Shown here in pieces: positions 1-64,000 of a DNA stretch of 64,000 nucleotides; position 1 is the first letter of the stretch, and each line of letters opens with the position of its first letter. Source of the stretch: Corallochytrium limacisporum Hawaii (taxonomy: Eukaryota > Protista > Pluriformea); the NCBI GenBank assembly GCA_002811645.1, contig PDIP01000043.1, positions 191,807-255,806 on the forward strand, given 5' to 3'. A program made the translations under genes and the position numbers. The notes under the pieces were generated by a model, which worked only from the letters and a program-made list of their open reading frames with translations, had not been told where the DNA came from and ran no database searches.

Positions 1-18
1 TATACCCTACTTACACTC

Positions 19-37
19 TGTGTGTGTGTGTGTGTGT
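19..37. repeat. (TG)n microsatellite
   Basis: tgtgtgtgtgtgtgtgtgt read directly. Confidence 0.9.
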
Positions 38-3004
38 TGAAGTGATCTGTTCCCTTTCCCGCACCAATACCATTTGCCGAGCAATCGCTTTTTCGCTGAA
101 CTCATACACCCTACGTGATAATTGCAGCGAGCACTATCTGCACCCTACACAGTGGCTGGGCGATTGATTGGTTTCCACCCGCTATGCTTATCACTGGTTC
201 CAAGGATTTTATTTTTGGCAAACCCACTAGCCATTTTCGTGCAAATTGCCCTATATTGACTATCTCTGGTGGAATTGGTATCGGCCTTTGGATCTGCTTG
301 ATTTCTCCACCTGCTACTCTTCTGCACTTTTCTGAGGGATAGCACGGGCAAGTCGGACATAAGAATACACAATGACAACGCCCATAGTCAGACGGAACCT
401 AGTAGTACAAAACACACTGACACTCCATCACAAAGCACGGCATCGACGCATACCGTCCGAAAAAGTGCAACGGCACACTATTCCGGGTAATTTTCTTTTT
501 TTGGCTCCGGTTATGCACTAATTTGTCATGGGTCACAGACTGTGTACGGTAATCCATACTAAATATATGGACTTGTAGGGAAGAAAGGGCCTGTGCCGTG
601 TATTCCAAGCCGGCCGGGGTGGGAGACATTGAGTCTTCGGTGGTACCGAGAGGGGAGTCCGTCTACATTCTTGTTCGGCTGCCGGTCACTTTCTCATGAA
701 CGTCAAATTACTTTCATAACTAACCTGTTTGTAATTAAACACTGTATACTGGATGTGCTGAGTGATATGGACATGGTCCTTGCATTCTACGAGGGATTGG
801 GGATTCCACCGGGCCGTCGTGGAATCTCGACACTTCGTCGGACGTCTGTGCAGGAATGGATTCAAGGGTGACTTGCCACTGTTGAAGTACAGTGACGTGT
901 AGTGCGATAACTGAGCGAGAGCATGCAAGCTGCCCGAAAACGTTTTCCATGCGCTACTCTCTCAGGATGTGGATGCCATGCTCCTTTAGGGCGTGGTAGG
1001 AAGTTCTCCAATTCTCCCCCAATTCACGCAGTTTGTCTCACACCAACCTTTTTTCGTTCGATTTTCGGCGGTGCTATTTCTGTGTCAATAGTTGCTGCCT
1101 CAATGGTCGTTGCACAGTGGTGTCGACATGTGTTGGACATCTCGGAGTCATAGTAGAACAATCATTGCCGACCGTTTCTAACGATGTCACTTTGGTCTAT
1201 AGACGTATAAGTATTTTTTAGCCTTGCAACTCACAGTACCAAGCACGTCAGAATATTACTTGACGCAAGGATGTCTGTAGAACTCTACGAGGACCCGGCA
1301 TATGCTGTTCAACATAGAACGCCTACACTGTCCTGTGTGCCTAATTTCAAGCTGAATTCGCAAGACTGCTTGTCCAACCGAAAAAAAATAGACGAGTACA
1401 ACTGAGGAAGAACATCTGCGACTTTCATCGACCGGAAATGGACCTGCTGTCGTGTCGTTGTCTTGCTCGTTGATGTCTCGGGTTCACCAAACAAACATAA
1501 ACACATTATTTATGATCACGTCCGAAGACGGATACCAACAAGCCCACACCGAACATTTTCTTTTTCGTGAAATGGGACACAATGGCAACAAAAACAGCAG
1601 TTGACTCCTTTATATTTGGAAAGTTTTGCAGCTATCCCGTTTTGTTTTCCGCTCCCTAATTTTTTAGTAAGTGTGTCTTGGCCGTCTCACCCTCCGACGA
1701 AGGGGCGCAGGGGGAGGAGGTACGCGGCTGTTATCAGACCCAATGCTATGAAATTGGTCAAGAAGTCTATACTGAATAGCCTGCCGTTCCACAGTATGGT
1801 CTGATGTCAGGAGATTTCACTTGAGGGGGGGATCAGGCCTTAAAACAAAACACGCGCCAAAGACGATTCCAATGCTAAGATAGTTCAAGTCATACTAAAT
1901 GTACTGAGCATAAAAGTGGTGTCGGTGCGCGTCTTGGGAAAAAAATTGTCAACAGGCGAGCGAACTATTAAAGACCTGGCCCTTGTCAAAATCCAACACT
2001 GCTGACACAAATTTAACTTGAAATCAGGCAATGAGCCCAGCTGAACTCTAGTACTATTTTCATGCCCCAATGCTGAAATGCAGTTTGTGGAGCAATGGTC
2101 ACAGCAGGCAAACGCAAACGCAATATCTCTTCCCTCAGGCAATACGGCCCCTGAGGTAGATGGATCTATTTGATCTCCGTCGGTGTTTTCTTTTCAAAGG
2201 CCCATGGCTTTTTGGCTCTCGCTTTGGGCAGAACTGAATTAAATAATCAGACTGCCGTCTAATGTTATGGAGCGCATGGAAATGTGGGTCCCCTCCCTGA
2301 CATCCGAGATTAGCCCTCGAACGACTCTGGGGCAATGGGCATAAATTTAATATGGAGCGTAGCAGATGCTCTGGAATGGGGGGAGGGAGGGGAATTCCGT
2401 GTGTAAGACCTGCGCTGAGCTAGTGCAGGACGAGACCTGGGCCGCTGGAATGCCAGCCTCCCCCCCCCCCTTCCCAAAAAAATTTGATTACTTTTTCTTC
2501 TCTTTGTTGGTGCAAAAAGTTTTTCTGACCGATTCACTATGGTAATTGAACGGTTGCAAACAGAACTCTTCATTACAGCTGCCAAGCGGGGTAAGTGCTA
2601 GACTCGTTCCGGTAATTTTTTTCATTCCCATCTTCCTTTGCGCTGTCTCCCCACTGACCTCCTCTTCTCGGACCTCGCCGAACACCCATGTTCAGTACGG
2701 GGGTTACTGGTTCTTACTCTGCTGATCTCTTGTCGTGTTGTTGCCTTTACGACCCCAAGCAACAGCAGAGCGCCCACAGCAAGGACCGGGTCCGTTCTCC
2801 AAGGAACACACCCCACACCCACAACATGGCCGGACTATCGATATACTTCTTCCCGGACTTCTCTGAAATGACGCAGACCCAAACGGAAGGTTGCCAGTAC
2901 ATAAAGTACTAGAACTTTGGCGAAGGGATGATTACATGTTGATTTATAATCATATTATGATTGAATCAGGGACCTCTGTTCGGGGTGAAAAATCCCGGGC
3001 CACT

Positions 3005-3021
3005 CCCCCCGGGGGGGGGGG
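3005..3021. promoter_or_regulatory. C6G11 run, candidate promoter element upstream of Kish
   Basis: CCCCCCGGGGGGGGGGG about 200 bp before ATG 3220; same motif recurs upstream of other genes. Confidence 0.45.
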
Positions 3022-3219
3022 AGACTGTTGAAATGTATGCGTTCGCAATATGGCAAACAGGAAGCGGGGCGTTTGCAGATGTGTTCGAAGCTATGGCTGG
3101 GTGCGCGGTGGTCAATACGAACCCGCAAGGTACTGCAAGAGAGCCATCGACTGCTCGTCTCATATGCCTTTATGAAGCTTACCTAGCTGAACCAGCCTTC
3201 AGTTGAGCAGACAAAAACT

Positions 3220-3435
3220 ATGTCTGCCATTTTCAACTTCCAAGCACTGTTGGCAGTGCTTTTACTGTCCATCTGCACATGCGCATACGTGCATGAGCTG
3301 CGGCCCCAACTGCTTGATTCAAATAAAACCGGACCATTGGGAACATTTTGGAAACTGGCAAGAATTGGAGAACGTCTGAGCCCATTTGTATGTCTGTGCT
3401 GCATCGCAATGGCATTCTCGATGCTATCTACGTAA
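3220..3435 (+). CDS. TMEM167: Protein kish (TMEM167/Ksh1), small secretory-pathway membrane protein
   Basis: [23 protein letters not shown]...[17 protein letters not shown] matches the kish signature; 71 aa. Confidence 0.95.
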
Positions 3436-3943
3436 AGCACTGCGACGCGCTCTGCAGTATTGACCATAATCACCTCGGCTACTGCGTAACTATTGTCATA
3501 TATCATCATCGTCATCATCATCATACTACATACAACTACATATCTTTCATGTCAATCTGATGCTTGTATGCCTCACTCGTAACATCCTCGAATTGTTGTG
3601 CTTTTCGCAATAGTTGGGGCCACCGGGTCGATTCTCAACTAGTTTTTTAATTGCCCCTTGTTTATTTTTTAAAATTCGACCGCGTTGGGCCCAGATGGGG
3701 GAGGGGTCCACGGGTTGGAGTGACGGTCTGTACGGTTCGCTCCGCACTTGTTGATGGTCGCTGTTGCTGTAGCTCAAGAATGAATGTTAGTCATGTTCTG
3801 CATATTTCAGATCGTTTATTTTTGGACCTGAAAAGCACAATTCTTCAAAGCGTAGGAATATGAATGGAGAAACTAAACCAAGGTAAAGGAAGTGTTATGT
3901 AGGTTGTTCGGATTCAACTTGTGTTTGTGAATATTGCGTAACC

Positions 3944-4729
3944 ATGCCCATAGGGTGCAGCTTTACCAGTATGATTCGCAGGGCCAGTAGCGCCTTCCCT
4001 GCAGTGTCTCGAAAGCCAATGCTGCCGAACGTTCGGATGTCTAAGAAGGAGAGCCATGAATACATGTGGAAGCAGACGCCTCTGGGTATGCGCTACTTGC
4101 CCAAGTGGATGATGCAAGGGACACAGCCACACAGGAGACACGACGGTATTTGGGCTGGAAAGAATGTGAAGTTTGGAGATGCTGTGGCAGCCTTTGGTCG
4201 TAATCGGTGGCGCAGGAGCTGGAAGCCTAACGTGCAGCGTGTGGCATTGTGGAGTGAAACCCTCGAAGAGCGCATTACCATCCCCGTCACAACGCACGCT
4301 CTGAAGCAAATAGACAAGTGGGGTGGGTTGGACAACTATCTTCTGCGTTCCAACCCGAACCGCAAGGAAGTCTTTGCCTTGCAGCTGCGTGATCGGATCA
4401 TTGACACCCGCCAGAGCCGCCGTGAGCGTGGAGAAGCGCCTGTCCGAGTCCGCAAATATTTGCCCCCGGATCCGAAGGAACCTGTTGAACCATTCGAACC
4501 CGACTCGCTGAAGAAAACTATTGCTCGCTTCAGCGGTCTCGAGCTGAAGCAACGTCTGCGTGCTGTGGCTGATCCGGACTGGTACCTAAAGAAGGTAATC
4601 CCTGCTATCCATAAGAAGCGGACTGACGGTAAGATTACGGAACAAGAATGGCAAGAAGAGATAGCCCTAGCCAACAAACGCTACAAATATGCGTTTGTGA
4701 ATGCGCTGGCCATGGGCAATGCGGCGTAA
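3944..4729 (+). CDS. MRPL28: Mitochondrial ribosomal protein bL28m (start may be ATG 3971)
   Basis: L28 motif GIWAGKNVKFG...RRSWKPNVQRVALWSETL...TTHALKQIDKWGGLDNYLL; Arg/Ser-rich presequence-like N-terminus. Confidence 0.88.
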   Translation: MPIGCSFTSMIRRASSAFPAVSRKPMLPNVRMSKKESHEYMWKQTPLGMRYLPKWMMQGTQPHRRHDGIWAGKNVKFGDAVAAFGRNRWRRSWKPNVQRVALWSETLEERITIPVTTHALKQIDKWGGLDNYLLRSNPNRKEVFALQLRDRIIDTRQSRRERGEAPVRVRKYLPPDPKEPVEPFEPDSLKKTIARFSGLELKQRLRAVADPDWYLKKVIPAIHKKRTDGKITEQEWQEEIALANKRYKYAFVNALAMGNAA

Positions 4730-4850
4730 TTGTAGAATAGTCTTTCCATCAATATTTATATCATAATCAGACACATACATAGAATGTACCATGAAGCTTG
4801 AATGAGTAATGACTTTTGTTTCCCAAGTCGGCGTACGATTAGTGTAACAT

Positions 4851-7472
4851 TTACCTAAGGTTTTGAAGTAACGTCTTCGTAACCTGACGTCCACGTTGCA
4901 AATTCAGAAGGCGTGTACGTTCGTTGGCCAAATGGGCTCCGTCCGAGGACTGACCCATGGGCATATGCAGTGCTTTGGCTCCAAATATTTGCTCAAGGTA
5001 TGAAGTCATAGGAATGGAACCGCCCTCACGCGTAAGGAATGGCGCTTTGCCCCAATGTTCCTCAATGGATTGGGAAGCGGCCTGGAAAAGCGGGGAATTG
5101 TAGTCCCCCTGCCACCAGTCACCAGTGTCGGCATCGGTGACAGTCAGTTTGTTGCCGGATCCAATCTTGGCCATAATGTCCTCCAAATGCTTCTGAGTTT
5201 TGCTAACCACGTCGTTGATACGTTGCGAGGCCACAATACGCATGCTGACCTTTGCGGTTACCTTGTGTGGTATGACAGTATCTGTACCTGGACCACTGCT
5301 GCGAACGCTGTGGATAGAGCAAGTTGGTTCTCTCCAGCGCTTCATCAGAAGCTCACGGGAGTCCTTGGTGACCACGGCCTCCAGGTCTTCACCAGTACTG
5401 TACTTGAGCTCAGCGTCCTGGAATTGATCGTACAAAGCTTCCTCGTGAGATGTTAGAGGTGCGACATCATCGTAGAAGCCAGGTACAAGGCATTTGGCTT
5501 CGGAATTGACCAGGGATCCAAGCAGTTTGGTCATGTCACTGAAAGGTTCGTTGATTGTACCACCTTCGATACCACTATGCAAATCAGCATTCTGGCTTTC
5601 CACCACTATGTCGAATCGGACCACACCACGCAGGCCATATATCAGACAAGGGTGAGTGTCACCAATCCAATAGGAATTGGAGATGAGAATGTAGGAAGTC
5701 TCGCCAAAGAAGTCGAGATTATTGGCCATCAGACCGCGGAAGTCCTTGGAACCAATTTCCTCACTGCCATCTACCACAAACCCAACGTTGACATCTAACT
5801 GGCCCATATCCAGAAGATCACGAACGGCAAATATCATAGCAACAAGGGGACCCTTGTTGTCTGTGACACCACGACCATACAAGTAACCGTCGATACCGCG
5901 CAACTCGAAAGGATCTGTTCGCCACTGCGTCGCTCCTGCGCGAGAATTGGCTGGCTGCACGTCGTAGTGGGCATAGATGAGCACCGTAGGTTGGGACTTC
6001 GGATTTTCTTTGGCATCAAATCGGGCCATGACAATCGGAGGTGACTCGTCACTCGAGGCATCCAGCTTGGTTTCCGCACCCAGGCTCTCGAAGCACTCTC
6101 GCAGGTATTGTGCGCAGTCCCAGCAGGCATTGATGCATGATTCCTTAGCGCTGACTGTGCGATACGCAATCAATTGTTCGAGAACAGCATACATGTCATC
6201 TTCCGGATTGAACAATGTGGGGAGCATGTCTTCGCCTTCGTTTACATTGGTGGTTGCCGTCTCCAAGCTGATCTGCCAAACACGTAGTTCTCCGTCTCCT
6301 CCTCCACTAACAAAGTGGTTCTCTCCTGCTGGCGTGATGGACAGTACAGGTCCACTGTGGTCAGTCAGGCTGTCCACGATGGTGTATTCCGGATTCAGGC
6401 AATGAATAAGCCCGTCCGCAGACGCACTGAAGAGGAGATCATGCGCATAGCAAAGAGCAAGCACATCATCATTGTGGGCTTTCAGTTTCCGACGACATTT
6501 CAAACTCTCCCCATCCCAAACTTTGATGCATCCATCCTGGCCCGCGCTGATGATGAGGCGGCCGATTGTAACTATAGAGAGAATCCCACCATCATGGGCC
6601 GTAAAGGTGGTCCTGAGTTGCAACGGTTCGTCCCCATCGGGCGCCACGCGCCAGATCTTGATACTTCCGTCTCCGCCACCCGATACCAAGTGAAATCCAC
6701 CTTCTGGACCCAGCCTCAGAGAAGCTAGCGAGTACACATAACCATGATGGCGTACCTTGTAAGCTTCTGAACTGTCAGGAGCAGGAGTGACCTCCACAGT
6801 ACTCATGACCTCGTCCGGGACAGCTGTCACGGTACCGTTCATGTGATCTGATGGACTATTCTTGACCACCAGATTCGAGATGTCGATAACTTGAATGCTA
6901 TTGTTTTGGCATCCTGCAAACAAATAGTCGCTCTTCGGCAAGATTTCCAGTCCATAAATGTCCCCTACAGGATTGGTAAAGTGATACTGTGCCATTAGCA
7001 TCAGGGACTCCGGAGTTGCCCGCCATGCCTTGATATATCCGTCCCCAGACGACGTGAAGAAGAGGTTTCTCTCTTCACACATAAATGTGGCAAGAACAGA
7101 CTTCTCATGGCCCTTAACAGAGGCCACTCTCAAATAGGTCTCCGCATTCCATGCAGTTACTTGCCCGGACTCAGTGGCGGCATAAATATAGGAGTCTCCA
7201 CACGCCGTACTTAGTACCGAGTCGGCGCATGTTAGAGTGTGTACGCATTTGATGTTCACGTATTGAACCCGTTGCAGCGGTACGCGGGGCTTCCGCTTAA
7301 TAACCTGCACAGTGGTCGCATCATCAAGGACCACCGTAGATTGCTTTCTCATTATAGAATTTCCCGATTGTATCCGTGCGTCAGTTGGCCGAACTTCGAC
7401 TAGGTGGTCATCGGCTGAGAGCGGCTCGGGACCATTATGACGAGGAGCACCCTTGTATTTAGGGGAATTCAT
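4851..7472 (-). CDS. DUG2: WD40-repeat + M20 peptidase-like protein (Dug2 type, glutathione degradation)
   Basis: N-terminal WD40 repeats (GH...SGDGYIKAW, SGGGDGSIKIW); M20 motifs YAHYDVQP, GRGVTDNKG, SEEIGS, SNSYW, DLHSG, GAHLANER. Confidence 0.88.
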   Translation of the reverse strand: MNSPKYKGAPRHNGPEPLSADDHLVEVRPTDARIQSGNSIMRKQSTVVLDDATTVQVIKRKPRVPLQRVQYVNIKCVHTLTCADSVLSTACGDSYIYAATESGQVTAWNAETYLRVASVKGHEKSVLATFMCEERNLFFTSSGDGYIKAWRATPESLMLMAQYHFTNPVGDIYGLEILPKSDYLFAGCQNNSIQVIDISNLVVKNSPSDHMNGTVTAVPDEVMSTVEVTPAPDSSEAYKVRHHGYVYSLASLRLGPEGGFHLVSGGGDGSIKIWRVAPDGDEPLQLRTTFTAHDGGILSIVTIGRLIISAGQDGCIKVWDGESLKCRRKLKAHNDDVLALCYAHDLLFSASADGLIHCLNPEYTIVDSLTDHSGPVLSITPAGENHFVSGGGDGELRVWQISLETATTNVNEGEDMLPTLFNPEDDMYAVLEQLIAYRTVSAKESCINACWDCAQYLRECFESLGAETKLDASSDESPPIVMARFDAKENPKSQPTVLIYAHYDVQPANSRAGATQWRTDPFELRGIDGYLYGRGVTDNKGPLVAMIFAVRDLLDMGQLDVNVGFVVDGSEEIGSKDFRGLMANNLDFFGETSYILISNSYWIGDTHPCLIYGLRGVVRFDIVVESQNADLHSGIEGGTINEPFSDMTKLLGSLVNSEAKCLVPGFYDDVAPLTSHEEALYDQFQDAELKYSTGEDLEAVVTKDSRELLMKRWREPTCSIHSVRSSGPGTDTVIPHKVTAKVSMRIVASQRINDVVSKTQKHLEDIMAKIGSGNKLTVTDADTGDWWQGDYNSPLFQAASQSIEEHWGKAPFLTREGGSIPMTSYLEQIFGAKALHMPMGQSSDGAHLANERTRLLNLQRGRQVTKTLLQNLR

Positions 7473-8320
7473 TATTTTCCGAAGGGTTCTATTTATATTG
7501 TAGAAAGTGCTTCAGGGGGTCACCTCATGTTCTCAACCTACTGCCCGCTTGGTTTCAGAGCTTTCCCAGTCAAATACAGAACGATTTACCAGGTCAGTCG
7601 TTCCTCATCGATCTAATATCCATTTACGTCTGAAATATCTTGGGCAGGCCATGGATACGCGGACTCGTCTCACTGTCTGTTTAGATCAGGAATCTCCCCG
7701 CTCCCGTGTGTATCGCAGGCAGAGCGGCACTTGCGAATTCTCCATCCGGGGAAGGGCCTCTGCCCGGCCAGCTAACAGGCCCCCCTCCCCCCGGGGTTCG
7801 GCCTCGGGGAGAGGGGAGGGGAGGAGTGGAGGCCAGTTTGGTCCAGGGTGGGGTTTGGGGGCGGGAGCCACACTCTCCCGAAAGCACTCTGTAGGCAACA
7901 AGAAGGGGAAAATGAGTCCTACTACTACCGTTTTCCCTGCGTTCCGATCCCATCACACATTCCTTTCCTTTGGAGTCGAGGAAAGATCTGTTCAGACTTT
8001 CTCATACGAGCGAATGGAAAGGTTTGGGGGAAGGGGAGAGGAGGAGGAAGGGGAGAGGACGAGGAAGGGGGGTCCAACTGGCTATCGCCGCTGCGCAGGT
8101 TTATTTAGAGGGTGGGCAGAGCATACCCACACACTTTTACCCACATCCGTGTGTGGTGCATGACACAATTCTTGCCGTTTTTAGGTGGTATTCTTTCGCA
8201 CCAAAGCCTCCGACACCCGCCCCCTTCCCTCACCCCTGAGAATAGGAAATCGTCGTGCGATGTGCGGTTCTCCTTTTGGGTTTTTCGTTCGTGCTCTTGG
8301 TCGCGCGCATAAGCCGGCCG

Positions 8321-9534
8321 GATGTCGATGGGATTTCGCGGTGTCCCCTTTGGTCCTGAGTATCGCAGTATCGGCGCGTTGCGGCTTCAACCCCGGTCGT
8401 GCTTCTGACCAATTTCTCGATTCTCTTTTTTTGGTTCTGCTGCACCTGGGCGTAAGCGAAGAATGCAAGATACACGTGCGATTGGACACGAGTGGAAAGG
8501 GGTTCAAATTTCGGACTAAAGACTGTCAAACTCGGGCCAAAGCAGGGGCAAGCTGGAACACACGGACAACACCCACAGACCCACAAGAGGGGAGGACGCC
8601 AAGTTCCGGATAAGCAAGTTTTGGCCGGAGCACGGCCAGTCAGTACTTCATGCCCTTCTCACTGGGCAGGGCCGGCCTGATCTGAATTTGCCTTTTCCAT
8701 TTACTGTCTGTTTCCCTCTCTTTCCCCTTGCTTCCTCGCGGTGCTGTGCGGAAGCGGGAGATCCTGTAACTCTGAAAGTCCCCTGTCCCCTAAAAGCGGA
8801 AAGGAACCAGAGCCAGAAATTTGGTTAAGTCTTTCGAGTGCACGTAAAATCATCGCCAGTGGAGGGGAGCGCAGGTGTGCGTAGTCTTCAGAGCCTGAGC
8901 CACTCTTCCGAGAAGGACTTTCCGTAAGGAGCGGTAAAAAGGAAAAAAGAAAATGGAAGGAGACGGTAGATTGTGGCTATACATGTGCACTCACGACTAC
9001 CAAATTTCTGACACTGATCGGGTGGGGACAAGAGTCCTTTCAGAGGACCAGGATCACGCTCCATACATAAACTACGACCAACGAAAATTGTAAAAGGCAG
9101 ATAGAGAGTGTTGAAGTGGTATCGGTCTCTACTCTGGCGTCAGTTTCTTCGACTTAGACTATATGGTGGCGGGGGCACCGGATCGCTGCCGTTTGCAGCT
9201 GGCAGTAGTGAGTATATGGTCACATAGCTCGAGACTTTCCTGGTCGGACCCGAGAACGGAGAGGGCGGTGGTGCAATGCCACGAAAGTGATGAGGGAGCC
9301 TTTTTGGGATCTTTATTTTGTGTTTGTTTCGTATTTGAAATACAACGTTATTGAATCATTAAAATATCTAAGTTTTGGTCAGAACAAAATCGCGAAAAAG
9401 AGATCTTACTGAAAATCAAAGGGGACCATGTTCCGGCATACCGACACCGCATTTATATTTGTATAGGGATATCGCGAACCAATTTACTGACGTAGACTTC
9501 ACTTACGTTCGGATTGGCTGAAAGCCTCGATATC
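8321..9534 (+). other. Candidate long structured RNA (5' leader, leader intron or ncRNA) upstream of the GH47 gene
   Basis: Twelve nested complementary segments including a perfect 12-bp helix 8814-8825/8999-9010; see findings. Confidence 0.6.
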
Positions 9535-9537
9535 ATA

Positions 9538-11406
9538 ATGAAGCTGAACATTGCTTTGAGGCCCATAGTAAGAGGCCTAAGCGTGGCAGTATTGTTCGGA
9601 ATTGTATACTGGCTTTCAAAGGGGTTTGGACAGTATCTCTCAGAAAATCGGCCAACGTTTCAATTTGGGCCTTTGGGCTTCGAGACTGGCAACGAACCGT
9701 CAGTTAGAGCACACGAAGGTGTATCGGCGAAAGAGGTTGCGAAAGATCCTGAACATCCTTTGGATGATGATGATGACGTAGCGCACGACAAGTATGATGG
9801 CGACTTCGATCCGCAAAACTTTGGCAACAAGCCAGATGCCGCACACAAGCCGAGTTCTGCAGCCGAAACAGATCCAGATCCAGCGTTTTCGACAGTGACC
9901 TTGAATATGATACAAAATGGTGGTGCATTCAATGGGAAGCACAATGAGAAACAGCAGGCTGTTATCGATGCTTTCCGGGAGACTATGTCGGAATACCGAG
10001 CGAGTGCATGGGGTCACGATGAGGTTAAGCCTATCAGTAGGGTACCCTACGATTGGTTCGGGATAGGTTTAATGATGCTCGACAACCTCGATTTGGCCAT
10101 CATTATGGGCCAACAGGATTGGTATGAAAAAATGCATAGCTGGGTTGCGAGTTTCGACGTACATAAAGGGATGCGGTGCAATACCTTTGAGACCACCATT
10201 CGCGCCCTTGGTGGGGTTCTATCGGCATACTATCTTACTGGGGACGAAGTTTTCCTTGACGTAGCTCGTAAAATTGGTTACCCGTTGGTGGACAGCACCT
10301 TGCACCACGGAAACAAGATTCCAGATCAGTGGGTCAACCTCGTAACCGGAGGAACGCCTGGAGTTGTGACCAACCTGGCAGAAGTGGGTACCCTGCAACT
10401 GGAATGGACCTACCTTTCCTATGCGGTTCAAGACCCGTGGCCCGCACAGGCTGCGCACCAGATTTATGAAGAGATTTGGAAAATTGCAGAGGATGGTCTA
10501 GTAGATGCGGTCCTAATAGCTACTCCCACATTGCGTGGTAGTGGTCCGCGGTATACCATGAATGGTGGTAGTGACAGTTACTATGAGTATCTACTAAAGT
10601 TATGGATCCAGACTGGTAAGACAGAACAACGTTACCTGGATGAGTACGTAGCGGCAATTAGGAACTTCAGGACGCATTTCATGCGACAATCGCAAACGTC
10701 GAAGCTCTGGTATATAGGTGAATTCGGTAGAGACAGTTCGGGCAATTTTTTCGAGGCAGAACCGATGATGGAGCATTTGGCGTGCTTCCTTCCTGGCACA
10801 TTGATGCTTGGTTGGTACCACAATGTTCCGGATCGTGACGAACATCGTATTATGGCCGAACGACTACTGGAAACATGTATGGCTATATACGAGACGCCAA
10901 CGGGCCTGGCACCGGAAAATGTCTACTTTGGCTATTCTGCTAAGGGTAGACACTTTGATCAGTATCCTGATGTTGTGGTATCTTCGAAGGGCCGGGTCAA
11001 TCACTTGCGACCGGAGACTGTGGAAAGTCTCTGGTACTTCTACGTGATCACGGGTGAGAAGAAATGGCAGGACTATGGTTGGAAGTACTTCAATGCATTC
11101 CATGAGCATGCTAGACTACCAGAAGGTGGCTATGCTACCGTTGTCAATGTTTTTGACGTCCCAGCGAGTCCCTACAACAAGCTTCACACATTCTGGTCCG
11201 CAGAGACACTGAAGTATTTCTTTCTACTCTTTGCAGACCACGATGAGCAACCTTTCCCGCTGAATAATTACGTCTTCACCACGGAGGCCCACCCATTGCC
11301 TGTCCTGGGTGGTCGCTTTGACGGCCACACAGACAAGAGAGACCTCGACAGAATCCGCCGCAGGATCTACCATCGTATTCGTCGTGCGCACGAGACTATT
11401 GCATGA
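9538..11406 (+). CDS. Class I alpha-1,2-mannosidase (GH47), type II membrane protein, MAN1B1/Mns1-like
   Basis: N-terminal TM; AWGHDEVKP, FETTIR, DSYYEYLLK, HLACF, LRPETVES, AETLKY, FTTEAHP; first ATG at 9538. Confidence 0.95.
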   Translation: MKLNIALRPIVRGLSVAVLFGIVYWLSKGFGQYLSENRPTFQFGPLGFETGNEPSVRAHEGVSAKEVAKDPEHPLDDDDDVAHDKYDGDFDPQNFGNKPDAAHKPSSAAETDPDPAFSTVTLNMIQNGGAFNGKHNEKQQAVIDAFRETMSEYRASAWGHDEVKPISRVPYDWFGIGLMMLDNLDLAIIMGQQDWYEKMHSWVASFDVHKGMRCNTFETTIRALGGVLSAYYLTGDEVFLDVARKIGYPLVDSTLHHGNKIPDQWVNLVTGGTPGVVTNLAEVGTLQLEWTYLSYAVQDPWPAQAAHQIYEEIWKIAEDGLVDAVLIATPTLRGSGPRYTMNGGSDSYYEYLLKLWIQTGKTEQRYLDEYVAAIRNFRTHFMRQSQTSKLWYIGEFGRDSSGNFFEAEPMMEHLACFLPGTLMLGWYHNVPDRDEHRIMAERLLETCMAIYETPTGLAPENVYFGYSAKGRHFDQYPDVVVSSKGRVNHLRPETVESLWYFYVITGEKKWQDYGWKYFNAFHEHARLPEGGYATVVNVFDVPASPYNKLHTFWSAETLKYFFLLFADHDEQPFPLNNYVFTTEAHPLPVLGGRFDGHTDKRDLDRIRRRIYHRIRRAHETIA

Positions 11407-11522
11407 GCAACGAATGTACAGCACTCGACGAGTCTATCGGAGCCTTGACCTAGCACATAGATAAATTCATAGCTGCCTAGAGATCAGGAGGGAATTCATA
11501 AGCAATCCATTTTTGATATTTA

Positions 11523-11540
11523 CGCACGCACGCACGCACG
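11523..11540. repeat. (CGCA)n tetranucleotide repeat
   Basis: cgcacgcacgcacgcacg read directly. Confidence 0.75.
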
Positions 11541-12452
11541 AACCCCCTGACCAGAAGATCTTCAGGACTCTGGGGAGATATCCACCCGGCTGCCAGCACT
11601 GACATCCACGAATCCATCGATCTTTATCTGAGACCTCGCATTGTCGAGGGCGACTCGATGACCACACTGCCTCTATATTACAATGATCGTGGGCAGAAGT
11701 CTATCTTAGTAGAGCCAATAAAGGCCCATGTTGAGCACAAGTATTTCACCCTCAATATCCAACAGTGTGAGAACTGTGCCCACTTAGCCTCACTTGTCGG
11801 CCTCTGGTCAGCGGCGTCCCAACACACACACCTCCCCCCACCTCACCTCGTTCCCCGGGCCCCCTACCGCAGGGGAGTCCATTTTCGCGCCAATTTTGTT
11901 CGCTTCCGACCGGAGTGTGGCTGTTGGAGACCCGTTCGACAAGCACACACACGAGCCCCAGCGGGCGAGGCAGGCAGGTGTGGGGAGTCACAACAGAACG
12001 GCCAGGCGGAACGAAAAATATTCTGGGGAACGCGTAAAACCGAACACAAACCGTTCAATCGGGGTACCATGTAACGATGATGCCTCACTGGAACATCATA
12101 GTCTTTAGCGTACATCGCATTCTAGTGGGCTTGGGCTGCAGTGGTCATCTGTTGCCACGTATGTTGGCAATTCAGGGGTGGGAACGGAGTCCATCGTGTG
12201 CACCCGTATCAGGCCTGATCGCCTGTGCAAGCACATTGTGTGTCCCACCAGGCTCCAAATGGTACTTGACTTAGTCACCATGGGAAAATCAATTGCAATG
12301 AGAACTTCTCTCTCTAACGCAAACGTTGAAATCAATCTCAACAGCGAAGTACGGCTACACACATCTCTCGGCATGCGCTAAGTTTCGTCAGAGAGACTAC
12401 TCCTGAGAAATCTCACTGATCTAGGAATAGTGACAGCAGAGAAAAGAGAACA

Positions 12453-13208
12453 ATGGCGCCGATTTCAAAAGATCGCCAGAAGGAGCTTGTGAAAAAGTTT
12501 CGGGCATTCACAAATACCAACAGCAAGACCGCAATTGCAGTACTCAGTCAGGCCAACTGGAGGCTCGAACTAGCAATTGATCGGTACCTCAGCGGCCATG
12601 GAAACTTTGAAGTCAGTGATATTGATGCTGGTAAAGCTGAGGGATTTTTCAATGCATACAAAGATGACAAGTCCGGAATTATTGACATTGATGGCATTGA
12701 AAAGCTGTGCAGTGACCTTGAAGTGGAAGTAACCGACGTAGTCGTTCTCATGATAGCATGCAAAATGCACGCCAAGGAAATGGGTAAGTTCACACAGCAG
12801 GAATTCTTGCATGGTATGGAAGAGATGGGAACGGACACTTTGGAGGGCCTGAAGGGTAAGATCGCTGGTCTTCGACAAGAAATGGATGATCCTGCCACAT
12901 TTAAGCAGCTGTATCAGTATGCATTTGATTTTGGCAGGGATCCGGGTCAAAAGGGCCTGTCCTTGCAGACGGCTATGGGCTATTGGCAACTTCTCATGAG
13001 CGACCGCTTCAAACACCTAAACGAATGGTTGGAATTCCTACAGGAAAAGCACAACAATCGCACAATCTCCAAGGACACGTGGAATCTGTTGCTGGACTTC
13101 AGTCGCCACATCAACGATGACATGAGCAATTATGACGAGACTGAAGCCTGGCCAGTCCTGATTGATGAATTTGTTGAGTACCACAAGGAAAAGGCCGGAG
13201 CTGCATGA
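12453..13208 (+). CDS. DCN1: DCN1-like protein (cullin neddylation co-E3; UBA-like + PONY domain)
   Basis: N-terminal UBA-like ([15 protein letters not shown]); [44 protein letters not shown]. Confidence 0.96.
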
Positions 13209-13317
13209 CGTAGCAGGCTACCAGGACATGAGCATCAGTTCACATAGAAAACAAACGGGAATGATTGAATCCGCCATAATTATATTTCGTATGATGTATT
13301 TGAGTTCATCTGAGTTG

Positions 13318-14875
13318 TCATGAACACTCGTATAGTGACTCTAGTTTAGACATGTTGTCTTTGAGGATACCAGACCAGGAGTCCTCTTCTTGAACAACAC
13401 GGACTGGCATCCCGAGACCCTCTACCGTCAAATTGTGGTATGTTTTAACCAGAATCTTGTAGGCAGCGTTGCGAGCAGCAACAATGGAGCTATGCCCCGG
13501 GAATACACTTACGCGCATCTTCTTGCTCTCCTTGCGCTATCTTTCCTCCGCACTGAGCTCATCGTTCGGCAGAAGGTCCATGTCTTGGTGTACCCACGAT
13601 GACTCCCACTGGACATCGTCACCTTCGGTCTTAACCTGCGAATTCTGGCGCCGTTGCATACGTAATGGGGCTCTTGCACGATTGTTTCGATTGTTAATGC
13701 CGCGAGTATTGACTTTATCGTCGATGATGTTCGAACTGACTGCAATTTTGACGTTTTGTTGCAGCTGTACAAGTGCATCGTATAGTTTAAGAAGAATGCT
13801 GACACGATCCTCTATCAATCGCCGACAGTCTGCACAAATACATCGGAGGCCTGCCAAAACCTTCTTCTCCAGTGGTCCTACCGTCGTGCAAAGCAATTTC
13901 GATGTGGTTCTTTCTTTAGCACACAGCTCCTGCAGCTCTCTGCGTTTTGTAGGATGGGCTCAAGGGTGCACGAAGAGATGAAGCAATGTTCTGGCGTTCC
14001 TGAGCCCAATGGCCTGTGATAGCTCTGTACTGTTCACGATATTCATTGCTCAAGCTTACCATCCTTTCTATGGCATCTCGCAGAAACATGTTGAGATACG
14101 CTTGAGGAAGAGCCTCCATGATAGCACCAAATTGTTGTAGTTGCGCACGGTAGGTTAAAATTGCAGCCCGGTAGTGCTGATAGATTGGCTCCTTGAGTTC
14201 CTCGATGACTCCCAGGGCATTGTAATGGAATTCATCGATTGTTGATTTCAGCACTTCTGGCGAGGTACTGGGACGAGATCCTTTGGTTTCATAGTACTTC
14301 TCCGCAATATCCAAAAGATCGCTGTAGCTATCTGCAGCGCAAGAATGGACTACATTCAGCAGAGTAACGTCGATAACAATGTTGGACATCGGCCCCCTTC
14401 GTTTGCGACGCATCTTCCTGGTGTTTGCGTGCAAGATTGGCCCGCCGGTCTTGTGTTGGCTTCGAGCTTCAATACAAGACTTTCCAGCAATGTTCACCCG
14501 TCCTTGGGACTCGTCGCCTTCCAGGTCCTGCCAAGCCACGCTAAGGGGATTCAGGTAGTTTCGTTTGACCGTGGCCATGCCGCCACACATGGGTACGTCC
14601 TCACCACCTGAAGTGTTGTGGATACGAACGAGATCCGTATAAGATGGTGCATAATCTCCATCCTTTCTGTATACGGCAGTCAGATGTCCATGAGTTTGGA
14701 CGCATCTTCAACTAAGCAAGGCAGTAAGTGCGAACTGGACGACGCATCTCTTGGCTTGTGGGTCTCCAAATAAAGCCCACGACCGGCGGACTAACATCCC
14801 TGAGGACGTCAATATACTCAACAGCTTCTGGCCCCTCGTCTCTAGCCTAGAACGGTTCTCTCCGGATACCGACAT
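13318..14875 (-). pseudogene. CCDC180: Disrupted CCDC180/CFAP76-like (DUF4456-type C-terminal region) coiled-coil gene
   Basis: ATG 14875, in-frame TGA 14708-14710, 1-nt frameshift at ~13956-13958, in-frame TAG 13537-13539; repaired product has LRAPLSHP...ELQELCAKE and a C-terminus GHSSIVAARNAAY...EEDSW...MSKLESLY resembling CCDC180. Confidence 0.7.
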
Positions 14876-15299
14876 TGAAGAAATATTAAATCAGAAAAAA
14901 TCAAAACTCATTTCTGTGATAGTATAAATTTATGGGGTCGTTACATTAAATCATATGATTGGATTATTGTAGTTGTGCCCTCCTGCAAATGTATGCATTT
15001 AAGCCACTCCAATACGAGGCCGTAAAGTAAACAAGAGTGTGAGGTCGGAAAACATCAGGTGCCCCTCACCGTATACCCCTCGCGTTTCACACCCCGACGA
15101 CCAGCACAGAAAGTTCGACCAGGCTGTGGGGTACCACGGAGCCTTCTTGTGTGACGGAGGATGTGGTTGTTTTGGCATGGATGGCAATGGTAATAGAGGC
15201 TGAATCATAAGGTATTTCGAATTTCCAGACAGTTGTACAGACTGAGTAAGGCATTTTCATACTTAGGAAGTTAAAAGGGACGAAACCAGAAACTTCATT

Positions 15300-15503
15300 A
15301 TGGCCTGGACAGACGTTTTCCCGGCCACTATTCTCATTGGAGGCGCCATCATGGCCACCGGTTTTGGAATTCGGGCTATCGACTGGCTTGCAGGAAAGCC
15401 AATTCGTTACGCTCGGGATGAGTGGGACTATCAGTCGGATCGTCGTGACCAGCGTCTTACTGGACGGAAGTGGCGCCAGCAGGGATTGGAAAAGATTGAG
15501 TAG
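15300..15503 (+). CDS. NDUFA1: Complex I accessory subunit NDUFA1 (MWFE)
   Basis: 67 aa; N-terminal TM then GKPIRYARDEWDYQSDRRDQRLTG...GLEKIE, typical MWFE pattern. Confidence 0.88.
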   Translation: MAWTDVFPATILIGGAIMATGFGIRAIDWLAGKPIRYARDEWDYQSDRRDQRLTGRKWRQQGLEKIE

Positions 15504-15607
15504 CTCATTCACATGGTGATGATATAAAACAGCACATATAACTACGTAGTTTGGTATCGGATATCGAAGAAAATTTTTATGTAACGTATTTGACATGGGA
15601 TTATTGT

Positions 15608-17914
15608 CTATGCAAGGTACTGGTACATGGATGAATTCTCTGCATCGCGTTGGAGATATTCTCGCTCGATCAAGGACTCGATTCTCTTCTTGAGCTCAAT
15701 TGCTTTCAGCGGGAATTTCAACTGCTCATATACTTCGGCGATGAGATTGTTATGGGCCAGCTGCTTGCGCATCTTCATGATACGCACAATTGCAGCATCG
15801 ACCTGCAGACCACGATCTTGTTGCACCTTTTCAGTGATGTTCTCCTTCTCTTCCTTGGTCTCCTTCATCTGAATCTGATTGATCTTCACCTTAACATGCT
15901 TGTTCTCAAACTTGTCGTTGAAATGGAACACATCATCGTCTTCGACATCACGTCCCTTGGGTTCCTTGATGAGAGGACGCACTTTGGCACAGGCAAGGCT
16001 TTGCAGTTGAGTCCTCAAAGTCTTATCCTCCATGCCGGTAGCAGAAAGCAAGTCCTTGAAGGAGACCGTGTCACGATCGTTAAACTGCAGCAGGATCAAT
16101 GCTTGGAACAGTGAGACCTGCAACTCCTTGTCTCCCTTTGGGAATCGTGCTTTAAGAGTGCACCGGTCACTCTGGTATGTCCATGTCAACTGTCGACCAC
16201 CATGGCCGCCATGCTTGGACAAGTAGAAATTGGTGAAGGTGTCGCGGAACTTCTCCATTGCGGCTGGCAAATTCAAAGTCTGCGGTTGCTGGGTGGGCCA
16301 GTATCCTGTGGTGAGAACGTTAACGTAAAGCTCCATACCATCAAGTGAGCGTCCGCGTGTCTGGTTGAATGAGGCCATAATGCCTTTGCTAACATCTATG
16401 TCCTTAAACATACCCTCCAGCTTGCTCGTGAAGCTGGCTCCACACTCCTGCTTCAACTTACTCAGCATACTCTTTTCGGCATCACTGCTCGCACTGCGAC
16501 CTAGGAGCAATCGTTTGGCCAGGTAGTTCTTGTAGAAGCTCTCGAACATGTCCTTGCCGTGAATGAAGCGGAAGAGTACCATAACTTCATCTAGAGTTTG
16601 CTCCAACTCTTCGTCCGTGAGTTCCTTAAGACCACTTCTGAGTTTCTCGTCGATGAACTTGGCAATATACTGAGCGGGAGCATTCTGACGCAGATTGATA
16701 GTATGCTCAAAAGCAGTGTTCATGGCCTGCACGAATTGAGATTGGGACGCAAATGCCTGCTTGATTGCCGTCTCCATCTCCTTTCTCAAGTTGAGAAGAT
16801 CCTGCACCATTGTAGGATCACGTTCTTCCACCGTCACAATTATTGATCCACGTTTCTTCAAGTATTCAGTGAATGCCTCCTTCAACTTCGGAACCGCCTT
16901 AACGGATCCAAACAAATCATACATCAGCCTCAGAATATCGTACCGTTTGTTGTTCATGAGGTCTTCGAATCCACGTTTGATTAAAGTGTCAGTGTGGGTC
17001 TTCAACATTTTGTTCTCAACGGCCGAGCGAAGAGCACGCAGCGTCCGCATGTCAAGGTAGAATTCTGTCCTTTTGGTCTCATCATTCAATCGGCGATCCA
17101 CTTCCTTCAGGTACTCTGCAACTTCCAGATTCTGGATGCGATCATTCGCTAGATTCTCATAGTATTCATTCGTGGCCTTCAACAACGGCGGTTCAAGAGT
17201 GTCCCGGTAAATTCTTAGAGACAGAAAGATGCGGACCACAGACTTCAACAACTGGCGCTCAACATCTTCCCCGTCCCTTTCCTTGCAGACAAGAGCAAGC
17301 AGGTCTCTAATTGTGCGCTGTTGAATTTCTTCAACTCCAAAAGGATGTTCTCGGAAAAATTTAAGTCCCAGATCGTACGTTGACAACAATTTGCTTTGTT
17401 GCAGAACATAGGTTCGGTCCATGATCAAGAAGATGCTTCGGATCATCCGCATCGACTCAATGTGCTCCAGCCAAATACTATTGAGTTTGGACAAGAAAGT
17501 ATCTGTATCAGCCTTCATCTCCACTTGCAACTTCTCCCGAAACCCGGCAATGTGTGTCTCCAACTGATTGGACAACTTCTCATAAATAAATTCTGCCTTG
17601 TTGTGGGTACACATGTTCTCAACGCCGAGATACAGCTCCTCTAGAGAGCAACCAACGGGCTCTCTCTGATGCACGGCAGATACAGCAGCAGTCAGCTTTT
17701 CCCACGTTTTCTCTGCATAATCATCTGAAATTGCTGGTGCGTTAGACAGTCCCTTGATGACCAGCTTTCGTGGGCCATTGTTGTTGGTTTGGCGCTTTGC
17801 CATCTTCAGACCGTTCATGACTCTGAGAGATTCCCTGCGTCGCTTTCGAGACTCTGGATCGTCTGACAACTGTCCGACCTTGGCAAACGGACCCCTTGGT
17901 GAAACTTCAGCCAT
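15608..17914 (-). CDS. CUL4: Cullin-4
   Basis: KLVIK N-terminal motif, SLEELY, IRSIFLIMDRTYV, FRFIHGKDMFESFYKNYLAKRLL, neddylation site AAIVRIMKMRK, KKRIESLIEREYL; first ATG 17914. Confidence 0.97.
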   Translation of the reverse strand: MAEVSPRGPFAKVGQLSDDPESRKRRRESLRVMNGLKMAKRQTNNNGPRKLVIKGLSNAPAISDDYAEKTWEKLTAAVSAVHQREPVGCSLEELYLGVENMCTHNKAEFIYEKLSNQLETHIAGFREKLQVEMKADTDTFLSKLNSIWLEHIESMRMIRSIFLIMDRTYVLQQSKLLSTYDLGLKFFREHPFGVEEIQQRTIRDLLALVCKERDGEDVERQLLKSVVRIFLSLRIYRDTLEPPLLKATNEYYENLANDRIQNLEVAEYLKEVDRRLNDETKRTEFYLDMRTLRALRSAVENKMLKTHTDTLIKRGFEDLMNNKRYDILRLMYDLFGSVKAVPKLKEAFTEYLKKRGSIIVTVEERDPTMVQDLLNLRKEMETAIKQAFASQSQFVQAMNTAFEHTINLRQNAPAQYIAKFIDEKLRSGLKELTDEELEQTLDEVMVLFRFIHGKDMFESFYKNYLAKRLLLGRSASSDAEKSMLSKLKQECGASFTSKLEGMFKDIDVSKGIMASFNQTRGRSLDGMELYVNVLTTGYWPTQQPQTLNLPAAMEKFRDTFTNFYLSKHGGHGGRQLTWTYQSDRCTLKARFPKGDKELQVSLFQALILLQFNDRDTVSFKDLLSATGMEDKTLRTQLQSLACAKVRPLIKEPKGRDVEDDDVFHFNDKFENKHVKVKINQIQMKETKEEKENITEKVQQDRGLQVDAAIVRIMKMRKQLAHNNLIAEVYEQLKFPLKAIELKKRIESLIEREYLQRDAENSSMYQYLA

Positions 17915-18186
17915 TCGATGTAAAATTCCTATGATATTGATGGACACAAGTATTTACAATGACCTAGATCGTTCTCAATTCTGCCCATGAGCACCAACTC
18001 ATTCCTTCTCCAAGATTCTGCAGAATAAGGCCTTGACTGCTTTTACCGAGCCCCAAAACGATAACTTGGTGCTAACACTAAAATATCTTCACCATGCCTT
18101 CCTTTTCAAAGGTTCATCACAGGCTCAAACCACGAATATGACTGGTAGTCTTACCTCTCACTTACGGGAATTTGTGAGGCCCCTTG

Positions 18187-18203
18187 CCCCCCCGGGGGGG
18201 GGG
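18187..18203. promoter_or_regulatory. C7G10 run in the CUL4/RPB4 divergent intergenic region
   Basis: CCCCCCCGGGGGGGGGG read directly. Confidence 0.45.
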
Positions 18204-19128
18204 TTAAGACCGACCCCGCCTTTCATCCATAGGGAGTTCTTGTGTGGTCTGGAGGGTGCTGTGAGGCTGACAGAGAAGGAAGCAACAACGCCTCGGTACG
18301 TTCAATATTCTCCCGGCTACGGCGGCTAAAATTTTCTTGACCTGCGTTGAGTGAAAGGTCAAATACAGAAATGGCGACAAAAAGTGAGCAGAAGGGAACA
18401 CCACCACACTGCTCTCCCGCGGTCCCTCACAGTGTACCTCATCCGTACGTTCCGTTGAGACGAGAATGGAGAGATTCTGAGAGTAGCATCCACCGTGTGT
18501 TCATGCAGTCTAGGCGCTGGTTTGGCTTTGGTTGGCTTTTTTTTTGATGCTGCCTACAAAGAAAGTTCGGGCCTTCGGTACCAAACATACTCAACGCTCG
18601 CCTCCTGGTTTCCCGACGTTTTGCATTGCCGGCGGGACCCCAACGCGAACAACGCCGTTAACCCAGTTTCATCTTCGCCCCTCCACTGCTCTGTGTCCGA
18701 GTTTTGTTCTGGTATTTTCGCTCTCCCCATTGGCGTTGTGTTTCCATTAGTGGGGCAAGTTGCCTGTGTGAGTTTATTCTTCAAGGATTTGTCAACGGCT
18801 CTTGGTCGATGTCGACGAAACAAAAAACACATTTCAAAGGTGATCCGGATATCATAATTACCCCCTGGTGTAACTCGTCTATTGGAAAGCTGACGACTCT
18901 GGGAAGGAGTGGACACCCAGTACAATTAGGTCGTTGGCGCGAGCCATTCAGTGGCGCATTTCCGAAGGGGCCCATGTGACCCGAGTGTCGGGCGAAGTGC
19001 TGAAAGAGTGCCATGCAGGTACTTGCAGCCACAGAGGGACTCTTGGACGTGTGATCTGAACACACATATCTTCAGCCTAACGCGGAAGAAAAAGACTAGG
19101 AAATGCTTTCCCTACAGGTTCCGCTAGA

Positions 19129-19569
19129 ATGTCGCGGCAAGTGAAAGGAAAGTCAATCGATAAAGCGGGTGAGCTGCTTTTCGCAGACGAGCTAAAGAGC
19201 GCAAAACCGCTGTCAACATCAGAAGTTTTCTTGACTTTACAGACAAGGATTCAGGAGCAGGCGCGCCAGGGATATGAAGGTCAGCAGGAAAACGAAAGCT
19301 TTGACAAATTTTATCAGTATGCTGAAAAATTTGCAGTGTACAATTCTGCCAACACAGTGAAGCAGGTTCATGCTCTGCTCCAAAGGGTACCTCTGCTGCA
19401 TGATTTTGAACGGGCAAGCTTAGCTACTTTGCTTCCAAACACGGTCGAAGAAGCACGGGCACTGATCCCGAGTTTAAACATAGAGCGGAATGGGGCCAAA
19501 CTTGAAGACGACGACCTTGAAGGTCTGTTGGAAGATTTGATCAAGTTTAGGGATATGCATGCTGGGTAG
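19129..19569 (+). CDS. RPB4: RNA polymerase II subunit RPB4
   Basis: AGELLFADELKSAKPLSTSEV, LHDFERASLATLLPNTVEEARALIPSL, DDDLEGLLEDL. Confidence 0.95.
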   Translation: MSRQVKGKSIDKAGELLFADELKSAKPLSTSEVFLTLQTRIQEQARQGYEGQQENESFDKFYQYAEKFAVYNSANTVKQVHALLQRVPLLHDFERASLATLLPNTVEEARALIPSLNIERNGAKLEDDDLEGLLEDLIKFRDMHAG

Positions 19570-19606
19570 ACTTTCTTGTTCAATGCCGCTTTATAGAATA
19601 AAATTG

Positions 19607-21097
19607 TCATGTTTCCATTTCATTATCGTCGGGTTCATCTACCTCTAGAGGGTCTCCATCGGCGTCGTCTTGTTCCATCACGGAATGGCTTGCCATGTCA
19701 ATATCTTCTGCGCCACTCTGGTAGTTCAGTAGGTCCTCGTCCTCCATGTTGTCAGCAGGTGCCTGGCCAGTATCAGATATTGATTGGACATTGATGGTGA
19801 TACCAGAAGCTCCGGTGGTTTGCTCCCCTGGCTTTTCTGAAGACTCTGGTTCCACCTGTTTATGATTTGCCGCTATTCCCACAGCATCGTCCGCACCCTT
19901 TGCCTCCGTGCCCTCGGCGATTTCCACTGTTTTCCCTGGAGGAGCCTCGTCTCTAGAAGTTTCGTCTTCGACCCTATCATCCTTGTTGTCTGCCGACTTG
20001 TCATGTTGCTCTTCCTCTGCTTCATCAAGATCTTCGACATCAGGGTCTTCACCTTCGAACGGAATTTCTTCCTCGTCCTCTTCGTCTTCATCCTCGTTTT
20101 CTTCTTCCCCGTCATCCCCTTCATCGTCCTCATCCCCGGCGTCATCTTCATCCCCGTCTTCATCATCTTCATCCACGTCTTCGTCATCTATGTCGTCGCC
20201 TTCGTCATCGTCTTCACTCACGAACCCAGCATGATATTCGTCCACGTCAATGACCTCGGGTGTTTCGAGTTCAGTCTTTTGTAAATGATAGTACTGGAAT
20301 GGGCTTGGCCACAACTCTTTGACAATTGCATCAGCGATCGCATTACCATCCGGATCACTGTCCGAAAAATGAGTTGAGAACCACTGGAAGAATGTCGGTG
20401 TCTCATCATACGACTCTGAAAATTCTGGTTCTGTGAAGGACGTCAGTGTCTGTTTCTCCTGCTGCCTATGGAAGGTTTTTGACAGCACTGTGTTTTTCAA
20501 ATGCTCATTCTCGCTGAACAGGAGTCTACATTCAACTTGCAAATCTTCGTTGCTTGTTGTCTTGGACACACTGATATTCTTCAGATACTTTAGGATTTGA
20601 CGGTCAACCTGAGTAATGTAATCATGAAGGACCGGATGGGAAGCTAGAGTCTTCAACCAAAACCCAGGGATCTGTTCAATAAGTGCATCACGCTCCTTGT
20701 AGATGGGACTCTTTGTGTTGTGGTATTCACATTCAATTTTGTTGATCTCGTTCTTCATATCTTTGTCGATTTCGTCCAATTTGGCTTGCACATCTTTCGC
20801 TTGCTGGACCATGTGTCTGTATTCTTCTTCATCACCGTCGTTGTCATCGCTGATGTCGATGACTTCTGGGGTTTCATGTTCAGAAGATGACAGAATCCCA
20901 TCCACGTGTTCCTCAGGATTCAAGACTGCTGCTTCCACAGCAGCCCCTTCATTCTGCTTAGGTATCTCCTCCCCATCATTTGAAACTGATTCGGTCACAC
21001 CTTGCTTTGCTTCCCCGGTTGTTTTATCTTCCGTCCTTTGTCGTTTGGCTACAGGGTTCTCCTGCTCCGGGTGATCACGTTCATCAGACGTTACCAT
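19607..21097 (-). CDS. NAP/SET/TSPY-family histone chaperone with long acidic tail
   Basis: PIYKERDALIEQIPGFWLKTLASHP, FSENEHLKNTVLSK, TFFQWF, IADAIVKELWPSPFQYY; D/E-rich C-terminus; first ATG 21097. Confidence 0.9.
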   Translation of the reverse strand: MVTSDERDHPEQENPVAKRQRTEDKTTGEAKQGVTESVSNDGEEIPKQNEGAAVEAAVLNPEEHVDGILSSSEHETPEVIDISDDNDGDEEEYRHMVQQAKDVQAKLDEIDKDMKNEINKIECEYHNTKSPIYKERDALIEQIPGFWLKTLASHPVLHDYITQVDRQILKYLKNISVSKTTSNEDLQVECRLLFSENEHLKNTVLSKTFHRQQEKQTLTSFTEPEFSESYDETPTFFQWFSTHFSDSDPDGNAIADAIVKELWPSPFQYYHLQKTELETPEVIDVDEYHAGFVSEDDDEGDDIDDEDVDEDDEDGDEDDAGDEDDEGDDGEEENEDEDEEDEEEIPFEGEDPDVEDLDEAEEEQHDKSADNKDDRVEDETSRDEAPPGKTVEIAEGTEAKGADDAVGIAANHKQVEPESSEKPGEQTTGASGITINVQSISDTGQAPADNMEDEDLLNYQSGAEDIDMASHSVMEQDDADGDPLEVDEPDDNEMET

Positions 21098-21671
21098 TTT
21101 GGCATATAACACGGCTCATAATGTTTAGGGGAAACGGAACAAACGCTTCATAAATACAGGACAATGTTGATATTGCGAAGAATGATCCAGCTCCAGTGAT
21201 GTACCTTCATGATGTGTGGTGTGAAAAATCCCATCAGCTACGTCAGCTTCGCGCGGTCCACAGCGGAAAGGCGGGCCGGTCTTGGGAGGAACCCTCCTTT
21301 CCCGCCAATGGACAACCCCCCCCCCCGGTTCGCGTCTTCGGTGTGTAGGGTGGGTTTCAGGCGGCTGCCATTCCACTGCCTCAGCCGACTCCAAGCTTAG
21401 GCATGGCGCCAATTAAATAGGCCCCCAATTGATACACTATATTCACTACTGGTTGCCACAATTTCCTGCCAAGACGGCAAATTCAACTCTCTCACGGTAT
21501 GTGGCCGACTCGTTCGGACGCAATGGATGGTCTTGCTGCGCACAGACCCTAAGATATCAGCGAATTCACCCGAGTCAGCGGCGGGAACATACTTAAACTT
21601 GCTCACCTTGATTTGAACAAAGTCTTAGACTTCAACTGAAATGTTTCTAATATTTACTCGTCACATTGGTC

Positions 21672-23417
21672 ATGAAATCGAGAGCCAGCGGGATCAATCC
21701 CCAGAAACTAAAGCAAGCACGGGCATCTGGTGTCCTGAATATTGCTAACAGCGGACTCACAGAACTTCCTGAAGAAGTGTTTTCCCTTCCTGAATTGGCA
21801 AACCAAGATAGTCATATTGATTTCTCAAGCACAGACAATGGATGGTGGGAAAAACATGATCTACATAAGTTGGACGTCAGTCGCAACCAGCTGCAGACCC
21901 TACCTGAGAACCTTCATGAGCTCGAGTCTTTGGTTAAGTTGATTCTTCGAGACAACGAAATTCGTCTTCTACCTGAGAGCCTTTGCAAACTGCCAAATCT
22001 TGAGGTCCTCATTCTTACGAGGAACAAACTTTGCAAACTACCAGAATTTCTGGGCTTACTGGTTACTCTGAAAGTTCTGCAGATCGATGCCAACGAGCTG
22101 TTGGAATTGCCTATATCTGTCGGCGAATTGGTCCATATGGAGCAGTTGTATCTGCAGAGAAATTCTTTAACCACCTTGCCTTCTTCTCTTGGCTGCTGCC
22201 AGGCATTGAGAACAGTCGATCTCTCCTATAACCAATTGGTGTCTGTTCCCGATGTCCTATTCCACCTTCCTGAGCTGAAGGACCTCAAATTGTCCAGGAA
22301 TAGGATCAAAGAGGTACCCAACATTCGGAGTAGGACCTTGGTTCGTTTAGAGATTCGGGAGTGTTCATTGGAATGTATTGGTGACATTGACTGTCCTTGT
22401 TTGAAGGAACTCTATCTCGGCAGCAACAAACTCGCCGGGTTCCCGCCAAAGCTGAATGCAGCCTTACTGACAACCATTGACTGTGGCACGAATAAGATCT
22501 CCAACATTCCGAACGATATCGACAAGACGTTACCAAATGTTGAACGATTGGATATCAGCAACAACGGTATTTCCGAAATTCCTCCAGCAGTGGTTCGTCT
22601 TCGTCAACTTGAAAGCTTGGTGATTGAGGGAAACCCGCTGCGATCTATTCGACAGGGTGTCATAGCTAAGGGCACGAGCGCGGTGATCAAGTATTTGAAA
22701 GATCGGTACGCTGAGGAGGACGCGGATGATCAGCCTCAAGATGTCATGAACCGTATGCGAAATATGGCTTTACATGAGGACTACCAAAAGGGGGCTCTTG
22801 TAAATCTGGCAGGCAAAGGATTATCTGCTGTGCCTGATGAGGTTCATGAAGCAGTGAAGGATCTGGGAGTGGTCAAACGGCTGAACTTGTCCAACAACAA
22901 GTTTGTTGAAGTCCCAACAGAAGTTGCGCAGGCGGGTCGTCACCTGGAAGACCTTGATTTGAGCATCAATCGCCTGGTTCGCTTTCCAGGAGATTTGTGT
23001 ACGTGTTTAAGTAACCTTGCTCATTTGGATCTATCTCGCAACCAGATGGATCTCTTGCCATTGGAGTTCTCGCATCTGGGTCAGTTGCTGTCACTAAGAC
23101 TAGGATACAACAAATTCCGGGCCATTCCTGCTCTCGAAGGATTAAACACGCTTGAAGTGCTCATCCTGACAGATAACCAGATCGCCAGCATCGATGTTCA
23201 CATTTTGTTGTCAGTGCCTAAATTGAAGACATTGGACCTGAGCAACAATAACATTAGCCAAGTCCCGGCTGAGCTCGGCCACCTGAGACTGCAAAGCCTG
23301 GGACTTACGGGCAATCCCTTCCGAATTCCCCGACCACAGATCGTGATGAAAGGGACGAACGCCATCCTCGACTATCTGCGAAGCCGCTTACCGGCAGACA
23401 ATCGCATTACCGTCTAA
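21672..23417 (+). CDS. LRRC40: Leucine-rich repeat protein LRRC40-like
   Basis: LKQARASGVLNI, WWE..DLHKLDVSRNQL, two LRR arrays each capped by GNPLRSIRQ..GT..VIKYLKDR / GNPFRIPRPQIVMKGTNAILDYLRSR. Confidence 0.85.
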   Translation: MKSRASGINPQKLKQARASGVLNIANSGLTELPEEVFSLPELANQDSHIDFSSTDNGWWEKHDLHKLDVSRNQLQTLPENLHELESLVKLILRDNEIRLLPESLCKLPNLEVLILTRNKLCKLPEFLGLLVTLKVLQIDANELLELPISVGELVHMEQLYLQRNSLTTLPSSLGCCQALRTVDLSYNQLVSVPDVLFHLPELKDLKLSRNRIKEVPNIRSRTLVRLEIRECSLECIGDIDCPCLKELYLGSNKLAGFPPKLNAALLTTIDCGTNKISNIPNDIDKTLPNVERLDISNNGISEIPPAVVRLRQLESLVIEGNPLRSIRQGVIAKGTSAVIKYLKDRYAEEDADDQPQDVMNRMRNMALHEDYQKGALVNLAGKGLSAVPDEVHEAVKDLGVVKRLNLSNNKFVEVPTEVAQAGRHLEDLDLSINRLVRFPGDLCTCLSNLAHLDLSRNQMDLLPLEFSHLGQLLSLRLGYNKFRAIPALEGLNTLEVLILTDNQIASIDVHILLSVPKLKTLDLSNNNISQVPAELGHLRLQSLGLTGNPFRIPRPQIVMKGTNAILDYLRSRLPADNRITV

Positions 23418-23462
23418 CATGAATAAAACTTCTATGGAATTATACAAACTATTACTGGTACC

Positions 23463-25061
23463 TCACAGGAACAATGATTCTACGTCCTCCAGTCGAATTC
23501 CCTTCGTCTCGGGCAACTTGAGGAAGAAGTATATCCAGCCTACGACGGCAAATGCTGCGTACAGAAGGAACGTTCCCTCTGGTCTAAATGCATCGATAAG
23601 CGACAAGAACGTCAGACTGACCACGAAATTGGCGGCCCAATTCATACTTGTAGCTATGCCGGTGCCCGCGGATCGGTAGTGACTACCATATATCTCTGAG
23701 TTGATGGTCCATGGCATGGGCCCCATTCCAGAAGCAAAGCAGGCCAAGTACAAGACCATTGCGGAAAGCGACAGCAATGGCACACCCGTCCGGAATGAAA
23801 TGGACAATAACGCAAGGCTAATGGCCACACCTGCCAAGCTCCCTAGCAGCACACCTCGGCGTGAAAATTTGTGCGCGATCGGAATGCTGACCAAACTGAA
23901 GGCAAAATTGACAAAGGCTACCGGGGCTGCTAACCAGACAGCCCATGTATCGTCCTTAATGCCACTCTTCAGCAGGATGGTCGAAGAAAAATACATGACG
24001 GTGTTGATACCAACTAATTGTTGGATCAATTGCAGACTGCAACCCAGTACAAGAGCCTTTAGGAATGGTTTGTGGGTGAGCTTGTCCCAAATAGTTACCT
24101 CCAGACCACCATGCGTTCGAGATGCCTCCTCCGCCAGTTCTGCCAGCTCCACTGTCCCCGGCTCACCTTTCAATTTCTCCAGAATATGACTCGCCCGATC
24201 CATCTTGCTTTTCATTACGCACCAGCGGGGCGTCTCCACCAAGAATGCATACGCCAGCACCAGCTGGAGGAAGGACGGGATCCCACTCACTCCAAGCATC
24301 CACCGCCAGTTGTTGGGTGTGTTTACAAGGAACCCATTCACCACAGTGGCCACGAATTGGCCAAAGGTAATCTGCGTATTGTAAAACACAATAATTGCAC
24401 CCCTCTTCTTGGCCGGAGACATCTCCGCCAAGTACATGGGGATAGCCTGAGATGCAATACCCACGCCTAGACCTGCAACAACACGACCGAACACGAGCAT
24501 AGTCGTATTACGAGCTGCACCCATAAGCAAAGCACCCACTGTGAAGGCTATTGCAGATATAATGATGGTAGGTCTCCTACCCGTACGGTCGCTTAGGTAA
24601 GACCCTATGTATGATCCGAACCAAGCCCCAAGAACAGCACCAGCCACAACAATACCTTGCATGATCGAACTGAGTTCGAGATCTTTAGCAATTAGAACAA
24701 TGGCGCCACTGACTACTCCAGTGTCATACCCAAATAGGAACCCGCCCATTGAGGCTATCAAAGAAAGGTACAGCAATCGCAAAGACGGCATCGACCGCAT
24801 AGGATCACGGCCATCTCCATCAGCAAAGAAATGTAAGTCAGTGCTATCCAAAAAGAGATCCTCGCCAGAATGAGAATAGGTGAGATCACTGTAGCTCGCC
24901 TGTTCCTCATCTTGCTCAAGGGGTCGATAGCCGCCCCCCGACATTGTGTTTGATCTTCTTGGACTTCTTCGTGGACTTCTTCGTGGACTTCTTCGTCGAC
25001 CACCACCACCCCTGAAGCGGCCAAGCGGAATCACCTGGTCCTGTGTGTTGGATGGATTCAT
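23463..25061 (-). CDS. MFS sugar porter, proton/myo-inositol transporter-like (SLC2A13/ITR)
   Basis: GGFLFGYDTGVVSGA, SDRTGRR, YLAEMSP..KRG, ETPRW, QQLVGINTVMYFS, GMGPMPWTINSEIY, PETKG. Confidence 0.93.
   Translation of the reverse strand: MNPSNTQDQVIPLGRFRGGGGRRRSPRRSPRRSPRRSNTMSGGGYRPLEQDEEQASYSDLTYSHSGEDLFLDSTDLHFFADGDGRDPMRSMPSLRLLYLSLIASMGGFLFGYDTGVVSGAIVLIAKDLELSSIMQGIVVAGAVLGAWFGSYIGSYLSDRTGRRPTIIISAIAFTVGALLMGAARNTTMLVFGRVVAGLGVGIASQAIPMYLAEMSPAKKRGAIIVFYNTQITFGQFVATVVNGFLVNTPNNWRWMLGVSGIPSFLQLVLAYAFLVETPRWCVMKSKMDRASHILEKLKGEPGTVELAELAEEASRTHGGLEVTIWDKLTHKPFLKALVLGCSLQLIQQLVGINTVMYFSSTILLKSGIKDDTWAVWLAAPVAFVNFAFSLVSIPIAHKFSRRGVLLGSLAGVAISLALLSISFRTGVPLLSLSAMVLYLACFASGMGPMPWTINSEIYGSHYRSAGTGIATSMNWAANFVVSLTFLSLIDAFRPEGTFLLYAAFAVVGWIYFFLKLPETKGIRLEDVESLFL
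24961..24996. repeat. Three perfect 12-bp tandem repeats GGACTTCTTCGT (encode RRSP repeats on - strand)
   Basis: Read directly. Confidence 0.9.
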
Positions 25062-25961
25062 TTATTTTTGCAACTGTTATCGGTACATTTCACTTTCAAC
25101 AGAAATCACATTCTCTCTGACCGTCTGAAAGTTTCTTGGCCTGCGGCAGTGGTTCCTGTCGCTTTGATTGCGTACAATCAACACAAGTTACTCTTACTGG
25201 AAATCTTCATAGCCCATGATCATCTCATTTTCCAGACATCTCATTTCCGAACTACCTTTGAGGAACACTTAGGGTGACCAACTAACAGCAGCAGCCCACT
25301 CAACTCCGAAGATTCTCACCGTTCGGAACATCAGGGGCTCATTGGCCATCGGACTCGCCAGAAAAAATTAAGGAGGAGGAATGGCGGCAACGGTGCGATG
25401 GCAAGAAAAAAAACTTACGAGGGTACGCCCCCGGACCGGGCTAGCCATTGTTCACCACAGTCGGGGGAGCCAAAATCGGTCCACCCTCCACTTCGCCGCT
25501 CGCCCGCGCACTCCTGGTTCCGCATCAGGGGACGCGCGTACCAGCAGGAGATTAGCGATCTTCAATATGTGAGAGCACACAGACCAGGCGCAGATTTCAC
25601 ATCGGCCCCTCCCCTTCCCCCCTCCCTTCCTGGGGGAGGGGGTAGGGTGGAGGTTGGGAAGGGAGGGACTCGGTTCCTCGATAGCACCTGTAGTTTGAAA
25701 CGCCCCCGTGTGGTTGTGTCAATAGTTTGACATTGTGAATCACGGACAGGCATACACGCCGGTGGCACGAAACCCAACCACCGTCGTTGCGCAGATGGGG
25801 GCTTAAGGTGAGCAAGGTGCAGCAGTATTGGGGTATTAGAATCATGGAAATAGGGTACTCTTTACATTTCAACTCATATCGTACATACACAAAGATGTCT
25901 GCAAACACCGCGAAACAGACAGAGACACGCAGAAATTCTTACAGAGAGAAAGAGCTATGGC

Positions 25962-27467
25962 ATGGTCATGAGTAGTGTTGTTGAGCGGCAGAGGCTGCTC
26001 CATAGGGAGATTGATGTGCTTGTTGACCAGGCGGTCGAGGCGTTGAGCAAAGCACAAGATGTGAGGCGAGGGGAAACTTCAAAACAGCGCTGCAGGCGGC
26101 TAATGCGTGAGGCTGTGAGCGCGGCATTGATTGAACAAACCCTTTCGAAACAGGACGCTTTACTAAGTCAGTATTTGAGCAGTTCGGGAACCCGACAGGA
26201 AGAAATCGATACGATCAAGTGCCTCACTGCAGAGTCCCCTATCGAGGCAGCCGTGAATGAGTTCCGACTTGCTCTAAAGGGGCTCAAGACCGGGAGCGCG
26301 TCGACATCCACGGTTACCCAAGAATCTGACGTACACTCAATATTTCCTCCACAGTTCACTGACATTGCTCAACGGAAGGCTTTGCTGCCGTTTCGTGAAC
26401 AAGAGCACATTGGGCGCTTCCTTGACTTAGGGATCCACTATGAACGGTTTATGTCAATAGCACCGGACACACCCGGCACACCAAGCACATTGATGAAATA
26501 CGTCGCCAGCATAGACGATTTTTCTTATATTGCGAAAAATACCAAGCAAAGACCGGAGTACCGCCAGTTCCTCTCTAGTCTCCGAGATGATTTGCTGAGG
26601 TACCACCGAGGACGGTTTCCATTGCACGACATTGATACAGATTTGGATCGAGTCAAGTCTGACGTTATGTCTGATCTACAGCTAGGAAAACTAACAAATT
26701 GGTCGGAGTACTCTACCATAACTGATGGAGAAGACAATGGTAATCCTACGAACTACTGTGTGGCATGCAAGAGAGTGTTCGCAAACTCGGCTGTCTTCGA
26801 GGGCCATCTTAGCGGGAAAGCACATAGGTTCAAGCAGGCCAAACTAGATAAGCGATTGAAGAAACACGGCTCTCCAAATGACAACGTGGGTGGCATCAAC
26901 ACTGCCAATGATCTTCTGAAAAAGCGCATTGAGGGCCTTGTTGTGCTTGAGTGGGAGATCAAAGCCCTGGCAGATCGCCTTCGAGAGGATTTGGATGATA
27001 CCGTCAAAGAGTTGGAACGTACGGCGACGTTGACAGACAAGGAACGAGCAATGGAGCGACAGGAACTACTTCAGGCCATCATGGATGTAGACGTTCTGGA
27101 AACCAGTGACGATGAGATTTTGGATCCAGTGGAGCAGGGCGGCCAGTATGGAACGCATGACTTGGAACAAATGTATACGGATGTCGACGGCACTCCGATT
27201 CCCCGCTGGCTCTGGAAGTTACGTGGATTGAATCAAGAGTTCGTTTGCGAAATTTGTGCCAATGATGTGTTCAAAGGCCCTCATGCATTCCATAATCACT
27301 TTAAGCGGTCCAAACATAGCGCAGGCTTGCACATGCTCGGCATCAAATTCTCGCCAGAATTCATCGGTGTAACTGGAATTGAGGAAGCTAAGGCACTTTG
27401 GGAGTCCATACACACGCGAGCGATGGAGACATTCTTCCGGCCGGGTCATGAAGAAGACGCCGAATGA
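25962..27467 (+). CDS. SF3A3: Splicing factor SF3a60/Prp9-like, divergent
   Basis: ERQRLLHRE, EHIGRFLDL, C2H2 YCVACKRVF..FEGHLSGKAH, DGTPIPRWLWKLRGLNQEFVCEICAN..FKG..AFHNHF....H..GL..LGI. Confidence 0.88.
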   Translation: MVMSSVVERQRLLHREIDVLVDQAVEALSKAQDVRRGETSKQRCRRLMREAVSAALIEQTLSKQDALLSQYLSSSGTRQEEIDTIKCLTAESPIEAAVNEFRLALKGLKTGSASTSTVTQESDVHSIFPPQFTDIAQRKALLPFREQEHIGRFLDLGIHYERFMSIAPDTPGTPSTLMKYVASIDDFSYIAKNTKQRPEYRQFLSSLRDDLLRYHRGRFPLHDIDTDLDRVKSDVMSDLQLGKLTNWSEYSTITDGEDNGNPTNYCVACKRVFANSAVFEGHLSGKAHRFKQAKLDKRLKKHGSPNDNVGGINTANDLLKKRIEGLVVLEWEIKALADRLREDLDDTVKELERTATLTDKERAMERQELLQAIMDVDVLETSDDEILDPVEQGGQYGTHDLEQMYTDVDGTPIPRWLWKLRGLNQEFVCEICANDVFKGPHAFHNHFKRSKHSAGLHMLGIKFSPEFIGVTGIEEAKALWESIHTRAMETFFRPGHEEDAE

Positions 27468-27572
27468 CAACACGAGTCATTGTCAATAAAACTAGTAATG
27501 TATCATTCATTAAACATTCGCTACAAGATGGCTTAAGAAGTTGCCATTAGTTGCAGGCGGACGAGGTTCAGC

Positions 27573-29723
27573 TCAACCAAAGATCTGGTTCTTGTGAACT
27601 GACTGCGTCTTCTCAAGCACCGGGCGTTTGGGAATCTTAACAGCCTTCATTCTGCTCCTGTCGGTGTTGCGCCGTGTTATCTGGGGGATTTGGCTAGTGG
27701 TTGCCCTTAAGTTTGGATGCCTAGGTACTCCGTTGACACCGCTGATGGCACTATAGGTACCCGCGACGTCTGTGGTGCTCATGATAGTTTGTCGGCGCAA
27801 GTTAACAACAATGCTATCGAGGACTTGTTCAATCTCCAAATGATTCTGAATGGCCGACATGTGACGGAACGTCTCAAACTGCGCGGTCTTAACGCCGTAC
27901 GCAATAGTCTCATTCGTAGGGTTTGAAATGATCTTGGCGAAATCCCAGAGGCGCATAGGAGGTGCCAAAGTGACATTTCCGTAATAGTCCTGAGCCAGAA
28001 TCTCACGGATTGCAATGAAGAGCTTTGGGACTATGCCAAGGTTGATCATCTGGCTGCAGCGGTGCCTTATCTCGGAGCTGCCAATCATGAGCAGAGACTT
28101 GGGAAGAAAATGAGACACTCGCATGACGGGGTTGATATGAGGGTTCACTTGAGACACAATAAAGTGGTTCACATTGAACAACTCGCTCAACCGCAGCATG
28201 GGCAAATCTGCCTCCAGACTTCCGTCCATCCAGCGACTCTCATATTGATTCCATGGCACAATCTTGCCCTCGTCATCTTTAGCCATAAGCTCTACACTCG
28301 GCATCAGACCAGGCATCGCACAGCTTGCGCATGCACCACTCCAAATGGTGACGTCGGGCGCGGTCAAATAATTCAGCAAGCGAGGTCCCTCATGCTCTTG
28401 TGACGAGTTGATGCTAATATTCAAAATCCGCCCGGTCATATTGTAGGACTCTCTGAAGGTCATATCTCCTGCGTAGCGACGGATGCATTCCCGAAGGTAG
28501 TGGTTGGGTACCAAATATCCCTTGGACATCAGACGGAGAACTTTGCGTCCAAAGCTCCACGTCTCTCCATGATTATTAAAGGCCTGGACGTCGAATCCGT
28601 CATCCTCAAACAATTTGTACACGTCTTCGTCCTTCGTACAGCAGAGCAGACAGGAAATCAAGGCGCCGCCGGATGAGCCACTCAAAATGCGGGGTAGAAG
28701 GCCTTGTTCCCATAAAGCCTTGCACACCCCAAGATGGTACATTGCTAGGGCACCTCCACCGCTCATAAGCAGTGCAGACCGACCGAAGGAGCGGCGAATG
28801 TCCTCAAACATTGCAAGTTTTTCTACAAGGGGCAAGCCGGGAATGTCAGTTTCCCCAATCTGTTTCAGTTGGTGTGCAACCTCGTCAATATACTGCTCGA
28901 TGAGAACTTTAGTGCCGACATGTGTCTTTGAGTACAACTTATCGTTCAACATGCCACCCAGATTGCGAAACAGCCCAGAGCGCAACAGATACATCACTTG
29001 CATAAGGTCCTTCTTCTTACTAGCTTCCCGTAGTTCTTCAAGGCGCTTGAAGATAAGCATACTATCGTAGTCGTCACACTCCATCTGGAACTTCCATGGG
29101 GTCTTTCCCTCAATATCATCCAGCATGAGTGCTACTTTGCAATATTGTTCGTAAGTGCTAGCCTCATACATCTCTTGGTAGAGCTGGCGCAAGCGGAGAC
29201 TATTTGGGATCAACCATTCACTTATATTTCGAGTCCAATGAGACGCAATATCAGAAACCAATGCCAAACCAGTAGCATCGATGGACGAAACCGAGTCTTG
29301 CCTGGAAAGCTGTCTCGCAAACTGAACTGGGTTCTCCAGCTTCGGGGTCACACCTTCGTCAAGAATTAGAGGGTCAATTTCCTCTGTATGCTGCAATGCA
29401 AACGCAAGTTTCTTTGGAGTCTCAAACCCAAGAGTGCCAAAGCTATCCATCCGAGTTATGTCACAAGTGCTGACACTGTCCCTAAGACTAAAGCCATCTC
29501 CCCGAGCTTCCTCATACTCGATGTGTTGGTTGTTGTTAGAGCGTAATACCGGTGATCCCAGTGGTGCAGGGACAGCACGGTCGACTTCCGCCTCTTCAGC
29601 CAAACGAGCCCTCTCATGTTCTCGCTTCCGATCGTCTTCAAACGTGGGACGGGGCTCTGCACTAGGGCTCCGTCCATTCTCCCGTGGCGTCTTCAAGACG
29701 TCGGTACCTTCTGATAGAGCCAT
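27573..29723 (-). CDS. Patatin-domain triacylglycerol lipase (TGL3/4/5, SDP1 type)
   Basis: GRSALLMSGGG, GSSGG nucleophile motif, LLNYLTAPDV, DGS, LSELFNVNHFIVSQVNPH; first ATG 29723. Confidence 0.93.
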   Translation of the reverse strand: MALSEGTDVLKTPRENGRSPSAEPRPTFEDDRKREHERARLAEEAEVDRAVPAPLGSPVLRSNNNQHIEYEEARGDGFSLRDSVSTCDITRMDSFGTLGFETPKKLAFALQHTEEIDPLILDEGVTPKLENPVQFARQLSRQDSVSSIDATGLALVSDIASHWTRNISEWLIPNSLRLRQLYQEMYEASTYEQYCKVALMLDDIEGKTPWKFQMECDDYDSMLIFKRLEELREASKKKDLMQVMYLLRSGLFRNLGGMLNDKLYSKTHVGTKVLIEQYIDEVAHQLKQIGETDIPGLPLVEKLAMFEDIRRSFGRSALLMSGGGALAMYHLGVCKALWEQGLLPRILSGSSGGALISCLLCCTKDEDVYKLFEDDGFDVQAFNNHGETWSFGRKVLRLMSKGYLVPNHYLRECIRRYAGDMTFRESYNMTGRILNISINSSQEHEGPRLLNYLTAPDVTIWSGACASCAMPGLMPSVELMAKDDEGKIVPWNQYESRWMDGSLEADLPMLRLSELFNVNHFIVSQVNPHINPVMRVSHFLPKSLLMIGSSEIRHRCSQMINLGIVPKLFIAIREILAQDYYGNVTLAPPMRLWDFAKIISNPTNETIAYGVKTAQFETFRHMSAIQNHLEIEQVLDSIVVNLRRQTIMSTTDVAGTYSAISGVNGVPRHPNLRATTSQIPQITRRNTDRSRMKAVKIPKRPVLEKTQSVHKNQIFG

Positions 29724-30175
29724 TATTTTGTGTTCGTTTTTTTGGCCTGCTATTGAATAATTAAAATTTTCGGTGCACACGTCCACAGGGTGTATTGTAT
29801 GGGAAAATGGCCTACTCGTCCATCCTGTGCTTCCAAGTGATTGATAATTTGTTCAAGCCAAGGGCTGTCCGTGACGACTCTCAGGTTCACGTAGCCAATA
29901 TAGAAGATAATGCTCACTTCTTGCCTTCTCCAAATGGTCGAGTTATGCGTATGGAATACCTGTCATCATTGGAGGAGGCCTATCAGTCTCACGGCCCGGT
30001 CGGTAGCAAGCGAGAATGGAAACAAAGCAAAGATTGCCAGGTCTGTCCCCTCCCCGCGACGGTGACCCGTCTGCGGCAAATCCGTCCGCCATATATTGTC
30101 TACAGGAGCTCCAGAGAGAGTTTTCGTCTGCGCGCTCCCGCCTCCCCCCTATTTATTAACGGTCGTCCCTTTCCG

Positions 30176-30191
30176 CCCCCGGGGGGGGGGG
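30176..30191. promoter_or_regulatory. C5G11 run upstream of the lipase gene
   Basis: CCCCCGGGGGGGGGGG read directly. Confidence 0.45.
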
Positions 30192-30303
30192 CTGGTTGGG
30201 CGCCCTGGGGTGTATCTAACCGATCTGTACCGCTGTCTTACTACTGCTGCTTCTTTTTTTTTATTCCCCCGCCGTTGGTTCCACCCAAAACGAGACCCTT
30301 GGG

Positions 30304-30950
30304 GGCAGCGGTGCCTGTTGCAGTGCTCGACCCGCCGGCTCCGCTGCCGCAGCAGCAAACACAGACGCAAGGCAGGCAGAGACAGAGAGTTGGACGGACA
30401 ACACGTTACGCAGCGGACCGATAGGTAGGTAAGGCAGCGATATGCGCAGTTGTGTTACCACTGGGAAGAAACAAAAAGGAACAGAAGTGGAAGCGAACGG
30501 GCGGCTCGTCTAATTCTCTTCCTTGACTTGTCCTGAGCGGTGCTCTGAGACTGAAGCTGTTCCTGACGGGCCCACTTCCGACGGCAATAGGCTCCAATTC
30601 GAGTTTGCCCCAAAATTTTGAAGAAAGGCTTTAACTTGTCCAGTATTGGAACTGGTATGCAATGCTACGGGCGATGATCCATCGCTCGCACCCCTCTTAG
30701 GTTGACGAAAAGCACAGGTGACTTTAGTTGATCTCAGCGAGGTAGTGACGCGTAACAGGTAGATTACACTGCGATTTGTCCAGTATCTCACTGTCGTTCC
30801 CCAACTCCCTTTACACAGTAATGCCTTGATCAGTGGGCACGCGACTTTTGATCCCGCTGTGGGCAGCTGATACGTGAGAGCGAGAACCCCGACGCGGCAA
30901 CAGTGAGCCCAGTGCCGGAGCAGTTGCTGCTTGAACTCTGTCTGTCGCCC
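30304..30950 (+). ncRNA. Candidate structured, possibly spliced non-coding RNA
   Basis: Nested helices, GTAAGG donor 30429, TCTCAC plus pyrimidine tract and CAG 30818; no credible ORF. Confidence 0.35.
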
Positions 30951-31687
30951 ACTTTGGAGAAAAATTTTTTCTCCCTTCCCTCCGGTGCGCGCCAGACAAA
31001 CAGACCCGCACGCACGGGGCAATGTAAAAATAGCACCCGCCCTGGTGGGTCATTCAGCAAATCAACTGATTGTTTCATCTGCACCTTGATGGCGAAACCC
31101 CGTGGGTAAATAGGACATAGGGCCACCAGACACAAATTTTGTGGGGTGCTTCGAACCCGTATCTTCACAGTAGACTGATGGCAGGGTGCAATATCCGGCC
31201 AATGACCGAGACGGATGAAAAGCCGGCAACAAACACTTAGGGGCTTTTGGAAAACCAACAAAGAACATTTGAAAGCATAAGGCCATAACCAAAGTTAGCA
31301 AAGCAGGAACCCCCTCTGGGTCTGTGGGGAAGAAAAATGGGTGGTGAGAGTTAGCTTCCATACCTACCCGCCGAGCTCGAAAGACTGTTCCAGCCGCTGC
31401 TCGCAGCGTGTCTTGCTCGAGGCTAGAAGGCCAGCATGTTGACATGAACAGCTCTGCATATCAATCCGCACTTGAGCAATGTCCAGTGGGATACCATGAC
31501 AATGAGTGTCGGTCGTACATTCCGAAGAGTGTCCTTCGAAAGAGAAAATCAGGTTTCTGCGGCTGTCACAGCGTGGCAAGTAGGCTTGATTCATTGGAGG
31601 GTATGTTATATGCACATTTACTGTTGACCAGCTCGCACATTTGGCAAGTACGTCCCTGAATGCTTTACGCGCCCTTTTTGATCTCAA

Positions 31688-33475
31688 TTAGGCACCACTG
31701 AGTTGATGGATGAGAGTCTCCGGATCATCCTGTGGATAGAATTTGCGCAGTTGCGAGTTAGGGATATAAAAGTTCCGAACACGACGACTAAAGTATCGTC
31801 CAATGTCCTTGTGCGGTATGTCTTCAAAGGTTTCGCAGATCTCCAGGTTGTCTTCTGCAGCGTAGCGCATACTCCCATCCTCAACCAAGACGTGGTAAAA
31901 TGGCTGTTCTGTGCCACGTTCAAGGCTCCTTACACCCATACGAAAGATCCATTCATTGGACTGTTGGCAGCCAGGATCCCAGCTACGGATGACACACTTA
32001 TAGTTATACCGGCGATGCTTCATTACCATGCCCACACAGAATTTGACATACTCGTGCGCGCTGCCTGGGTCTCGCAACTTTTGCAGAAGGACCGCATTGC
32101 GCAAATTTGTCTCATGCTGCCTCCGATTGAGCTCCGCTTGAGTCTTGAAAGCTGAATGCAGCTGTCGCAGGAACTGCATAACGTCTGGTTCGGTTTCGGA
32201 GGACAATTGTTGGTCATCCCGGCCTTCAATATCTTCGAGAAGACTACCAATGAAACGAGCAGCTTCATTGCTACGATTGGGCTTGTATGCAAGGACTAGC
32301 TGGCCCTGTAGGCGCACCTCATCTACATTCTGCGGGGCCAACGCGATGATAAAGTTCAGACACTGATAGAGTTTATCCGGCTGCACGCTTATGATTTGAT
32401 ATATGCGCAGAAGATTTCTGAACATGCGACACACCACAGCAGGTCCTTCGGCTGCCCGGAACCACACAGATGCAAGACCTGGCATTGAAATCAAGAGCTC
32501 CGCTTCTCTGCGAGTCATCAGCTTGGCTTCTCGATAACAGTCAATATAGACGTAGTTGTCGTCGTCCCTTTCTTGGTCGTCACTCACTCTGTACCTGCAT
32601 AGAAATACTTGAGGGAAGTTAACGAACTCAACATCGATTCCACACCGACGTGCTACAGCTGCATAGATCGCACACAAAATGATTGGTAGACCTTGCTTAC
32701 GGGCCAGAACGATGTCGATGAAGGACCCATCAGCGTCATACGTACCACCTGTCTCCCGTCCGAAGCCGAGTTCGCTGACGTATGCATGGCCGAAAGACTC
32801 AATTGTTCTCCGAGGGTCCGTGGGATCCATAATGAATTGATTCTTCAGCGTCTCTGCAAGTTCGTCAAGCTGTTTTTGGACGCTCTGGGCCACAATATGG
32901 GGGTTGTTCCATCCGGCGACTAGAATGGCACCTCGCTCCACGATCTCAACTGCCATCCCCCTGGGCATCCTACGCAGGCATTTCATCTCCGCAAGTGTGC
33001 TCATATAGCTTACTTCGTTGAGAACTTGCCGATTATAGTAGTCCTCTGTGAGATCTCCCTCTTCATGGTTGATACTCCTTGGGATGTCGCTGAGATAACG
33101 GGTTAGTAGATAAGCCTCTAGTCGTGTCAATTGCCGGGTGCCTAGAACATCACTCAAAGGTACACAGTCCTCATCGAGTATAAAATCATCAGCTGCTAGC
33201 TTGTCCCTCAATCCCTTTGCTCGCTGCTTTGTAGACCCACGAAAAGCCGCAAGGTGGTGCCAGTCAGTAGCACCTGTTTGCCTGTCTCTGTACGAGTCAA
33301 TCTCAAAGTCTGGGATATGCTCAGCTTCATTGTAAACTGCTGCCTTCCATACCCCTGAATGATCAGTAACTTGCTTCCATTGTAAACATACCTCACGGCA
33401 TATGGCTACTGAGCTAACATCAAGAAATTTGAAGACTCTGACGAGTACGTCGTCGGGAAGAGCAGGAATTTCCAT
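31688..33475 (-). CDS. FBXO21: F-box protein FBXO21-like (F-box + transglutaminase-like + YccV/HspQ domain)
   Basis: LPDDVLVRVFKFL..VCLQW; SFIDIVLARKQGLPIILCAIYAAVARR, VNFP..FL; VGMVMKHRRYNYKCVI..WD, QPFYHVLVEDGSMRYAAEDNL. Confidence 0.9.
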   Translation of the reverse strand: MEIPALPDDVLVRVFKFLDVSSVAICREVCLQWKQVTDHSGVWKAAVYNEAEHIPDFEIDSYRDRQTGATDWHHLAAFRGSTKQRAKGLRDKLAADDFILDEDCVPLSDVLGTRQLTRLEAYLLTRYLSDIPRSINHEEGDLTEDYYNRQVLNEVSYMSTLAEMKCLRRMPRGMAVEIVERGAILVAGWNNPHIVAQSVQKQLDELAETLKNQFIMDPTDPRRTIESFGHAYVSELGFGRETGGTYDADGSFIDIVLARKQGLPIILCAIYAAVARRCGIDVEFVNFPQVFLCRYRVSDDQERDDDNYVYIDCYREAKLMTRREAELLISMPGLASVWFRAAEGPAVVCRMFRNLLRIYQIISVQPDKLYQCLNFIIALAPQNVDEVRLQGQLVLAYKPNRSNEAARFIGSLLEDIEGRDDQQLSSETEPDVMQFLRQLHSAFKTQAELNRRQHETNLRNAVLLQKLRDPGSAHEYVKFCVGMVMKHRRYNYKCVIRSWDPGCQQSNEWIFRMGVRSLERGTEQPFYHVLVEDGSMRYAAEDNLEICETFEDIPHKDIGRYFSRRVRNFYIPNSQLRKFYPQDDPETLIHQLSGA

Positions 33476-34012
33476 GAGTTTGGAACTCTTGTGGTCTTTT
33501 CTTGATCTATTCTTCTACATAATCAACATGCTGTGTCCTATCCTACACTCCTGAGCTATTCTCCTATGTACATCTTTCTCTTTTACAACACGACATCCAG
33601 CTATGGCACCACTCTCATACCATCACAAACCGGCAGCGTCAAAGGTCCGTTAGGACATGAGAATGTCACTTTGTCACCGGCTGATGGACCCCGCAGGAGG
33701 GGAAGTGTTGATCTGAGCAACATTGAGAAGCCGCCTTGAGCAGACAGGAAAAAATATATACCGGTGGTACTTTGTAAATCCCGGGAGGGGGGTCAATATA
33801 AACTGCCAAGGGATCTTTGCCCACAAATCGTCGAGGGAGCCGACCAGCCAAGCAGTCCGTACGCAATCACACGCTATTTGAGAGAGTCTGGTTTGAGACT
33901 CTATTCCTAGACCATTTCGGACTTGACATTGATCGTAGGACGCGCTACTAATTTGCACATATACATAAAGTATTAGTCAAATACACAGTAACCATGTCAC
34001 AAATCATTCATA

Positions 34013-34729
34013 ATGCCAAATGACCGCAGCAAGGAATGGGACTCGCTCGTACTGAACTGGTTCGATGATAACATTAGATATCTTCAGTGGTTTGCATATG
34101 GCTTGGGAGTCGTAGGCGTGGGAATTTTTGTTCGCAACTCTCCTGCTACACGGACCTACAACCATTCACAACTAGCGGAGGTCACGCTAGGCAAGTTACT
34201 CCGCCTCAGAGGATCGGCAGTCCAGTTCAAGCTATCCGGGAAGAGTGACACTGGGAATCTAACAGGAACAGAAACGATTACCTTTAAATTTCTTCATCAA
34301 CCACATTTGAAAGGCCGAAAAGCCACTTCGATTGACAAAGACGCGCTGATTCGGTGCCAACTGGCTGGTATCTCAGTGACCTGTGCAGGGCGTGATCGGC
34401 TTGCTGCGATAAGCCAGAAGGCCCTCATACTACATCCCATCAGGCTGGATGACAAGCAAAATGTGTTTTACTCAAGGCTCCTGGCACGAGAAGGGTGGGT
34501 GCCTTGGCGCCGAGATGTTGCGATACTGTTACTACGTGAAGGGCAGGCAATCCTGAAAGCCAGCAGTATCCGAGGCTTCAATCGGATTCAAATTCCTTTG
34601 TCCGCATATGAAAAAGCAGAGTTGTTAGCCGTAAAGAGATCTCGCGGTATCTGGGCATCAACTGCTGGCACCGTCAATACTATGGTTGACAGTCTGTGGG
34701 CACGAATGCAGTCGCTCTTTCGCCGATGA
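34013..34729 (+). CDS. C3orf33-like protein (N-terminal TM + staphylococcal-nuclease-like fold)
   Basis: WFDDNIRYLQ then TM segment; LRG, HQP, LAGI, LLREGQA, AELLAVKRSRGIW. Confidence 0.7.
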   Translation: MPNDRSKEWDSLVLNWFDDNIRYLQWFAYGLGVVGVGIFVRNSPATRTYNHSQLAEVTLGKLLRLRGSAVQFKLSGKSDTGNLTGTETITFKFLHQPHLKGRKATSIDKDALIRCQLAGISVTCAGRDRLAAISQKALILHPIRLDDKQNVFYSRLLAREGWVPWRRDVAILLLREGQAILKASSIRGFNRIQIPLSAYEKAELLAVKRSRGIWASTAGTVNTMVDSLWARMQSLFRR

Positions 34730-34926
34730 TCAGTTTCATTTGTCCCCATCGACACGGAGTCTAAAAATAAACCGCGTCACGGTCTTAGGGGAGGGGTCAC
34801 CATTGCACCTCTATGCGCACGCTATCGCGTTTCTGATAAACCCGGGTGCCCTATCGCACGTGTATTTCAAGTACCTATTCTGTACTCATGTATCAGAGGA
34901 TTAGTTTGAATTAAAAACCAAATTTA

Positions 34927-36249
34927 ATGAATACATGGTTGACCATGAATCTGACTTTGGATACATACGACGTAACACCGGAAGGGATAGATAGCACCGG
35001 TGCTGACACATCAGAAAGCTTTCCTATCCCAAGGGACGTGGAATGGGTCCAGTCATTAGAGACATCTGGTACACGAGTGCATCTGTATGAGAGTCGAGCT
35101 AGACATATTGCTGAAGACCGAGACAAATACATTGGCCAGGATTTTTGGACATGGAGGCCCATGCTGTGCGTCGGAATGGCGTTCTACCAGTTGGATGAGT
35201 CCAAAGCGAGCCACGAATGGTTGACAGGATGGTCTGCAGGCGCAGCCGTATTCTTTGGTGACAACAGTGAAGGACACAGGCATTGCAGTCACGGAGGTGC
35301 CATGGCTGCATTGTGCGAAACTATGGCACGCAACTGTGCGATGTTCCTGGATCCATCCTTGGGCAGGTGTCGCACTGACCAGATCACCCTACGATATCAG
35401 AAACCTGGTCCCATGTATTGCCCACTGCTGGTACGAGCACGGGTCATTGAAAATTCAACAGGGAGGAGTGGCAGGTATTTTGAAGTGGAAGAACTGCACC
35501 CTGAAGAGGGAGGCGAGGTAGTTCTTAAGGCAAAGATTTTAGTGACTCCGGAGATGGATCCCCCACTGCGGACTCAGGATGAGGCTCGACCACTGGCATC
35601 CATCCCGCCAGGAGGGGATCCTCAACAATTGGCTCTTAGTCTTGTTCCGGAGGCCAGCATTGCTGTTCAATTGCAGGCAAGTGATTTGCGCTATGAACGA
35701 GTTGATATGGACTCATGGATGGCACAAAGAGCGGCATCCGGGTTTCTGACTGGGTTCTACCCTCAGCACTGGAAGCGCATGGTACTCCTTCGATATCAAG
35801 TTTCTGATATGTCACTGACTCACACAGGAGATGAGAGCAATGTTGGCTTTGATAATAAGGCGTACATCCCAATGCTTGTTACGGACGTAGTGTTCACGGA
35901 GCTTGCAGAAGGATCTCCAGGTTGTGCCCATCATGCTGCTGCCTTCACAGTATTGGACACCGTATTAAGTGGAGTCGGTGCCTGCCTGAACGAGGTTGTC
36001 ATGACCGGAGAGCTTTCAGTTACATATAATCGTGAAAGAGAATTGCCCATTGGAAAATGGCTTCGCGTCGAAGCCATGCTGCGAAACCGCAGTGGCCGAA
36101 AGTTCACTATCATTGGCCAACTGGTTGACCCACAATCACGGACTCTTTATGCTGAGGCTGAAGGGCTGTGGATCTCACCACGCTTTGCACACAAACTTGA
36201 GATGGCAGGTAAACCATCGGAACTGCAAGACCCACACTCACACATGTAA
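34927..36249 (+). CDS. Tandem hot-dog-fold acyl-CoA thioesterase (THEM4/PaaI-like)
   Basis: Two motifs EGHRHCSHGGAMAALCE and EGSPGCAHHAAAFTVLD, each followed by T..(L/I)...Y..P and GR(K) strands. Confidence 0.75.
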   Translation: MNTWLTMNLTLDTYDVTPEGIDSTGADTSESFPIPRDVEWVQSLETSGTRVHLYESRARHIAEDRDKYIGQDFWTWRPMLCVGMAFYQLDESKASHEWLTGWSAGAAVFFGDNSEGHRHCSHGGAMAALCETMARNCAMFLDPSLGRCRTDQITLRYQKPGPMYCPLLVRARVIENSTGRSGRYFEVEELHPEEGGEVVLKAKILVTPEMDPPLRTQDEARPLASIPPGGDPQQLALSLVPEASIAVQLQASDLRYERVDMDSWMAQRAASGFLTGFYPQHWKRMVLLRYQVSDMSLTHTGDESNVGFDNKAYIPMLVTDVVFTELAEGSPGCAHHAAAFTVLDTVLSGVGACLNEVVMTGELSVTYNRERELPIGKWLRVEAMLRNRSGRKFTIIGQLVDPQSRTLYAEAEGLWISPRFAHKLEMAGKPSELQDPHSHM

Positions 36250-36583
36250 TACGTAGAATAGCCTATGAAGTGTAGATAATACTACTGGTTCACACCGGTT
36301 CGGTCGGGGCCCATTTTTGAGATCGAAGAATTGGCGGGAAAAGTACCCCAATTGAGACCTTTGCGGGGCCCACGCATGAGACCATTCCCCCCCTCCCTTT
36401 AACCGTCCTAACCGTCTGCCAATAAGGTTGTCCTGAGCTTTCGCTTCATGCAGACTGGTAGATCAGGAACTTAATTCAATAGTGTAGAACTAGGAAATAA
36501 TTCTGTGTAACATGAATAGATCATAGTATTCGAAAAGAACATGCGATAGTTGTAAATATGTGGTTTTCACAAGGGGAAACAGG

Positions 36584-39500
36584 ATGACCACGTTAGTGGG
36601 GTCAGGTTCACGAGGTGGAACTCAGTTGCTCTTTGATGTACCTAGGTCTCAAGATGGTTTGGGAACTGCATTGCTACGATTTCTTGAAGAATTAGAACGG
36701 TTGGACAGTGCACGAAGGCAGCGGGCGTTCTGGCTGCTTCCGAATGCCACACAGGAGCCTTGGCGAATACAGATCGTGCCCCAGGATGAGTTCGAACAGG
36801 ATATGCATTACTTGGTAGCCCGTTCGCAATCAGGTGTTCGCTGTGGTCTGTATTTGTGTGGACACTTAGAGAAAGCTGGTAGTAATGTATGCCACTGTGT
36901 TGCAACACCCTTCCTGGCATCTCTGGTGGCCAGAAATGTTGCCTTTGTAGAAGATCCCCGAGCCCCAAATCGTGTGACTCTTGTCGCAGACGACTGGTAC
37001 TGGGACAAATCCACGCAAAATTGCTCTTCGTTCGGGAAGATTTGCTGGTGCAAGAAGTGTGGAGCTAGTAATGAAAGGGCGTACTTGGGGCTGATCTTAA
37101 GCTTATCTGAACGAAACAAAACAGGTAGTGGACGAGGACACGTATTTCTCGTGGAAGTCCTGCTTGTTCACCGGGCCAAACGGGGCAAACAGGCAGTCAC
37201 TACTCTTGTTGTATTGGGAAAGGAAGCCCTCACACTACAAAGTCTTCTGCGGCCGGGACACTTAATAATGTGGAATCTGGCCGCTGTTGTGAAATCTAAG
37301 GGTAATCGAATTACTCTGAGTGTTCCCGGCAAACCTGGAGCGAAAATCATTAGGATATCCAAGTGCTGCGTCGAAAGTAGTATCTGCGCTAAGCACCTAC
37401 TAGGCAATGCTCAGCAAGCAACTGACACCATAGACCAAATGTTTCAAAGGGCGATGAACTGGTGCCATGGATTGATAAGCTATCAGGGGGTTGTATGTGC
37501 GCTGAAGGAAAGTCAATTTACAGGGATATCGAAGTTCGTTCTTGACCACGATGTATCACTTTACCACCGTAGAATGGACACTCAGCTGGGGCTGCCAGCA
37601 TTATTACCCAAATCAACTGTAACTGTTTTCAACGCACATCAGCTGATATCTGGTGGGCAATTCGAGGGATTAGGTCTATGCTCGAAAAGTTCTGTGCACA
37701 TTGACACGATTGGAGGCTGCAATCAATCGGCGCTTAACTGGCAAGGCTTAGCGCCATGGGCATCCACAGGAAAACGCCTTGCGGTTGAAAACTCCACTCT
37801 AGTGCTTTCACAGCTGGACTTTGTACACAGATGGATGGCAAGGACACTACCAAAGGAAATCACTTCAGGTCTGAAGAACACAACCATTTTAGAATCTGCT
37901 GCTGAGGCTCTTTTCAGGAATCAGGAGATTGATCGCGAGGGAATCGACATGTTTTTGAACCATGATCAGACTTGTCCCGAGGTGCAACTTGCTGATACGA
38001 GTGAGGAGGACATCTACGATAACGGTGCGGTAGGAATGAGATCCAGAGACCTTGCGACCATCCGGGACTTGATTGATTGGGCTTCCTATGGATCTTTGCG
38101 CTATACCGCTTTTCCGCGAAAGCATCTCATTGCATATCTCTTTGCGATTGATGGTGATGTTCTGTTGAAAGATCAGACGGGATACATACATGCACGATTC
38201 ATTGGCGATGACTGGAAATTGCCTGAGATTGGTGCCATCATCGTAGTGAAACAGATTTCAGTGACTACTGCGTCAGTACGCTCCCTGAGAGCTACACATC
38301 ATGACCCAGTACAAATAGAACGAAGACTGTGCTTGGATATCAACTTTGAATACGTGTCCGTTCTCGCTAGGACCAAACGCATTTCGACTGTGAAAGGGCC
38401 CAAGCTGGGCAAAGACATCGACATTGCAAAGTTGAAGTGTAGATTAGTCAGGTCGACTATCGGCTTCGTGCTGCCAGGGCGTCGCTATCATGTTGGGCGT
38501 GCGTCCGGAATTCTATGCCATGTCTTGTACGTCGTAGGAGAGAATCGGAACAAGGGAATGATTCTTCTGATGGACACAGCACAAGCAATATGGCCCTACT
38601 TGACGACAGAACGGGACTTCATTATCAAAGGGAGACACTCTGTCCTGGACAGCAACCCTTTATTTGTTGTTGTTCATGATGCAACTGGGTTTGAACTAGA
38701 AGATCAAGACTTCAGTGAAACGATTAGTCCAGTGTCCGTTAAGCCTCCTGACGTAGTACGCAAAGCCAAGGCTACCAGCAGGATGGTCGGAGGAGTGGGG
38801 ACAGTATACCACATCGAAGCGGGTCCTGGACCACTTGGATGTCATGTCTATTTGAAGCGAGTAGATGCTGACATGGGTCAATGCAAACTTCTTTTCCGTG
38901 AACTCCCATTCTCTGGGGATATCGTGTTCCGGAAGGGGTGGCGAGTAGCTTTCAATGACTTTGTTGTTGATGCTGAGAATTCGAATTTCCCAATATGCTT
39001 GGTGGAAACCCCCATCTCAAGTCTCTCTCTTCTGAGTCCGTTAGATCCCACGCAAGGTTCCCAAGCTATCTACAATAGTCAGGTGACTCCTGTAGTCCAG
39101 CGGGAGATGACCAACCTGTACGAAGCTGTCAATCTGACCATGTCTATGGGCGAGAAACTATCGCATAGCGCTATAATCGGAGCGTTCATCGCCGAAGTCA
39201 CCTATATTGAAATTTTCCTTCGATGTGAAGTGTGTGATAAGCGGGTAGTGGACACAATGACGAGACCAAGCGTACGCTCCAAATGCAATTGCTTACAATC
39301 CATGCAGGTTTCGGTACCTGAGCTCCGTGGGCGCGTTGTCCTTGACGACGGCACGATGATGATCCCTGCCATGGCTCAAGGCCGGGTGCTTGACAAGATA
39401 TTGAATCTCCCTAGTGATCTGGACGACTTCATACACAACATGAAGGAAAGCCGGTCTGCATTTGTGCACCACACATTCAAGACAGGGGAAAGGGGCACAC

Positions 39501-39751
39501 GGACAGACAATGAGACGTTAGCTCGTCTGGAGGCGTGCCTGACAGGACCCCGCGTACGTCGCGAACATTACATGCAGGTTATGCTCAGCAAGCTCTCCCT
39601 GACAGCCGATGGCGCTGGTCCAATCATGGATGCGAGATCCAGTCTCACATTTGACATCCTACCCTATCAAGTGCCGCCCGTGGAGATCAGTATTCAAGGC
39701 TTGTTGATATCCGACATTGGCCACGACTTTGCGAACATGGATATTTCGTAA
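36584..39751 (+). CDS. CTC1: CST complex subunit CTC1-like (multi-OB-fold)
   Basis: SYQGVV..FVLD..L..LLPKSTVTVFNAH..LGLCSKSSV; GDVLLKDQTGYI; C-terminal CxxC..CxC and VVLDDGT OB fold; first ATG 36584. Confidence 0.7.
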   Translation: MTTLVGSGSRGGTQLLFDVPRSQDGLGTALLRFLEELERLDSARRQRAFWLLPNATQEPWRIQIVPQDEFEQDMHYLVARSQSGVRCGLYLCGHLEKAGSNVCHCVATPFLASLVARNVAFVEDPRAPNRVTLVADDWYWDKSTQNCSSFGKICWCKKCGASNERAYLGLILSLSERNKTGSGRGHVFLVEVLLVHRAKRGKQAVTTLVVLGKEALTLQSLLRPGHLIMWNLAAVVKSKGNRITLSVPGKPGAKIIRISKCCVESSICAKHLLGNAQQATDTIDQMFQRAMNWCHGLISYQGVVCALKESQFTGISKFVLDHDVSLYHRRMDTQLGLPALLPKSTVTVFNAHQLISGGQFEGLGLCSKSSVHIDTIGGCNQSALNWQGLAPWASTGKRLAVENSTLVLSQLDFVHRWMARTLPKEITSGLKNTTILESAAEALFRNQEIDREGIDMFLNHDQTCPEVQLADTSEEDIYDNGAVGMRSRDLATIRDLIDWASYGSLRYTAFPRKHLIAYLFAIDGDVLLKDQTGYIHARFIGDDWKLPEIGAIIVVKQISVTTASVRSLRATHHDPVQIERRLCLDINFEYVSVLARTKRISTVKGPKLGKDIDIAKLKCRLVRSTIGFVLPGRRYHVGRASGILCHVLYVVGENRNKGMILLMDTAQAIWPYLTTERDFIIKGRHSVLDSNPLFVVVHDATGFELEDQDFSETISPVSVKPPDVVRKAKATSRMVGGVGTVYHIEAGPGPLGCHVYLKRVDADMGQCKLLFRELPFSGDIVFRKGWRVAFNDFVVDAENSNFPICLVETPISSLSLLSPLDPTQGSQAIYNSQVTPVVQREMTNLYEAVNLTMSMGEKLSHSAIIGAFIAEVTYIEIFLRCEVCDKRVVDTMTRPSVRSKCNCLQSMQVSVPELRGRVVLDDGTMMIPAMAQGRVLDKILNLPSDLDDFIHNMKESRSAFVHHTFKTGERGTRTDNETLARLEACLTGPRVRREHYMQVMLSKLSLTADGAGPIMDARSSLTFDILPYQVPPVEISIQGLLISDIGHDFANMDIS

Positions 39752-39881
39752 CATTAAAAACATATAATGCACAAAGAAGTATAAAAGATTTGGCATTCTG
39801 ATGACTGCTATATGGTACGTGTACCGGAAATAGAATGCAAAGCTCTACAAGCTCCACATGACAACTTGATCCCTTGTGTGT

Positions 39882-40904
39882 TTACGACTCTGGTGCCTCC
39901 AGGGCTTTGATCTGCTTGATGAGGTACTGCTTCTCGTCGTTAAACTGCTCATCCTCCGAACGGTCTTCGTGGAATTTGCTGAGGAACTCGATCAACTTCG
40001 TCCTGTTCTTGAGTAAGATGTCCATGATAGGCTTTGGTTTGTTGGGATTTGCGACAAATACTTTGAAGACATGGAATGCCTCGAATTGTATGTTCCGGCT
40101 CTTGTCCCTGAGCAGATTCATCATGAGTTTCAAATTATCCGGGTTCGAAATGTACTTTGTCATGATGTTGAAGTTCTGGCGATCCAGGAGCAGTTCTCCC
40201 AAAAGTTTCAAGCTCTGTCGCCGCGTGACATAGTTCTCGCTCGCCAGCAGATGGGTCAATTTCTCAAAGAATCTATCGTAGTTCTCTTCTAAGAAGGTGG
40301 CCACCATTCCCTTATGCTTTGTCAACAGGTCCTTGAAGGTAGCAAATGCGTCCGAGGCCACATCAAAAGTGGGCAACTCAACATAATCGAACAGATTGTA
40401 GAAGTCCTCTGACCGCAGAATGACTCCGGCCAAGCTTTCGTTGCGGATGCATTCCCTTAGCATCAGACCACAGTTCAAAGCAATTTCCGGGTTTTCGTAC
40501 CCCTTGAGGAGATCAAACAAGAGATCTTGCTTGGAGTAGAGCTTTTCGACCGTTGGACTTCTGCTACCAGTCTGTCTGCGAAGCAAATTGGAGAAAATCT
40601 GAGCGAAATCTTTCTTTGCCTCAAAGTCCAGACGGTCTAAGTTATGGATTAAAGACTCCAATAACCCATGGTAGAATTCCTGAGCCAATTGTGCCACTAC
40701 CATGTCGGTGTTGTTGGGCTGCTCTCCATCACCGTACAGAATCTGCTTTATCGCAAACAAGGACTTTGTGATATCTTCGTTGGCCTTCTCCACAGCCTTG
40801 TCATTTGAACCCTTTTCCTTCTTTTCAAGGATGGCCAAAGCTTCCCTGGTGGTCTTCGCAATATCCTGCGGAGACTTGTTCTTCGACTTGAACAGGAAAG
40901 ACAT
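39882..40904 (-). CDS. CAB39: MO25/CAB39 kinase scaffold
   Basis: [80 protein letters not shown]. Confidence 0.98.
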
Positions 40905-42115
40905 GGTTGGATGTCAAGTGCTGTAGGTGCACCAGGAACTAAACCTAGTGTGTTAGTGTTTGACTTAGTGAATACCCTCAACCTAGACCGTTCTATCCCC
41001 TTTACTTAAAGGATACCCATTCTCTGGCCACAACTGATAATGCTACGCTGCCCGAAGTCAGTTGAAGTAGCCCAATAATTCGGCTCCATTAAACCAGTGT
41101 TCACGTCAGCCACCTCTGTCCTGTGGTTCACTTGTCAGACCTAGATTGTTTAAATATCAGTAGATATTTCAGTGAACACTCCCAGTTGTCCACAAGACTT
41201 TCATGTGTGTCTATTCCACAGTCGATCACGTCGGAAAATGATGCACTGTGCTGCAACCGCCCAGCACACACGATGGCAGGGGCGCCGCCGACAGCCATTT
41301 CTCAGTCTGAAAACCCAAACGATGCCAACAACAGCAGAACCCAGAATGGAGCCGATTTTTTTTTTAATTTTGCTATACGCCACCAGGAATTAGAGAGGCC
41401 CATAAGGACGTGGTAGTAAAAGAGAAAGCATCGGACACAAAGTCAAAACCGATCGCTGGACCGGCACACGAGTATGGTGAAACAGTGAGCAAGAATACCC
41501 CACGATACCCAACGGACCACAAGCGTCAGGACCTGCATAAACAGTGCAGGAAAAAGGAGATGAGAACTTTTTTTTCTTTCCCTGTCTCCTTTATTTTTCC
41601 TTTGTTTTCCCTTTTCATCGGCATGGTTCCCGACGAATGTACTGGGTAAAACATTACCTGGACTTTGTGTCACATTTCTCACTTCCACTTCGTGACCCGC
41701 CACCCTCCATCTCTTCCGGGGCTTTCCAAATTGTACCGCTTGAACTGGGCCCGTGGAGTCCGAACAGTCTGAACGAGGCCTGGTGATTGGTTGAATCAAC
41801 TATATTTGATTCACATTATCCTTGTGCTGACAAGTTTGGTTCTTTTTGTATCGATTCTGAAGAAGTGGCTTGAAATATATTGCACACCGCTTGCCCGATA
41901 CTGAGATCCGTGCATGGTATGACCTTGCGTGCTGCAAGGAACGGGCATAACCCGACAAACTCCGAGGTATTTGAATGTATTGTATGGCTTCATCCTGAGG
42001 GTTCCCAGAACAGATGGACTCATTCGGCATGGTTCCCAATAAGGGCCTGTCGCTTCTCTAACGATTGTTGACCTATACAATATTAAAGAAGACCGAGTTC
42101 TGCGATTTGGAAAGG

Positions 42116-43672
42116 ATGCCCGCGAAAGTGACCGGGAAGAAGCCGGCAACGAGGTCTGCGGCTGCAACTGGGGGGGTCTTCAACTTCTTAATCGCCGTGA
42201 GTGTGGTGGCCCTGGCTATAGGAATTGTGTTCACTTATAATAAGGAAGAACATCTGCTTGTTGATCTGCTCAATAACGTCCAGAAAACAGCTGAAGAGAC
42301 TTTGTTTGGCACTGATGATAACTCGAAGCAATTGGTTAAAGATTTGTTGGTAGCATACTCAGATATCATTACTAAGCACGCTCCCGAGGTTGCTGGAGAC
42401 TGTACGGTAGCTGTAGGATATGTTGGTAACCTTGACATCATCGTTGATGCCGCAGACTTCATCGATGCCATTGATCAAGAAATTACTGAACCTAAACACC
42501 ATGAGCATATGACCACTTTGGATCATGTTACTGAAGTCTTCCTCTTCTTCTTCCAGCGGGGTGCCGCTGCCGAGCGGTATCTTGGAGATTATGGACTTTT
42601 TGAGGTATTGGTAGCGAAGAGCAAAGAATTGCCTGGATTCAAGACTGCCCTGGGGGGCAATGGCGCTGTAATGGCCAATCGCATGGCATCGAAGGGATGT
42701 GAAGTCATCCTGGGGGCTACCGTTGGACCACATATGGAAGGTCACATCCATAAAAACATCAAGGTAAGTGGTCAAGCAGGCGATGACGAAGATATTCATA
42801 TTATCCTTGAGTATCCTCATGATCAAGTGTTCCGGACTCACACGTCCCCGCGTGCCAATCGTTTCATAATCACGCATGATCGCCATAATGGCCACTTGGC
42901 GGCCAGTGACACATTCCACAAGGAAGTTAGGGAGCATCTGAACAGTGGCAAAGACCTTCATGGATATGTTATTGGAGGCCTACAGTTGATGGAAGGACAG
43001 GACGAAACGATGCTCCGCAGCAAGCTCTTGGATCTCCAGAAATTTGTGCTTGAGCTTCCCAAAACAACCAAGATCCACCTGGAACTGGGCTCCTTCGCTG
43101 ACCCAGATGTGTATGCTATGATTTTGGACTATCTCTTGCCCTTCAGCGATAGCATTGGGCTCAATGAGCAAGAGATTTTTACTTTGTACAAGATGCTGGC
43201 CACAGGTGAGTTGCACAACGAAGGAACGGCCTTGCTTCCACTGCAAAATGCTGTCGATATGCTGTATGCTGTTTTTGATGACGAGCGTATGAAAGAGCTG
43301 GATCGGATCCACCTGCACACTCTTGCTTATCACGTCATGTGTCAGAGGCCTGGACATTGGCAGAACCCCGTACCAGGCCTTGTGGACGGTGCCTTGCGCA
43401 GCACGCGACACGCGTGTGACAAAGAGCAACTCAACGACGACCTTGTCGAGCTCCGAATGCTCGCTACGGACCGCATCAGCAGTGAAGCTGTTGATGGCAA
43501 CTATACGGTCTCCGCGCAACACCCCACGTACTCATGGTTTAGCGAGAAGCACAAGCTAGAATGTCATTTGGCACTCATGCTGGTCTGCAAGGACCCCGTT
43601 AGAACAGTAGGACTTGGTGACAACATCAGCAGCAGTGCTCTTGCCCACAACTTTGGATCGTTAGATTTGTAG
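42116..43672 (+). CDS. ADPGK: ADP-dependent glucokinase with N-terminal membrane anchor
   Basis: GAAAERY, GGNGAVMANR, DIHIILEY, PRANRFI, IHLELGS, SIGLNEQE, RIHLHTLAYH, PVRTVGLGDNISS; first ATG 42116. Confidence 0.94.
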   Translation: MPAKVTGKKPATRSAAATGGVFNFLIAVSVVALAIGIVFTYNKEEHLLVDLLNNVQKTAEETLFGTDDNSKQLVKDLLVAYSDIITKHAPEVAGDCTVAVGYVGNLDIIVDAADFIDAIDQEITEPKHHEHMTTLDHVTEVFLFFFQRGAAAERYLGDYGLFEVLVAKSKELPGFKTALGGNGAVMANRMASKGCEVILGATVGPHMEGHIHKNIKVSGQAGDDEDIHIILEYPHDQVFRTHTSPRANRFIITHDRHNGHLAASDTFHKEVREHLNSGKDLHGYVIGGLQLMEGQDETMLRSKLLDLQKFVLELPKTTKIHLELGSFADPDVYAMILDYLLPFSDSIGLNEQEIFTLYKMLATGELHNEGTALLPLQNAVDMLYAVFDDERMKELDRIHLHTLAYHVMCQRPGHWQNPVPGLVDGALRSTRHACDKEQLNDDLVELRMLATDRISSEAVDGNYTVSAQHPTYSWFSEKHKLECHLALMLVCKDPVRTVGLGDNISSSALAHNFGSLDL

Positions 43673-43749
43673 AGAATTAGAGTCGGTTAAAAATTTTTCG
43701 GACTGTTCGAAACCATGCATACAGTTCTTACTAGTTTACTTTGCTCAGG

Positions 43750-46700
43750 TTACATTCCAGGACCACGAAGAGGCATGTGTGCTGACTCGTTGATGAGAAC
43801 ATCCACAAGAATTGGCTCCTTCAAACTGTCCTTGATACTTCTGAGGACGCCCTTGACCGTCCTCTTTCCGTTCGGGTAACTCTTGTCGTCTCGGATGCGC
43901 ATAAAGACCCACTGCTTGCTGCCTTCATCCCATGAACACTCGACGATCTGGCCATCTAGCTCTTTGAGTTTGGCACGCGGCAGGTTCAGAGTGTTGTAAG
44001 GCGGGTCATGCAACTCCAGCCGACCATGTGCTCCTCCCACGTACAACTCGCCCTTGAGTGTGTTTGGCATTCCCGGTCCACTCTGTTCACGAAGATGGAG
44101 CTTGAAATCTACAGAGTTCATGTCCGGTGGTTTCCACTTCAGTAGGCGATCGCAACGGCCAGCTTGGTAATGGTCCTCGACCGGATGGAAAACCAGGCCG
44201 TCGGTCTCGTGCGGAACCTGTTGCATGACCTTGAGAATCTTCTTCACATCACGGCAGGGTACGAAGTCTTTCAAGCGAATGCTGAATGGCTCCTTGCTGA
44301 GGTCATATTTGTTTCGGCTCTTCTCGCGCGGTTTGATAATCGCCGAGTGGACACGGGCGTGACGCTTATCAAACGGTAGAGTCCTGCCAATGTCAATCCC
44401 ATTGAGTGTGATGAGATCGTAAATGAGATAGCGATTGCGGGGTGGATTTCCCTTCGGGCGGTCAATGACCATCTCGCCGTCCAAAAGCGTCTCCGTGAGG
44501 AATTCGTCGCTTTCAACATCCACAGGGAAGTGCATATCATCAATGCGAAAAACTCTAGAGTCACGGTCGAGCATATATACAACAGGGCCCGAAATGAACA
44601 TCATGTAGCGGGTACCGTCGGCCTTCCAACTGACCATGTACGGATTACGACGAATCAAATCCAGCTTAGACGAGTCCAGAGACACGGGTTGTGATCCGGG
44701 GAAGTCGTTACGACCTCCTTGAAACCAGTGGCAATAGTGGCAACAGCGTCTGACTACCTCGTCCCGTTCTGGTCCTCGGACCTCATAACCGACTTCTCCT
44801 TCTACACCTACCAATGTCATAGGCTTGCCTTCATAAGCATTGCAATCATCATCAGCATCAACGCGTCCGTAATTCTCCCAGGCTGGCTTGTCAGGAGTCG
44901 GTACAGTTCGTCGTTCACCAGCAATTCGGAAGAGCTCTTCAATGTACTGATCCTTGTAGATACCTGGGTCACGTGCAATCGCAATCTCCTGAACTGCAGC
45001 TTCGGTACTGAAACCAAGTTCCGTCATGTATCGAGCAATCAAGAAACCTGTGCGATTGAAGCCGTGAGTACAATGTACACCAATAGCCATGTGCTCTCCG
45101 GGCCCTTCTGGAGATGTGAACCAACGGACAAGACCTTGGAAGCGTTGGTAGTTATCTTCATTAGGAGGCGCTCCGAAGCCCGCACAGGCAATCTTGTGGT
45201 AGCGGACACCTGCTCGCTCGAATTCTTGAGGGTCATAGTACCGACTAGTCTTTGTAAGATCGATCACCATTCCGAGCTCGATGCCACGGTCTCGACAACT
45301 CTCGATGACGTTAGTTGGCGTCCAACGGTCATTCTCTAACACCACACTGTCAAACTTAGATGAAAGTGGGGCCTTGAAAGCAACAAACGGTGTACCGGGA
45401 ACCATTCCATTGCTCATAGGAGGACATTGCACCCAGCGGTCAGGAATGTCCCCTGGATTTGCAGTGTCATGAACATACCCTCCGCCCCTACTTCCTCGAT
45501 TGTCTGGCCTATCATAGGCACTCTGGCCGTACCGGTAGTCAGGCCCACGGTCCCGGCCGTAATAGTCATCACCGCGATGCCCATTGGCAAGTCGATCCCG
45601 ATCGCGGTCGCCAAAAGAACCACGTCCATTCTGCCTCCAGTCCCGGTCTCCATCTTGAGGTCCACTTCCAGAACTCCGCATTCGATCGTATTTTGCCCAC
45701 GGGTTGTCTTCTCCATGTCTGTCATTGTGATCATACCTGTCTTCCAATGAAGGACGGGGGCGATGATCGTGAGAATCCCGCCTCGGTGGTCCCCGATCCC
45801 GATCGTACTCACGGTCACGGTCACGGTCACGGTCCCGGCCGCGGTCTCTGTCGCGCTCGCGGTCGTTGTAAGTCATTGGAGGTGGAGTTCCACCATCCCG
45901 GCCCATTGGAAGCTCCTCCTCTTCAACTTCGCGTGCAGGTTCCTTCATTTCTTCTAGTGTCTTCTTCTTGATCTTTGGTTGATCTTCGTCTTTAGATTCA
46001 GCCTCTTCCAGTGACTGTTCAGTCTTATTGGCTTCCTCTTCCTCCGCTTTGTTCTCGACCACCTTCTTCGCTGGCAGTTCTAGCTCATCATCTGACTCGT
46101 CGTCGATAACAGATCTCCGGGTCTTCGGGATTGCTGGTTCTTCCGCAACATCTTCATCATCAAATTCAGGCACATCACCGGGTGCATCCTTTGCAGAGTC
46201 CTTCTCGACATCCTTTTCGAGCTCTTCTGTTTTCGGGCGCTTCTCGCCATTTTCGCTAGTGTCGCTGAAAGATACCCGTCTCTTCTTGCTAACTTTCTCA
46301 TCAGTCATGATTTGGGAGAGGCGTGTCTTGCTGTCCCTCTTTTCCGTAGCCGGAGTTACTTCTGTCGACATACTTTCCTCATCCAAGGGGACCTTGCTCA
46401 GGGAAGACTTCCGCTCCACTGTCTCCTCCAGCTGTTCTTGCCCAGGCTCGGCAGAATTAGAAGGAGCAGATTCCATTGGAGGATGTTGTGGAAGTGATGC
46501 TGGCTTCTCGATAGTCTCCCTGACATGTTCATTCACCGGTTCTGTGGCCGTCATCGATTGTTGAGAGGCTGTAGGTGGCGTCTCTTGCGAAGGCGGCTGT
46601 TGCGGTTGCTGCAGATGCTGGTTGACCTGTGCAGGGGCTGGGGCAGACGGCTCCTGCTTTGCCATCTGTGCTGACAGAGCAGGTGGTTCCGAACGCGACG

Positions 46701-47748
46701 CAGTTGACGTCGGTAGTGCTTGTGTTTGTTGCTGGTGTTGCTGTGACGGTGATTGGTTCGATGGCCCCTGTGCCTGCAAGTGGGCAGCTGGCATGGATGA
46801 ATGCTGTTGCTGTTGCTGCTGTGGATGCGTCCCAGGAATGGTTGCCTGCTGATACTGGCCGGGATGGGGAGGGGGACCGGATGGTAATGATCCGGGATTC
46901 CTACCCTGCCCAATTTGTTGTGGGGCAGGCGGTTGCGAAGCCTGGATCTGCTGCTGTTGTTGCTGCTGCTGAAACGACAATGGCCCACTATCTGGCTGCT
47001 CCTGTGGCACAGGTGCCCTACCATATTCGCTGCCTTCCCTAGGCCGGTTTCCAACCGGCATCGAGGGCATACCTTGTCCTGAAGTCCGCATTTGATACTG
47101 CGCATAACCCTGTTGCGCAGCCGTGTGAGGAGGCGCCTGCGGTGCACTACCTTGCTGATACATATGTGGTTGGTAGTATTGTTGATAACCCTCTCCTGAC
47201 ACTCGTAGTTGCTGTGCATGTGCAGGTGGATGAGGGTACGCAGAAGGCTGTTGGGGCTTCATATCTTCGAAGCTACTTCGTTGTTGTTGCTGCTGTTGTG
47301 TTGGATCCACATGGGGAGTGTATTGTCCATAGGATGTTCTTTGACCCGTCTGAGCATACTGAGGAGCTGGCGGAGCCGCTGCTTGACCATATGCCGGAGG
47401 TGGGGCAAAACCCCCACCGGACATCCTCTGATAGTTTCCGTACCCATTTGGATCGTCGAAAATTTGCCTTGTCGGCTGATGTGGTGCGCTAGTTTGTCCC
47501 GGAGGTTTGTAGTGAGTCACTGGTGCACCATACTGCGGCTGATAATTCTGTCCTTGCAACTGCCCATGTCCGTAAGCTGTTCCACTTTGCATTGGCTGAG
47601 GGGCTGCACCGTATGAGCCCTGTCTTTGTTGTTGTTGTTGCTGCTGTGGATGCGCATGTTGTGGGTGCTGCTGGTACCCCGGTGGTGGAGGACCTGTCGG
47701 AGGTCTTCCGCCCCCGGCCCACCCTGGTGGCTGCGGTTGCCCTGACAT
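43750..47748 (-). CDS. RNGTT: Bifunctional mRNA capping enzyme (Cys-type RNA triphosphatase + guanylyltransferase) with very long low-complexity N-terminus
   Basis: IDLTKTSRYY, VHCTHGFNRTG, FPGSQPVS, WKADGTRY, TLLDGE, ETDGLVF, LLKWKP, RIRDDKSYPN. Confidence 0.95.
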   Translation of the reverse strand: MSGQPQPPGWAGGGRPPTGPPPPGYQQHPQHAHPQQQQQQQRQGSYGAAPQPMQSGTAYGHGQLQGQNYQPQYGAPVTHYKPPGQTSAPHQPTRQIFDDPNGYGNYQRMSGGGFAPPPAYGQAAAPPAPQYAQTGQRTSYGQYTPHVDPTQQQQQQRSSFEDMKPQQPSAYPHPPAHAQQLRVSGEGYQQYYQPHMYQQGSAPQAPPHTAAQQGYAQYQMRTSGQGMPSMPVGNRPREGSEYGRAPVPQEQPDSGPLSFQQQQQQQQIQASQPPAPQQIGQGRNPGSLPSGPPPHPGQYQQATIPGTHPQQQQQQHSSMPAAHLQAQGPSNQSPSQQHQQQTQALPTSTASRSEPPALSAQMAKQEPSAPAPAQVNQHLQQPQQPPSQETPPTASQQSMTATEPVNEHVRETIEKPASLPQHPPMESAPSNSAEPGQEQLEETVERKSSLSKVPLDEESMSTEVTPATEKRDSKTRLSQIMTDEKVSKKRRVSFSDTSENGEKRPKTEELEKDVEKDSAKDAPGDVPEFDDEDVAEEPAIPKTRRSVIDDESDDELELPAKKVVENKAEEEEANKTEQSLEEAESKDEDQPKIKKKTLEEMKEPAREVEEEELPMGRDGGTPPPMTYNDRERDRDRGRDRDRDRDREYDRDRGPPRRDSHDHRPRPSLEDRYDHNDRHGEDNPWAKYDRMRSSGSGPQDGDRDWRQNGRGSFGDRDRDRLANGHRGDDYYGRDRGPDYRYGQSAYDRPDNRGSRGGGYVHDTANPGDIPDRWVQCPPMSNGMVPGTPFVAFKAPLSSKFDSVVLENDRWTPTNVIESCRDRGIELGMVIDLTKTSRYYDPQEFERAGVRYHKIACAGFGAPPNEDNYQRFQGLVRWFTSPEGPGEHMAIGVHCTHGFNRTGFLIARYMTELGFSTEAAVQEIAIARDPGIYKDQYIEELFRIAGERRTVPTPDKPAWENYGRVDADDDCNAYEGKPMTLVGVEGEVGYEVRGPERDEVVRRCCHYCHWFQGGRNDFPGSQPVSLDSSKLDLIRRNPYMVSWKADGTRYMMFISGPVVYMLDRDSRVFRIDDMHFPVDVESDEFLTETLLDGEMVIDRPKGNPPRNRYLIYDLITLNGIDIGRTLPFDKRHARVHSAIIKPREKSRNKYDLSKEPFSIRLKDFVPCRDVKKILKVMQQVPHETDGLVFHPVEDHYQAGRCDRLLKWKPPDMNSVDFKLHLREQSGPGMPNTLKGELYVGGAHGRLELHDPPYNTLNLPRAKLKELDGQIVECSWDEGSKQWVFMRIRDDKSYPNGKRTVKGVLRSIKDSLKEPILVDVLINESAHMPLRGPGM

Positions 47749-49251
47749 TCTTTAATCTCCTAAAAGTTGGTGTGAGTAATGCCCCATCCGTCCACTTGGA
47801 AATCAGATTATGTTCTCTAGTTTCGCAAACATTTTCTTTGAACGCAGCATTCTAATCTAAGTATGAAAGCCAAGTCCTTGGTTGGCCGTTCAATTGGTGT
47901 CTTTTGATCATAGTTTCTTTACAAATTCCCAGGACGATAGGAGAACGAAATTTATACATGCCGGAAAATGTAAACCGGGAGTAATTAAATACCTGCGCCG
48001 ATCATAAACCACAGGTCGAAGCAATCATTCCTCAAAGAAACATAATTCTTCGATGTTGGAGCTCAATTTGGGTGGCTGCTATTGTAATAACAGTGGCGAC
48101 TGATTGGAATTACATTTCGATCACTTGCAGCGGACTCGACATTTACTCGTCTTGTGTACACAATTCTACAGGACATCCCGACTGGCGCGGACAAAGAAAA
48201 TACAGACTGTGCCAACGACGGTGTGCTCCTTCGAGAAGATGGCCCCCCCCCCCACCGGCGAGGGGCGTTCACTATAACCCCGTGGACTACCACGTAGTGT
48301 CTCCATTGCTTGTTGAAAGAAAAAGTGAAAACGCGCTTTCCTCACAGCACCTCCTTTCCGACACAGCCACTCAGCCGCAGCTAGCCATGCGGATGGCCGG
48401 TGCAGATGTTGCACTGGTGTTTGTGGCGGCGGTGTGTGTTGGTGTCTTGTGTGCTGAATCCTCGAGTATTAATCCAAGACCCCGCCAGACAATTGATGAG
48501 GGTTTGCAAACATGAAAACATGGACAGCCGTAGCCCCCGGTCAGGAGGCGCGGCAGGGAGGGAGAAAACTGGCAGACGACGGTGGCTCCTCTTTCTCCTG
48601 GCCCGTTTGCTCAGATGGGCAGACCGCGCCAATGAGCGGGAATAAAGTGGAAATTGGCTGCGGTGGGGAGGGTGGTCGTTCCGCTAGCGCTCCTTCCCCA
48701 CATCCCAAGGGAGGGATGGGGAGGAACTCAATAAACTCGAAACGCTAGAGCAAGACTCTCTTGCAATCGCCCATATGCGACGCTTGTGAATGTTCTAGGA
48801 AAAGCAACCTCCCTAATAGTGGCGTCAACATTGTCACAGAGCATCTGTCTGACGTGGCTCGCCCATAGTGAACGTGTTAAGTTCACAAGCCATTACTGAA
48901 GTGCTTGCCAAGCCAGACCGGCCTCTCTTCTGCCCATATCACCGGCTGCGGTATATTAAGTACCGGGATGCTCGTCTGGCACCGCACTACCACTTAATGT
49001 ACTGCATTTCCGGGGTCTTTTAGATAGAATGTAGAGTGTCGACGGTTGAGCACGGCGAAAATGACCAAAGAGTACGGCGGATCGCTTCTGCTGCTTAGGA
49101 TCAGCTACCTGTAGGTGGGCACTGAAAGCACATACACCACCATCTCAGCACCGATGTTGCGCTGGAGCAAGGAACAATAGAGGTTATTGGCTCCGCAACA
49201 TTTGGTATCAGATCATGGTGGCTTGAATGTTCATAGTTAAGCAACATAGCT

Positions 49252-50349
49252 ATGTTTGAAGAGGCCCAGCTGCTGGAGGAGCGGCTCGGCCGTGCAATGA
49301 ATATGGCTGGGACACGGGTCCGTAGACATGAGATCATGAAGACAAACTCCATTTTCTTATGTGGAGGAAGGTGTGTCACTGCACCTGACAACACAGCCAT
49401 GATCGTTGCTGAGATCATCATTCACGTGCCCATATTTATGTACTTCTACTATGTTGCACCAGATTTCCATGCCTGGGGATATGATATCCTCTGGTTTTTA
49501 ATTTTCTGGCTTTACATCTTATCGCAGACAACTCTCTTTGCAACAGCCTTAATGGATCCCGGAATTTTGCCGCGTGCTGGTAAGTACGAGGCCGCCCACA
49601 ACGAACAAGGCACGTACACCTTGAATGAAGAGACAGGACGGTGGGAGTACAAGGCACCAGAAAGAGAGAAACAGGTTAGAGTCAATGGCTTGAATGTCAA
49701 ACTAAAGTGGTGCTACACATGCAAGATCTTTCGGCCCCCACGAGCGTCTCATTGCGGCGTATGCAACAACTGTGTCCTTCGATTTGATCACCACTGTCCG
49801 TGGACCGCAAACTGTATCGGAGAGAGAAATTACAAGTGGTTCTACGGATTCATGGTATCTACAGTCGCTATGTGCGCCATCGCATGTTTTGAAATGTTCT
49901 TCTATATCCTGAAGAAGAACAAGGTGGAGGGGGCACAGCGAAGCATTGGCCAAGCGTTCTTGCACTCGCCATATGCACTGGCGATTTTTGTCATTTGTCT
50001 TGTCGTCTTCATTCCACTGTTCGCACTATTGGGGTTTCACACGGGTCTGGTGGCAGCGAATCAGACGACAACAGAAGCCATGAAGAATACTTTTCGAACA
50101 AAGAATCCTTATCGTTCCAACATGAGCTACTACGGTAACATCCTTCACGAGCTGCTCAAACCCACACCTCCGAGCTTGATTGATGCGACCAGCTACGTTG
50201 AGGTTCCGAACGATGAGGATATCGAAAGCCGTGTGCACGAGCGAGCACCAGAATACGAGAATGGACCAGATTTCACGCAGGGATGCGTACCGCGTCCCGT
50301 CGAATCCATGGAGATGGTGAATGAACCAGGACATTACAATCCTGTATGA
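49252..50349 (+). CDS. DHHC palmitoyltransferase (ZDHHC9/14/18, Erf2 type)
   Basis: [59 protein letters not shown]. Confidence 0.96.
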
Positions 50350-50446
50350 TGTGTACTTTAATATAGATTATGTATGATAGACTATGTAATGGTATGCTTA
50401 ACAAATGGTGGATGCAGGGATATGTGATGACATGGAAGATCGTTAG

Positions 50447-51370
50447 CTAGCTCGAGCCTGCCCTGAGCCTCTGCAGATCCCCCTCGTTTATCATTCGCTT
50501 CTTCTTAACCTCCTGTAGCTGGAGCAAAAGAGTTTCGTTCACACTCTCCAAGGCCTTGATCTCATGGACGAGAGAGAGCACCCGATGTTTCATGCTCATC
50601 CCTACACTTCCATCAGACTTACTGGAAGCGTCCGATCTTTGGACGCTCAGACGATTCTTGTTCGGTCTGGGCGGTAAGCTGGGACCGGCAGTGCTCCGCA
50701 TGTCAGAGCTACGTCGACGATGTTCCCGAGGTTCCCGCGCTGTCTGCGATCCAGAGCGTTGGAGTGCCGTTGCAAGAGCTTCTGGAGGGCTATGACGACC
50801 ATTGTTGACCAATGATGCCTGTGACTTTGTAATCGGATTCAGTTCGCCAAAAAGATCGCTGTTGCTGCCTGTCGACTGCGTGCGACGGAGACCTCCGGGA
50901 GCTGTGCTTCGCTGCTCCCTATTGCGTGGTGCCGTGGGCAGAGGTGGTACCGGGGTCTTCACATTATTCACATCATCTGTAGGCATAGATAGGGACCGAC
51001 CTACAGAAGGAATTGGGGAACCCCGAAGTCCCTGTTCCGGACCGCTGACGAACGCGGAATTGACAACCTTTCCCTCGGGTGTGATCTCGTACCCACTAAC
51101 TACGGGGATACCTGTGTCTTTACCCGGTTGTTGTGCGGCAGCCAGCTTCATGGCCTCGAAGAACTGCGCCTTACTTAGCTCATCTTCGTCTTCTTCATTG
51201 ATGGTATCGAATATCTCCTGCAGCTGATCTTCAGGGAGCTGAGTCTTCTTCATAAAGTGTTCAAACTTATGTGTCTCAATGATGCCAGCCTTCCGACCTC
51301 CAGCCCATCTGAAAAGCTGATCGAACACATCGTCAGACATTGCGAAGGTGACTTTCGATGTGCCAATCAT
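50447..51370 (-). CDS. EH-domain endocytic adaptor, REPS/POB1-like
   Basis: N-terminal EH-like (TQLPEDQLQEIFD...LSKAQFFEAMKLAAAQQ), PxxP motifs, C-terminal coiled coil LESVNETLLLQLQEVKKKR..E..LQRLR resembling the REPS C-terminus. Confidence 0.65.
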   Translation of the reverse strand: MIGTSKVTFAMSDDVFDQLFRWAGGRKAGIIETHKFEHFMKKTQLPEDQLQEIFDTINEEDEDELSKAQFFEAMKLAAAQQPGKDTGIPVVSGYEITPEGKVVNSAFVSGPEQGLRGSPIPSVGRSLSMPTDDVNNVKTPVPPLPTAPRNREQRSTAPGGLRRTQSTGSNSDLFGELNPITKSQASLVNNGRHSPPEALATALQRSGSQTAREPREHRRRSSDMRSTAGPSLPPRPNKNRLSVQRSDASSKSDGSVGMSMKHRVLSLVHEIKALESVNETLLLQLQEVKKKRMINEGDLQRLRAGSS

Positions 51371-52608
51371 TTAGGCTGCTTTGCGTCTTGTTCTGTCTAT
51401 GTTGTGCGCTGACTCTATGTCTTGGGGAAGATTCGAAGTTTGGCCAAGCTATCAGTATTGTACGCAACTCTTCTTCCCTTGGCCATACCTATGACCAGAC
51501 TCATTGTTCTCTCGTACCTTCTGGGTGTCCTGGAAGTGACATAGATAGCGCCTGAAAGAGCCAAGAACAAACCCATGACATATGCGACCAATTTCACCAG
51601 TACCCCCCTTGATCCACCACTCGTTCGAAATTGGTTCGCAAGTGCTGCGTTCTTGGTAACGTCGCTGGCTATGCGGTTTAGCAGTGTGGGCCTGCGGCTG
51701 TTACATTCAACTCATCAGCACAATTTTTTTCATCCTGCCTGATCCTAATTTCAAAAATCTACAAAAGCCATCCGCACATACACCATGGGTTACCACACCA
51801 CGCCGCAAAGCGTTCACTACCAATCTCAGTCCGACGCCCCCTTCCCCCTCTCCTCTCCCGCCTCCCAGGCGGGGCGCAGGGGGGAGTAAATCCAACTTGG
51901 CATGTGTAGAGTATTAAGAAAGAAAAAAATCAGCCCCGCAAGAGTTATCTTCGTTTACAAAAAGGAGAACTGAGTGGGGCCCCCGCACAGGTCTTTGAGT
52001 TCTTGGTAGCAACTGCAAACTCTTCTTGTCCCCCCCCCCCCAGTTCAATCCCCCCTCGGGGGGTGGAGTATCTGTGTGTGTGCGAGAGTGTATTTGGCTG
52101 GTCAGTTGTGTGCACTCTGTCCAAACGCTTCAAAAAGTCAACCCCGAGCCGCAAAAGGGGAGGGCGAGGACGGCAGGATGCCTCCCCCTTTCCGCCACCC
52201 ACCACCGCTCCGGCGGCGCCATCGCGTTGGGACGAGTCCGATATTCCCGAACTATTAAAGTAGCAAAGGGTCCAGAGGGTTTTACATACATTTAGGTACG
52301 ACACCTTTCCGGAAGCGCGCGATCGATAACCATTTGGCCATCTGAATTGTCGCACTAAGGGCAGAGTGAGCGTGAGGGTGATGAGGAGAACGAAGGAGGC
52401 CCCCGGTGTCCAAGTTCTGGGGGCTGCCGTACTGTCGAACCGCCTGCCAAATGGGCTGACAGGCACGAAGGGGGGGGCCAAAGGTTCGGGCACACAGCCG
52501 TCCAAAGTCCCGCACAATATGAAGAAATTGTGTAGCAATGGTGAGTTCATCCCAGTACAATTTATACCGTCAATTGTCTCTGCGCCAAATTTTACTGCTC
52601 TGGCTGCC

Positions 52609-53525
52609 AGGTCTCTCGAGACCTCGCAGTGCGACTTTCGTCATTGATCACCCGACCGGGCCGAACCTGGGGCCAAGCAAATGGCCGCTCCCTTTCCTAT
52701 GTACCAGTGCCCTTTTGTTCGTGAAACAATGCGGCTGATATAACCGAGAGATATTTCTTACACCCCCGGCATGAGAGCCGCAAGGAAAAATGGGGTGGGT
52801 AGAAAACTCTCCCTTGCCCAAGGCACAGGGGCTGGCGGTCCACGCAGTACCCGGGGTTTCGCGCCTCTCTGTGGGTGCCTAATTAAGGGATTACTGGAGC
52901 GAGAAGGAAGTGTCGTACGGGGGAATCTGAGGACATGAAATGTTGAGAGATGACAAAGTGGGGTAGCACCGACTTGGCGGGTGCGCGCTCCTGCCAAGTC
53001 CCAGACCTTGGACTTTCAGGGCACACTGCTCTGACACCACTTTTTCCATATCGCCGTTACATAGCAAAGCAAGATCTTGCGAACTCCCTTGTCTGGTGGG
53101 GTACCGCTCAGAAATTTCACCCTAAACCCCGGAGGTTGGAGGTCGATTTCATTCCGTGCGCTACTTTTGCTTCTGCAGCAGAGTCGCACATCGCTGTGCA
53201 GTTAGCGTAGCACGCTCGCGACAGTCCCCCGAAGGGAGGGTGTTGCTTCGCTGCTGCTGGTGCGGGCCTCGCGTGGGGGGGGATTGGGATCTTGAAGGCG
53301 ACGGATGGCAACCGAATTTACCGGCTAGTTAAGATGACTTGTAGTCTGATATCGGACTGTGTTGATTTCCACATCCTCGGCCTAGGTTGGCCATATAGCT
53401 GGGTGGCTAAGTTTCGTAACGAAAGGTATGTATACGCATTGTTGATTTCATATATACCGCACCGATCTGCCTGTATTGGATTCCCGAAATCAGGGTACTG
53501 AAAAATACGGTTGTCCGGTGGTGCG
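52609..53525 (+). ncRNA. Candidate structured non-coding RNA in the gap between REPS-like and LRRC45-like genes
   Basis: Many hairpins and long-range 9-bp helices; no credible ORF. Confidence 0.35.
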
Positions 53526-53705
53526 AAAGGACCAATAGTTTCAGGGCTCTCAATTAGCGGAGCGCACAAATCGAGCGTTTTGCTCACCTTCCCGTGCCTC
53601 CGTCAGTCTGAGTCGGACATTTCTATCCATCTATTCGAACATGTATTTTTCGGTCAACCAATGCTAACCTCATTTTCCTGAACCTGCCCTGATTCCTTTG
53701 ATACC

Positions 53706-55571
53706 TCAGTGAATTGTGATATTCCGAGCGGGACTTCGTGCTGGCGACCTCGGACGGTTGTTTCGAGCCTGGGAAACGTAAGATGTAACAGCTTTTTCAA
53801 TGCCTTGTATGCGACGCAGTTCCTCGTCTCGCATATGTGAAACAATACGCTCCCATTCCTCATTCTGATCTCGTAACTCTTGAACCTCGCGATTGAGATT
53901 GTTTATGTCTTGCTGGTATGCACTCTCCATGCGAGCCTTTTCCTTCAGCAACTTATCACGCTGCTTATCAAAAGTACCCCTAATCACTGCCGCCTGGCGC
54001 ATCGTACGCTCCGCTTCCTCCACCTTCTCGTTCGCACGCAAACGCGCCACATGTGACTCCTGAACAAGCGCATCAATGCGTTTCTGCATTTCATCCTTGG
54101 ACACTTGGATGGCACGGATGCGGTCCTCAGCCATGCGCGCCTGTCGCTCTTCTTCGTCAGCGAGACGATCGTCGTAACGCTTCTGACTTTCCTGAGCTGC
54201 AAGCTTGTGTGAGACGATTTCGGCTTTGAGGCGTTCATTATCTGTCTCTGCTGCAGCACGAGCAGCTTCTACTTGCCTCAGACGCTCTTCGATGCCACGG
54301 AGGCGGGACTCATTTTGATCACGAAGAGATGCCAGTTCACGTTCCACCCCACGGGCATGGGCGGATTCTTGTTCTCGGTATCGGGCTTCCCAGACCTTCT
54401 GTTGCTCGCGCTCCCGAGCGCGCTGATTCGAAAGCTCCTCTCGAAGATGTTCAATATCCTTCTTTGCAGCGAACAGATCACTTTCCAGCCCTCTCCTCGT
54501 ACGTTCCTTTCCAACCATTTGTTCATCCATACGAATACGTTCTTCACGCTCCATGTCGAGGAGCTTCTGGGCATCCGTTGCGCGGTTATCCAGCTGTTTC
54601 TCCAGGGAACGGACACGTTCCTCAAGCAGAGTTCGTGACTTATCTGCAATCAGATACTTCGCGTGGACCTTGTCGAAGGCGTCCTTGCGTTCGATCAAAG
54701 ACTCTTGCAACGTACGCATCTTTTCCTGCGCAGTGCGTTCCATGGTCACCAGGGTGTCATTAGACCTTTTTAACTCATCCACGGCACTGCGATGATTCTT
54801 CTCCAGAGTCTGCAATTCCCGGTTCAGGAAGGCCGTCCTGCGGGCATCTTTTTCGCGGCCTGCCTCTGCATCTCTGTTGCGTCGAGTACCGGCTTCAATT
54901 ATCCGTATCACATCATCAGGCACGTGATTGCCTGCCAAGTCCATTCTGCAGAGTGTCACATTCCACTGGAATGCATCGGCAAGGGCCCTACCACCCACCA
55001 CGCCCGAATTGTTCCACCGCATATCCAAATCACGCAGGGCAGAGTTGTGGCGCAAGCTGGTAGCAATGGACGTCGCTCCAGTTTGGTCAATGCAGCAGTT
55101 GCGAAGATCCAACTCCTTCAGGACATTGTTCACCGTAAGCATTTCAGCAAGACTAACTATTCCAGAGTCCCAGACGCCGATTGAGTTCCACTCCAGACAA
55201 AGCTTCATCAAATTACAATTGACTTTCAGTGCTTGACAAATTGCGGACCCACCAGCCGCACGAATATTGTTCCCCCGTAGGTCTAGGCTACGAAGTGCGG
55301 TATTGGATTTTAGGGCCTGAGCGATAAATTCTGCGCCATCGTCTCCAATAAGACAGTCTGCAAGGTTTAGTTCTGTAAAGTATGTATCGTTTGCAACAGC
55401 AAGGGACAAGGCTTGAACCTGACTTGGAGAAAAGGTCCTGGCAGAGAGGTTCAGAGATCTCTTACGGGTCTCTGCATTGCCAGGCGGCGTGACCCTTTCC
55501 CAAACGTCCTTTGAAATATCGATACCCAGGTCTCGACAAGCCCGATCATATGCCGAACGGAAGACATCCAT
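53706..55571 (-). CDS. LRRC45: RNI-like LRR + long coiled-coil protein, LRRC45-like
   Basis: LNLADCLIGDDG, LDLRGNNIRAAG, LCLEWNSIGVW, LDLRN, LDMRWNN.GVVGGRAL, LAGNHVPDD, then ~380 aa coiled coil; first ATG 55571. Confidence 0.8.
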   Translation of the reverse strand: MDVFRSAYDRACRDLGIDISKDVWERVTPPGNAETRKRSLNLSARTFSPSQVQALSLAVANDTYFTELNLADCLIGDDGAEFIAQALKSNTALRSLDLRGNNIRAAGGSAICQALKVNCNLMKLCLEWNSIGVWDSGIVSLAEMLTVNNVLKELDLRNCCIDQTGATSIATSLRHNSALRDLDMRWNNSGVVGGRALADAFQWNVTLCRMDLAGNHVPDDVIRIIEAGTRRNRDAEAGREKDARRTAFLNRELQTLEKNHRSAVDELKRSNDTLVTMERTAQEKMRTLQESLIERKDAFDKVHAKYLIADKSRTLLEERVRSLEKQLDNRATDAQKLLDMEREERIRMDEQMVGKERTRRGLESDLFAAKKDIEHLREELSNQRAREREQQKVWEARYREQESAHARGVERELASLRDQNESRLRGIEERLRQVEAARAAAETDNERLKAEIVSHKLAAQESQKRYDDRLADEEERQARMAEDRIRAIQVSKDEMQKRIDALVQESHVARLRANEKVEEAERTMRQAAVIRGTFDKQRDKLLKEKARMESAYQQDINNLNREVQELRDQNEEWERIVSHMRDEELRRIQGIEKAVTSYVSQARNNRPRSPARSPARNITIH

Positions 55572-56790
55572 GTTCACCGTTTGTCTTTGCTGATATCAAT
55601 GGGTCCTCTGTCTCCATTTCATGCTGCCACTAGGTCTTACTTCGACCTATGGCAATCACACACACACACTCACAACATTACTACTTAGCCTCTACAATGG
55701 AGTTGCCAGGGAACTCATCAGATACCTTCATGAATGATCCAGAATGTACTCGAAGTGTTTCACATGTCGACCACCGAATTATACGAAACGAGTCGTCCCA
55801 GTACAGTTGTACCGGATTGGTAAGCCCGTCTGCAATCACATTCGGTCCCAGCGGTCCGTTCAAGATACACAAAATATGTCCCGCCACTTTTCCTGCGGCT
55901 ACCTTAAACCACCTTGCCAACGAAAACTGACCCCGAAATACCGACCCCCGTGAATATTCTGTGAATCGATGCTTTCCTATGAAATAGTATGCCAAATGTC
56001 GGGCTTGGCTCGTGCGCAGTACATTGAGTATAGAGTTCTAGAATTTGTGTTTCATAGCGGGGACCCCGGGGTCAAAATGGCTTTAGTCAGGCCATCTGAC
56101 CCCGGGCCGGGTACATCTCCAGGGACTCGAGGATACGCACTTGTGCACATCGTCACACCCAAGCACCAAATCCACAGAACTGACATGTGGACATGGCTTC
56201 ACGGATTGGAAATGACAGGTTACACCCTACCTGTAAACAGCTGGTAATAACGCTGTCTGGTTCGCAAAGAAAGTATAATGATCGGCCACACCAGCTGTCT
56301 GACTTGACTAGTTGGCTCCGCGGCAAGGCCACACAATTTTGTGTCCGCTATGATCATTCCATCGCTGGTCCCAGCACTGAACTTTGTCCCACTCTTGTCG
56401 AAAACGACGAGAAGGATACAGGTGGCTCACGTCCCTCTCATTTTAAAGTGATACATTATACTATGGAAATGAACAGCAGCTCCCCACTGATACGGTCCCA
56501 ACGGGTGTATGTTAGTTCCCAGTGAGATGCCCGGGCTTCTTAGTAGTGACTTGGGGGGAAAGCGGCAGTGCGCACGGGGAAGGGGTTATCTGGTTCCTTT
56601 CAACCTGGCAATTTTCTCAATCAAGTTGGCACTGACCTGATAAAGATCACATTCATGCCCCACCATCTTTACGATATCTGTGAAACTTTAAAAATCCCTA
56701 CTTAACAGATCCTGCTTGTGGGCAAAGTTGGAAGCAAAGGTATTTAAGGATCCCAGTTGCGGGGGGACAGCAACGCCCGCTTTCGGTGAG

Positions 56791-57705
56791 ATGCGATTAA
56801 CATCATTTCCAAGGTTGAACACAACCATCTTTACTATATTTATATCGATTGCAACTCTACTTATCACGTTTCATATGATGGCCTATGCGAAAACCGCTGT
56901 TGAAAGGGTACCTTCCAGTGCCCGTCATCGGCCAGGCAAGAATCTGTACACATCTCGGCCCACGAACTGGCTTGTCAGTCGGTTCCACTTCAGCTTTGCT
57001 GAATGGTTCGAGCCGAAACGAACTGGGTTCGGTCAGCTGCGTGTAGTCAATGACGACTTGGTGAACCCTCGAGAAGGCTTTGGCACGCATCCTCACGGGG
57101 ACATGGAGATCTTCTCCTATGTGTTACACGGCGGCCTAACCCATAAGGACTCTATGGGATCTGCCGAGACATTGGGACGTGGCAGTATTCAGTATATGAG
57201 CGCTGGCACCGGTGTCTGGCACTCTGAATACAACAACAGTCCTTCGGAAGACCTACGCTTTTTACAGATCTGGGTGAAACCGAACCGGCGAGGCCTTTCT
57301 CCAAACTACGGTTCCACTGTGTACAACAAAGAGGAACGTCACAACCAGCTTCTGCGCATCATTACGGACAATAGTAACCTGAAGGATGCTAAACGGAATA
57401 ATCCTCACATGATTGGCATTTATCAGGATGTTAATGTCTACGTGAGTGAGCTTGACAGCGCTAAAGTTCTTGACTATGAGCTGAAGGAAGGCCGTCAAGC
57501 CTACCTTGTCAATGCCGAAGGTAAGCTGAAGATCTCAGAGAAGGAAGGGAAATTTGAAATCGTTGACATGGAGGCCCGGGACGCTGTCGAGCTCGTCGGA
57601 CCTCTAAGCATCACGTTTGAAGGTGTGAAGGACACCGTCGAACGGGAAAGGACCGTTATGGTTGACGGAGCCCACTTCCTTATGATCGAAATGGCCCAGG
57701 GCTGA
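56791..57705 (+). CDS. Pirin-family (YhhW-like) bicupin protein; start may be 56875
   Basis: SRFHFSFAE, FGQLRVVNDD, GFGTHPH.DMEIFSYV, HKDSMG, QYMSAGTGVWHSE, FLQIW. Confidence 0.93.
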   Translation: MRLTSFPRLNTTIFTIFISIATLLITFHMMAYAKTAVERVPSSARHRPGKNLYTSRPTNWLVSRFHFSFAEWFEPKRTGFGQLRVVNDDLVNPREGFGTHPHGDMEIFSYVLHGGLTHKDSMGSAETLGRGSIQYMSAGTGVWHSEYNNSPSEDLRFLQIWVKPNRRGLSPNYGSTVYNKEERHNQLLRIITDNSNLKDAKRNNPHMIGIYQDVNVYVSELDSAKVLDYELKEGRQAYLVNAEGKLKISEKEGKFEIVDMEARDAVELVGPLSITFEGVKDTVERERTVMVDGAHFLMIEMAQG

Positions 57706-57881
57706 AGTACATACTCCATATCAGGCCATGTCCATTGTCGTGTATCATATTCTACAGCATGTTAAAAACCTACAAGAATATAAACTCAAGCAAATATTGT
57801 CTTCGAGGCCTTATTCTCATTTAATGCGTTAGACTATTATGATTACAAATATGTAAATGCTCCATACAAGGTATCGTCAAG

Positions 57882-59675
57882 TCAATTCTGGCGGGACTGG
57901 TTCTCACCTTCGCCTGCCTTCTCCTGTGGTTGTTGCTGTTGCTGGGGTTGCTGCTGTTGCTGTTGCTGCGGCTGCTGCTGCTGGGCCTGCTGCTGCTGCT
58001 TTTCATGCTTACCGCCACGACCCTTACGCTCACGGTTGAACTGCTTGCGGTGCTTGCGTCCCTCACCACGGCGCTCGCGCTCCTCAAAAATGTTGATGAG
58101 GCGAAGGAACACCTGGCCGTAATTTCGCTGAATTTTTGTATCGGCAATGTAGATCATGTCGTTATCGACGTATAGATCGACATCACTTGTGAATTTGAAT
58201 TCTCCGCTGCTGGGCGCACCCTGCTGCCAGACACGTGTGTACATCTTGTGCTTGTATAGCATGAGCTGGACACGGAAGGCCTCTTTGTCCATGCCAATCA
58301 GCTCAGCCATCTTCTCAATGGGCAATGAGGTGTACAGCTTCAGGTATGAGCGAACGGTGGGGACCAATGCCTGTTGTTGGACCTCCATCATAAAGAGCTT
58401 GGATTGGAGCTCCAGGGGTTGCTTGTGCAGATTCTCCTTGACATTGTCAAAGTCAGGGGGATTTGGGCTGACAAATTTAGGAGCAGCCTGATTAAACAAC
58501 TCGCGGAAGGTTTCTTCATCACCCTGCTGCATCTTGGCCATTTTGTCACCGTACTTGTCGCTCAGCTGCTGCTGGACGTTGTCATCGATGCGTTGAGGGC
58601 AGAGAGTCAGAGCAATTGCAAGTAGAGCCAGCATTTGCTCGCTGCGTTTGAGGATGAGGTCGAACTGGATGCTCATGGTCAGGTACTGTTTGGCCCTCTG
58701 AATATAGATGATCACATTCAAGAAGGTACGGATGGCATCGTTGTAGCGACGCATCATGAGGTAGGCGAAGCCAACGTAGTAGAAGATTGTCACCTGGCAC
58801 GCAGGGACTTGAGAGTAGATACCTTTCTTGTCGAGTTCAATCTTCTGGAGCACATGCAGAGCCTGGTAGTAGTCACCAAGCAAGCTGTGCAAGCGGCTGA
58901 GTCCGATCAGACTGAAGAAACCGAAAATCTTATACAGGTTGTGAGCACCAAAAGGGTCCGCCACAGTGTGTGGGTCCGCACCCATGCTCTCGTACTCGAG
59001 TTGCTTGTTAATGTTGGACTTCTCAACCAAGGAGTGCAGGATGTTCAACACGCCATAGATTGACCAGATCTGAGGATTGGCCTTCAACAATTGAATCTCT
59101 TCCTCACTCTTACTTTCCAGCTTGCTTCGATCGATGCAGAAGTTTTGGAACTGATAGATGAATTCATCGATGATGTCCCAAAGCCACTGAATGGGCAGAT
59201 CAAGCGGCACCGGAGACTCCGAGTTCAAAATGTAGTTGAACAGATCACAGTAGTTCTCGTAGCTTTTGAACCGGTCTTCCATGCTGGGCTGCAGCTTTGC
59301 GTAAATATGGCGATAGTAGATCTCCTTGTACAGCATCACGAAGCGAGGCTCGTGGTTGACTAGAGGTGCAACATCTTCAATTGCTGGCCAAGGAGAATCC
59401 TTGAAATACAGTTCCGTGAAACGGTTCAGTGTGTGTTCATAAATGCTTTCAATCTCGTCCACCTTTTCGTTCTGGATGGCCTGATTGAAGTAGATAATAA
59501 AATTCTTTAGTACATTGGGCAGCTGCACCGGTGCGGGCTGCTCAAACTCCTGGCCTGCCTCCGCATAGTACTCTGGGTCTTGCAGCTGTTCGTCTGTCTG
59601 GTAGTATTTACGGAAGGACGGCAACTCATCGACATCAAGGTCGAGGAGGTCTTCTCCCTCAAACGTGGCCGTCAT
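57882..59675 (-). CDS. EIF3L: Translation initiation factor eIF3 subunit L
   Basis: LYKEIYYRHIY, WLWDIIDEFIYQFQ, FSLIGLSRLHSLLGDY, YYVGFAYLMMRRY, PKFVSP, RSYLKLYTS; poly-Q tail; first ATG 59675. Confidence 0.97.
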   Translation of the reverse strand: MTATFEGEDLLDLDVDELPSFRKYYQTDEQLQDPEYYAEAGQEFEQPAPVQLPNVLKNFIIYFNQAIQNEKVDEIESIYEHTLNRFTELYFKDSPWPAIEDVAPLVNHEPRFVMLYKEIYYRHIYAKLQPSMEDRFKSYENYCDLFNYILNSESPVPLDLPIQWLWDIIDEFIYQFQNFCIDRSKLESKSEEEIQLLKANPQIWSIYGVLNILHSLVEKSNINKQLEYESMGADPHTVADPFGAHNLYKIFGFFSLIGLSRLHSLLGDYYQALHVLQKIELDKKGIYSQVPACQVTIFYYVGFAYLMMRRYNDAIRTFLNVIIYIQRAKQYLTMSIQFDLILKRSEQMLALLAIALTLCPQRIDDNVQQQLSDKYGDKMAKMQQGDEETFRELFNQAAPKFVSPNPPDFDNVKENLHKQPLELQSKLFMMEVQQQALVPTVRSYLKLYTSLPIEKMAELIGMDKEAFRVQLMLYKHKMYTRVWQQGAPSSGEFKFTSDVDLYVDNDMIYIADTKIQRNYGQVFLRLINIFEERERRGEGRKHRKQFNRERKGRGGKHEKQQQQAQQQQPQQQQQQQPQQQQQPQEKAGEGENQSRQN

Positions 59676-60261
59676 GTTTGCAACTATGTTGTTCCGAACC
59701 CTATGTGACTTTGGATAACCTGTAGACCGACGGGGTGTTACAATGTCCGGTTCAAAGATTTGAAATAGCAATCGGCCAATAATCAGTCTACTGTTAACTA
59801 ACGGTTCATATCTACAGATATTATTGTCAAGGATAATATAACTCGACTCCAAAACGATGTGTAATCCTGAATGGTCTCCTCACCCTTGCTAACGGTCGGC
59901 GCAGCCTGAGTCCACTGCCAATGCATACAGTTATCCTTCTAGGCACCGGGGCTTGCGCTGCAATAACACACCTCACGAAACCCGGTTTGCCCTCCCCCAC
60001 TTGACGCTGCGTGCCACACTGCAGACACACGTGGGGTCAAACGGATCTGGCTCTTTTGGCAACAGTGAAGTGGGGGATAGTACAATTCTCGCAGCCCTTA
60101 AGCACTTTTACTACCGAAAAAACACTGAAGTTGTTGTCGAAACGCAAACAACTACTCACGCTGCGGGATGTGGGAGAGGGCCAGGGACAAACTCTATATA
60201 AACCGGAGAGTTCGAAAAACTGAAAATCTGTAATATGTATGTAAGGATCTGAACGAACGCT

Positions 60262-63200
60262 TCACAGAGAATTTGGACAGGCGTTCGCCCAATGGCCCAA
60301 GTTGCCACACTTATAGCACTGGGTGCCGCTACTTCCCTCTGCACTGCCACGGCCACCACTTCGCCGCTTGCGACCTCCACCGCCGTCGATGGAGGGGCAG
60401 CTGTTGGCAAAGTGGCCTGGTTCATTGCACTTGTAGCAGACCATATCCGACCGAGGCACCCGAGCTTGAGCGCTACGGCCGCCTCCCGTCTTCTCTAAGG
60501 GACAATTGTTAGCAAAGTGACCGGGTTGCTGGCAATTGTAGCATGTCATACTACCTGTGCTCGAAACTCCTCCCCTGCCATGGTTGCTGCTGTACGATAT
60601 GTTGCCACCTGAGCTCCTTTGTGACAGCCTTCCACCGCCACCTTGCCCTGCGTTGGGACAGTTGGAGGCCCAGTGTCCAGTCCCTTGACAATTATAGCAG
60701 ATATCAGAGCTGCTGGCATTCCCTCCACCTCCACCACTTCTATCTGATGATCCACTCGGCCCTGTATTAGGACAGTTGGCGGCCCAATGTCCGGTGCCCT
60801 GGCACTTGTAGCAGACATCGGTTGTACTCGCACTACCCTTATCAACCGGGCCATTTGAAGTTCTGCCATCGCTCCATTGGAACATGTCACACCGTGTCTC
60901 TCCCTGTCTCTTTCCGCAGACGAAGAAGGTACGACCCTTGTTTGGACCCTCTTTTTGCACAGTGCGCGCTACAGACGGTTCACGGCAGTGACAGAGATCG
61001 CCTTCAAGTGGCGCCGATCGCTGACGTTGAGCAGGACGGAGCATCGAGTCTGGCTCATTATCATCTTGAATGGCAAATGTACTACTGCTATATGCCCGTT
61101 TCTGATTCGATCTGTTGCTAGTCATTGAGGAGCGCGAGACAGCGGTACCTTTGTGGTCCCCACTTCGGGTGCGCGAGGAATTGCCTCGACTAGTTGATCT
61201 GGACCTTGCCACTCCCTGTTGGGCTCGCGGCTCGCACATGCGAATCCCTTCAAGGGCGCCGTCATGGTCTTGAATACAGAAGTCGCCCGTTCTAGGGAAG
61301 CCCACAGGGAGACCACCAGTATCACCAAGGGTGAGATTGATCATTTTGGCGGCACATTGAGGACATTGCTTGTCGGATACCAATGCATGTTCGGTGCTTC
61401 TTGGCAACCAGTGGCCCTTGCTCCTACAGGCTGGGTATCCACTGCATGACACAACCCATGATCCTGTGGACGGCACCTGTTTCAAAATCATTGATGCCGA
61501 TTTGCACTCTAAGCACTGGGAGATCTTGTTCCTGTCATCAGTCCCGAAGGTCATTGCCACGGGTTCTGGTGGTGTTGATTGAAGCCCAAACTGACCAGCT
61601 AGCTCAGAGTCCAGCTCTTGAATCTTCTCCTCCTGTCGTACATAGACGCTCTCATATTCTCTCACATATCTAGCAACGACTTCAGCCTTGTCTTCACTGC
61701 CTCTTGCAACCATAGCGATGCTTTCCTCCATCTCCGCACGGAGAGTCGGCTTCATCAAATCGACTTGCATGCGCTCGTACCCGTTGTATAGTGCAAGGCC
61801 GCGATTGGTTGGCTCAAACCGTGAGTTGACCTTATCCACATAGTTTCTATCCATCACAGTCTTGATATGATCTGCGATTGTGGCATCTGTACCGATGCCA
61901 TGCTTATCCATCAATGCGATAAGTTCACTTTCGGTTAATAATTGCGGAGGCGTTGTCGCTCCCCGTTCGAGGGTCAGCATAGTGGGAGTGAATATTTCTC
62001 CTTGGGAGTACGAACCCACCACTTGATCGGACCAGCGGTCATATGGATAGACATCCAGATAGTTTCTTTCGAGAATTTGCAAACCCTTGGCTTTGAACTC
62101 TTCAGTTGCCATCTTGGCAGTAACAATAGTTTCAGCACCCTTCGCATCCTGACCAAGCCCGGCCAAGAAGTGCCGGGTTACAACTTCGTACACCTTCCGT
62201 TCCAGATCACTGACTGTTCCATCAAGTGCCTTGGTGGGATGAATGGGAGGATGCGCTTGGTCATCCTTGTTGCCCCTCCGTGGGTTGACACCGTCACGAA
62301 GAACTCTTTCAGCGTAGGATCCCCATTGTGAATTTCCAACTTGTGCCTCCACTAGGGGCGCTAGATTCAGAGATCGAGGATACGTGTTGGTCTCTGTTCT
62401 AGGATACGACAAGAAACCACGATTATACAGTGCTTCTGCTTGGGCCATGACCTCATGAGACGAGATCCGAAGAGTTTTAGAAGCAAGCTTTTGAAGCTCG
62501 ACCGTTGTCAATGGCAATGGGCGCCATTTACTTTTGTTTTTAGCAACAACCCTCTCGATGTGGGCAGTCTGTGCTTGTACGCAGACTTCGTAAAGGGCGC
62601 CAGCCAATGGCTCTTCAAAAAGTTTGCCGCGGCTCCACTCAAATTTTGTCTCCATTCCATCTTTCTTGTGTTTCAATAGGATATACCAGAAGTCTTCAGG
62701 AATAAAGCTTTCAATTCTTGCATGCCTATCAGCAACAAACCCCAAGGTTGGAAACTGACAAGAGCCGTAAGACATCAGAGAAAGGTCTTCACTTGGAAAC
62801 ATCTGCTGATATCGAAGAGTGAGATATCTGGTGAAAGCAGCCCCGAGTCTGAGATCTAACTCTGCCCGGGTGTCTGCTGCCAATGATAGCAGCTCGTTCG
62901 GCTTCTGAAGATTACTCCATGCCCTATTGACCTCTACTTGCGTAACAGCACTGAAATTTGCGCGAAATACTTGTAAACTTTTCTTGACTGATTTGCACAG
63001 CTCAAGGACTTCGAATCCAATGTTTTCGCCCTCGCGATCACAATCGGTCCAGATGACGAGAACGTCAGACCTACGTGCCCATTGTTTGAGTTGCTGTGCT
63101 AATTCCATTTTGTCAGGAGCCACCTGCTTCTCAACAGGAGCGCTAAATAGGGCGGATGGTGGCACTTGGCGCCAACCAAAACCTGGTTTGAATTCGGTAC

Positions 63201-63555
63201 CCATCATGTGGCCTAAGACGCTTGTAAAATACATATTACACGGCTGCCCCCGGAAGACACTGCTAAATTCAGCAATTGGATTGTACTTGCTTTTTCCTGT
63301 GTGCTTGGATACTTGCTGGCCCTGAGCAAGAATGGATACACATCCAGTGGCGACTGATGGCTTCTCCGCAACATTCAGAACATTCAGCATCTTCTCGGCA
63401 GGCTCCTTTGGCTTTGCTGCTTTAACTTTGACCCCTTTACCAACATGCACTTTTCTTGTAGTTTTCTTTTTGGTGGCTTTTGTTGCATATACCCTGGCAT
63501 TTGTTGGAGGAGAAATCTCGTTGAAAACCGCTAGTCGACGGCATAGGGCGAGCAT
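60262..63555 (-). CDS. TOP3A: DNA topoisomerase III alpha with GRF zinc finger and five CCHC knuckles
   Basis: VLNVAEKPS, TSVLGH, WTDCDREGENIG, SYGSCQFPTLGF, LSYPRTET (catalytic Tyr), AHPPIHP, GIGTDAT, GPNKGRTFFVC, five CxxCxxxGHxxxxC. Confidence 0.97.
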   Translation of the reverse strand: MLALCRRLAVFNEISPPTNARVYATKATKKKTTRKVHVGKGVKVKAAKPKEPAEKMLNVLNVAEKPSVATGCVSILAQGQQVSKHTGKSKYNPIAEFSSVFRGQPCNMYFTSVLGHMMGTEFKPGFGWRQVPPSALFSAPVEKQVAPDKMELAQQLKQWARRSDVLVIWTDCDREGENIGFEVLELCKSVKKSLQVFRANFSAVTQVEVNRAWSNLQKPNELLSLAADTRAELDLRLGAAFTRYLTLRYQQMFPSEDLSLMSYGSCQFPTLGFVADRHARIESFIPEDFWYILLKHKKDGMETKFEWSRGKLFEEPLAGALYEVCVQAQTAHIERVVAKNKSKWRPLPLTTVELQKLASKTLRISSHEVMAQAEALYNRGFLSYPRTETNTYPRSLNLAPLVEAQVGNSQWGSYAERVLRDGVNPRRGNKDDQAHPPIHPTKALDGTVSDLERKVYEVVTRHFLAGLGQDAKGAETIVTAKMATEEFKAKGLQILERNYLDVYPYDRWSDQVVGSYSQGEIFTPTMLTLERGATTPPQLLTESELIALMDKHGIGTDATIADHIKTVMDRNYVDKVNSRFEPTNRGLALYNGYERMQVDLMKPTLRAEMEESIAMVARGSEDKAEVVARYVREYESVYVRQEEKIQELDSELAGQFGLQSTPPEPVAMTFGTDDRNKISQCLECKSASMILKQVPSTGSWVVSCSGYPACRSKGHWLPRSTEHALVSDKQCPQCAAKMINLTLGDTGGLPVGFPRTGDFCIQDHDGALEGIRMCEPRAQQGVARSRSTSRGNSSRTRSGDHKGTAVSRSSMTSNRSNQKRAYSSSTFAIQDDNEPDSMLRPAQRQRSAPLEGDLCHCREPSVARTVQKEGPNKGRTFFVCGKRQGETRCDMFQWSDGRTSNGPVDKGSASTTDVCYKCQGTGHWAANCPNTGPSGSSDRSGGGGGNASSSDICYNCQGTGHWASNCPNAGQGGGGRLSQRSSGGNISYSSNHGRGGVSSTGSMTCYNCQQPGHFANNCPLEKTGGGRSAQARVPRSDMVCYKCNEPGHFANSCPSIDGGGGRKRRSGGRGSAEGSSGTQCYKCGNLGHWANACPNSL

Positions 63556-64000
63556 CCCGTTCTAACGCGTTCGTGGAATATGCCCAGTACTGACCATATT
63601 TTTTAAAGTCCTCCAGATCTGACTAAATAGGACAAACCGTCGCTTTTACGCGATTTATACAAGTTTGCGTTACCTCACGCACACAAACACCTTTATAGGA
63701 ATGAACTTTCTGCTGCGATAAGCTCAGGGTCTCAAACCGTCGGTGACCACCGCTCCTCGGTAAACCACGGTGAAGGGGAGAGTAACGAATTTTACGCGCC
63801 CAATATTTCGGGGCCTATTTCAGCGAAAACAGCCAGTTTCCATCGTCAGGGAAATTTAAGGGATTCGTCCATTCAACTGGTCCGTCCCTACTTAATGTAC
63901 CAGTCACCGGCAGATTGTGTAAAAATAGAATCACAGTTGGTACCACCCTCTGTCTGAGAATATTGTATCAAATCTACTCATTTTGATTTAGCTCTGCCGT

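Follow-up and report, generated by a model that had tools for sequence, protein, structure and literature searches.

The region analysed lies in a 64-kb window (the whole stretch of 64,000 nucleotides) of a genome of 24.1 Mb in 286 contigs, whose telomere repeat is TTAGGG. The element described here occupies a 2-kb gap between the end of a DUG2-like gene at 7472 and the start of a GH47 ER mannosidase gene at 9538, in a part of the window where the genes are long and intron-free; EukProt is the sole record of the window's proteins. The upstream neighbour is a divergent WD40-M20 (DUG2-like) gene, and the closest homologues of the mannosidase are found in animals (~42% identity). Two purine G-tracts are located on the + strand at 7806-7826 and 8026-8059; such tracts are rare in the window (five in 64 kb). 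They resemble the tract upstream of an snR30 candidate elsewhere in the genome and are possible promoter elements. At position 7780 both DNA runs have A where the assembly has C, a probable assembly error. The features of the gap and its downstream gene are as follows.

8343-8354, +: strand of an outer helix, partner 9415-9426 inside the mRNA leader (ensemble, shuffles and axis test)
8528-8632, +: upstream hairpin, stable on this strand only (z -3.65 on +, -0.84 on -)
8712-8724, +: 5' half of an alternative terminal helix, partner 9283-9298 (P 0.8-0.9)
8713-8881, strand undefined: RNA contig of 169 nt, depth 2, run X4 (DNA carry-over possible)
8750-8845, +: 5' strand of a long interrupted arm, the proposed oversized 5' hairpin (helix P 0.94-0.99; z -4.4/-6.4)
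8846-8982, +: apical three-way domain with hairpins 8862-8889 and 8898-8978 and an A/G-rich loop (centroids)
8983-9062, +: 3' strand of the long arm (helix words of the first-pass annotation, ensemble pairing)
8994-9017, +: 24-nt complement to the 5.8S 3' end/ITS2 start of the genome's rDNA (13 Watson-Crick + 11 bp)
9065-9070, +: candidate H box (ACAUAA), 2 nt past the arm base (sequence)
9098-9136, +: inserted hairpin between H box and 3' hairpin (P 0.97-1.0)
9157-9221, +: candidate H/ACA 3' hairpin, with basal stem 9157-9165/9213-9221 (9 bp) and upper stem 9185-9190/9201-9206
9180-9184 and 9207-9213, +: candidate guides within the 3' hairpin, fitting LSU U2791/U2792
9222-9227, +: candidate ACA box plus 3 nt, the predicted 3' end in the H/ACA model (sequence)
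9283-9305, +: 3' half of the alternative terminal helix followed by T5, a Pol III-like end in a rival model
9393-9537, +: mannosidase 5' leader, 145 nt (RNA contigs)
9428-9466, +: uORF of 12 codons in the mannosidase leader (sequence)
9538-11406, +: GH47 ER alpha-1,2-mannosidase (MAN1B1/Mns1-like) coding sequence, 622 aa, a neighbour outside the element

RNA contigs from two independent samples and studies placed the start of the mannosidase transcript at 9393 and, in both samples, its 3' end at 11746-11748, while the DUG2-like transcript extended to 7430 or 7574. Between 7575 and 9392 no contig was found in the two samples besides the one of depth 2, which differs from the assembly once (T8767C, in an internal loop). 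This RNA evidence consists of contigs of unrecorded library type, which carry no strand information and drop rare isoforms. The first-pass annotation had described a 1.2-kb nested RNA fold closing 3 nt before the mannosidase start codon, and had put forward an IRES or shunt leader, a structured leader intron or an independent ncRNA. As the mRNA starts at 9393 in both samples, the element falls outside the main transcript, and the contigs of the two samples showed neither splice joints nor gaps, which argues against an intron; the start also effectively coincides with the position near 9400-9500 that the annotation itself had named as incompatible with its proposal. A leader role is thereby refuted as far as the main mannosidase transcript is concerned. 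The words of the helix said to close just before the ATG are indeed present, but its 5' half lies ~1,070 nt before the point where the mRNA begins, and the estimate of about ten upstream ATGs agrees with the 11 present in 8321-9537. A 14-nt perfect complement to LSU 2796-2809 is located within the mannosidase leader at 9407-9420 (E 0.04); this LSU stretch adjoins the H/ACA target predicted below, and the match is possibly due to chance. A C/D guide at the same position was rejected, as the box spacing is wrong.

All helix words listed in the annotation were found at their coordinates, and comparison with shuffled sequences bore out its fold for the inner arm: the segment 8750-9065 folded better than shuffles on both strands, at -113.4 kcal/mol on + (z -4.41) and -119.1 kcal/mol on - (z -6.38). 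The perfect helices of at least 7 bp formed a chain with a total of 43 bp, compared to a shuffled maximum of 21, and no other Watson-Crick inverted alignment in the window scored as high as the arm (102, runner-up 77.5). In the ensemble, six of the seven arm helices had a pair probability of 0.94-0.99. The inner part of the proposed fold (8750-9062) is thus clearly beyond chance, but most of the outer helices are not.

Folding of the arm was nearly strand-symmetric, with mismatches favouring the - strand: on + there are five C.A versus two G.U oppositions, contrary to the statement that the wobbles are G-U on that strand. Confident pairs numbered 86 on + versus 71 on -; in long folds the + strand was lower in energy, and its loops are A-rich. 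According to the centroids the apical domain is ordered on + and mostly open on -; folded alone, it was no better than shuffles. Both GNRA hairpins of the annotation exist as sequence, but the ensemble prefers competing helices. The two arm halves differ by transversions at 10 of 17 differing positions and by six indels in ~100 nt, nearly all one-sided base additions, which leave perfect helices of 7-12 bp with loops between them. Pseudoknot formation by the A/G-rich loop with the pyrimidine tract at 8690-8737 was considered and dropped as low-complexity pairing.

Outside the arm, the 10-bp helices 8343/9417 and 8403/9375 were modestly non-random (P about 0.005-0.01), and among 1252 centres that of the arm alone had two outer helices on its axis. 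Among the outer pairs only 8343/9415-9426 formed in the ensemble (P 0.98 on +), alternatives displacing those starting at 8403, 8595, 8686 and 8321. Flanking windows of 320 nt folded no better than shuffles, and windows of 110 nt were at background except for 8530-8640 and, weakly, 9305-9414. The well-supported structure spans about 0.3-0.6 kb rather than 1.2 kb, and the hairpin at 8528-8632 may be part of a longer 5' region. Its loop holds a tandem 8-nt C/A-rich template-like unit (CACCCACAG-like) at 8566-8588; this repeat is unique in the genome, forms no genomic array and is unrelated to the TTAGGG telomere.

The element was compared to known families and repeats. Rfam scans at E limits of 1 and 10 returned nothing beyond chance matches, in line with the annotation, which had recognised no known family. 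A search of the 24-Mb genome for copies returned one match, the element itself; a multi-copy MITE or foldback transposon was thus rejected, the element being single-copy with no dispersed copies. RNase P/MRP RNA was rejected as the element has no pairing CR-I/CR-V set for P4 and both genes are found elsewhere in the genome, and SRP RNA as the element has no Rfam match to it and the gene is on C15. Candidates for U1, U2, U3, U4, U5 (weak, E 0.04) and snR30 likewise turned up at other loci in genome-wide searches. A telomerase RNA was rejected since there is no TTAGGG template and no corresponding 7-mer within 6000-12000, snR30/U17 since the element lacks m1 and m2, the motifs that pair with 18S ES6 (the candidate on C268 has both), and a miRNA or siRNA precursor since no Piwi domain was found in the genome. 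For 7SK, the element gave no Rfam match and the search for HEXIM no match, though the control also gave none anywhere; GGAUGU is present at 8320, with no downstream 3' partner seen. The region contains no tRNA, the element shares no promoter word with other ncRNA genes, and, as regards protein remnants, its open reading frames are all short. A metagenome pattern match was discarded as an unrelated perfect palindrome and the viral matches (16 bases) as chance; there was no phage match.

The independent ncRNA, which the annotation had offered third, is still the most likely of its three readings, and we consider a separate structured RNA gene at this locus probable, albeit shorter than 1.2 kb and with H/ACA-like marks that had been missed. 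An H box (ANANNA) in the hinge alone occurs in 14% of cases by chance. An H box together with any ACA hairpin of the right geometry was found in 0.42% of natural windows and in 0.47% of shuffles, while 0.13% of shuffles matched or exceeded the total score of the element; on the - strand, an ACA hairpin of H/ACA geometry is absent. The distance from pocket to ACA is 15 nt in the U2792 register and 14 nt in the U2791 register, within the range of 14-16 nt for the class. When the genome's own rDNA was scanned, the best pocket target was LSU U2791/U2792 in helix 83, with a complement of 7+5 or 6+5 bp including three G-U pairs, a score that is equalled by chance; the 5' guide is weak (5 bp, two G-U). 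By motif alignment, U2791 corresponds to tomato pseudouridine 2716, which is 14-22% modified (PMC9483110, supplement), and to Arabidopsis U2703, assigned to snoR95 (PMC8351944, supplement). Among the ACA hairpins on both strands of 125 kb, the site ranks 6 of 60. If the boxes are held single-stranded, the H/ACA fold becomes the minimum free energy structure, ~1 kcal/mol above the free fold. The genome also encodes dyskerin/Cbf5 and has an snR30 candidate at another locus.

From these features, the element can tentatively be read as a large snR86/snR10-like box H/ACA guide snoRNA, for which we see slightly less than an even chance. Built on the observed arm, the motifs with their spacing and the absence from the mRNA, the mechanism that we infer would involve an independent, non-polyadenylated + strand RNA gene between the DUG2 and mannosidase genes, the RNA having its 3' end at ~9227 and its 5' end at ~8710-8745 or up to ~8340. 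Presence at depth 2 only in poly(A)-type RNA contigs is what would be expected of a non-polyadenylated RNA. Cbf5/dyskerin with Nop10, Nhp2 and Gar1 would bind the ACA and H boxes, and the pocket of the 3' hairpin would flank a uridine in LSU helix 83, with 5 bp 3' of it and 6-7 bp 5', presenting U2791 or U2792 for conversion to pseudouridine. The pocketless 310-nt 5' arm could then be a lineage-specific expansion (cf. snR86 and the P12 of RNase P) or a processing domain (cf. snR10).

Several results weigh against this assignment. In context, the 3' hairpin makes up 0-35% of the ensemble, where it competes with a rival arm at 9061-9219 in which the H box is buried. Folded by itself, the hairpin has no advantage over shuffles (z 0.0). 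The 3' flank from 9228 has a C+T fraction of 0.40, versus 0.63-0.82 after seven other ncRNA genes, and the sense strand of the genome's real RNAs folds 14-42 kcal/mol better, an advantage that the arm lacks. The Rfam H/ACA models gave no match to the element, RF00410 (SNORA2) gave none in the genome, and the H/ACA motif was noticed post hoc, when about a dozen families had already been considered. Because of the minority hairpin fold, the weak guide, the flank, the strand symmetry and the post hoc discovery, we have not filed the element as an H/ACA member.

Among characterized RNAs, yeast snR86 is an H/ACA snoRNA of ~1000 nt whose 3' hairpin guides one LSU pseudouridine and whose sequence is poorly conserved outside the 3' part (PMC2551606). 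Like snR86, the element has a very large 5' region, a candidate H box and a candidate 3' hairpin with a predicted LSU target; unlike it, the element has another predicted target, no sequence match and an extra hairpin inserted after the H box, and is known from sequence. In yeast snR10, the 3' hairpin guides pseudouridylation and the 5' hairpin has a role in the processing of pre-rRNA (PMC2879522). The 5' arm of the element likewise carries a pre-rRNA complement, but whereas the snR10 element comprises 7 nt, the candidate's complement comprises 24 nt, is directed at the 5.8S/ITS2 junction and lies hidden within a 12-bp helix. With animal telomerase RNA, the element shares an oversized first hairpin with a three-way junction at its apex and, downstream, candidate H and ACA boxes, but it has no TTAGGG template and no P6.1-type hairpin was seen in it. 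In snR30/U17 (SNORA73), a long 5' hairpin is followed by the H box, an internal hairpin, the 3' hairpin and ACA; the order of parts in the element is the same, though the m1/m2 motifs are absent. Plant snoR95 and vertebrate SNORA2/ACA34 target the same LSU stretch (Arabidopsis U2703; human U4263, 4 nt further), but both are standard two-hairpin RNAs (the SNORA2 model has 137 positions), unlike the element. If it is an H/ACA RNA, a unicellular relative of animals would have a giant guide that escapes Rfam, and its lineage would be shown to inflate its ncRNAs (RNase P RNA of 782 nt, U3 of 329 nt); this would be of value for annotation, while the mechanism would not be new.

The complement in the arm pairs with the last 9 nt of 5.8S and 4 nt of ITS2 (13 Watson-Crick pairs) and then with ITS2 nt 19-29 (11 pairs), ranking 2 of 10,662 windows in a post hoc comparison with permissive gap costs. 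It is sequestered in the strongest arm helix, of 12 bp. The duplex with pre-rRNA was calculated at -31.8 kcal/mol versus -23.4 kcal/mol for the displaced arm helix, but the rRNA's own helices (-19.3 and -7.6 kcal/mol) would also need to be opened. From the sequence, a dual-function H/ACA RNA could be imagined, in which the opened 5' arm would pair over 24 nt with the 3' end of 5.8S and with helix I of ITS2 and so serve as a chaperone for 5.8S/28S maturation, while the 3' hairpin would modify LSU helix 83. Given the post hoc search, the permissive gaps and the burial in the strongest helix, we rate such a U8-like role very unlikely, and the same applies to the corollary that the chaperone would act from the strand opposite to that used by vertebrate U8. 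If the complement were used, it would represent a U8-like large-subunit processing RNA outside animals; to our knowledge, no dual-function H/ACA RNA pairing with 5.8S/ITS2 is known in unicellular holozoans or fungi.

An RNA gene need not belong to the H/ACA class, and the element might instead be an unclassified structured ncRNA, a protein scaffold whose long arms would position apical hairpins. We find this somewhat unlikely, whether as a + strand RNA of ~590 nt (8710-9305), a multi-arm RNA of ~1.1 kb closed by 8343/9426 or a - strand RNA, although the known large ncRNAs are located elsewhere in the genome; an unclassified RNA of 0.6-1.1 kb would be a new family. The ~590-nt version would begin and end with the alternative terminal helix 8712-8724/9283-9298 (P 0.8-0.9), immediately followed by T5, the first run of at least four T past 8696; the + strand at 8697-9300 has no T4 runs and seven runs of A4 or longer, the depth-2 RNA contig begins at 8713 and the flank is T-rich from 9300. 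However, 19% of 605-nt windows are also T4-free, the terminal helix consists of a pyrimidine and a purine tract (-13.8 kcal/mol) that pair easily by chance, and no TATA-like element is shared with MRP or U3. Each singly weak, these signs suggest a possible Pol III-type RNA of ~590 nt. A longer RNA draws on the second +-specific hairpin at 8528-8632 and, in the ~1.1-kb version, on the on-axis outer helices that are unique in the window, but the latter version runs into the start of the mRNA, and folding of its outer arms is like that of shuffles. The locus could also have no RNA function and derive from a decayed DNA inverted duplication (an old foldback or dead MITE) centred at ~8910. The near strand-symmetric folding with few G-U pairs, the weak on-axis similarity extending to ~550 bp (z 1.5-2.9) and the almost complete lack of RNA coverage are consistent with such an origin, which we nevertheless judge unlikely: the sequence is single-copy, the arm halves differ mostly by transversions, with one-sided indels that leave loop-separated perfect helices, and the H box, the ACA hairpin and the apex that is ordered on + would be unexplained.

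Both remaining explanations tie the element to the mannosidase mRNA. A rare long isoform (with an IRES or shunt, or repressed by uORFs) or a leader intron would account for the 11 upstream ATGs, and the 8343/9426 helix extends into the leader; GTGAGT at 9208 and CAG at 9380 could serve an intron, and a minor or stress-induced isoform is conceivable since contigs lose rare forms. With both samples starting at 9393, no joint and 9383-9392 uncovered, this is nonetheless quite improbable. Least probable of all, to the point of being nearly dismissed, is a group I or lariat-capping-like ribozyme that would produce the sharp 5' end of the mRNA. GACUA/UGGUC, which has a bulged A, resembles P7, other segments resemble P4 and P3, and a G immediately precedes 9393, but Intron_gpI had no match in the region or the genome, a manual model required a J3/4 of 17 nt rather than 3 and made P6 impossible, the base of the arm needs the P4-like strand for itself, and the P7-like pair coincides with the basal stem of the ACA hairpin.

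The searches also located other ncRNAs of this genome. The RNase P RNA (~782 nt, C42:18189-18970, corresponding to L003:856-1637 minus) has a ~430-nt P12 insertion forming one long arm; it was missed genome-wide (E 1.1) and scored 39 bits on rescan. The snR30/U17 candidate at C268:65854-65922 (L030:1501-1569) has m1, m2 and ACA in its 3' hairpin and scores below the Rfam cut-off, with a G-tract ~470 nt upstream and a pyrimidine flank. An expanded U3 of 329 nt (L011:1338-1666 minus) and an SRP RNA with an inserted segment (L004:1441-1718) both scored under the Rfam gathering score. A pyrimidine-rich tract (0.63-0.82 C+T over 60 nt) lies directly 3' of all seven ncRNA genes checked (L002, L003, L009, L011, L013, L016 and L030), and such a 3' flank is a usable rule for ncRNA annotation in this genome. 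Genome-wide domain searches recovered no Piwi/Argonaute domain and one weak RNase III domain below the cut-off, in an ORF on C176, which suggests from sequence that RNAi may have been lost. Approximately 2.5 interstitial telomere repeats are present at C186:21696 (L032:1500-1520).
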